DNA of 64,000 bases, from contig OZ059898.1 of assembly GCA_964057225.1 (NCBI GenBank), positions 11,098,001 to 11,162,000 on the forward strand, in the 5' to 3' direction. This DNA comes from Auanema rhodensis. Taxonomy: Eukaryota > Animalia > Nematoda. Positions 1 through 64,000 of this stretch are shown piece by piece. The stretch's first letter is position 1. Every line of letters starts with the position of its first letter. A program made the translations under genes and the position numbers. The notes under the pieces were generated by a model, which searched no databases, was not told the DNA's origin, and saw nothing but the letters and a program-made list of their open reading frames with translations.

Positions 1-1794
1 TTCATTGGAAAAAAATTGAGAGAAATACATTACATAAGATACTTCGTTTAACTGACTATACATGCATAGACCCACGAGATATATTGAGAGAAAGGACTCT
101 TTTGCCACTAACAGATACCGGTTATGCCAGCTGTGTGTTATGTGTTTCTTGCTTAGTTATGTTCCTGTGTTGTGATGATATACAAATCCCCTGTGCACTT
201 ATCCATTTATACACTGTTATCCCAGTACCCTTTATCTCATTCTCTTATTCTCTTTTTCTCTCATTATTCCTCTCTCTTTTTTTGCTTTCCCTCTCACACG
301 TATGCATATGAATATACACATTCACATTTTTTACTCTCCTGTTCCTCCTTCTCCTATGATCATCCTATCTTTATCTGTTATCTATCCAGTCCTTTAGCTC
401 TTCTTAATTCAACAATCAATTTATCATTGTGCTTGTTTTCCTTGTTTCTTTCGTCTTTATATCTATTATCTACTATCTATAACCATCCCCCAAACATTGA
501 AAACAATTGATATAATCATATCCTAGGTCTAGTCATACAATACTTAAAAAATAATTACTAAACCCTAACTATATATATTATATACATATATACGTTCACA
601 TGTGCTTTTCGAGCTCTAGACTGATATTTCAAATGAATATTATCATTTCAGAAACCATGTAGGAGATTAATCATTTATCTTTTTCATATTATATTTAATC
701 ATTAACTGACAAAAAGAAACGATTTTGTTTCATATTGAAAAACTCATTACTCCACCGTGAATACATCTTCTTTAAATTAAAACCAAAAATCTGGAAAATA
801 TCATTAGAAAACTTGTGTGTTAACACTAATTTTCGAAATAATCAAAGATTATAATCAAACAAGTTGTCAATCTATTCTATGTCTATGCTGGTGGGACCAC
901 TAACTTACCAGCTAGCCAATACGTTGAAATCGCAATCTAAAAACAGCTGGATCATGTGAATAATCAAAAACAGATACAGAATATAATTGGTTGGGGAGAG
1001 TTGGACACAAAGCATGATATTGAGAGAAGTAGAGAGAGAAAAAGAGAAAGAAAACGAGGGATACATAGGTAAAAAGAGAAAAAGATTGAGAGAAACAGAA
1101 AGCAACAACTAAAAAGGAGGAAGATGGTAGAGATGCTGGTTACGACAATATCAAAATATAGAGTACAGCATAAGTTCAAAATCTGCTATGGTCTGTTGCT
1201 ATCTCTTCCCCCCCCCACTGAAGACTAAGGTGCCATTAAGTAATCTGACTGGTTCTCTCTCTTCTTATTTCTCTCTCCTTCTGTTCTGACTTTTCTTCAC
1301 TCTCTATCTGCCTTTCTCTTTTTCTTTCACTTTCTCTTTTTTCTTTTACTATGTGTTCCTCTATCTTCCCTACCTTTGACACAATTACATGCCAACAGTC
1401 CATAAGAAGTAAATATTTTTCATCTTCAGACGATAGAGGACGTTGATGGCTTGATTCCTCGTCGTCAAGTGGATTGTCTCTTTTGCTTAACGATCAACAC
1501 CGTTAAGTCCTGCCCTGTTTGGATTCTGGACCGTTCCCCATCAATGTGTTCAGAAACAACAACAGTGCCCACTGTTTTCTTTCCCCTTCTCAGTATCAGA
1601 AGTAACATTTATTTCATACCTGTCATCTATTCCTTTTCTCCTCGTTTCCCTTTCTTGGAACTGTGCAGAAAAAAATTTCCCGATGAAAAACTGAAGAGAT
1701 ATGAAGTCAATCAAGCCATTGGCTCAAATATTTATTTTCCTCTTAACTTTAAATAATTTGTTGTTTATCCAATTTGTAGATTTATATATTGTAG

Positions 1795-3429
1795 ATGAGT
1801 TTATCAGAGCCTTCAGATGGCTTATTTGAGACTTGTGTAGATCTTGAAGTTATTGAACGTGGCATTCGACGTGGACTCGGAACAACTAAAAGATGTGGTG
1901 CAAATAAAACAATAAAGCGAATTGGAGAAGATCAAGTAAGATTTAAAAACAGAAGAAAAAAAAACTTTATCAATTGTATATATACAATTACTTTTTTAAA
2001 GAAACTACTAATTATTGTGCCGAACTTTTAGGGTTTCTTTTCCCGTGTAGGGCTGCTGCAATGTAACTGGCCGTATGATGTTGATAAAAACTTACCAAAC
2101 CAAATCGTAATTAAGGTTAATAACTTTTTGTTTTATGAAACCTTCACACTTCGTTTTTCTTAACATACTAAACGATTATATATTCTTAGATAACAACATT
2201 ACTCAATACTGTTGCTATGCATAATCGAGGTGCTAAAAAAAGCATAGAAACCGTAAAAAGAGATCGAATGACGTGGCTGAATAAGGCACAAAAACTAAAA
2301 AAAGTTTGTCATTCTATAGATTTATTAGAATAGTATACATGCATTATAGTGGCATAATAACGAGATTTTGTTTTACGAGACTATACAAGCCTTAGAGGCT
2401 CCGCCGTTTTTACCTCGAATGTATTGCGCAAGAAAATTTGAAGAAGAATCTGGAGATATTGGATTCATCTGCATGGAATACGCAGAAAACTGCCATGTAA
2501 AACATATTTATGAGAATTTAACTGTCAATGAAATAGAAAAGGTAATCACAACAAGATGATGCGAGATTTATAGACAGGTTCTAGACACTAGAAGCCCTAG
2601 CTGAAGTTCAAGCAGTGATGGAGAAAGCACCAGAAGAGAGAAAAAAACAGTTTACTGTGAATGCTTATGAAGAACTTTATGCAGATATTTTGAATCCTGA
2701 TGTTAGATCATGTTTTGTTTTCAATTGTGTCAATAACTTCGTATTTGACAGGTGTTATCATTCCGACTTGACGAACTTCGGCAGATTGATTCGTCTCTCA
2801 CTTCTCTAATAAGTAGAATAGAACAGGAACTAGATAAATTAGTTTCAACCCGTATAGCTAAGAGGGAACATATAGATTTGGGTACTATATAAAAATGTCT
2901 GAAGTCTAACAATATTTTCTGAATTCTAGGAATGCCCGCAGTTTTCGTCCAAGGGGATCTGTATAGCACAAACCTACTTTGGAAAGATAACGAGAACGGA
3001 AGCAGAGATCTACATAAAGTAATCGATTGGCAAGTAAGCTCATTAATGTTATCATTACGAAAACTTGGACACATAATTTAGCTGTGTCATTATGGATGTG
3101 TAGCAGAGGATGTGGCACGTCTGTTTATTACCTGTATGTCTACTGAAGATCGACGAGAAAACTGGGAACGCCTTCTAGAGCAATATCACAACTCGTTACA
3201 ACAATTCATGCAGAAAGATATATTTTCTATAGAACAACTTAAGATATCATACTGTAGATTCTTCTGTTTAGCTGCTATGGCCTTTATAGCAACTGTTCCC
3301 GAAGTCTATCGAGCGGCCACAAGGTCATGCAGTGAGCAAGAAAAGCATGAGTGGCAGCATTGCATATCAGCAAAAGTAAAGGGTATTTTAGAAGATGTTC
3401 TTTACTTTGCTATGCGCAAAAAGGGTTAA
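1795..3429 (+). CDS. DUF1679 / CHK (choline/ecdysteroid-kinase-like) nematode protein, multi-exon
   Basis: Spliced exons read MSLSEPSDGLFET..RIGEDQ|GFFSRV..PNQIVIK|..HNNEILFYE..GFICMEY..VFVQGDLYSTNLLW..KVIDWQ..DRRENWERLLEQYH, the typical layout of nematode DUF1679 kinase-like proteins. Confidence 0.85.
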
Positions 3430-4090
3430 AGTCATTCTTCAACTTACCTCAATGTATAATTGTATAATAAGATTTGAAATTCTACAAATACGTGATCTGC
3501 GAATATAACTTAGTTAGTCATTCCTAACTTAGTCATTCTTTGAACAATGTGTTTTAATAAATCTTCTTGCACTCAGATAAAATCAACAAAACTGTAATAA
3601 AATATTACGGCTACCACTTGTGATCGCATTTATAAAAGAATTAAATCCATTCACAAACATCCAAAAATTCTATAATACAAAAATCGCGGGGGTTGAGTCA
3701 GCTCCATTGCAATTGGAGCGCGCATGCATTAAAGGTCTGTGTGTATGGGTCAAACAGCGATTATTCTGTGTATCTGCGCTGTGCCCTGCTTGTCTGCATA
3801 TTCCGATTACAGCTTTTACCTTAAATCGTTATGATCAGTCTTATCTTTATTTATTTTTTTATGATATAAATAATGTCGATACATAGTTAAATATTTATAT
3901 ATATATATTTATAACATAACTAATTACGAGGAAAAACGTAATGTAAATTAGGCTAAACTTCAAAAATTTTTTTCGTGTTTAATATTTTTATTTTTTTATT
4001 TTAAATGTTTTTTAAAGAATATTCTCAATCTTGCGGTAAAATCAACTTGGTTCTGAACCTTCGGTGTCCACTAAGGATTCGTTTATCATT

Positions 4091-6871
<2,781 letters not shown>

Positions 6872-7825
6872 GTGTTGCATTATTGCCGTTTTTACTCTGT
6901 CAAGATCGAAAGTATTTTAAAACTCTGTAAGTGTGGCTTGTTCATACATATTCTCACCAGGCCTGAAGGACCCCTTCCTGTTCCCAGATTCTGTTTTTGT
7001 TTAATGTCTGTACTTCTGATCTGGGTCACCCCCTCCTGATTTATCTCTTATATCTCTCCCTCTCTCTCTTTCTCTGTAAGGCCTTTTAGTAACTAATTGC
7101 AGAGCTTTAAGTGAGTGAACGTAATTTGTTCGAATTCCTGTACAGTTGCGACGCGTATCACCCCAAATACTTAACCATTTCATAGGCGGATTACGTATTG
7201 CATATTCTTATAGGCAATATTTCATGTATACATGAGTTGTTCGTTTATGTTTTGTCATTTGAATTATGGCACTAAGTTGCGAAATTTCCTTTAGTGTGAG
7301 ACCAAGCACTATGTGTATGTATAATCCGTTTTCTTTAGTCCCTTCTCATTAGAGCTTGCATCTAATTCATGATCTGTTGTAAAACCACTTTTTCCTTATA
7401 GGTTCGGCCTGCTTTTTGTTTATAGGCAGGCATTTGCGTGGTCATTGTGATCATTTTTCTGGTCTAATAGCATACAATCTAACGGCATCAATATTGCAAA
7501 TAGGTCTCTTCTCTTCTTTGGCTTTTGCACTGCGGGTAGAAACTTGTCTCACTATGATATCAGCTCGAAATCTCATCGGTTGTTGTTTGATTTCTGTTTT
7601 GTTATCAGTTATGGAGGCTTTATAATCATTATATCTGCCCTTTTTGCCGACTATCGTACTTAACTAACACCCCCTCCAAAACCGTCTATATTGTATTAAC
7701 CGGTCTGTTACGTCGCTCTTGTTGAATTTGTGAAAGAGATATCTGAATTTTCTTGTGACCATTAGATTCAGTTCGTGGAGACTTCATCGAGTTGTGTTGT
7801 TCACTTTTTGCTCTGTTTTCTGATT

Positions 7826-7955
7826 AATAAATTTTTTGCATTACATACGGTTTTGTTACTTCTGGTAGCTGTTCCCCTTTGTTTATCGTGTCTGTTCTCG
7901 TTTATGAAATCTTCTGGTTTTCCGGACTCTTCAATACTATATACAGTATAAATAG
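7826..7955 (+). promoter_or_regulatory. Putative intercistronic region: AATAAA, U-rich tract, trans-splice acceptor
   Basis: AATAAA at 7826-7831 ends a ~950-nt 3'UTR; U-rich stretch follows; AG acceptors end at 7946 and 7955; next ATG at 7969. Spacing of ~120 nt is typical of nematode SL2 operons. Confidence 0.55.
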
Positions 7956-7968
7956 GTATTGAGCCACC

Positions 7969-8951
7969 ATGGACCAGGCTACTTTTATTGAACTTATGGC
8001 TTATTTTATGATTTTTTGTGCTGTGGCTTGCTTCGCGTGCTTATGTACTGGAATTAGAGCTCCTTATGGTAGATACAATATGGCTTACCAGGTTTGTATT
8101 CTAAAGCTTACCATCGTTCCAATTTTTTTTCAAGTTTACTGTTCCTGCCAAATTGGATTGGTTTTTACAAGAATCTCCTTCTCTTCTCTTACCCGTATAT
8201 TTTCTGTTATCATCTAAATCTTATGAAGGGTTTTTTCTTCTAACTTTATTTATAGGTCATTATGCACAAAGGTATGTTGATGCTTGATATTGTTTCTTAT
8301 TTTAAACTTTCAGAACATTATATTACCCTTTTGTAATGAAATCTACTAAGGGTTCTCCTGTGCATGTATTCATTTCCGCTGTAGCTTTTACTATTTATAA
8401 CGGGTACATGCAAGGACTATGGCATTCTAAATTTTACAGTGCTACTTCTGGCTTCTTTACTCATCCTTTAACTTACATTGGTAAATTGTATTTTTTTGGG
8501 TTTTAACCTGCTTAGCTTACAGGAACTATCATTTTCATATGTGGTATGGGTATCAACATTCAATCTGATTCTATTCTTAGAAACTTAAGAAAGCCTGGTG
8601 AAGTTGGCTATAAAATCCCTAGAGGTTGTCTATTTCATAATATCAAAATCTTATGTATAAACTTGAAAAATAAAAAAATAAGTTTAGGTGGATTATTTGA
8701 ATATGTCTCGGGGGCCAATTATTTTGGAGAAATAATCGAATGGCTTGGGTTCGCTCTTGCTGCCAGATCTTTGCCAGCACTTGCCTTTGCTATTTTCACA
8801 ATTTCAAACATTGGTCCCAGAGCTATACAACATCATCAGTTAGTTACCTTGAGTACATAAATATACATAATAAACTATTTGCAGGTATTACTTGGAAAAG
8901 TTTGAGGACTATCCTAAAAATAGAAAAGCTTTGATTCCTTTAGTCTTGTAA
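7969..8951 (+). CDS. 3-oxo-5-alpha-steroid 4-dehydrogenase (SRD5A1/2-like)
   Basis: APYGRY, WFLQESP, GMGINIQSDSILRNLRKPGEVGYKIPRGGLFEYVSGANYFGEIIEWLGFA, RAIQHHQYYLEKFEDYPKNRKALIP. Confidence 0.95.
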
Positions 8952-9201
8952 TTGTCATTATCTAACGCATATCTAATCGTAATTAGCCAGCAAAATGCTT
9001 ATCAGTGTTGTGATATACTTATATGTTGTGATTTTCTCTAGTCTTTTGATCATGGAATAATAGTTAAATGGGTCTGGAATATGGTTTGAAGTAAAATTTT
9101 AATCATTTACTTTTCTTGTTAAATTGACAAAATTGAGATCGCATGACTAGTAATCGACTAAAAATGGTTGTCGTTACCATAATAAAACTGATATTAGTTA
9201 T

Positions 9202-12200
9202 TTAACTGGGTGGTGGACATCCATATTCTGGCGAAGTTGACATTTCAGACGAATGTGTGCTACAGGTCGCAGAATGGTTCTGAAAATTTTTATTAAATAA
9301 AAGCAGTTATTACTAGCTTTGATACTTCTGAACTGTTGCCAAGTGTTGGGGTTAACGACGGTAACATCGACGGGGAATGATTCTGCACGTCGCGGGATTG
9401 CATTGATCGTCTATATTTAGCTCGAGCATTTTGAAACCATACCTTAACATATATATGTTTCAAGAATACATTTCAGCGTCTGAGTTGAACAAAGAATTCA
9501 ATAGACTACCTACTTACTTGTAACACTCGCTTTGTTAAGCCAGTTTTCTGAGCTAGTTGCTTCAAATCTTTAGCATCAGGATTATGATTGAGATTAAAAT
9601 AAACTTTCATTGTTTTAAGTTGATGATGTTTGAAACTGGTTCTCATACGCTTCGAACGACTACTACTACTAGTTGAGCCATCATCTGAAATTACGAATTA
9701 ATACAAGAGCTAGGAATTCGTCTTTGAGTCACGTTCATTAAGTTTGAGTGAACGAAAAAGTTCATTCTGTATTTCTGGGAGCTATTTGTTTAAGTTTAAA
9801 TAGTATAGTTTTTATTGAGATTATATTTTTAATATTATTGTATTTGTATATATAAGATAGGCATCATCGCTTGAAAAACTAAGAATAAATATTCTTCCTG
9901 TTTTTAAGATGCATGCTTGTTCGTTTCCGGTTCTTGGGTATGACCTAATGAGGTTGAATCAAAAGAATAACCGACAAGAGGTCGAGAAGTCGCTTGGATT
10001 ACTGTAACTTTTAATGAGATGCTACGTAGCAGGAAAACATTGAATTGCTCGGAGGCTTGACAAAGGCAATTGAATGTCGCGATGATGATAAAGCGGTACA
10101 CTGAGAGCGAAAGGCAACAGAAAATCTTGTGCATTTCGAGAATCAATGTTTTTAAGACGAAATTCATGAAGCTCATGCAGTCATTATATGGGAGATAGAA
10201 AAAGCTATTACTAACCCTCATTCTCTTCTGACATTTCTCGCTTCGGAACTGGGGTTGCCTCTGGTATTGAGGCTGGCGCTGGCGTAGAAGGTTGCATTGA
10301 AGGGTATGTTGGATGAGGAACACCATTATGATCTGTAAAAGAACATCTTATGGTTAACGCTATTACACTTAGATCACGTACTATTACAAAAAATCTCATT
10401 GGATGCATTCATAGTAAAAACTTCTCCCGGCCGCATAGGGACTCCGCAAAGCTGAACAAGATTGTCAACATACATCTAACTGAATAGTTCAAATTACCGA
10501 GCACGTAAAACATTGCATATGAAATATTGAATCTTTCGCTCTCATAACTATATCTTCGGGCATCAAAAATAGATGACAGCGGCCGCATGCTTTTCGATAT
10601 TTTCTGAAAAAAAAAACTTTCAATGCCGTAGAGAAAACTGCATGAGCATTGATAACATACACTTATGTTGTAATGCATAAAGTGCATAAACAAATTAAAC
10701 CATTGAAAATAAGAAAAACACACAGTGTTTAATATAAGCTTCGTTACAGTTTTAAGTGAAAAGGGATAAAAGTAAACGTCAACCTACATGTTATAGCACG
10801 TCTTGCACATCATGATACCGTCTTTTGTAAAGCATTTATGGTCATCTGAAAGATGATTTAAATGAAATTTCAAAAATAATATTTAAACTGATGATTTTAT
10901 CAAAATACTTACTAGATGCTTGAATTTCATAATCGATTACTCCAAGTTCCATAAAACATATGGCACAACGTAGGCATTGTGAGTGATAGGGAGAACCATC
11001 TATGTACAATGTGAACCGATCTAGTATAAGCATATTGCAAACACTACATAGCTCTGAAATTATATTGAAGTAAGTTGAAGTAAATCAGTACGAGCTATAT
11101 GCAACACGGCTGCTTCAACGTCGTAGTTTAGAAAAATACTTCAAACTCACGTAATAAGTTTCACGTGAAAATATGAAAGTTTTTCTTTATGAAATATTAG
11201 TTCAGTTTATTTTGTTTCTTTACTCATTGATTTATTCGGTAAGATCAAAGTTTACTCTTATTTTCTTTACGCTGGAGTATTTCTTAGAACTTTGTTTTCA
11301 GAATGCTGTAAAACAGTTCAGAGGATTGTATACAAAGGTCTGTTGTTAACCGATTGTAACTAAAACTATGATGACCTCTTTACACGTTTATGAGCACATT
11401 TTGAAAAGTTTTTACTTTGCCAACGATATAGAGTGAAAGAAAATTGAGAGAGCTTAGATGTGGAAAATGATTCCAGCATGTGCGAAATACGATCATATTC
11501 CTGGAAATAAGCAGAGTACGAGGGCAAAGATAGAAGTAAAGCATTTCTATAATCTAGTGCCAAAGCTATTCAGAATGAAAAGGTTGATTCCAAATATTTT
11601 ATACACGCTTCTAATTGAGTTGCTCAGAAGAAAATTAAAAGAATATAATATTCAATAATAGCATTTTTGAAAGATAAACATACAATGCTCTGAAAGGTAT
11701 AATGATTAAGGTTATAAGCTGTTGAATGAAAATGTTCATAATGAAACAGATAATTATCGACTTAATATATTAAAATTTCATAATTTTTTTCACTTTTCTT
11801 TCATTCTCCTGTTCAAAATTTTCATAGCAGTCTGCGCCTTCTACATTATCTGCTTCAGTTCTTTCTACATCACTTCATCTCTGCATTATATCCTCTCTTT
11901 GATATGTCTTTCGTTTTGCCCCTGAGGCGTTATGCCTATAGCCGTCTCATGCAACGAGAATACTGTAGCTTTTTGCGCAAAACAATGGAGACAAGCGGAA
12001 ACGAGAATAACAAACCCGCTTCGGTTGGCTGGTGTCGCCCTGATCGCTGTGGGATTATCATAAACACATTATTCTGCCTGGTTGTACAAAAAAAAAAGAT
12101 TTTATAGATATTCTATAGATTGTTGCAATCAATATGATCACTTGTAGAGGGGGAGAACTGTTTCATTCGTACTCTAGAATGCTTTTTGAACATTAAAAAA

Positions 12201-12702
12201 ATTTTTATGAGGTTCGAGAGAGATATAGAGGAGGTATCTAGTATAATCAAAAAGTTTTTTTTGGAATAAGTTTTATGATTGATATGGAGAACTAGTTGAA
12301 CTTGTAACATGCTATTTATAGAATTTTGAAGACGTGAAATAAAAGTCTCAATAGATAATAGTTACTTACCAGACCCGTTGGCATAAACATGATGAACGTA
12401 TAATGTAGGTGAAGTGCTCGGATTGGAACCGTCAGATGGAGCACTAATGTCTACTGAAGATGGCATAGGGTCGGGTAACGTGTGGTCCATTTCATCTGTC
12501 ACATACAACATCATCCTTATGCAAAATATTCACTTTTTTCGTAAAACGATTAATCAAGATGATGGTACAAACAGTTAACAGACAATGAAGTGTCTAGAAA
12601 AGTTTGTAATTATGAGGACATAGAAATAGTAGTTAAATAATGAAAAATCATGCATAAGATATGTATAAACTAAAGATTAAATATATATTTAAATATATAT
12701 AA

Positions 12703-12739
<37 letters not shown>

Positions 12740-14354
12740 TAGAGAGACAAGAAAAATATATTTAATACAGTCTTTATGAACAACAAAAATATGAAAAATG
12801 TTTTTGAGGATGGTTGAGCAAGCTTCATCTTAGAGAAAGGTTTCCTTTATAGTTGAATGATTGTGCTTAAGATGAAGCTTGAATCATGAGCTGATACCGA
12901 TGCATACATGAACAAGCATTAGTAAAGTATAAATGAATAAAAAATTTAAAAAACAACAAAAAGTATATGATTCTTCTATGAACTTCTGAAAATCAAAAGA
13001 GCTGGACAGATGAATAAAACTGTTAGAAGAATATAACAACGGCATTGCCACTGTAGATGTACCGACAAATCCGCCTTCTCCTCTCGCATATATCTCGTAA
13101 TCTCAATATCTCTTACACTCTCTCTACCTTTCTCTATCTCTCTCTTACTCGTCCTCTTTTTCTCTCCTTTTCACCTCTTATAGCCTTTCATACAATATCA
13201 ATCTCTTTAGGGACGTGTGTTAGATAGATCACCTGGTTTAGAAAAGGATCAAGCCGGATAGATGTGGGTACATCAACACATAAAAACTGCTCGGTTTCGG
13301 GGGATTCGTTCACTCTCCTCCCTTCTATTATCCCCACCCCTTTTACCAAACCTTTTCTCTCTCCATCTCTCTTTTTTTTCAAAATCTATTTCTCTCGTTT
13401 GATCCAAGTCTATTCTCGATCTTTCTAACTCTTTCACAGTTCTCTTGAATATATCGGTTGCGTTATTTCTTTTCCTCTCATCATATAATTTCATTTCGGC
13501 AAATGGTTAGTGAACGTTTGTAGTTGTCCAGTAGAATGAGGTTAGAACATCATTCTTGCTCATATTCCTTCTATAAAAGGTCATAACCATCTTCTCTTTT
13601 TTTTAGAAGCAATATGTTAAAAATGACGCAAGATGTTCGTACTCATAGTGAGTTGCTAAAATTGAGGTCATGCTCAGCATGAACTCATTCAAGCAGACAG
13701 CTGCCTGATAGAAAAAATACTGAAGAATATGGTACATTATTACATATTATACTATGTGTATATAAATATTATAAATATGCGATACAAAGTAATTAAATAT
13801 AAATTAAAACTATACAAATCATGCAGATGTAAGATTATAAGATTTAATTCAACATTCTATGTATGTATCTCTCAGTTATGAGTACTCCGCAAGAACGATG
13901 GCCAAGGATTTAGTTAAAATCAGAGTTGTTCCAATAAGTGGCAATTGCTCATTACCGTATGATGGGTCCTAGTAGAGATTGCTCGTAAACTCTTGTCACG
14001 TAAGAGAACAAGAATTCATACCAATCTACATTTAATTCTAGAACGTTATCAAATTTGATCATTTTTGCTTTCTTATTGTTGTTTGCATCATTAAAAAACA
14101 AAACGAAGCATGACGAACAACTATGCTAAAGAGTAAAATCAATCTTTAGTAATATTTTGAAGCAAGTATTCATTTGGTGAATAATATGATAACCAAAGAG
14201 TATATGCTAGCTTTCTAAATTAATTACAAAATTTTCGAAATTGTCTTCTTACAATGTCTAAGGTTATTGAATCAAAAATAAGAAAAAGAGTACGAAGAAA
14301 GGTACTGACGGGTGAATTGGCATCAGAGCCAAACCAGAGAATCTGAGATGCCAT
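9202..14354 (-). CDS. ttx-3: LIM-homeodomain transcription factor, LHX2/9-apterous class (5' end uncertain: ATG 14354 or 12514)
   Basis: Homeodomain KRMRTSFKHHQLKTMKVYFNLNHNPDAKDLKQLAQKTGLTKRVLQ|VWFQNARAKYRR (9410-9660); two LIM domains in exons at ~10330-11050; stop at 9202. Confidence 0.93.
10734..10746 (+). promoter_or_regulatory. AIY-motif-like TTX-3/CEH-10 site in a ttx-3 intron
   Basis: ATAAGCTTCGTTA resembles the AIY motif (approx. ATTGGCTTCGTTA, recalled) and lies in intron ~10604-10788 between LIM exons. Confidence 0.45.
12707..12737. repeat. (TA)n microsatellite
   Basis: Uninterrupted TA run. Confidence 0.9.
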
Positions 14355-15957
14355 GTTCTAAATTATTTATATAGTCTAAGCTGGCTGCTCTCGTATCGCA
14401 TACGGTAATGATTTCGGTTTACATCTTCTCTGCTATGTCTATCCGATTTCGACACCATTTCATCTCTTACACTCTCTTACTCTTCGTATATCTCTGTTCA
14501 CTCCATGTCCAATAATATCTCTTTCGATCTTTCCAACATCATCACAATATCTCAAATCTCAATGCTATTCCTATATTATTTTCAGTAGCTTTCTTCATAT
14601 ACACTTGTTCATTTCTTCACGTCGCCCTCTTTCACTCCTTCCTCCCTCTGTATCTCTATTTCTCTCTCTGTTTTTCTGTATATTTGAATATATTACTCTA
14701 TCAATTTGGCTATCTAGTTAGCTCTCTTTCTTTATTTCTTACTCTCTGCCCTCTTTCATCTTGTTTCCTTCCATTCGTTCTACCCCCCTCTCTCTCTCTG
14801 TCTCTCTTTCGCTCGCCCTCTCTCTTTTTCATTGATACTTTCTGTTTTCATTCTTTACCTCTCATAGTTCTCTTATAGAATCACGTGCAAGATCAAGGCG
14901 GAGTCAAGTAGGATTACCAACTAAACTACTTATTGAAGATCGAGAATTTTCAGTATACCGCACATATAACAGTAGCTTAAAGCTGAAAAATGAGATCGTA
15001 GCAACATATTCAGTTGAAAAATTGTTTTTGGGGTTCTAATAAGAATCAAATGATCATGAATGTCGAAAGCTGAGATTTCTCGCCGGTTCTCAACCTCGCA
15101 TCTCAATATCAGGAAAGCCGAACATGGAGTAACAGGTGATCCGGATCGGTTTACAAGCTTATCGCCTATGCTGGAGATTAATAGCTCAGTCCGCCTACCA
15201 GAAGAAAGGATGCAAATACATTGACCTTATTCAGTTTATAATACATTGAATATGTCAAATAGATACTGCTCTTTTTTACTAGATGTTAGAAAAAAATTAA
15301 TTTCGTATCTGCAAATTTATAAGATTTTTCATTGGTTAAATCAAAGAAGTTATTTTTTCTAAATCATTTTGCAAGGATTTATGTTTTGATGCGATTGAAT
15401 AAATAAAAAGAAAACATGAATTTGGCTTATTTCAACTTCAATCGTGCGATACATATGAAAATGATGAAAGACAATAAGATGAAATGTATAAATAACTATA
15501 CATAATATATATGTATATGTATATGCACCATAAAAGATAGAAATAAAAAAAGAATCCAAAGCATCTGAATAAAAAGGGAAAACGTGAAAATTAATAATTT
15601 TAGTATAAACTCTTAAAATTTAATTCATTACCCCTTCAATTAATTGAATGTCCATAGCGGGTTTTAGTAGACAAATGAAATTTTCATTCCAGACAATGAG
15701 TGCAACCGATTCACGCTATGAAATACAATAAAAAAAAGAAACTTTAACGTAACTACACGTGATTTTAATTTATATTGATAAATTATTCGATTATTTAATT
15801 ATTTATTAGGTAAAAAAAACTATTAATTAGGCATTATTATACATACATATATAATAGAAAAAGAGAAGAGCTCAACAGTTTATTTAAGCCAACAGAAACA
15901 TATTTCACTATATCAAGTATAAATATATTTAAAAGAACCATATTTCAGTTACATTTA

Positions 15958-17252
15958 TTACATCTTACTATTCGTATTGATAAATGTTGTTTTCTTGATA
16001 CAGTTATAAAGCTGCTTTCGAACCTAAATATAATGTATTTTCTACTTAAGATTAATTTTTGCTCTATGTTACATCATGTGATAAAAGCAATAATGACCAT
16101 GGTGTTGCAATAACATTTAAATCTATTCCCAAATTGAAAATGGCGTAATAATAATTTTCAGATAAGAAGAAATGGCCAAATATCCCGAATATATAGTCAG
16201 CAGCTACTATGCTTATACCAATAATGGTTCCTGTTCAAAGAATAAGAAGGAAAATATTATCTTCTGTTGTTGACAATAATTTAATTACCTAGGGACATGA
16301 GTATTGATGCGATTGTTGAGTTAACCAGGGATTTTGCTCGAAAGAGTGTATTTGTCTGTATATAAGACAAATATCATTCATCATATTGAATTTTATTTTT
16401 TGAATATGAAAAAAAAAATTATAAAAATTTGGTAACTATACCTGGATTAGCTTGATACCAATTACAATATATGATACATATATAATGATTAAAACTATAA
16501 AACTATGACCAATCGATAGAAATAAATAACTTTTTTGAATATCCATTTGAGTAGAAGAAATTCGATAATTATAATCCACTGAATGAACTTTAACTGCGAC
16601 AAATTCAACTGGCCATATCAATGGCAAGCATGTAATTGTCCAAATTGACCAGATACCTAATAGGATATGTCTGGTAAGAAGCAAGTTTTGAGTCTAAACT
16701 TTGTTAATTTGATATAAAAATACAGTTTAAAACATTTGTAGTGTTAACCTTACGATAAACTTGTAATTTGAAAACACTGTGTACTCTATTAATAGCAACA
16801 AAAGCTAAATTTGTGGTAGTTAACAAAGCTAAATAATATGAACGAACAAACATTAATGTGCCGGCTGAAATAGTTTTAAACATATTTTTTAAAGTTTGAA
16901 ATCCCTTCTTCTGAAGAACTGTATTTCTCTTATACAACTAACCAACATTAGCATGTTTAGCAAATTGCTCTCGAAATTGATCTGTTGTGCATGGAGTTTC
17001 AACGAGAATCCTTATAAATGATTGAAAAACGTTTATAATGCCTGAAATAGATATATTTCATGATTATATCCCGTTTAAGAACAAACAATTATTTCTGATA
17101 ATCAAATGAAAAGAAGTTGCATATTCTACCGTGCGCCTGTTATACCACAAAATTTTGAAAATAATGATTTGAAGGGGTAATGTTATAATAATCGCTATAT
17201 TACTAATAAGTCGAATAGAAAAAACAAAAACGTCAATTTCTTCATACACCAT
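15958..17252 (-). CDS. Serpentine 7TM chemoreceptor (srg/srv-like superfamily)
   Basis: Hydrophobic exons: ..LQIIIFKILW..TSFHLII.., LAFVAINRVHSV, IWTITCLPLIW, DLNVIATPWSLLLLSHD|VRKQL..stop. Class not resolved; intactness of every junction not verified. Confidence 0.75.
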
Positions 17253-18259
17253 GCTGAAAATTATTAATTGGCGAACAATTTATTTGTAAAAAAGGTATTC
17301 ATCAAGTTCAATATGATAAAAATGATCTTCTATATAATGAAAATACTTTGTAATTGTGAGGAGAAAAACCTTTTCTCATTTTTTTTACAAAAAAAAATAG
17401 TAAAGAGAGTGAGATAGAAGAAAACGTTATAGTTGGTAGGAATAGTGAAGACTTGAAGAATTGATATTAGATTATAAGTAGAATAGAATGATTGAAAAGC
17501 TATAACACAAAAAGAGTATAATTATATTCTTTAAGCTAAATTATTAGTTTGAGATACTGATTAGTTTCTCATTCGAACTATACTTTGATGTGTACATTGA
17601 TCAATTAGGAATAAATTTCTATATAAAATAATATTTTACTTGTTCAAAAAGAGTCAAACTGTGAATATTAATTACATACCTTGTATGTATTATTAGAATG
17701 TTATAATGAAAAAAAGAACAGTATTACATGAATCGTTTTTATTCAAAATATTTGTATATTTATGTTATAAACTATATATAAGTAGTTAAAGTTAAAGGAT
17801 AAACTGTAAAATTTTAAACCAACGTTTCTATCTTTTCTCACTTTCATAGATAAGAAAAATATGTAAATAACTATCATCAAAGTATTTTTAAGTTTGATCG
17901 CCAGCTATTACAGGCTATTATAATTTTTAGAATTTCCGAAAAAAAATTCAGCAAAATCATTTTTTTTTGATATTATGTGCAATGTTTCACAGCAAATTAT
18001 CCAGAAAGATGAAGTTGAGAAGGATGATAAGAAGGAAGAACATTCCGGTTCGCTCCCTTTCTTTAATTCTAGGTCATTTATGAATATTTGAATTGAAATA
18101 TATAAATATATATCATTGTATGAAATGATAAATATATTAGATTATTCTGAGATAAATTGTAATATATTCAATATTTTTTATTAATTATTATATTATATTG
18201 GAATTGAAGTTTTGTTATTATATTGTTGTTCTTTAAATAATTCAAACACTTATAGATTC

Positions 18260-19640
18260 ATGTATTTTCATGATGGTAACATCAAGGTTTATACTATATC
18301 TTCAGTTTTAGTATCTTTCTTGGCTATATTAATCATTATTATTAATATACCATTTTTACAAATTGAAATAGCTAATTGCTTGATAACTTTATCAGATGAT
18401 ATATCTGAGTTTGATGTAAGATTATTAATTTCCTTTCTGGGCTTGTTATAAAATTTTTAGATGACCATTGGGACCGCATGGGATATCTTAATCACTATAG
18501 AAGAACAAAATAGATATCGTCGTGATCTTTATACTTATGAATTCAAGCCAATTATTAAAGCTCATAAACCAAAGCAAAGTGATTAAATATATTTTTAAAA
18601 TTTTAATTATCATTTTTTAAATAGAGATTGCAAGACCGCGTGTACATGGAACACACACTGTGATTTCTCAAGCTGGGAGACAATTATTTGGGGATGCAGA
18701 TGAAATAGAGGCTGAATTACAAACTGGTACACAAAATTCTATAATTTTTTGCCAAACTGTTTAAAAGAATCATATAGAATGCAAATTAGTTTTCAATTCG
18801 AAATGCCCTAAAGGAACACAAGGACCACCTGGGTTACCTGGAACCGATGGAAGTTAGTATTTGTTGTTATTTAATGAGCTAACGAAGAGTTTATTATGTC
18901 AGCCGACGGTTTGGACGGAACATATGGTATACCAGGTATAGATGCACATGATATTTCGGAGCAATCGACGGAAAATGCTTGTATCAAGTGCCCTGTAGGC
19001 ATTCCTGGTCCACCAGGAGCAAAAGGACGTGTCGGCCCTGCTGGGCCACCTGGTTCGCTGTTCTATCTAAGATGTTTTCAAATAAGTTTATTATAGGAAA
19101 ACCTGGAATTGACGGAAGTTACAGTGAAAAGATTGGATTACCTGGTCTTCAAGGACCACCAGGACCAGATGGCAATATAGGAGAAGAAGGAATACCTGGC
19201 AGGCCTGGAAGATATGCTATTCATTGGATATCACCACCAGGAGAAAAGGGAGTACAAGGTGCACAATAACAATAGCTCTGATGTGTTTCAAATAATATAT
19301 GACATAGGTTTACGAGGACCTAGAGGTTTGCCTGGGAAGCCGGGTGAAGATGGCGAACAAGGAGTAGCCGGTGTTCGCGGAAAGACCGGCAACAAAGGTT
19401 TGCCTGGCTTACCTGGACCAAAAGGTGTGGCCGGTAAACAGGGTAAAGTTGGAAAAAATGGTAAACTTACTCTATACTATATAAGGTTTATAAGATTCCA
19501 TTTAAGCTATAAAACGATTTTATTGCCCATGCCCTGAAAGGTCAAAAGAACATAACGTCACGAACATTTTACATTTTTCGGAAATAACTGAAAGCTCCAA
19601 CACAAAGCTACCTCCATATCCATCAGATGCCTATGAATAG
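18260..19640 (+). CDS. Nematode cuticle collagen
   Basis: N-terminal hydrophobic segment and Col_cuticle_N-like region, RYRR furin site, Gly-X-Y blocks, CIKCPVG and YCPCPER cysteine motifs. Confidence 0.93.
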
Positions 19641-19939
19641 ATAACAAATAGTTTTAAACTTGTTATATGTACATTCATATATATATTTAAGTGTCCGAAG
19701 ATAGTCAAGTTATACGTCATAAGTTTAAAAAATATTAAAATTATTTTCCAACTATTTTAGAGTTGGGCTTTTGTTGTAATAATAATCAGTAAATTGTATT
19801 TTACTATTCATAATTATGGTAACGTTTTTAACAATTTCAATAATTTATTATAATAACTTTAATAAACTTTAATTTAATAAAAATGAATAATATTTATATT
19901 TTACAGTTATATTCAAACATTAATCTATGAGTTAATAAA

Positions 19940-21238
19940 TTATTTATATTCGAAAAAAAACATAATAAAAGAACTAAAAGTTAAAAGAAATACAATAGTA
20001 TTAGATGAGGAACCATTTACACATTTATCTTTATCATATTTTGTTAATTTAATATCAAAATACTCTAAATGATGAGCATCTTTATAAGATTTTAATGTAT
20101 TAGAGCATAAAGTATCTTCATCTGATAAGGTACAAACCTAAAATAATTATATTATAATAGAAGAACTTAGTAGATGGATATAAGAAACATACCTTATATT
20201 CATATCCTTTTGTCATTCCATTTGTATACCAAACCTATAATTAATTTTCCATGCCATTATCAGTTTTAATGAATCATTTACCTCCGTCCCATGATGATGT
20301 GGAGCACTAGCCGAGAAATCATCACATTCATTAATCTTTCCTTTGTCTTCATCTAGTCTAATATATTTCTAATATATTTATGAAAAATGATTATGAAATA
20401 ATACCTGCATGGTGTCATATGTGGCACACTATCTAATTCATTAACAATTCTCCAAGAATCATGAATTACTCGATCTACATTGTTTGCTAAAGCCTTATTA
20501 CCAATACGTGGTTCACCGAATGTATATAGATGAATCTAATAATTATCGTAAAAAAAGTTCAATGAATATAATGTATCACCAAGTTTGTTGGAATTCCAAT
20601 TTTATAAGATTGTAACGCTGATAGGGTTGCCAATCCTGCACCTGTTGAATGACCAGTAAAAAGTATGTGATAGCCTGTGCTATTAGCAGAAGTTAACATT
20701 GCTGATATAGTTTTCCTGAAATAACAGGGGATGAAAAGTGAACTTCAAAATTTGAACAATGTACCAAATTTCCGAATGAGCCCGGAGAAATGTCATATCC
20801 ACAAGGCCAAAGCCAAGAAATTCAGTTGTTGCTCGGATACCTTTGATGAAATCTTTGTCGATTTTATCGATTCTATTAGGTCCTTTGATTGCAATTGTAA
20901 TTATCTTTTCATAATCATTAGCTACGGCCAAAACTCTACATGCTGGTTTTTCTCTTGCGCAATCTGATTCCTTAAAAAAATACATAAAATAATTTGCTTT
21001 TGAGATAGAAATTACACTATCAACCAAGATTCGATAATCAACGGAAAGTGGCGAACGTTCAAAACAACTGCTGGCCTCAGAAGAATATGCAGATGAAGCT
21101 ACAATAAAGGCTTTCCTACCAAACTGCAATAAGGATTTAGATGAAAAAACAAAAGAATTCAACTACATTTTCATTATATTCTAGAAAATCAGCAGAAATC
21201 AGATGAATAATTGTGAATAATATAATATATTTGAACAT
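19940..21238 (-). CDS. Secreted lipase class 3 (fungal-lipase-like alpha/beta hydrolase)
   Basis: Signal peptide MFKYIILFTIIHLISA; ILFTGHSTGAGLA (GxSxG); YTFGEPRIGN; RIVNELDSVPHMTPC; HHLEYF; hydrophobic C-terminus. Confidence 0.88.
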
Positions 21239-21548
21239 AGTCTTATCTAGCCATATACAACACGATAAGAAACTGTCAACTATATATATATATATATACT
21301 CCCACAAACATTTGTATGTGGGAGTATAGATAAAACACTTAATTCATAAGGTTTATTTTGAATTCTAAATATTTAATAAAAATATTTTGCGATTATCAGA
21401 TTCAAAATATGAATCGCACTATTTTTGCCGTAAACGTTATCAGTCTGTCTAATCTATGTATGTCTCAGAACAACGAACGAAACTATGAATCATTTCATGA
21501 CATAAATACTGAACGTGCTATATGGAACAGATAGGAACATGAACAACC

Positions 21549-21849
21549 ACTGGGCGTCGTGGCGGGCGTCTGTGAGCCAGTTTCTAGGCAGTAGATGATT
21601 GTGGATGAAGTGAGGTCAGGAGTCCTGGTTGAGTCGTGCATTACGGCGACCGGGCGTCCGAGCCAAGCGACGCGTCACTAGGGTCGGACTTTCGAAGGAA
21701 AGATCGACCCGGGTGGACAAGGAGAGGTGAATGGCTGAGGCCCGAAAGGGAGCAAGCAGAAGCCTCCGCGCGTTGTAGTGGCCGGATAGCGCCCGTGAGT
21801 TCTGACAACTCACCAGCCTGGTCGATACCTCCAGACCAATCATTGTTTT
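21549..21849 (+). ncRNA. srpr: Metazoan SRP RNA (7SL), copy 1
   Basis: ~300 nt; Alu 5' end ACTGGGCGTCGTGGCGGGCGTCTGTGA with UGUNR; helix 6 GGGTCG..CTTTC-GAAG-GAAAG..CGACCC (GNAR loop); helix 8 GAGG-CCC-GAAA-GGG-AGCA (SRP54 site); ATGATTG pairs with 3' CAATCAT; oligo-T terminator; strongly resembles C. elegans srpr as recalled. Confidence 0.95.
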
Positions 21850-21857
21850 GATTTTTT
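21846..21857 (+). terminator. Pol III terminator (T4 then T6), repeated in every unit
   Basis: TTTTGATTTTTT immediately after the 3' end of the SRP RNA. Confidence 0.85.
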
Positions 21858-21909
21858 CCGTCAAATATGACTAAACGGTCAAATAGACAGGATTGAAACA
21901 CAGATAATC

Positions 21910-22210
21910 ACTGGGCGTCGTGGCGGGCGTCTGTGAGCCAGTTTCTAGGCAGTAGATGATTGTGGATGAAGTGAGGTCAGGAGTCCTGGTTGAGTCGTGC
22001 ATTACGGCGACCGGGCGTCCGAGCCAAGCGACGCGTCACTAGGGTCGGACTTTCGAAGGAAAGATCGACCCGGGTGGACAAGGAGAGGTGAATGGCTGAG
22101 GCCCGAAAGGGAGCAAGCAGAAGCCTCCGCGCGTTGTAGTGGCCGGATAGCGCCCGTGAGTTCTGACAACTCACCAGCCTGGTCGATACCTCCAGACCAA
22201 TCATTGTTTT
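21910..22210 (+). ncRNA. srpr: SRP RNA copy 2
   Basis: Same sequence as copy 1. Confidence 0.93.
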
Positions 22211-22270
22211 GATTTTTTCCGTCAAATATGACTAAACGGTCAAATAGACAGGATTGAAACACAGATAATC

Positions 22271-22571
22271 ACTGGGCGTCGTGGCGGGCGTCTGTGAGCC
22301 AGTTTCTAGGCAGTAGATGATTGTGGATGAAGTGAGGTCAGGAGTCCTGGTTGAGTCGTGCATTACGGCGACCGGGCGTCCGAGCCAAGCGACGCGTCAC
22401 TAGGGTCGGACTTTCGAAGGAAAGATCGACCCGGGTGGACAAGGAGAGGTGAATGGCTGAGGCCCGAAAGGGAGCAAGCAGAAGCCTCCGCGCGTTGTAG
22501 TGGCCGGATAGCGCCCGTGAGTTCTGACAACTCACCAGCCTGGTCGATACCTCCAGACCAATCATTGTTTT
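22271..22571 (+). ncRNA. srpr: SRP RNA copy 3
   Basis: Same sequence as copy 1. Confidence 0.93.
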
Positions 22572-22631
22572 GATTTTTTCCGTCAAATATGACTAAACGG
22601 TCAAATAGACAGGATTGAAACACAGATAATC

Positions 22632-22932
22632 ACTGGGCGTCGTGGCGGGCGTCTGTGAGCCAGTTTCTAGGCAGTAGATGATTGTGGATGAAGTGAGGTC
22701 AGGAGTCCTGGTTGAGTCGTGCATTACGGCGACCGGGCGTCCGAGCCAAGCGACGCGTCACTAGGGTCGGACTTTCGAAGGAAAGATCGACCCGGGTGGA
22801 CAAGGAGAGGTGAATGGCTGAGGCCCGAAAGGGAGCAAGCAGAAGCCTCCGCGCGTTGTAGTGGCCGGATAGCGCCCGTGAGTTCTGACAACTCACCAGC
22901 CTGGTCGATACCTCCAGACCAATCATTGTTTT
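22632..22932 (+). ncRNA. srpr: SRP RNA copy 4
   Basis: Same sequence as copy 1. Confidence 0.93.
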
Positions 22933-22992
22933 GATTTTTTCCGTCAAATATGACTAAACGGTCAAATAGACAGGATTGAAACACAGATAATC

Positions 22993-23293
22993 ACTGGGCG
23001 TCGTGGCGGGCGTCTGTGAGCCAGTTTCTAGGCAGTAGATGATTGTGGATGAAGTGAGGTCAGGAGTCCTGGTTGAGTCGTGCATTACGGCGACCGGGCG
23101 TCCGAGCCAAGCGACGCGTCACTAGGGTCGGACTTTCGAAGGAAAGATCGACCCGGGTGGACAAGGAGAGGTGAATGGCTGAGGCCCGAAAGGGAGCAAG
23201 CAGAAGCCTCCGCGCGTTGTAGTGGCCGGATAGCGCCCGTGAGTTCTGACAACTCACCAGCCTGGTCGATACCTCCAGACCAATCATTGTTTT
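22993..23293 (+). ncRNA. srpr: SRP RNA copy 5
   Basis: Same sequence as copy 1. Confidence 0.93.
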
Positions 23294-23353
23294 GATTTTT
23301 TCCGTCAAATATGACTAAACGGTCAAATAGACAGGATTGAAACACAGATAATC

Positions 23354-23654
23354 ACTGGGCGTCGTGGCGGGCGTCTGTGAGCCAGTTTCTAGGCAGTAGA
23401 TGATTGTGGATGAAGTGAGGTCAGGAGTCCTGGTTGAGTCGTGCATTACGGCGACCGGGCGTCCGAGCCAAGCGACGCGTCACTAGGGTCGGACTTTCGA
23501 AGGAAAGATCGACCCGGGTGGACAAGGAGAGGTGAATGGCTGAGGCCCGAAAGGGAGCAAGCAGAAGCCTCCGCGCGTTGTAGTGGCCGGATAGCGCCCG
23601 TGAGTTCTGACAACTCACCAGCCTGGTCGATACCTCCAGACCAATCATTGTTTT
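23354..23654 (+). ncRNA. srpr: SRP RNA copy 6
   Basis: Same sequence as copy 1. Confidence 0.93.
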
Positions 23655-23714
23655 GATTTTTTCCGTCAAATATGACTAAACGGTCAAATAGACAGGATTG
23701 AAACACAGATAATC

Positions 23715-24015
23715 ACTGGGCGTCGTGGCGGGCGTCTGTGAGCCAGTTTCTAGGCAGTAGATGATTGTGGATGAAGTGAGGTCAGGAGTCCTGGTTGAGT
23801 CGTGCATTACGGCGACCGGGCGTCCGAGCCAAGCGACGCGTCACTAGGGTCGGACTTTCGAAGGAAAGATCGACCCGGGTGGACAAGGAGAGGTGAATGG
23901 CTGAGGCCCGAAAGGGAGCAAGCAGAAGCCTCCGCGCGTTGTAGTGGCCGGATAGCGCCCGTGAGTTCTGACAACTCACCAGCCTGGTCGATACCTCCAG
24001 ACCAATCATTGTTTT
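23715..24015 (+). ncRNA. srpr: SRP RNA copy 7
   Basis: Same sequence as copy 1. Confidence 0.93.
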
Positions 24016-24075
24016 GATTTTTTCCGTCAAATATGACTAAACGGTCAAATAGACAGGATTGAAACACAGATAATC

Positions 24076-24376
24076 ACTGGGCGTCGTGGCGGGCGTCTGT
24101 GAGCCAGTTTCTAGGCAGTAGATGATTGTGGATGAAGTGAGGTCAGGAGTCCTGGTTGAGTCGTGCATTACGGCGACCGGGCGTCCGAGCCAAGCGACGC
24201 GTCACTAGGGTCGGACTTTCGAAGGAAAGATCGACCCGGGTGGACAAGGAGAGGTGAATGGCTGAGGCCCGAAAGGGAGCAAGCAGAAGCCTCCGCGCGT
24301 TGTAGTGGCCGGATAGCGCCCGTGAGTTCTGACAACTCACCAGCCTGGTCGATACCTCCAGACCAATCATTGTTTT
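24076..24376 (+). ncRNA. srpr: SRP RNA copy 8
   Basis: Same sequence as copy 1. Confidence 0.93.
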
Positions 24377-24436
24377 GATTTTTTCCGTCAAATATGACTA
24401 AACGGTCAAATAGACAGGATTGAAACACAGATAATC

Positions 24437-24737
24437 ACTGGGCGTCGTGGCGGGCGTCTGTGAGCCAGTTTCTAGGCAGTAGATGATTGTGGATGAAGTG
24501 AGGTCAGGAGTCCTGGTTGAGTCGTGCATTACGGCGACCGGGCGTCCGAGCCAAGCGACGCGTCACTAGGGTCGGACTTTCGAAGGAAAGATCGACCCGG
24601 GTGGACAAGGAGAGGTGAATGGCTGAGGCCCGAAAGGGAGCAAGCAGAAGCCTCCGCGCGTTGTAGTGGCCGGATAGCGCCCGTGAGTTCTGACAACTCA
24701 CCAGCCTGGTCGATACCTCCAGACCAATCATTGTTTT
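24437..24737 (+). ncRNA. srpr: SRP RNA copy 9
   Basis: Same sequence as copy 1. Confidence 0.93.
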
Positions 24738-24797
24738 GATTTTTTCCGTCAAATATGACTAAACGGTCAAATAGACAGGATTGAAACACAGATAATC

Positions 24798-25098
24798 ACT
24801 GGGCGTCGTGGCGGGCGTCTGTGAGCCAGTTTCTAGGCAGTAGATGATTGTGGATGAAGTGAGGTCAGGAGTCCTGGTTGAGTCGTGCATTACGGCGACC
24901 GGGCGTCCGAGCCAAGCGACGCGTCACTAGGGTCGGACTTTCGAAGGAAAGATCGACCCGTGTGGACAAGGAGAGGTGAATGGCTGAGGCCCGAAAGGGA
25001 GCAAGCAGAAGCCTCCGCGCGTTGTAGTGGCCGGATAGCGCCCGTGAGTTCTGACAACTCACCAGCCTGGTCGATACCTCCAGACCAATCATTGTTTT
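24798..25098 (+). ncRNA. srpr: SRP RNA copy 10
   Basis: As copy 1, with G>T at 24961. Confidence 0.93.
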
Positions 25099-25158
25099 GA
25101 TTTTTTCCGTCAAATATGACTAAACGGTCAAATAGACAGGATTGAAACACAGATAATC

Positions 25159-25459
25159 ACTGGGCGTCGTGGCGGGCGTCTGTGAGCCAGTTTCTAGGCA
25201 GTAGATGATTGTGGATGAAGTGAGGTCAGGAGTCCTGGTTGAGTCGTGCATTACGGCGACCGGGCGTCCGAGCCAAGCGACGCGTCACTAGGGTCGGACT
25301 TTCGAAGGAAAGATCGACCCGGGTGGACAAGGAGAGGTGAATGGCTGAGGCCCGAAAGGGAGCAAGCAGAAGCCTCCGCGCGTTGTAGTGGCCGGATAGC
25401 GCCCGTGAGTTCTGACAACTCACCAGCCTGGTCGATACCTCCAGACCAATCATTGTTTT
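25159..25459 (+). ncRNA. srpr: SRP RNA copy 11
   Basis: Same sequence as copy 1. Confidence 0.93.
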
Positions 25460-25519
25460 GATTTTTTCCGTCAAATATGACTAAACGGTCAAATAGACAG
25501 GATTGAAACACAGATAATC

Positions 25520-25820
25520 ACTGGGCGTCGTGGCGGGCGTCTGTGAGCCAGTTTCTAGGCAGTAGATGATTGTGGATGAAGTGAGGTCAGGAGTCCTGGT
25601 TGAGTCGTGCATTACGGCGACCGGGCGTCCGAGCCAAGCGACGCGTCACTAGGGTCGGACTTTCGAAGGAAAGATCGACCCGGGTGGACAAGGAGAGGTG
25701 AATGGCTGAGGCCCGAAAGGGAGCAAGCAGAAGCCTCCGCGCGTTGTAGTGGCCGGATAGCGCCCGTGAGTTCTGACAACTCACCAGCCTGGTCGATACC
25801 TCCAGACCAATCATTGTTTT
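25520..25820 (+). ncRNA. srpr: SRP RNA copy 12
   Basis: Same sequence as copy 1. Confidence 0.93.
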
Positions 25821-25880
25821 GATTTTTTCCGTCAAATATGACTAAACGGTCAAATAGACAGGATTGAAACACAGATAATC

Positions 25881-26181
25881 ACTGGGCGTCGTGGCGGGCG
25901 TCTGTGAGCCAGTTTCTAGGCAGTAGATGATTGTGGATGAAGTGAGGTCAGGAGTCCTGGTTGAGTCGTGCATTACGGCGACCGGGCGTCCGAGCCAAGC
26001 GACGCGTCACTAGGGTCGGACTTTCGAAGGAAAGATCGACCCGGGTGGACAAGGAGAGGTGAATGGCTGAGGCCCGAAAGGGAGCAAGCAGAAGCCTCCG
26101 CGCGTTGTAGTGGCCGGATAGCGCCCGTGAGTTCTGACAACTCACCAGCCTGGTCGATACCTCCAGACCAATCATTGTTTT
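25881..26181 (+). ncRNA. srpr: SRP RNA copy 13
   Basis: Same sequence as copy 1. Confidence 0.93.
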
Positions 26182-26241
26182 GATTTTTTCCGTCAAATAT
26201 GACTAAACGGTCAAATAGACAGGATTGAAACACAGATAATC

Positions 26242-26542
26242 ACTGGGCGTCGTGGCGGGCGTCTGTGAGCCAGTTTCTAGGCAGTAGATGATTGTGGATG
26301 AAGTGAGGTCAGGAGTCCTGGTTGAGTCGTGCATTACGGCGACCGGGCGTCCGAGCCAAGCGACGCGTCACTAGGGTCGGACTTTCGAAGGAAAGATCGA
26401 CCCGGGTGGACAAGGAGAGGTGAATGGCTGAGGCCCGAAAGGGAGCAAGCAGAAGCCTCCGCGCGTTGTAGTGGCCGGATAGCGCCCGTGAGTTCTGACA
26501 ACTCACCAGCCTGGTCGATACCTCTAGACCAATCATTGTTTT
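26242..26542 (+). ncRNA. srpr: SRP RNA copy 14
   Basis: As copy 1, with C>T at 26525. Confidence 0.93.
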
Positions 26543-26602
26543 GATTTTTTCCGTCAAATATGACTAAACGGTCAAATAGACAGGATTGAAACACAGATAA
26601 TC

Positions 26603-26903
26603 ACTGGGCGTCGTGGCGGGCGTCTGTGAGCCAGTTTCTAGGCAGTAGATGATTGTGGATGAAGTGAGGTCAGGAGTCCTGGTTGAGTCGTGCATTACGG
26701 CGACCGGGCGTCCGAGCCAAGCGACGCGTCACTAGGGTCGGACTTTCGAAGGAAAGATCGACCCGGGTGGACAAGGAGAGGTGAATGGCTGAGGCCCGAA
26801 AGGGAGCAAGCAGAAGCCTCCGCGCGTTGTAGTGGCCGGATAGCGCCCGTGAGTTCTGACAACTCACCAGCCTGGTCGATACCTCCAGACCAATCATTGT
26901 TTT
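26603..26903 (+). ncRNA. srpr: SRP RNA copy 15
   Basis: Same sequence as copy 1. Confidence 0.93.
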
Positions 26904-26963
26904 GATTTTTTCCGTCAAATATGACTAAACGGTCAAATAGACAGGATTGAAACACAGATAATC

Positions 26964-27264
26964 ACTGGGCGTCGTGGCGGGCGTCTGTGAGCCAGTTTCT
27001 AGGCAGTAGATGATTGTGGATGAAGTGAGGTCAGGAGTCCTGGTTGAGTCGTGCATTACGGCGACCGGGCGTCCGAGCCAAGCGACGCGTCACTAGGGTC
27101 GGACTTTCGAAGGAAAGATCGACCCGGGTGGACAAGGAGAGGTGAATGGCTGAGGCCCGAAAGGGAGCAAGCAGAAGCCTCCGCGCGTTGTAGTGGCCGG
27201 ATAGCGCCCGTGAGTTCTGACAACTCACCAGCCTGGTCGATACCTCCAGACCAATCATTGTTTT
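26964..27264 (+). ncRNA. srpr: SRP RNA copy 16
   Basis: As copy 1; 1-bp deletion in the downstream spacer (~27273). Confidence 0.93.
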
Positions 27265-27323
27265 GATTTTTTCGTCAAATATGACTAAACGGTCAAATAG
27301 ACAGGATTGAAACACAGATAATC

Positions 27324-27624
27324 ACTGGGCGTCGTGGCGGGCGTCTGTGAGCCAGTTTCTAGGCAGTAGATGATTGTGGATGAAGTGAGGTCAGGAGTCC
27401 TGGTTGAGTCGTGCATTACGGCGACCGGGCGTCCGAGCCAAGCGACGCGTCACTAGGGTCGGACTTTCGAAGGAAAGATCGACCCGGGTGGACAAGGAGA
27501 GGTGAATGGCTGAGGCCCGAAAGGGAGCAAGCAGAAGCCTCCGCGCGTTGTAGTGGCCGGATAGCGCCCGTGAGTTCTGACAACTCACCAGCCTGGTCGA
27601 TACCTCCAGACCAATCATTGTTTT
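27324..27624 (+). ncRNA. srpr: SRP RNA copy 17
   Basis: Same sequence as copy 1. Confidence 0.93.
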
Positions 27625-27684
27625 GATTTTTTCCGTCAAATATGACTAAACGGTCAAATAGACAGGATTGAAACACAGATAATC

Positions 27685-27985
27685 ACTGGGCGTCGTGGCG
27701 GGCGTCTGTGAGCCAGTTTCTAGGCAGTAGATGATTGTGGATGAAGTGAGGTCAGGAGTCCTGGTTGAGTCGTGCATTACGGCGACCGGGCGTCCGAGCC
27801 AAGCGACGCGTCACTAGGGTCGGACTTTCGAAGGAAAGATCGACCCGGGTGGACAAGGAGAGGTGAATGGCTGAGGCCCGAAAGGGAGCAAGCAGAAGCC
27901 TCCGCGCGTTGTAGTGGCCGGATAGCGCCCGTGAGTTCTGACAACTCACCAGCCTGGTCGATACCTCCAGACCAATCATTGTTTT
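27685..27985 (+). ncRNA. srpr: SRP RNA copy 18
   Basis: Same sequence as copy 1. Confidence 0.93.
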
Positions 27986-28045
27986 GATTTTTTCCGTCAA
28001 ATATGACTAAACGGTCAAATAGACAGGATTGAAACACAGATAATC

Positions 28046-28346
28046 ACTGGGCGTCGTGGCGGGCGTCTGTGAGCCAGTTTCTAGGCAGTAGATGATTGTG
28101 GATGAAGTGAGGTCAGGAGTCCTGGTTGAGTCGTGCATTACGGCGACCGGGCGTCCGAGCCAAGCGACGCGTCACTAGGGTCGGACTTTCGAAGGAAAGA
28201 TCGACCCGTGTGGACAAGGAGAGGTGAATGGCTGAGGCCCGAAAGGGAGCAAGCAGAAGCCTCCGCGCGTTGTAGTGGCCGGATAGCGCCCGTGAGTTCT
28301 GACAACTCACCAGCCTGGTCGATACCTCCAGACCAATCATTGTTTT
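28046..28346 (+). ncRNA. srpr: SRP RNA copy 19
   Basis: As copy 1, with G>T at 28209 (shared with copy 10). Confidence 0.93.
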
Positions 28347-28406
28347 GATTTTTTCCGTCAAATATGACTAAACGGTCAAATAGACAGGATTGAAACACAG
28401 ATAATC

Positions 28407-28707
28407 ACTGGGCGTCGTGGCGGGCGTCTGTGAGCCAGTTTCTAGGCAGTAGATGATTGTGGATGAAGTGAGGTCAGGAGTCCTGGTTGAGTCGTGCATT
28501 ACGGCGACCGGGCGTCCGAGCCAAGCGACGCGTCACTAGGGTCGGACTTTCGAAGGAAAGATCGACCCGGGTGGACAAGGAGAGGTGAATGGCTGAGGCC
28601 CGAAAGGGAGCAAGCAGAAGCCTCCGCGCGTTGTAGTGGCCGGATAGCGCCCGTGAGTTCTGACAACTCACCAGCCTGGTCGATACCTCCAGACCAATCA
28701 TTGTTTT
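28407..28707 (+). ncRNA. srpr: SRP RNA copy 20
   Basis: As copy 1; spacer G>A at 28735. Confidence 0.93.
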
Positions 28708-28767
28708 GATTTTTTCCGTCAAATATGACTAAACAGTCAAATAGACAGGATTGAAACACAGATAATC

Positions 28768-29068
28768 ACTGGGCGTCGTGGCGGGCGTCTGTGAGCCAGT
28801 TTCTAGGCAGTAGATGATTGTGGATGAAGTGAGGTCAGGAGTCCTGGTTGAGTCGTGCATTACGGCGACCGGGCGTCCGAGCCAAGCGACGCGTCACTAG
28901 GGTCGGACTTTCGAAGGAAAGATCGACCCGGGTGGACAAGGAGAGGTGAATGGCTGAGGCCCGAAAGGGAGCAAGCAGAAGCCTCCGCGCGTTGTAGTGG
29001 CCGGATAGCGCCCGTGAGTTCTGACAACTCACCAGCCTGGTCGATACCTCCAGACCAATCATTGTTTT
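28768..29068 (+). ncRNA. srpr: SRP RNA copy 21
   Basis: Same sequence as copy 1. Confidence 0.93.
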
Positions 29069-29128
29069 GATTTTTTCCGTCAAATATGACTAAACGGTCA
29101 AATAGACAGGATTGAAACACAGATAATC

Positions 29129-29429
29129 ACTGGGCGTCGTGGCGGGCGTCTGTGAGCCAGTTTCTAGGCAGTAGATGATTGTGGATGAAGTGAGGTCAGG
29201 AGTCCTGGTTGAGTCGTGCATTACGGCGACCGGGCGTCCGAGCCAAGCGACGCGTCACTAGGGTCGGACTTTCGAAGGAAAGATCGACCCGGGTGGACAA
29301 GGAGAGGTGAATGGCTGAGGCCCGAAAGGGAGCAAGCAGAAGCCTCCGCGCGTTGTAGTGGCCGGATAGCGCCCGTGAGTTCTGACAACTCACCAGCCTG
29401 GTCGATACCTCCAGACCAATCATTGTTTT
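29129..29429 (+). ncRNA. srpr: SRP RNA copy 22
   Basis: Same sequence as copy 1. Confidence 0.93.
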
Positions 29430-29489
29430 GATTTTTTCCGTCAAATATGACTAAACGGTCAAATAGACAGGATTGAAACACAGATAATC

Positions 29490-29790
29490 ACTGGGCGTCG
29501 TGGCGGGCGTCTGTGAGCCAGTTTCTAGGCAGTAGATGATTGTGGATGAAGTGAGGTCAGGAGTCCTGGTTGAGTCGTGCATTACGGCGACCGGGCGTCC
29601 GAGCCAAGCGACGCGTCACTAGGGTCGGACTTTCGAAGGAAAGATCGACCCGGGTGGACAAGGAGAGGTGAATGGCTGAGGCCCGAAAGGGAGCAAGCAG
29701 AAGCCTCCGCGCGTTGTAGTGGCCGGATAGCGCCCGTGAGTTCTGACAACTCACCAGCCTGGTCGATACCTCCAGACCAATCATTGTTTT
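29490..29790 (+). ncRNA. srpr: SRP RNA copy 23
   Basis: Same sequence as copy 1. Confidence 0.93.
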
Positions 29791-29850
29791 GATTTTTTCC
29801 GTCAAATATGACTAAACGGTCAAATAGACAGGATTGAAACACAGATAATC

Positions 29851-30151
29851 ACTGGGCGTCGTGGCGGGCGTCTGTGAGCCAGTTTCTAGGCAGTAGATGA
29901 TTGTGGATGAAGTGAGGTCAGGAGTCCTGGTTGAGTCGTGCATTACGGCGACCGGGCGTCCGAGCCAAGCGACGCGTCACTAGGGTCGGACTTTCGAAGG
30001 AAAGATCGACCCGGGTGGACAAGGAGAGGTGAATGGCTGAGGCCCGAAAGGGAGCAAGCAGAAGCCTCCGCGCGTTGTAGTGGCCGGATAGCGCCCGTGA
30101 GTTCTGACAACTCACCAGCCTGGTCGATACCTCTAGACCAATCATTGTTTT
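29851..30151 (+). ncRNA. srpr: SRP RNA copy 24
   Basis: As copy 1, with C>T at 30134 (shared with copy 14). Confidence 0.93.
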
Positions 30152-30211
30152 GATTTTTTCCGTCAAATATGACTAAACGGTCAAATAGACAGGATTGAAA
30201 CACAGATAATC

Positions 30212-30512
30212 ACTGGGCGTCGTGGCGGGCGTCTGTGAGCCAGTTTCTAGGCAGTAGATGATTGTGGATGAAGTGAGGTCAGGAGTCCTGGTTGAGTCGT
30301 GCATTACGGCGACCGGGCGTCCGAGCCAAGCGACGCGTCACTAGGGTCGGACTTTCGAAGGAAAGATCGACCCGGGTGGACAAGGAGAGGTGAATGGCTG
30401 AGGCCCGAAAGGGAGCAAGCAGAAGCCTCCGCGCGTTGTAGTGGCCGGATAGCGCCCGTGAGTTCTGACAACTCACCAGCCTGGTCGATACCTCCAGACC
30501 AATCATTGTTTT
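30212..30512 (+). ncRNA. srpr: SRP RNA copy 25
   Basis: As copy 1; spacer G>A at 30540 (shared with copy 20). Confidence 0.93.
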
Positions 30513-30572
30513 GATTTTTTCCGTCAAATATGACTAAACAGTCAAATAGACAGGATTGAAACACAGATAATC

Positions 30573-30873
30573 ACTGGGCGTCGTGGCGGGCGTCTGTGAG
30601 CCAGTTTCTAGGCAGTAGATGATTGTGGATGAAGTGAGGTCAGGAGTCCTGGTTGAGTCGTGCATTACGGCGACCGGGCGTCCGAGCCAAGCGACGCGTC
30701 ACTAGGGTCGGACTTTCGAAGGAAAGATCGACCCGGGTGGACAAGGAGAGGTGAATGGCTGAGGCCCGAAAGGGAGCAAGCAGAAGCCTCCGCGCGTTGT
30801 AGTGGCCGGATAGCGCCCGTGAGTTCTGACAACTCACCAGCCTGGTCGATACCTCCAGACCAATCATTGTTTT
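30573..30873 (+). ncRNA. srpr: SRP RNA copy 26
   Basis: Same sequence as copy 1. Confidence 0.93.
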
Positions 30874-30933
30874 GATTTTTTCCGTCAAATATGACTAAAC
30901 GGTCAAATAGACAGGATTGAAACACAGATAATC

Positions 30934-31234
30934 ACTGGGCGTCGTGGCGGGCGTCTGTGAGCCAGTTTCTAGGCAGTAGATGATTGTGGATGAAGTGAGG
31001 TCAGAAGTCCTGGTTGAGTCGTGCATTACGGCGACCGGGCGTCCGAGCCAAGCGACGCGTCACTAGGGTCGGACTTTCGAAGGAAAGATCGACCCGGGTG
31101 GACAAGGAGAGGTGAATGGCTGAGGCCCGAAAGGGAGCAAGCAGAAGCCTCCGCGCGTTGTAGTGGCCGGATAGCGCCCGTGAGTTCTGACAACTCACCA
31201 GCCTGGTCGATACCTCCAGACCAATCATTGTTTT
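30934..31234 (+). ncRNA. srpr: SRP RNA copy 27
   Basis: As copy 1, with G>A at 31005. Confidence 0.93.
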
Positions 31235-31294
31235 GATTTTTTCCGTCAAATATGACTAAACGGTCAAATAGACAGGATTGAAACACAGATAATC

Positions 31295-31595
31295 ACTGGG
31301 CGTCGTGGCGGGCGTCTGTGAGCCAGTTTCTAGGCAGTAGATGATTGTGGATGAAGTGAGGTCAGGAGTCCTGGTTGAGTCGTGCATTACGGCGACCGGG
31401 CGTCCGAGCCAAGCGACGCGTCACTAGGGTCGGACTTTCGAAGGAAAGATCGACCCGGGTGGACAAGGAGAGGTGAATGGCTGAGGCCCGAAAGGGAGCA
31501 AGCAGAAGCCTCCGCGCGTTGTAGTGGCCGGATAGCGCCCGTGAGTTCTGACAACTCACCAGCCTGGTCGATACCTCCAGACCAATCATTGTTTT
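31295..31595 (+). ncRNA. srpr: SRP RNA copy 28
   Basis: Same sequence as copy 1. Confidence 0.93.
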
Positions 31596-31655
31596 GATTT
31601 TTTCCGTCAAATATGACTAAACGGTCAAATAGACAGGATTGAAACACAGATAATC

Positions 31656-31956
31656 ACTGGGCGTCGTGGCGGGCGTCTGTGAGCCAGTTTCTAGGCAGTA
31701 GATGATTGTGGATGAAGTGAGGTCAGGAGTCCTGGTTGAGTCGTGCATTACGGCGACCGGGCGTCCGAGCCAAGCGACGCGTCACTAGGGTCGGACTTTC
31801 GAAGGAAAGATCGACCCGGGTGGACAAGGAGAGGTGAATGGCTGAGGCCCGAAAGGGAGCAAGCAGAAGCCTCCGCGCGTTGTAGTGGCCGGATAGCGCC
31901 CGTGAGTTCTGACAACTCACCAGCCTGGTCGATACCTCCAGACCAATCATTGTTTT
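31656..31956 (+). ncRNA. srpr: SRP RNA copy 29
   Basis: Same sequence as copy 1. Confidence 0.93.
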
Positions 31957-32016
31957 GATTTTTTCCGTCAAATATGACTAAACGGTCAAATAGACAGGAT
32001 TGAAACACAGATAATC

Positions 32017-32317
32017 ACTGGGCGTCGTGGCGGGCGTCTGTGAGCCAGTTTCTAGGCAGTAGATGATTGTGGATGAAGTGAGGTCAGGAGTCCTGGTTGA
32101 GTCGTGCATTACGGCGACCGGGCGTCCGAGCCAAGCGACGCGTCACTAGGGTCGGACTTTCGAAGGAAAGATCGACCCGGGTGGACAAGGAGAGGTGAAT
32201 GGCTGAGGCCCGAAAGGGAGCAAGCAGAAGCCTCCGCGCGTTGTAGTGGCCGGATAGCGCCCGTGAGTTCTGACAACTCACCAGCCTGGTCGATACCTCC
32301 AGACCAATCATTGTTTT
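32017..32317 (+). ncRNA. srpr: SRP RNA copy 30
   Basis: Same sequence as copy 1. Confidence 0.93.
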
Positions 32318-32377
32318 GATTTTTTCCGTCAAATATGACTAAACGGTCAAATAGACAGGATTGAAACACAGATAATC

Positions 32378-32678
32378 ACTGGGCGTCGTGGCGGGCGTCT
32401 GTGAGCCAGTTTCTAGGCAGTAGATGATTGTGGATGAAGTGAGGTCAGGAGTCCTGGTTGAGTCGTGCATTACGGCGACCGGGCGTCCGAGCCAAGCGAC
32501 GCGTCACTAGGGTCGGACTTTCGAAGGAAAGATCGACCCGGGTGGACAAGGAGAGGTGAATGGCTGAGGCCCGAAAGGGAGCAAGCAGAAGCCTCCGCGC
32601 GTTGTAGTGGCCGGATAGCGCCCGTGAGTTCTGACAACTCACCAGCCTGGTCGATACCTCCAGACCAATCATTGTTTT
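32378..32678 (+). ncRNA. srpr: SRP RNA copy 31
   Basis: Same sequence as copy 1. Confidence 0.93.
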
Positions 32679-32738
32679 GATTTTTTCCGTCAAATATGAC
32701 TAAACGGTCAAATAGACAGGATTGAAACACAGATAATC

Positions 32739-33039
32739 ACTGGGCGTCGTGGCGGGCGTCTGTGAGCCAGTTTCTAGGCAGTAGATGATTGTGGATGAAG
32801 TGAGGTCAGGAGTCCTGGTTGAGTCGTGCATTACGGCGACCGGGCGTCCGAGCCAAGCGACGCGTCACTAGGGTCGGACTTTCGAAGGAAAGATCGACCC
32901 GGGTGGACAAGGAGAGGTGAATGGCTGAGGCCCGAAAGGGAGCAAGCAGAAGCCTCCGCGCGTTGTAGTGGCCGGATAGCGCCCGTGAGTTCTGACAACT
33001 CACCAGCCTGGTCGATACCTCCAGACCAATCATTGTTTT
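32739..33039 (+). ncRNA. srpr: SRP RNA copy 32
   Basis: Same sequence as copy 1. Confidence 0.93.
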
Positions 33040-33099
33040 GATTTTTTCCGTCAAATATGACTAAACGGTCAAATAGACAGGATTGAAACACAGATAATC

Positions 33100-33400
33100 A
33101 CTGGGCGTCGTGGCGGGCGTCTGTGAGCCAGTTTCTAGGCAGTAGATGATTGTGGATGAAGTGAGGTCAGGAGTCCTGGTTGAGTCGTGCATTACGGCGA
33201 CCGGGCGTCCGAGCCAAGCGACGCGTCACTAGGGTCGGACTTTCGAAGGAAAGATCGACCCGGGTGGACAAGGAGAGGTGAATGGCTGAGGCCCGAAAGG
33301 GAGCAAGCAGAAGCCTCCGCGCGTTGTAGTGGCCGGATAGCGCCCGTGAGTTCTGACAACTCACCAGCCTGGTCGATACCTCCAGACCAATCATTGTTTT
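33100..33400 (+). ncRNA. srpr: SRP RNA copy 33 (last)
   Basis: Same sequence as copy 1; the spacer runs into unique sequence after 33451. Confidence 0.93.
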
Positions 33401-33535
33401 GATTTTTTCCGTCAAATATGACTAAACGGTCAAATAGACAGGATTGAAACATATTCAATGAGATAAATAGAAAAAACAAATTTATAATTGATTTATGTGT
33501 GATAATCTTATGCAAAACATGTGTAAATATAAATT

Positions 33536-36500
33536 TTAGAAAGAACTACAACAGGATGGACTTGATTTCTTAATATGTATTTCTCCAAGACGAACATTAC
33601 CATCTCTATTAAAGAATAAAGGTTCATAAGATCCATCATTTTCCGTTGATTGTATCTTGAATTAATATTTTAAATTACACTTGTTAGCTATTTCAACTTA
33701 CAACTTCTACTAATTTTTCAAAAGCTTCTTCAATGCCTTTACTTGTTTTTGCTGATGTTCTAAATGCTGCTAAGAAACCATTGTTTTTTTGTATTTCGAC
33801 CAGTTTTTCATCTGTCATATCATTAGTCATATCCGTCTATAAAAATATTTTTTTTAACTTTATTTGTTATGTGTTTACCTTATTTGCTAGTAAAATGGTT
33901 GGAATTGGTTTTCCATTTGATAATGTAACTTTCTGATCTAAATCGGTTTTCCATCGTAATGCTCCTTCAACAGTCTGTTCTCTATAATTAAGATTCAACA
34001 ACTATCTACTGGACTGATATTTACCTTGCAGAGTCCAATACAATAACAGCAGCATGAGCATCTTTATAGTACACTCTGGTCATAACACCATATCGATCTT
34101 GTCCTGAAAAAAATCATTCGGTAAACATCAGCTGTGAAGGAGTTTGAGAGTTTCACTAAGATATATTTAGTTTTGGTTCTGCAACGAAAACAAAAAAAAC
34201 AAATAAAGAGTATTTTGTTTAGAATTCAAGGATTTTCAGTTTTTCTTTTTGAATAATATGAAAGAGTTCCAGCTGTTCAAATGAATATCAGGAGTTCATT
34301 TACTATTATTTAAAATACTGCAGATCGAGTAAAGCTGGAATTAATTTTTCAAATTTTGAAACAACTTATATTTGTAATGTAAATATATTTGCAATCAGCA
34401 AATTTCTTGAGATGTCTTCAAATATATCAGAATTCATTTTTTAACTGTTGAGAGATTCTTTGGGATATTTGCTAATGACAATTTTACAAAAAAAATGAGG
34501 AAAATGATATTTGAACTTTCTCTCTTTCACTGTACTTCTTTATTTTCAGTTTTCAAACATTTTTTATTCTGATCTTTTTGAAATGAGAAAAGTTCAGTTA
34601 TATTTTTTTTTATTTTTTTTGTTCTCGAGTATAATGTGCTGACGAACATATGAGCACGCTCTGACTGTTGGAAATTTTGAGCATATTTATACTGAGTTCA
34701 AAAAATTAAAAAATCGTCTGAAAAAAAGAATCTAAGAGGTGGTCAGATAGAAGTCTAGAATATTAAACTAGAAAAAAGAAAATAAAAGATGAACGATAGA
34801 GTAAGTGATGTAACGAGAAAGAGGGGAAAAGAATGTGAGACGCCAAGCGACATAGACCAAGAAAAATGGAGACTGATGAGAGAGAATGACGATTCAGATG
34901 TCTCGCCTCGAAAACTAGAGCTATTCATTCATCGTGCAGACGGTGATTCTACAGTTAGCAACTTCAACATTTTGTTTCTTCGCTCTGTTCACTTTTCAAT
35001 CTGTAACTCAACCATCTTCATCTCTCTTCTCATAGTTTTTTTCGTCCATGCTCATTTCACGTTGTATGTTTGAAAGGCGGTGCTTGTCAAGCGGCGCATT
35101 CATTCAGAATGCGACTCATCTTCCGAATAGTCTCCGACCTCTTATCCTTGTCCGAAACCATTTTTTGCTCTCTATTTTCTCTTTATTCATATTTGGTATC
35201 TCCATTGAAAAACTTTTTTTTATCTCCATTGCAATACAAGCTATTCAATTTCATAAGTGTAGGTTATTCACATTAAAGATCTGAAGATTTAAACATTGTT
35301 TTTTCTTTGTCAAGTGAAACACATTTCAAATTTTCTTCCAATATAAAAATTTATATGAGAATTATTTGAAAATTAGGTTTTTAATACAAAAATATTAGCA
35401 ACCTTTATTCATTTTTCAAAATTTGATGTTTAAAAGACTAAAATTTTCACCTTTATGTTTTACTGAGAAAGGAAAAAAATAAATAATAGAGGAGAACATT
35501 GATCGTTGTGTATTTATCTTTGAACCAAACATTTTTTTTCATATTTGTTTGAAGTTTGCCATACGCCATCATCTTATGTGTCTCAATCTTGTAATCTTGC
35601 CATATAGCCTTCGGGCATACAAGATACCTCGGCTTCACATTCCGCAATCATAAGAATGACTTGTATTCCTGCTTTTCTTTTGCCGTAAAACCGGTCCCGT
35701 TGAACATTTTGCTGTCGACGATACCTTTATCAGTCGCATTCAGGTACATCATCATAACTCGCCACATCATCATACTCCTTATACCTCATTCATCAGATCC
35801 AGCCATCAACAGTTAATTTTTTCTCTTTTCTTTCAATATTACTCTAGCAGTAATTTATTTTTTTCACTTCTTATCATTTAACTTCAATCATTATCTTCTA
35901 TCACGTTGGTATTATAAGCAAGTATTATAATATTGTATAATACCCTTTGGTTTTTTTTCTTTATTTATCATATTTCACTCTCTCACTTTCATCTACCTGC
36001 GAGCTTAATCTCATTGTGCTTGTCGTAATGGCTGTCGTATTCTTCTGTTCTCGAAGAATTGGATCCTTCCGGTTGGTGTGACGACGGTTAGCAGAAGACG
36101 TAACGGTCGGCAGACGACAAGGAAGTATGGTATGCTAGAGTCTTGATGACGCGATCAAGCCTCATGTAAACAAGCAAAGAGAATGACTACGGAATGTAGT
36201 TCCGGTTTTTTCGTTTGTGAGCCACTTCCGACAGAAGTTCATATCATAATAATTTGATTAATCTCAAGATTTTATCTCGGACACTTAGCTCAATAATCCA
36301 TAGATGAGATGAATTCCACGATTCATTATCTTCATGATTCTACTGATCCACTGTCTTTTTTACTTTTGATTCAAATTTGTGTTTCTATGTTGCTCATTAT
36401 TCATCTCTCTCACTCCCATTCAGTATGCGTCTGATGGTTTGAACTATTCCAAACTATTTCACCAAAATTTCAAAATATTTTGTATTACGAACTCCGAAAA

Positions 36501-39500
36501 TCTTTTTTTCACTAAATCCTAAGTCACATCGTATTGTTCAATCTATTCTGTAGGTCTATTCAAGCTCCTTTTACACGTTTTCTTCGTTTATTTTTTCATT
36601 TTGAAAAACGATTCGATGTGCAAATGAATAAGACCAGAATTGCAAAAATTGTATTTTGACCCTGTCTTAGCATCATCTATCCGATCAACCTTTGAAGAAT
36701 TGAGCCATTGAATCGTTGCGAGTAGCGTTGTTCCCGTCTTATACGACAACAATGCTACTTGCAGGAATGAAGCAAAAATTCAGTAGATATCTTGCTACAT
36801 TTAATCCTATAAATGAGCTAAGATAAGATTTTTTTATGTGAAATAGATGACTAGATACTCTCATCCTTCATAAATTTATGAGATAAAACTAAGTGACCGT
36901 AACCAACATAAGCAAATAAGCAATTGGGGAGAGCCTTCAATCAAGCCAAAGTATATGTTTTCTTAATATCTGAATATGAAAAAATGGCTGTCAAACGACG
37001 ATTGAGCTTACAGGAAATAGCTTACAGAAATGAACTTTCATGAGAATATGCTTAATAGAAATCTTTGCTTTAAGCGTTTCACCTGTCAAACTTTCGTTTC
37101 AACTTGAACACGTTTGTTTGTTTTATAGATTGATATAAGCTAAATGGGCTTCGTCTTGAAGCTATGTCATATTGAAGCTTTCACTTATGAAATTTTCTTC
37201 AAAAAGTGATTTTCCAAGTGCACAGTGTTTCAGTTTTTAACATTTTTCATTTATCGTTTATTTTTTTCTCTTTTATCTGCTCGTTACCCATTATCATCTC
37301 CTCTTACCATACACACAACAAATGTACATCTTCTGTTGTGCCTCTGAGCAAATAGAAGCACTTTCCGGTTTAGGGGTTAATGCCATCTGACTGGTCATCT
37401 CAATCAAGGTTAGACTGTTAGATTTGTATTCTATTGTTACCGCCAAATAGTAATATTAGAGGACAAAATGTTCAATAGAATCAAGTATCTATCAGCTTTT
37501 TTTAACATAAACGATTTGCTATAATCCTACATAAAACTTGTGAATGTTCTGCCTACATACCTTCGGAGACAATGGTTTGCAAAATCATTGACTGAAATGT
37601 ATTGCCTTTTCCAATATTAAGTATAAATGTATACACATATCTAACTATATAAAGCCTGAATCTATTATTAACATTATTATTATATGATTTTTTAGTAAAA
37701 AGTAATAAAATAAGTTTATCGAATATCTACTTTTCATCTCATGATCATCGCCATCATCAAACATACAAGAACATTGCTTTTCTATTATCTACTCATATGT
37801 ATATTTAACATATTTGTATATATAAATGATATCTCGATTATATTATATAATATTTATAATATATAAATATATAGTATACATGGTTTTGCTACTTTCATTT
37901 TGCTCTTTAACTACATATGTATATATTTCGACTCATAATCCGATTAGTTATTTCAAATCGCCTACTGAATTTTCGAGGTCCATTCAGCATGAAGTATGAA
38001 ATGAAAAATAGTGTTACGAACACAAAATTCAACACTCTGTTCAAAACTTTGTTCTATTTTCATTTCAATAATTTACTTCTTTCAATCCTTTTACTTTGAT
38101 ACCATAAACCAAAAGTTTCGTTCAGTCTTGTTCAGGCGCTTGCTATTTTCCCTTGCCACTACTGGTCCTTCTGGTTCTTTCTCTTTCATCACCTCACTCT
38201 TTTCTTCTATCTCTCTCTTCCGCCTGTTTTACGTTTGTATTTTTTTTCGTAAAAAAAGGTGATCGGTTTCGTGAACAATGTTGAACCAACTTGATTTCGA
38301 ACTTCTATCATCGCTTTATGGAAATTTATGATTAGTCATGCAGCTATAGTTAATGAATTTCATTCAAATCTGTATATTTCAGGTAGTATTTATATTCTCT
38401 GAATTCTATTTTTTCGGAAAAGAAAAGAATATAAGAAGAACGAGCGGGAGTTAGTTCTATCAAAGTTGTAAAATGAGCGCACGCTCTGCATACGTATGTC
38501 AGATTCAGGTAGGTTCTTTTACAAACTTGAATCATATGAAGAATTGTACATTTCTCTATTTAAGGCATGTAATGCCGTTTTAATCTTTTGTGGCCTTGGT
38601 TCTGTAGGATTGGCTGGAAGTCAATTTTCGGATGTTAATCTTCATAACTTTCGAGATATTGACTTGAGATTATTAAATTGGGTTCACATCCTCACAGGAT
38701 CGATAGGTATGTCAATTTGGAGTAATGCAATCAAAATATTCCGTTTGTTGGTGACTGTAGCAATCAAATGAAAAAGAGAGGAAAAAAAATATTTCGCATT
38801 TACCTCTTTTATGAACTAATCAATTGCTCAGTTATGTCATGAGAAATGAGCCTGTTCTTAGACGTAAAGTCCGGAACTGTACGTGAGAGCTTGCTTGCTT
38901 GCTGATCTTCTCTCTTCATTCTGCCTTCTCTCCCATTCCACTTAGAATCTAGTCCAGTGTTTGTTAAGTCGGTTTTGTAAAGCCGGAGGAGAATAGACAG
39001 AATGAAAACTGAAAGACACGTTCCTGAGGCCAAAAAGTTATAGGGAAAGCTAGATCACATGAAATGACATCAAAATTAAAAACTTAGAACATGAAAAAGT
39101 ATTAGTTTGAACACTTTTATTACGTATGCAGGTATCTACTCCTTAATACGAAGTCATGGAAGTATTGTAACGAAAACATTATACTTTGTTTCACTGGTTA
39201 TCGGTATTGCAACTGGGGTCTTCTATGGTTTTACAACATATCGTGTAAGATGCCACTTTTAAACAGTTTGGTTTCAAAAAAATGTGTTTAGGTTGTTGAA
39301 GCACATAACCAACTCCGCCAAGTTCAACAAGCACCAGGCTTTCAGGTTAGCAAATCTTCAAGAGCCGAAGAGAACAAAATGTTTTACAGGCTACGTTTGG
39401 ACAGGAAGATCGAAACTATGCAGCACGTATTGTGTTATCAGCTATTATGATAGGTTTTTGAAAATAAAAAAGCAAAATTAAAAAAACATTATTAAACTTT

Positions 39501-42500
39501 AAGGATTGGGAGCATTAGCTGGCCTTGTGTCTCTGATTGCATTATACCTTTTGGAAAAGCTAGTTGTTGTTACAGCTCCAATTTATCCATTACAATCGGT
39601 AAACTTTAAACTATAAAAATAAATCAAATATATATTTTTTTATTTTTTAGAGAGAACAAGAATTAGCTATGTATAATTCACGCAGAGCTTTGGCTTCTGT
39701 TGGATTAATTAAAACAATTTTTGCTCTCGGAACATTGGGACTTGCTGTATTCATTGAATATGAACATGAAAAGGTTTGAACCTTTTTTTACAAACTATAA
39801 TTATTTCGATTGAATAAACAATAGAGTTCAGGTATCAGGATCTGACAAATACATCAAAATTGCCTTAGATCACATCGCTGCTATGTTAGCCGTAGCCAGT
39901 GGATTAATGGATCTTTTAGCTTCTCGAGGAAGAACTCAAGAACAGTTGAATCTTAAGGTATCTTGCAAAAAAAATTATATTCGATTTATTGATTCTCATC
40001 TTTAGGTGGCATTAGCACTATCCATAGTAGCAGCAGTATGGTGTATTAAGACCGTTGATCATAATACTATGCCTTTTTATAAGTATGACCTCAAATACTA
40101 CTATCAAGATAGAACTGTTCAATGTAATTTTCAAATCAATTAAGAAATGAAACAAATATTTTCAGTAACATCAACCACATCGCCGCGATATATCCTGGCT
40201 GTTGCTCATGGTGTTCTGATTGGGTGTTTTGGTGTGCTTTTCTTCATCTGCACCTTATCTTGCGTCTTTGTTGGAAATTTCCTTCAGCTAGATTTTCTTA
40301 GTATGCATTTACGCATCGAGAAAGGTTTACGTATCCAAAGCAGGTAAAATTATTATTTTAATTATATGAAAATTAAGATTATATTTAGATTACTATCTTT
40401 CCTTCATGTTATTTGGGGTGCATGTCTATTAGCCTTAGCTATACTTGGATTATTAGATGTTACATGGAGAGGAGAATTTATTGGTGGAGATTTATTATGG
40501 ATGAGTTTCTTATTTGCTACAACAGGAATAATGAGCAGTAGTAACTATGGGTTAGTATCTTGAATCATTTCAAAAAATATTTGTTTGCAATTCAGAACAA
40601 TGATAACATTGCGTTTCATTCTGAATATATGCTGTTTGGCAATCTCAGTTGAGAAGATGTGCGCTTCTATCAATCTCATCTACCAATACAGTTCGTACGA
40701 TGTCTATGTAAATGGTGATAGAAAGACATTTGTTGGACAAATCGTTCTGATATCTTGCGCAACTGGAGTAAGTTTTGAATAAAATACATCGATTGTCGTT
40801 ACAAAAGCACTCATATTATATACAGAATGGGAATTGAATCATAACATGTTTCAGGTTTTTGCTGCTGAAGCTATAACTTCTCTTATATCTACAATCATTT
40901 ATGGGCGTGAAGTTGCACGTCAATCAGCACCAGCCTATCGTCATAGTACAAGTATATCAAACAAAAAAATGATATAAACGTTTTCAATTCTGTTCAGGTG
41001 TTCATCAGTTGTTCAGTTTGGGAACATTGTTCTATGCTGTTGTCATTACTGGAGATTATGTTGTATTTGAAGTCGGAAAATGGCGTTACAGTGAAGTGAG
41101 AACAAAATTATCATCAATATTTTTCAATTCAAATAATTTTTTAGGTTCCAATGGATGTACCATTTTTCCGCTTGGGTAATGGACCTCTTGCTTTAGCGGT
41201 ATTCATTATCCAGGTAAATTCGATTCATTTGGAACATAGAATTGCTTATCCAAATCTCTCTTTCTTTCTTTCTCTCTCCTTTTACTTTCTTCTTTCTCTT
41301 TCTTTCTTCTTCCCTCTTCTATTTTCCTACTTGCATACAAAACGAACGAAGAACTTTTCAGCTTTGTTGCACTTGCTTCCCACGTTTATTAGCAGCATCA
41401 TCTCTGCTTCATGTGATCATTGCATCATTGGCTTTGTTCACAGTCTCTCCAGCTATCACGAACGTCTACTATCTGGTTCGTTCCAATATTAATTCTTATC
41501 AAACATATTCTGTTCTACAGCAAAATCTTATTTCTCTGAACGATGTACTACGACCGACACCAAGCCAAGAAAGCATATATCAAGTTGCGCTCATTCTCGC
41601 AGCTGGAGCAGCTTTAGCTTGTGTTATCGCAACGCTTTGTGGAGTTATCTGTTCACTCAGGCAAGTTTGAACATACATGCTTTATTATTCAAAAAATATG
41701 AAAAGAAGAAAGATAGAAAAAAATGAAGATATGAAAAATGAATAATATTGCCCTTTCAATAAGATTAGAGTGATAAGCTTGCTTATACAAGAATGATAAC
41801 TTCTTGCTTATTTCATAATTCTCTTGTTATTAACCCTATGTATATATTGTAGATCATCATACATTCTTCATCATCGTTCAACATCACCAGATTCAACAGT
41901 TGTTGTTCCATTAGGAGAGGAACATTTTGGAACTGGCCAGTTCCGAAACCGAGAACAGAGCCCTGTTGTCATAAGTCAAGCTAGTCCGGTATGTTTTATG
42001 CTAAATCTAACTTACAAAAGATTGTTAGATTGTTAGTTCAAATTAATTTTAAAATTATTAATCCAAAATAACAATTTGTTGAAACGTAAAAAGGCTTGAT
42101 CATACTTTGCACATAATCCTCATTTATTACAATACATTATTCTATATTTATATATAGTATATTGTATGATGCATAATAATATAATATACTATATAGAATA
42201 TAAAACCGTATTCTAACCCTTTCTTTTTATTACAACAAAAGCGAAAATCATAAATCTATAAGGAAGAATAGGATGTTGGATTTGAATTGCTCAATATAAA
42301 TAATCGAAAATATATTTCATATTTTTGATTTATGAACAAATTTATTAAATCCAGCAAAAAATTAACTTTAATCTCTATTTCGTTAATAGTTCAACAATTA
42401 AATAACTGATAACGATATAGATATCCATCCAAGCTCGTGAAGAACAATCAGTCTATTGGTCAGCAGATGAAAATCCATTCTACTATCACACATCGAAACG

Positions 42501-44224
42501 CTTCTATGGCCAACCATATCAAATAGAATCTGGGTAAGCTTTATGCACATTTCATAGCACAAACTCATCTTCTACTTTTGACCAAAAAAGGGCATCTTTC
42601 TTCACCATAAAAACAGAATAAAAAGCAAAATTATAATATTATAAGATAGCTTCTAATATATCTAACTTAGCAAACATTATCATAGTTATATATACACCTT
42701 ACTCATAACATAATAACCATCTAACATACTTTTTCATTTACCTAGTGCTTCGACTCACGCATCCCTCTACCGCCACAACACTGTTGCCGATGATATCATC
42801 GTAGGTGATTACAGATTTTACGGATACGCACTGGCTAATCCAAATGGAACAGAACATCATCATCATCATAGCCGACGTGTTCAATCAAGCGCAGCACAAA
42901 CTCAAATTGGTCATGTATTCAATTGAAGATCTACTTCGTTGTTGCTTCACATCAAATTACAACTCTTCAGTTGAATACGATATGAATAAGCAACGAAAAT
43001 CATATAAAATCCTAATTTGACATCACGTACAACATACATCAACCTTTCATATCTTTTTATATTAAGTTTTAGCTTCAAGAGCTTTTTTTTTTCACTCAAA
43101 TACACTCATTCAAATTTCAAACATTTACAATCCATTTCATTGAAAGCCGTTTGTCTTGTAAACTTGCCACATTTGATTTTGAACGGATGTCTCTCACTAT
43201 TTTATATCATTTGATTTTTGCTCAAATTATAATTTTTGTTATTTTTTTCACGATCATAACGATAATCAATAGTCAATGACATATCCTATTGAAAACATTT
43301 TCTTCAAAATACACATTTCTTTTAATATATTGCGAGAGCGTTAGCTAGATGATGATAATGTTATTTCAACAACTATTGCTCTTCTTATTTTTTGAAGATA
43401 GTCAATTAGTATCGAAGATGTATCAAACTTTAATGTTTTTCAACTTTCTTTTCTTTTCATTCTTTTGGATGGAAATTTGTTTCTCAAAAGCTCAACTATG
43501 TTTGTTTGTAAATATGAAAATTGTTTTATAGTAGCCCGTTTTTATCGTTTTTCTCCTGGTGCTTACACTATATCATAGGAACATATCATGATTGTGTACC
43601 ATTTTAAATAAAATTTTAGCTTTCACTTTCTATTTTTAACTTTCAACAGAAATAATATATGTATATAGGAAAAAAGAATCGTACCTGATATATCCCACAT
43701 TTGAAGATGTACAATTTCCGTAGAATTTACCACGACTACTTTCAAGGCGAAATCGACTCCTATCTGAAAATATTAAAATCAAAATCAAAATGTAAAAATG
43801 AAATAAATTTGACGTGCGACCGCTTCTAGTACTACACCAACAAGAAATAACGTGATGAGAATAAATTAGAATATACATAGATATATGATTATTGGTCAAA
43901 TTAAAACAATTAATATGCTAATTTAAACTTACAGTTGTTTTATAATTATTTGTATATACATTATGAACATATCTACGAATAATAGATGTTTTTCCGGTGC
44001 CGGGATCACCAATTACAAGAACTTTGAATGTGTTTTGACTTCTGATCACTTTTCCTGATTCCTGTAAAATTGATTAAAAATAAAAATAGAATACTATATC
44101 ATAATAATCAAGAACTGTTTCATGGTAAAACTAAATTCAGAATTATAAGCAAGATAAAGTACTTTTTAAACAAAACCATCTAATAATGTTCGTTGAGTGA
44201 TATAAATGATAAATTTACCTCCAT
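33536..44224 (-). CDS. glo-1: Rab32/38-family small GTPase for gut-granule (lysosome-related organelle) biogenesis; 9.6-kb intron at 34104-43684
   Basis: ME|ESGKVIRSQNTFKVLVIGDPGTGKTSIIRRYVHN..YKTT|IGVDFALK..LQMWDIS|GQDRYGVMTRVYYKDAHAAVIVLDSAR|EQTVEGALRWKTDLDQKVTL..PTILLANK..SAK..SPSCCSSF*. WDISGQDRYGVMTRVYYKDAHAA is characteristic of GLO-1. Confidence 0.95.
38496..42926 (+). CDS. Uncharacterised multi-pass membrane protein (~16 TM), nested antisense in the glo-1 intron; 5' end uncertain
   Basis: About 15 exons splice in frame, giving many hydrophobic helices and a polar C-tail ending ..AQTQIGHVFN*. Confidence 0.8.
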
Positions 44225-47028
44225 AACTACTTGTGAAGCTGACCTACCAATACGATAAGAAAGAACTAAAATATAAATATGATTAATATATAAAACAAAA
44301 ACTCTCAGAGAATCAACGAAAAGTAGAAAACAATATCTGTATTGAGTTCAATGATACAACTGAAAACTGCAAAAACAACTTTCAACTTACTAACATACTA
44401 TGCATAATAATGTTCATGAGCTTTTGAAAAAGAAAGAAAATAAAGTACTAATAATCAGATAAAGATAACCGGCATACAGGTGATGTAACACGGACAGCCT
44501 GAATGCAAAATCATGATTATTTGTGTGCCAGAAGCATGTGCGACATATCAATGTCCTCATATTCAAAACTGCATAAACTACACACAAATATTTACTAAAT
44601 TATATGATACAATTTATATTGAATACGTATTATACTTCTATATAATTTGATAAATTTCATATATCTATATAAATGCAATCTAAGCTATTTTTAATTTTCA
44701 TGTTAAGTTTAAAAACTTAAATTCGAAAGTTTTGGATTATCATATTATTTTATTTAATAGATAGAGATGATTGCCTTGGAATAACAATGCTGACTAAAGA
44801 GTTGGTACCACTGAGCAATAGTTAAACTAGTTACACGACTTTCGAATACAAGATGACAAATTATTATCTTTCATATGAATATATAAATTAGAAAAATATA
44901 TATTTTTCTAAATCAGAGTTTCAATAATAATAATATCATTAAAATAAAATAAAAGAACGAATGCTTAAAACCCAAAAAGGAATAACAGATAATATGAAGA
45001 TGTCCTTCTGCTCACAGGAAGAAATGATATAAAATTCCGAGACCCTGCTAAAGAACTGTGATAAAGTGAAAAATAAAAAAACGTTGAGAAAAAAAACCTC
45101 ACAGCATGAGATGACATGATAGGACAGACTGCGGCCATGGCATGATTAGTCAAACAGTACAAAACTTTTACTTGTTTTCCAAAAAATATGCAAAATTTTC
45201 GTATACTGGAGATTATGTACAGCTTGATAAAGCTTGTAGGAATCTTTGAAGCAAGAATTTTTATTTCAAATTTACTGATTACGTTTTTCCACACATCTTT
45301 TCAAATATATTTCGTTAGGATGCCTTATCAATTGATTCGATTGTTCTCTTTACGGGTCTACTGAAGTTCTTATGTAAAGATATCTGAAAATTGTTTCAAT
45401 GTTACAAGTTTTCATTACATCTCTTGCCATTTTCACGCATTACCACTTAGGTAACGCTTGATGATCGAAACGCTTTCATGCCTGAGTTTTCAAATTCAAC
45501 TGTTTTTTTCGACATATTTCTTATCATTTTTGTGATTTGTGGCAATCCATGGTGATTAGAATGCGTGATTGTTACCCTTTTTTTATTGTTGTTTCCTCAG
45601 CTTATTTTCTTTTTTTTTTCTACTTTATAATTCGTATTTATTATGATTAAAGTAGAAACTTTTTTTTGTACATATTAATCAAACTTGTAAATTCAAACCT
45701 GAGAAAGTTATAGTTTTTATTATCCAAACTAGAAACAATTACATAGTTCATGATGGATATGCTATTAAACTACAAATAATTCTTAGAGAGTATACGATTA
45801 ATGAGAGTTTAGGCAGATATCTGAAATATTTTGAGTTGGCTATGATTCAAAGAGAAAAATAACAATAACAAAGTTACGTTGATCATGTATGCAGTGCTGG
45901 GATAATCAGGAACATCGAATGTACGATTTGAGAAAACATACATAGAGGTGAAAAAACAGAGTAAGATGGAGGAGTTAGTCTGCTTATCAACAACCAATTC
46001 CGTGCTATCATTTGTTATCTCGAATAGCCTCTCTGCTTGTAGCAACTTGCTTGATATGGTATCAAGCTCGTGAGCATTCGAGGTCACAACCTTTGAAGAG
46101 TTTGATGTTCGGTAAGCTGTTTTGTTTATTTCACGTGACACACGTGATATCATTAAGAAAACAGAGGAAAGTAAGTTCAGTTTCTGTTACAAGGTTCAGT
46201 TGAATAGTGAGTCAATCATAGTTTCAATTACTGAGTCCTTCAGATAATCATAGAGATAAAGAAAGGAGTTTAAATAGTTCCGTACAGGTATTTCATTCCA
46301 TTTTCATGGCATTATCAATACTGTTTTCATTTCCTAGCTACATATAATTCAAATGCTTGAAAACAATTATACATCTTTTTTTTATTTCAAAAACTGTTTC
46401 GTAAAATTTCAGAATAACATTTGCAAAACGGTAAAGTTTCTCTGTATGTCAGTAGCGGATTTCCTTATCAGTCTGTTCAACATTACCATCGTATTGCTTC
46501 ATGAATTATCGGTCGTCTTAGTTGTTCAATTTTTTTCATAAATTTAACATTTTTTTTTGATATTTTTATGTCTTCTTCACACATGTTTTTTTTTTTTTTT
46601 TGAAATTTTTTATTTTAAATATTCTCTTAGATAAAAGCTCCATTCAGTTTTTTTGTCATTTTTTTCAGTAACAATATAGTTTATGATCAGCAATAAGATC
46701 AAAATATAGATCATCTTTATAAGGCTTTTCGAATAAGATTGGTTTAGGCGCCAAAGAACTCAAATTGTTAATCTGATTCTCGATCTTTGCATTCTATATA
46801 TATAATGATATTTCTTAATTGTAGTCTTTCTTTTTCTCATTTTTTTCTTTGAAAATATTGCCTACTTGTTCTTACAGTAGACCATATACTTCCTGAAATT
46901 GGATAGCAATAATTCTGAGGTTTTTTTTCAGCTCTATAACAGGACTAAATATATCTAATGCAATATTGATTTAACAAGAAAATATAAATAATCTTAGCGA
47001 AATAACTGCCAGATATCCTATCCGGTGA

Positions 47029-53151
<6,123 letters not shown>

Positions 53152-53644
53152 ATTTTCATGTGCCCTATACGATTCTTTGTGCTATCTATCTGGTGAATGC
53201 ATTTTCTGTGTATATGCATGCTTCAAGTTTTAATGTTTTCTTACCACTGCTGTTCATACTAAAGGAACCTTTCCTTAGGTCTCATTTTAATATATATATA
53301 GAAATTTTGCAAATTGTGCTTAGAGAATTTTATAGATTTCTATATTTTAATTGCTAATAATTGCTAATAAATTTTCAAATTTCTTAATTTAATGTGTTTA
53401 TTTTTAAGTTAATGATAATAACAAATAAACATGAAGAAATAGAGGACAGCTAAAGCAGATGCCCATGAATTGTAAAATCGTTATTAACAATCGACTTGGT
53501 GGGTAAACAGCATAGATGGGCGTGGCATGATTGACCTTATGTTACAAACATTGAATCTGTCCAGATCAGGTCAAAAAATATTTCACGTACTGTTTAGAAA
53601 CCAGTCGTAGTAAGACTGGTTTTGTATTTTATAGTTGTACCAGT

Positions 53645-53659
53645 GGCGGTAAATTTAAA
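53645..53659 (+). promoter_or_regulatory. E2F/CHR (DREAM/DRM)-like motif upstream of the Smoothened-like gene
   Basis: GGCGGTAAATTTAAA is close to the GGCGGGAAATTYAAA-type composite site, in a GC-richer patch ~500 bp before the ATG. Confidence 0.4.
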
Positions 53660-53768
53660 TTTCATACTACGTAATATTCCGTCCCAGTTATTTTTGCCAG
53701 GCGCTAGCCTGCGGATATAACCCCAAGAAGGAAGTTCAGTGTTGATTAGGCGGCAGTTACTACTCTAG

Positions 53769-53771
53769 TAT

Positions 53772-53817
<46 letters not shown>
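53769..53817. repeat. (TA)n microsatellite, imperfect
   Basis: TA run with two TAAA interruptions. Confidence 0.9.
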
Positions 53818-53820
<3 letters not shown>

Positions 53821-54139
53821 CTGGCATTCCATATTTTCTCTTCCTTGTTCATCATGGATCTACATGAAACGTATGATTGTTCTAATTCCATAACGCATGA
53901 GTAAGCAAAATCATTATGTTTTCAAACTATTTCATGGCATATTCTTTAACATTGGCTTAGCCCATTATTTCAACCGCAATCTACCGCAGTTTAATCATAT
54001 CAATCTTTATGTTTCTTCTAATATCTTCTTTCCTTTAAACTAAAATTTGTAGTCGCGTTTCCTCTCATTTTAGTATTTTTTCAAAAAGTTTATTTACTTT
54101 TAGATGTTAATCTGGTGTCCAACACAGTAGTTTTTGGTA

Positions 54140-57100
54140 ATGCGGTTTAAACAAGTTTTTATCGTTTTGTTTTCGATTTTTATTTGTGACTCAGGTATTT
54201 TTTACATCGATGATAAACATTATAATTAAAACATTCAGTCAAATCTGATCCCGACTATGATGACTTGATCGAGGAGATAAAATCTCATTCAATTCCAGAT
54301 CAAGTTTTAAGTGATGATAAAATTGATATCAATAAGGTACATTACAGATCTTTGATTCATTTTCTGGTTCTCATGTCTTTTTAAGAATCTCGCTCTTGCT
54401 GTTCTTTCCGGAAGAACTTGCGAAACTAGTTTAAATATATGGAAATGTAGTGCCGATTGCAAGTTGGAGTACCCATCGAATGGAACTGATTTTCCTCGAA
54501 AATGTTAGTTTATTAAAACATTCATTATCAAATTTACGAAAATTGTGAATATACATCATATCGTTGTTAGTTGAGGCAACATTGAGACTATTGCGTGCAC
54601 TCTAATTATTGATTTTCATACTTCTTAGCTAGGAACGCAACATTGCACTTTTGAAATTTAGAATGACACTTTTCCTTAAAACGCAGAAGGTTCATCGATT
54701 AGGCTTCATAATGCAACACTCTAGGTCAATCTCCCGTAGTTGGATTAAAATGCTTTGGGATTCCAATTAACTATTCATATGTGCACGAACCAGTGGATAT
54801 TCAATTCCCTTCGGAATACTCTGTGTTGCAAAAATTTCCGAGGTAGGAAATTCATTTGGTTCAAAATTAATCATCTATCTAGATGTTGGAAAGCTCTTGC
54901 ACCTCTGTTGTGTGTTCGAATTTATCGACCATGTGCTTATCACAAATTCTATCATAAAACCATGAGCGGAAAACTTGAGGTGTGTACTCATGAACTATAT
55001 TCTTAAGTCGCGAATATTTCTTTAGACTGGAACAATGGAAATCTGGGCTCGAATTCGACGTCAAAACTGTTTTCTTGTTAAAAAAGCATGTGCAGATATT
55101 GAGAAGGAAGGCTTTTTCCCTGAATGGATGAACTGTAGTGACGAAGATAGTGGGCTTCTGGGAGGCTATAATCAAAACCGCACACTGCCCCATGCTCCGA
55201 AATTTTTTTCTGATACGTGTGGCGTATGTTTATTGCTTTGTCCTCTTCAAGTTCAATTCGAATTTTTCAGATTGGCAGATTACCTATTCTGAATGACATT
55301 TCTGGTCAGTGTCCTCATCCCTTGCTAGAGATACCTATGGATCAAGTTAAAACTGCTAAGCCTCTAATTGATACATGTTATCTGCCTTGCCGGTAAGAAG
55401 AAATTAATTTTTTCTTCATTTCTTGTTTAGAAGCGAACAGGTGCCGAACTTCTATAGAAGCCATCAAGTTACCACTCAGTTTGCACTTAGCGTAATATTT
55501 TTTGTTATTTTCTTCTTTATTTGGGTTGGTTTTCCGCATTTATGTTCAAACTGATTTTTACCGGTTCTCAGGCATATCTTTTCTTTTTCTCGCGGATTTA
55601 CACTAGAAGTATTGTCGCATTTTGTATAACCCAAGCCTTATTTTCTGCTAGTGTTTACTTTTTTGTTTGGGCATTAACTGGAAGCTCATTTGTTGCTGAT
55701 GCTGCAGAATGTTCAGGTCAAGTTCGCCGTAGCGAATACTTCAAGTCTTTTGACTGGTCAGATTTTATTGACTGGCTAATATATTTTACCAATAATATCT
55801 AGGTGTGTATGGCAGTCTGTGCTACTCCAGTCAAGTTTCATTTCTTCCTTTTTCTGGTTGTTGACCCATTATGCTTTCAACATTTGGTCTCCTTGTTTCC
55901 AAGATCGAGGCAAAGTGTATGTTTTAATAATTTGTTCAATTTTTGTTTCCCTTTTCAGTCGTTTATTAATCAGTGATTTTCAGAAAGGGAGTTAAGTTAC
56001 GCGGGTTTTTAATGCTTTCAATTACGGTTCCATGTGTCATCGTACCTTTGCTTCTGGCTTTTGTCAATATTGTTCGTGTAGTATTTTAAATTTCAAACAT
56101 GTGTTACATTTTCCAGCAAGAATTTGATGGCGTAACTGGGCTCTGCCATATTGGATTAAAGTCAACATGGAAATATCTTACTTTCTTCATTCTTCCGCTA
56201 GCTGTGCCGTTTTTCATAGTCGGTCTTTCCTGCTATATTGTGTACAAGGGCAGAGATGGTATGACTCTTTTATAATAACTGAAAAAAATATCATATTCAA
56301 GAACTGATACACATTGAAGTTCTGGATGAAACCAAAAATCGTTTAGCTAAGATAGAGGATCATTATAGACTTCGGGCATATCGTTTTCTCTGGGTATTAA
56401 CACGTTAATCTTTTTGCTCGTAAAAATGAAGTTTAGTTCAAAGGAATGGCCAATGACACCAAACTAGATGATCTGAAAAAAGTAGATTTCCGGGAAGTTG
56501 AAGAAGCAGAGAAGGCTGACATTGAAGCTCCAGAATATCCTACCGAACTAATTCTTAACTTCAGTAATATTGAAGAACGGTTAGTATACCAAAGCTATTA
56601 AGTATTAAATTTGAATATTTCAGGGATCGCAAACCTGGAAGTATTTATTACAGAAAATTAAAAGAATTCGAAAAACAAGGTGCTACATTTGTGGATATGA
56701 CGGGTGGAATCATGCCCCAGAGTACGTTATAAATTTTCAGTTCAAACTTAGAATATCTTTACAATCCTAGTTCCATTTATTTCTTACATTACCAAAATCT
56801 AAAACCTTTCAGAGGAATTGTGTGTTGCTTTAGCCGAACACTATGCTTATCTGTATACTGCTCGCTTAACGACGATTCGCGAAAGATACCGAAATGGCAT
56901 TTATCCTCGTTGGTCATGTAAGATTTATTTTTAAAACATATTTTGATATATCCGTTTTAGTTTGTATCCTTATCACTGGACTTGCAATGATACTTTTCTC
57001 CTGCATATTGCATCCTGCTTTTATTGGCGTTGAACCAGATCATGAGATTATGCAAATTAAAAACCATATTAGGTACCCAGATGTTGAGAGCATGACTCAG

Positions 57101-60100
57101 TTCACATTTATTTAGATGCAAAATTACTGCTTTATTAGAGAATGGAACGGCTGATTGGATAGAGATGGAAGGCGCTGACTATGTCAGTGATCACTGTACT
57201 CTTGAAAACGTTTATTCCTTTTATAGAGCAGACGGTGAGAAAGTAGATCCTTAACGTATTTCAGCTTTGAAATTTTAGCTGTAATCGCAGTGTTCATAAT
57301 TCTCCCAGCTATTCCCTTCCTTATTATTGCTCTGGCTTTTGTAACGGGATGGGTTTCAAGCGGTGGTATGCCAAGAGTATGATGTTATTTTTTCTACTAT
57401 AGTTTATTGTTTTCTTTATAGGCTAGGCTTATTTGTGATAATTGGAAGACATGTTGCAGGCCTTCCAAGGGAGATGATATAGAGTTAGAACTGTTGACCA
57501 AACCAGGCAAGCAATCAAGTTATAACATAAATATTTTGTTGTTTTTAGATGACATTGACGTTCAAAGTTTTCCCACTGGTGAATGTCACCGATTTGCCTC
57601 GTCAGAAAAGATTTCAGCTGCCGTTACAAACGTAAATATATTCCTTTAGTAGTTATGCTAACGCTAAAAGTCTTTTCTAGAGTCCTGATCTTAGCGTAGC
57701 TATTAGTGAACCAACTGATCACAGGGAGTTAGAAAACAGAAGTTTTGATAACTGCGGTAGAACGTAAATGTTGTATATTTTGTTCTTTATAATCTGTGTA
57801 TCAATAGGCTTGAATCTGTTAGTCGTTTGAAGGAACAGAAGAAAAGAAAATCTATGGATTCTGTTCCATTAGGTCGTACAGATGCAGAGCTTGCGGGTAA
57901 AGCTTTTGATAGGATGCATCCTGATTTGGTATGTGAATGTTACAGTTAGTGTGCTTGAGTTAAAAATTTTTTAGAAAGCTGTTTTCGACATGGTTCAATT
58001 TTCTGCAACTCGTGACGGTGTCTGGTCTGAAAGACAGAGGAATCTCACTGATTTGATGCAAGATCTTTCATCTTATCTTAATTATACAAAATGTCTCATG
58101 CTAGTAGATTAATTTAAACGAACATCTCTATTGTAGTTATGCTTAACAATGATTCCGTGGCTTGGACTTTGGCTATAGATGTGCTACGCAGAATTGAAAT
58201 TCTACTTCAAGATGTTTGCCTCCCAGATGCGACACCGCAAGTTATAATGAGTGCATTCCAACTTTTTTTTAATTCACTGTTTTTTTAATTTTTTAGATTT
58301 CCAAGGGTTATTGAATGAACTGATGCTTGTCGTTCCTTCCTTAAGCGATCATACTTCAAATATGGGAACTTGGTGTTCTGCTGTGCAAGATGCTATCACT
58401 ACATTACGATGTGCTCAAACTGGAATAACTGGAACGGTAAAAAAATTGAAATTTAATTGAAATTTAATTTTCTCATTTAAGTCTACGTCTTCGTCTGATA
58501 GTAATGCTGTAACTAATGCTACCACTGGTACCACTATTACCCCTACCACCTCAAACATTGTTACACCTGTAGTGACGGCTACGATCACGGCACCTATTAT
58601 CAGTTCGAATATAAATGCGAAAACGTCTCGACCTGATTGTTTGGTTAATAAGATGTACTTATATTTATGATGTTTTTTTCAGGTTCAAAAATTCGTAGTA
58701 CGAATCCGCTTGAAACTCAGTCATCTAAATCTCGAAAAACTAGTCTTAAGCGACCATCCCCATCTAGTGTGCCAAATGTTACTGATTTTAAAAAGTCTGA
58801 TGAGCCAAAAGCTAAAGAGAAAACTCGTAAATCTCCTCAACCCAAAGCTGGACCTTCAGGATTAGGAGCATCAGGTTTCATTGAAAATGCGCGGGTTGTT
58901 GATATAGAAGCTGACGATTCAGCTGTCGGAGATGTCGAACCAGCGTTTGATGCGGAAGAAGCTAAGAGAATTCGCCGAGCCACGTGTAGGCCTATTGAGG
59001 AGCAAACTCCTAGCACAACTGAGAGTGAAGATAGTGATATGGATGATCGCATTGATGCTACAGCTTACTTACGTGAATATCATGCACAATCTCGTATGAA
59101 TGGTACCTTTGATTCTAAAGAAGTTGTTCCTATTCCTCCTAATCCAACGAAAAGAATAGCAAGAACGAAAGCTGATTTAAATTCGCATCGAAAGCAGTCA
59201 GAGCATGTTCGTAATCAATTGTTAGCTGTACAAAAAAATTTGAAAAATCAAAAGGCAAGTGAACAAAAACAAGAAAGCGAGCATTCTTATAAGAGTGTTC
59301 AGATGCAAGCAACTGCCAATCCAACTAATCGACCTATCCCAGTGGAACAGCAACCAGGAATAGCACCACCCAAGAAAAAAATAGAAGTGATGCTTCCGAA
59401 TGGGGGTGGTTTAGTCGGACAGGTACCTGCTGCTCCACTATTTCCGGTGCGCCCTGCTCCTGCGCAAGAACAAAATCGCGCTTTACCACCCAGAAATGCA
59501 CAGCCTGCTAATCCGGCTAACCTACCACAGCCTGCAAACCCTGCACCACAACCTGCTCCAGCTGCTGGTCGGCGAGCTGGTCCTCGGAATACCAACCGTA
59601 TGTTTATATACAATTGCCGTATGCTATAGAAATTTTTAGGAAGGGGTCAACGGGGTGCTGCTCATGAGCCAATTAATTTTTTACAACAGGCGATCAATGA
59701 TATGAATAATGTTGAACCTCGCCCTAACGATGCTCCTGTTAGAGGTTTGTGTATTAAGTAATTTACATCTTACGAATTTCATGTGTTAGATTTATTTCAG
59801 TAGGTCCATCAAATGTTATTAGTGGCTATACCGAATCTTATTCGGCAGTTCCAAGAGGGTTTTTAACTAGTTTAACTGATGAAGAACTAAGGTTACGGGT
59901 GGCTCGTCTCCGAGAGATATGTAATGAAAGGCTTTATCCGCAAGAGGTTTATTTAAGTGTGAATTGTTTATTTGAAACCTATTTTAGATAATGTATATAC
60001 TGATTCTCAGTGGTGATATTCGCTCATTCACTCCGCATAATCGGCCTAATGAGAGACACGTAAAAGTTGCAGCTTTTAGATCCATTTTTGGAGATTCACC

Positions 60101-60742
60101 CTGCATAAACGTATCCTATTCTCCGCAAATATTCTTAAGATGTATGAGACGCCGAGCTGTAACAGTTGTTGGTGCTATTGGTTATCACTTTTCAAAATGT
60201 GATCGTCCTTTCAGAGAGTAAGTATGTTATTCATTTATTTAAAAACATTAACGTTATTCAGATATCACCCTCCAGTATTACCACCCTTGGGTATGCAAGA
60301 AATGGAGAATGAATTGACTATGGGTAGAATTCTTGGAGCAGATGCTCTTTTACCTATTAGAGAATTACTCCGAGAGTTTAACAACGGAGAGTACGTGTTT
60401 TCTTGTGCTTAGCATTTTTTTTTCAAAAATATTTTAGTAATCCCCTTGAGTATCGCCCAGAACTAAATGTTGTGCGATCATTCGCTAGCTATTTCGATAC
60501 ATTTGCTGAAGCTCGAGGTTTTCCAAATCAGAGGGTGAGAACTCATGGCTTTTGAGTTTTATATTTATGTGTTTCTTTAGGAAGAATACGTCCCAGATCC
60601 CGAGCCCTTTATTCATTTAGATGTCCCTGGTGCTGACGAGAGTGCTGAAAACAATGTTAATGGTATGGAATTGATTTTTATATAGTTGAATATTGAAATT
60701 CCAGATTTAGAAATTGCTGATCCTCAGGAAAGACGAGAGTAA
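54140..60742 (+). CDS. smo: Divergent Smoothened-like class F GPCR (signal peptide, CRD, linker, 7TM, very long C-tail)
   Basis: Signal MRFKQVFIVLFSIFICDS; CRD CQSPVVGLKCFGIPINY..YSVLQKFPRCWKALAPLLCVRIYRPC..CFLVKKACADIEKEGFFPEWMNC..FFSDTC; linker SGQCPHPL..CYLPCR; ECL2 QEFDGVTGLCHIGLKSTWKYLTFFILPL; TM6 ..MILFSC..KNHIRC; TM7 FVTGWV. These align motif by motif with human SMO ([83 protein letters not shown]). Confidence 0.85.
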
Positions 60743-63295
60743 ATTATGGGTATTTTTACTATTGTACTGATTGTTTAAATTCTTATTACTGTTCTTAGTA
60801 AAACTTGTTGTCATTTTTACCATTCCTGCTCTGATGGAAACATCAAACATTTCATACTGAATTTGAATCATATCATTTAGCTGTTCTTATCTATACATTT
60901 TGTTAATTTATTAAATAATATTTAAACTAATGATTGTATAATCATTTATTTATGTTCTCAAATTCTTCCAATTCCCGTTGAATGTTAAACATGTTGCATT
61001 GATGAGTTCAAGTATGTAGTGTTTAATATCTTGAAATAAAAAAGCTGCCTTTCTATCAAAGTAATAGATATTTTCATAATAATATTATAAAAATAAGAAG
61101 TATATTAAGTTGGATGATGTATACGTATTACTGCTGTGATATATTCGGATATTTCACTATTCAATTACTTTATATAAGGAAATTAGTTTATGCATTGTAT
61201 TAAAAATAATGCTGTTAGTAATGAAACATCTTTACTTTAGAAAACTAACGGTTAGGCTTGAAACTGATATGAAGCATACATATTTAGCATTGCTATAAAT
61301 TTCAAGTTTCGCTATGACAGCCTGGGATCAAAACGTTCGTTAGCATTTTCCGCGCTTGATCTATGATGATCTTATCTTTTATCTGTTAATATCTACATCA
61401 AATATGAAGAGACATGAAGAATCTTGTGAAAATATATTCGAGAAATACAACATTAATCGAGAGAAGAGAGAAAATAGAAGAGAAGAAAAAAGGTTTTGTT
61501 GAAAAGTCAAAGAATTTAGATGATGTCAGATTCTTGGATACAGTTAAACTGATGGATAGTTTGCAAGACATGAAGAAGATAATTAGATTTTCGATCTCTG
61601 AGACCCATCGCGATTTTGATACAATATCGCTGGAATAGAATTGAAGGAAAACTAAGAATAAATTGAAATATTATTTGAGAAATAAGAATTATACAAAAAG
61701 TAAAACTCGATATATACAGGAAGTAAAAAGCAGAATTTGTTTCTTGTTTATGACAACAGTTTCTCCATAATACATAATATTGAATTTCAAGTTTTACATA
61801 TACGTCTAATATATTTGTATTAATCTGATAATAACTGTTTGCCGGTCCTAGGGTACCTGTGATATCGTATATTGTTTTTCATTGATGTTCTTTTGCTTTG
61901 GGCACTCTCGTTGATTTTTTTAGTTTAAAAATGTAAGATATGAAATAATATTTTTTGTTCCGATACCTATTACTAATTTCTAAACAATATACAGGCACGT
62001 GTGATGAAAATCGAACACTTATTCGAAACCTTCATTTGTTTTCAAACAAACTACAAAAATTTAGAAAAATAACATTTTTAGTTCTAACCTTTTACAGAAT
62101 TGAGAACAGTTAAACAAAAATAAAAAATCATGTTTAAAAGTTTTTTTTGGACACTATATTGCCCGTTTAAAACGTCCAGGAGATGCTCCAGAAGAAGCTT
62201 TACTCTTTGATCCAGTTCCAAATTTTGTTACAAAAATGTGTCCAAAACTTTATAATTATCTAAAAATAGTAAACCTTCAGTTTTCAATATATAAACAGAC
62301 ATGGTGTTTTTGTATTTTTTTGTAGTTTGAACAGCATTTCTGAATTCTTTTAAAGAACACAGTATACAACATATCAACATTTAATTTATTCCCTATCGAG
62401 GACATGTATAAAAAGTTCACTTTGTCCTGGTTTTGGAGGTAGACAAATGAGAATACAGGATGGGTTACATTTTTACTATTAAATGAGATTCTATAAAATG
62501 TTTCATAAACATATGAGTATTATCGGGTTAATTAATAAAACACAAAACCCCTCCAAGGATCCATATGCTATAAATAAAATATTTTATATTATAAGAATTT
62601 CATAATAATCTTTTATCTTGAATCATTTTGCACTATAGGGTACGGATGATGATAACGTTGATTCAACAATCGAAAATCGCTTCCCCTAAAGGAAGATAAT
62701 CAAAACCTTTCTTTCAATTCCTTAAACAACAGTTTCCGCCAGTTTACCATTCCTGTTTATATCTATAGGTATGTGATATGCTATATATACATCTCGCATA
62801 CCCGAACGACTTCATTAACTTGATTGCTTAAAAAAGCAATTTTCAATACGTGTCTTTGTTCTCAAAAGTGTCAAGTTTTGATGAACGATATTGAAATGTT
62901 AAATGATTGGTGACGATATCAAAGATATATTGAGGAGAGAGCTATGCAAAATAATCGAAAGTTCTGATTGTTTAAATGTACGGGTGGGATTATGCTAACC
63001 AGGAACTAGCCAAACACCCAGCTGTTTTAAGGAAATATGATTCCTTAATAAATACGGTTCATATGATAGTGTGATCAGTTCAGTTTCTTCGTAGTCTAAT
63101 TGAATATTATGACGTTTTCGTCGTTCTCACATCCATTCTCTCAATCAAGCATTACAACACTTCGAATCAAAATCTCTTCCGATTCGCGGTATCGCTCAGC
63201 TAATTCTTCGAACCGAACAAAGAATAACTTTTTTCCATTGATATTCACACTTTGATCATTGCGAATCTTTGTTACCTTAACTTTTCCAGAAGAAA

Positions 63296-63538
63296 ATGTT
63301 GCGTTGGATTGTAGGATTATTATTGCTTCAAATTTCATTGCAATGTATGAAAACAAATCCGGGAGAGACAAGTAAGTATAAATTTTGATAAATATTACAA
63401 ATTTTCTAATAATGTTTTAAATTTCTTGAATTCTTTTCAGCTACTGTCATGCCTGTAACTACACCTATTCCAGGTTTGATTAACTTATAATCAAAACATT
63501 TATAATTTGTTTTATAGCCACTACACCAGTTATCCCAG
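63296..63538 (+). CDS. 5' part of a small secreted Thr/Pro-rich protein with micro-exons (probably continues beyond the last recognisable exon)
   Basis: TTTTCCAG acceptor just before the ATG; exons 63296-63371, 63441-63473 and 63518-63538 splice (all phase 1) to MLRWIVGLLLLQISLQCMKTNPGET|TTVMPVTTPIP|ATTPVIP. Signal peptide plus CxxTxP start is typical of nematode secreted proteins. Confidence 0.6.
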
Positions 63539-64000
63539 GTACTGACAATTTGTTTTAAACTTTCTAAGTATTTACAAACTTGTATTCTTTTTTCTCATTT
63601 CAACTCAAAAAATAGGAAGACCTATATTGAAATTTTAGTGAAAAAAATTAAAAAAGAAGAATAATTGACCCAACCTTATAAGCTTTGAATCTTTCTTACT
63701 ATTCAGATATTGCTTGATCATTCATCCTAACAACTTAACAACTTAACAACTAAAACTTAGTTATCACATCATCTTCATTCATATGCTTTATTACTTTTAA
63801 ACGAATATTCATTATGAGATATATGTATAAGATATTTCTAAACTTCCAAATCTAAATCTGTCCAATCTTTTAATCAAAAAATTAGAAATTTCTCTTTTTA
63901 CAATTGCAATTGAAATGACAAATCGAGGTTAATGCCCTATACTTACATATATCAACAGCTTGAGTTGTAAATTGTCTATCCAAAGAGAAAAAGAGTTTTT

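Follow-up and report, generated by a model that had tools for sequence, protein, structure and literature searches.

The closest precedent for the locus described here is zebrafish, which carries 67 complete SRP RNA copies of a maternal type in three clusters, together with a solitary somatic gene (bioRxiv 10.1101/869651). Five putative SRP RNA genes are reported in C. elegans (PMC4180458). S. mansoni has 8–12 (eight probable and four possible), for which no tandem order is reported, and its SL RNA lies in a 595-nt repeat (PMC2770079). A sequence-only reading of the present DNA had held that SRP RNA genes are few in well-studied animals; this stands for C. elegans but is overstated for zebrafish and S. 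mansoni.

In the nematode Auanema rhodense (A. rhodensis in the assembly record), 23,689 ncRNA loci are recorded, 5S, tRNA and U2 genes form arrays, and 61% of the genome is eliminated repeat (bioRxiv 10.64898/2026.08.27.747507); the text of this preprint makes no mention of SRP RNA. We analyzed a stretch of 64,000 nucleotides of this genome (the window), which contains a long tandem array of SRP RNA genes. As in C. elegans, several metazoan-type SRP RNA genes are present, but A. rhodense has at least 33 in this array and, beyond it, another array and a single solitary gene; the genes of S. mansoni are also multicopy, though fewer. Zebrafish resembles A. rhodense in having dozens of complete clustered genes (on chromosome 11) and solitary genes of another type. 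However, the zebrafish copies are at least 91% alike and no strict head-to-tail unit is described, whereas those of A. rhodense are 99.9% alike and separated by a 63-bp spacer. Stage-specific use of SRP types has been demonstrated in zebrafish. Arrays of 5S rRNA, SL RNA, tRNA and snRNA genes share the head-to-tail order, homogeneity, terminator and short spacer of the SRP array. The 5S, tRNA and U2 arrays of A. rhodense are eliminated, unlike the SRP array, which lies in gene-dense DNA and is seemingly retained in the soma. In the open-access literature we found no description of nematode SRP RNA genes that form a homogenised head-to-tail array.

Structure of the array

Tandem Repeats Finder (TRF) detected a single array with a period of 361 bp, 33.0 copies and 99% matches (Table 1). 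The Rfam model Metazoa_SRP (RF00017) gave 33 full-length matches (model positions 1–299 of 299), all on the plus strand, with scores of 222.1–228.5 bits (gathering score 70, E around 1e-60). Each unit is therefore an intact SRP (7SL) RNA gene, and the covariance-model search bears out the 33 head-to-tail genes announced by the sequence-only reading, whose spacers of about 60 bp measure 63 bp. The Rfam alignment and folding show the two hairpins of the Alu domain with UGUGA (UGUNR), the helix-6 loop GAAG (GNAR), the helix-8 loop GAAA (GNRA) and the SRP54-binding internal loop AGG/AGCA, with standard pairs at 93 of the 119 model pairs and a folding z of −3.6. Oligo-T runs directly follow the gene (T4 at unit position 298–301 and T6 at 304–309).

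Table 1. Features of the array and its surroundings (window coordinates; variants are numbered by unit position).
Feature	Position	Strand	Remarks
Class 3 lipase gene	20007..21250	-	eight exons; starts with ATG at 21238 and points away from array, at a distance of 310 bp; spliced RNA contig
Upstream DNA of first copy	21498..21548	+	diverged spacer homolog; TATA-like hexamer near -30
Tandem array	21548..33451	+	33 units, each with SRP RNA gene and 63-bp spacer; unit length 361 bp, in one case 360
SRP RNA gene, unit 1 (type A)	21549..21846	+	298 nt, full RF00017 model, equal to majority copy
T4 then T6 runs	21846..21857	+	Pol III terminator-like, recurring in every unit; presumed function, from known Pol III termination
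Spacer beyond T runs	21858..21909	+	sole upstream DNA of next gene, no clear TATA box; uncovered in RNA run X10
Middle block with all variant units	24798..31294	+	from sequence comparison of units
Last unit	33100..33451	+	complete gene and 54 of 63 spacer bases; stops 9 bases short of next-gene position
glo-1 (Rab32/38-like GTPase), 3' exons	33536..34107	-	stop codon 84 bp from array end
Variant 164G>T			units 10, 19
Variant 284C>T			units 14, 24
Variant 329G>A			units 20, 25
Variant 72G>A			unit 27
One-base deletion at 310			unit 16

Homogeneity of the units

Divergence among the units is 0.13%, against 12–14% to the array type with a 370-bp unit, and 24 of the 32 full units have one and the same sequence. 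Altogether there are five variants in the array, three of them common to two non-adjacent units (5, 9 and 10 units apart); the chance of obtaining three such identical pairs as independent errors is around 1e-7. None of these minor variants was seen in the read-derived contigs, which drop rare variants. Two of the three in-gene variants break a base pair of the model, so that single copies are under weak selection.

In an ungapped comparison, the sequence preceding the first copy matches the spacer at 26 of 51 positions (shuffle p 0.004); of 7387 windows taken from the flanks, 0.03% scored equally well. The two have blocks in common around −45 to −25. The left edge has diverged by about 40–45% from the internal spacers, yet the gene that adjoins it has the majority sequence. 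Such a diverged relative of the spacer is a mark of long concerted evolution, and the proposal of a newly born satellite fits it poorly. Together, the near-identical units, the shared non-adjacent variants and the diverged left upstream sequence support a homogenised, concertedly evolving array, as had been suggested from the letters, in which a turnover mechanism presumably operates.

Genomic setting

A lipase gene and glo-1 flank the array, in agreement with the sequence-only reading; the lipase is of class 3 and both genes are on the minus strand. The lipase was assigned through an ortholog (P0001) with PF01764; both genes were searched by single open frames. In Auanema sp. JU1783 the matching glo-1–lipase gap (833 bp, without sequence gaps) holds no SRP gene or remnant. 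This comparison with a sister species, which had been proposed as a check, shows that the array locus is lineage-specific. The DNA up to 8 kb from glo-1 in Diploscapter pachys, C. briggsae and P. pacificus likewise yielded neither an SRP gene nor a trace of one, and an exact 21-base S-domain pattern, searched as such, had no match in metagenome contigs. One candidate (P0002/L002) was rejected as a bacterial chance match. X-linkage of the locus was also dropped: the flanks are too unevenly covered in run X2, and in P. pacificus the ortholog is on a record of 39.6 Mb, taken to be an autosome.

We consider that the locus is a working, homogenised Pol III array of SRP genes in a genome prone to amplification of small-RNA genes, with a probability of roughly 0.6. 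In this lineage an SRP gene would have arrived at a site flanked by glo-1 and the lipase gene and been duplicated in tandem; turnover would then have continued until the upstream sequence at the outer edge had drifted apart from the spacers inside the array. Each unit is a minimal gene, in which a 298-nt RNA is followed by an oligo-T terminator and then by some 50 bp acting as the upstream region of the following copy. Kept in body cells, the array would give part of the SRP RNA of the worm (the largest part in X10), and the second array and the solitary gene would supply the remainder. Most likely the number of copies owes more to a general tendency of this genome to amplify small-RNA genes than to any particular demand for SRP, with many weak copies in place of a few strong ones. 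On this reading SRP RNA genes can evolve in the manner of 5S or SL1 genes, and about 50 bp from a terminator to the next start can suffice as upstream DNA. The finding is less remarkable in view of the zebrafish precedent and of the many small-RNA genes that are arrayed in the A. rhodense genome.

Transcription of the array

Two further SRP types besides that of the array (type A) were found in the sequencing runs: type B forms the second array, of 370-bp units, and type C is solitary, at single-copy depth. The second array and the solitary gene lay outside the one window of the sequence-only reading, as did the amplification of many small-RNA genes in this genome. In the RNA run X10, an exact 246-nt contig of the type A gene body (21594–21839) was recovered, and no spacer or unit joint was present among the contigs. 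Depth in this run was 60.6 for type A, 29.9 for type C and 11.9 for type B; stage and library are unstated and the contigs give no RNA level, strand or ends. Spliced lipase mRNA is present in the same run. The array is apparently transcribed, though type A RNA is not traceable to a particular copy because the first copy has the majority sequence. A loose A-box-like match lies at +12 (one of five), and the B-box matches fall in structural helices. The TATA-like hexamer at −30 precedes the first copy only. Pol III probably transcribes the array; the count of active copies and their assembly into SRP are likewise things that we infer. Depth in this one run suggests a low output per array copy compared with the solitary gene; that the array was amplified for dosage is no more than a conjecture.

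These data bear on a different and rather unlikely reading, in which the array would be a gene-derived satellite. True transcription would be confined to the first copy with its TATA-like upstream DNA, and the other 32 copies, almost silent, would have been amplified by the drift that builds the satellites of this genome. The internal spacers without the hexamer, the type A depth of only about twice that of the solitary type C for an array of 33–45 copies, the still lower depth of the larger type B array, and the wealth of eliminated repeat and amplified ncRNA genes would all agree with it. However, 33 of 33 copies are intact and have terminators, the unit is trimmed exactly to the gene and a minimal spacer, and gene bodies are conserved between two separate arrays while spacers are not. 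Moreover, the spacer and the first-copy upstream DNA have blocks in common, and SRP genes carry internal promoter elements.

Distinct SRP RNA types

Genes of types A, B and C are 86–89% alike, with differences of 11–14% that fall in the Alu and S domains, and no alignment is obtained between their spacers. When the three types were compared for compensatory changes, two helix-6 pairs differed at both partners; the letters listed do not pair, perhaps because each place carries a single letter for more than one type, and many partners lay outside the coverage. The types can be separated by sequence, so that stage specificity outside fish, and copy number versus weak promoters, become addressable.

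It is quite doubtful, though conceivable, that the types are specialised, the arrays providing bulk SRP RNA for the germline, the egg or one sex and the solitary gene that of the soma. Such use of distinct types by stage, sex or germline and soma would amount to an independent zebrafish-like dual targeting system in a worm that is small and genetically tractable, on a similarly tentative footing. The layout of many clustered copies plus solitary genes is zebrafish-like, the three types are 11–14% apart where those of zebrafish differ by 7%, and their depth in X10 is unequal. Against this, type A is the commonest type in that RNA run, and the array is embedded among ordinary genes and seems to be retained in the soma, in a species that removes germline-only DNA. 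In run X9 the unit has a depth of 720.8–771 against 16.1 for the flank, a ratio of about 45 that, like all such unit-to-flank ratios, is rough and GC-biased. A germline-only array would be expected to give a ratio of about 4 (33 x 29/236, with coverage figures from bioRxiv 10.64898/2026.08.27.747507), so the low coverage of germline-restricted, eliminated arrays is not seen here, which argues that the array is kept in body cells. As for the break sites that bound eliminated arrays, no GGC/GCC dyad was found in the 64-kb window. A working, homogenised array kept in the soma remains the reading that we prefer.

The array in raw reads

The 361-bp unit-to-unit joint was found in read-derived contigs of three DNA runs (X2, X9 and X12), which disposes of the suggestion that raw reads might support 1–2 copies only. 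It is thus highly improbable that the assembly looped one or two genes into 33 copies, as might be feared from almost identical units, from minor variants not recovered in contigs and from runs X1–X8 being a possible source of the assembly. The joint occurs at high depth in X9 and X12, whose study is not marked as that source, the depth ratio is about 45, a flank contig continues into unit 1 without differences, and variants recur between units.

An origin as a cluster of 7SL-derived SINEs or retro-pseudogenes, repeats of this derivation being known in primates, rodents and hagfish (PMC13023118), is refuted by the match of every copy to the full-length model. S domains without internal (central) deletion, the absence of A-rich tails, the head-to-tail order with a unique common spacer and the lack of dispersed copies elsewhere in the window also speak against it. 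Neither a decayed SRP copy outside the array nor a tRNA gene was found in the 64 kb. The minus-strand ORFs of 82–86 aa that are repeated in each unit were set aside as by-products of its GC-rich sequence.

The array consists of complete SRP RNA genes

Tandem Repeats Finder reports a single array (period 361, 33.0 copies, 99% matches) with a GC content of 54% versus about 33% in the flanks. The sequence-only reading had proposed that each unit is an intact SRP (7SL) RNA gene, and the Rfam covariance model confirms this: we found 33 complete Metazoa_SRP genes, all spanning model positions 1-299, at 222.1-228.5 bits (gathering score 70). The motifs it had named were located as UGUGA in the Alu domain (UGUNR), GAAG in helix 6 (GNAR) and GAAA with an AGG/AGCA SRP54 loop in helix 8, and its oligo-T terminator as T4 and then T6 runs directly 3' of the gene; spacers are 63 bp long. 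Standard pairs occupy 93 of 119 model pairs, and the folding of the RNA beats 100 of 100 shuffles (z -3.6). The array is a lineage-specific set of intact SRP genes, and is apparently expressed.

Features of the window and of the JU1783 locus (L001)
Feature	Coordinates	Strand	Detail
SRP array	21548-33451	+	type A
Class 3 lipase gene	20007-21250	-
glo-1 3' exons	33536-34107	-	Rab32/38-like GTPase
X9 contig, flank into unit 1	from 20533		no differences
X10 contig, SRP gene body	21594-21839		exact match
X10 contig, type B unit	21545-21804
Further SRP-like contigs	21538-21804		X9, X12, X2
Start of lipase RNA contig	21250	-	X10
Conserved blocks	36102-36277; 37078-37137; 37343-37411		L001 7077-7262
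Degenerate short repeats	L001 9440-9650		three
Colinear with JU1783	20.3-44 kb
Variant 164G>T			units 10, 19
Variant 284C>T			units 14, 24
Variant 329G>A			units 20, 25

The array is found in sequencing runs and its gene body in RNA

Contigs of four runs were compared with window positions 19510-21909. The 361-base unit-to-unit joint is present in the three DNA runs X2, X9 and X12 (depth 1847, 721 and 136); X9 and X12 belong to a study that is not flagged as a candidate origin of the assembly. One X9 contig spans the unique lipase-side flank into unit 1 at depth 16.1, and the unit contigs of this run reach 720.8-771, a ratio of about 45 which, although contig depth is a rough, GC-biased measure, excludes 1-2 copies. 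Together with the joints, this argues for a real array over an assembly artefact.

According to a preprint (bioRxiv 10.64898/2026.08.27.747507), A. rhodense body cells lose 61% of the 181-Mb genome; the species has 23,689 ncRNA loci, and the eliminated part holds 5S, tRNA and U2 gene arrays; coverage is given as 29 versus 236, and SRP is not mentioned in its text. Elimination of 33 copies would give a unit/flank ratio of about 4 rather than 45, so somatic cells probably keep the array.

X10 is an RNA run, in which the lipase transcript has its seven introns removed. Contigs of this single run, from which strand, ends, level and copy of origin cannot be read, include an exact match to the SRP gene body at depth 60.6. 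Type A spacer and joint were not found in X10 contigs, which points to RNA and not to DNA carry-over.

Units are homogenised and the array edges differ

Among 32 full units 24 are identical, with a mean diversity of 0.13% across the array. Five variants in total are confined to units 10-27, and three of them recur in two units each (chance about 1e-7 if errors were independent), as block duplication by unequal exchange leaves. Three variants lie within the gene: two disrupt a model base pair, and the third produces a G-U. Minor unit variants were not recovered in run contigs, which lose rare variants.

At the right edge, 54 perfect spacer bases precede unique DNA, 9 bases before the place of the next gene. 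At the left edge, the first gene has the majority sequence and its upstream 51 bases match the spacer only distantly (26/51 without gaps; p 0.004 by shuffling; a score reached by 0.03% of flank windows). Had the array been amplified recently in one step, both edges should be identical to the spacer; the unequal edges suggest long turnover.

Other SRP types and the possible working of the array

Two further SRP types occur in the runs. Type B, 86-88% alike to type A, is tandem with a period of 370 bp (depth 2499, 931 and 106 in DNA runs; 11.9 in RNA, joint included). Type C, about 89% alike to type A and carried on a 7.9-kb contig in X2, has depth 16.2 in X9, equal to the flank, and is therefore a solitary gene; its RNA depth is 29.9. 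If RNA depths are meaningful, the signal of solitary type C is roughly half that of all type A copies together, which per copy would make it 15-20 times stronger; we treat this as a lead only. One X10 contig has a whole type B unit including the joint and lacks the type A spacer; the type B array may undergo read-through or overlapping transcription. SRP-like contigs that have different flanks also occur, some of them exclusively in runs labelled organism C; they probably derive from another organism in the samples, or else represent more SRP types.

We favour, at a probability of roughly 0.6, a working array whose size is set by the genome's general amplification of small-RNA genes. Each unit would be a minimal Pol III gene, as the RNA class and T runs suggest; unequal exchange and conversion would keep copies alike and alter copy number, and the array would contribute SRP RNA beside types B and C. 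That one first copy is active and the others are mostly silent passengers seems unlikely to us; in its favour, a TATA-like hexamer lies near -30 of the first copy and the spacers have none, and against it, all 33 genes are complete. Specialisation of SRP types by stage or germline is doubtful too, even with a precedent in zebrafish, where the egg and early embryo express three clusters with 67 complete SRP copies and adults use a solitary gene (bioRxiv 10.1101/869651). A. rhodensis similarly combines arrays with solitary type C. An artefact or a SINE is very improbable beside full model matches and joints in three DNA runs.

Well-studied animals had been said to hold few SRP copies. This stands for C. 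elegans, with five putative genes (PMC4180458), and fails for zebrafish, whose clusters mean that amplified, clustered SRP genes were already known; S. mansoni has eight to twelve (PMC2770079) and the tunicate D. vexillum one (PMC5006418). In open-access literature we found no description of a strict head-to-tail nematode SRP array, 99.9% homogenised, with a 63-bp spacer.

The locus in related nematodes

The flanking lipase has its best relative in Auanema sp. JU1783, whose lipase locus is colinear with the window. There the proposed sister-species comparison found 833 bp between glo-1 and lipase, free of assembly gaps, in which neither an SRP gene nor a remnant of one was found. In D. pachys, C. 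briggsae and P. pacificus, too, the sequence up to 8 kb from glo-1 holds no SRP gene, and gain in the A. rhodensis lineage is the simplest reading. A gap of 310 bp separates the array from the lipase ATG and one of 84 bp from the glo-1 stop codon; both genes lie on the opposite strand, and the lipase is still expressed beside the array (X10). The lipase RNA contig starts directly after a minus-strand AG, 12 bases ahead of the ATG, which fits a trans-splice acceptor. The short repeats in the JU1783 interval have no Rfam match.

Upstream of the glo-1 3' exons, blocks are conserved with JU1783 (82% across 188 bases, with long stretches of identity). Their indels of 11 and 1 base indicate that they are probably non-coding; they have no Rfam match and were not found in the Diploscapter, C. 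briggsae and P. pacificus loci. They may be an unannotated ncRNA or regulatory element. With spliced lipase and glo-1 models searched as single, unjoined frames, the glo-1 N-terminal exons (P-loop part) were not located within 34140-38400. Called glo-1 products (159-171 aa) in JU1783, C. briggsae and P. pacificus also seem to be without them. Gene calls place a separate Ras-type fragment about 8 kb upstream of glo-1 in JU1783 and in another relative's locus (L004), past an opposite-strand gene that could sit inside a long intron of glo-1.
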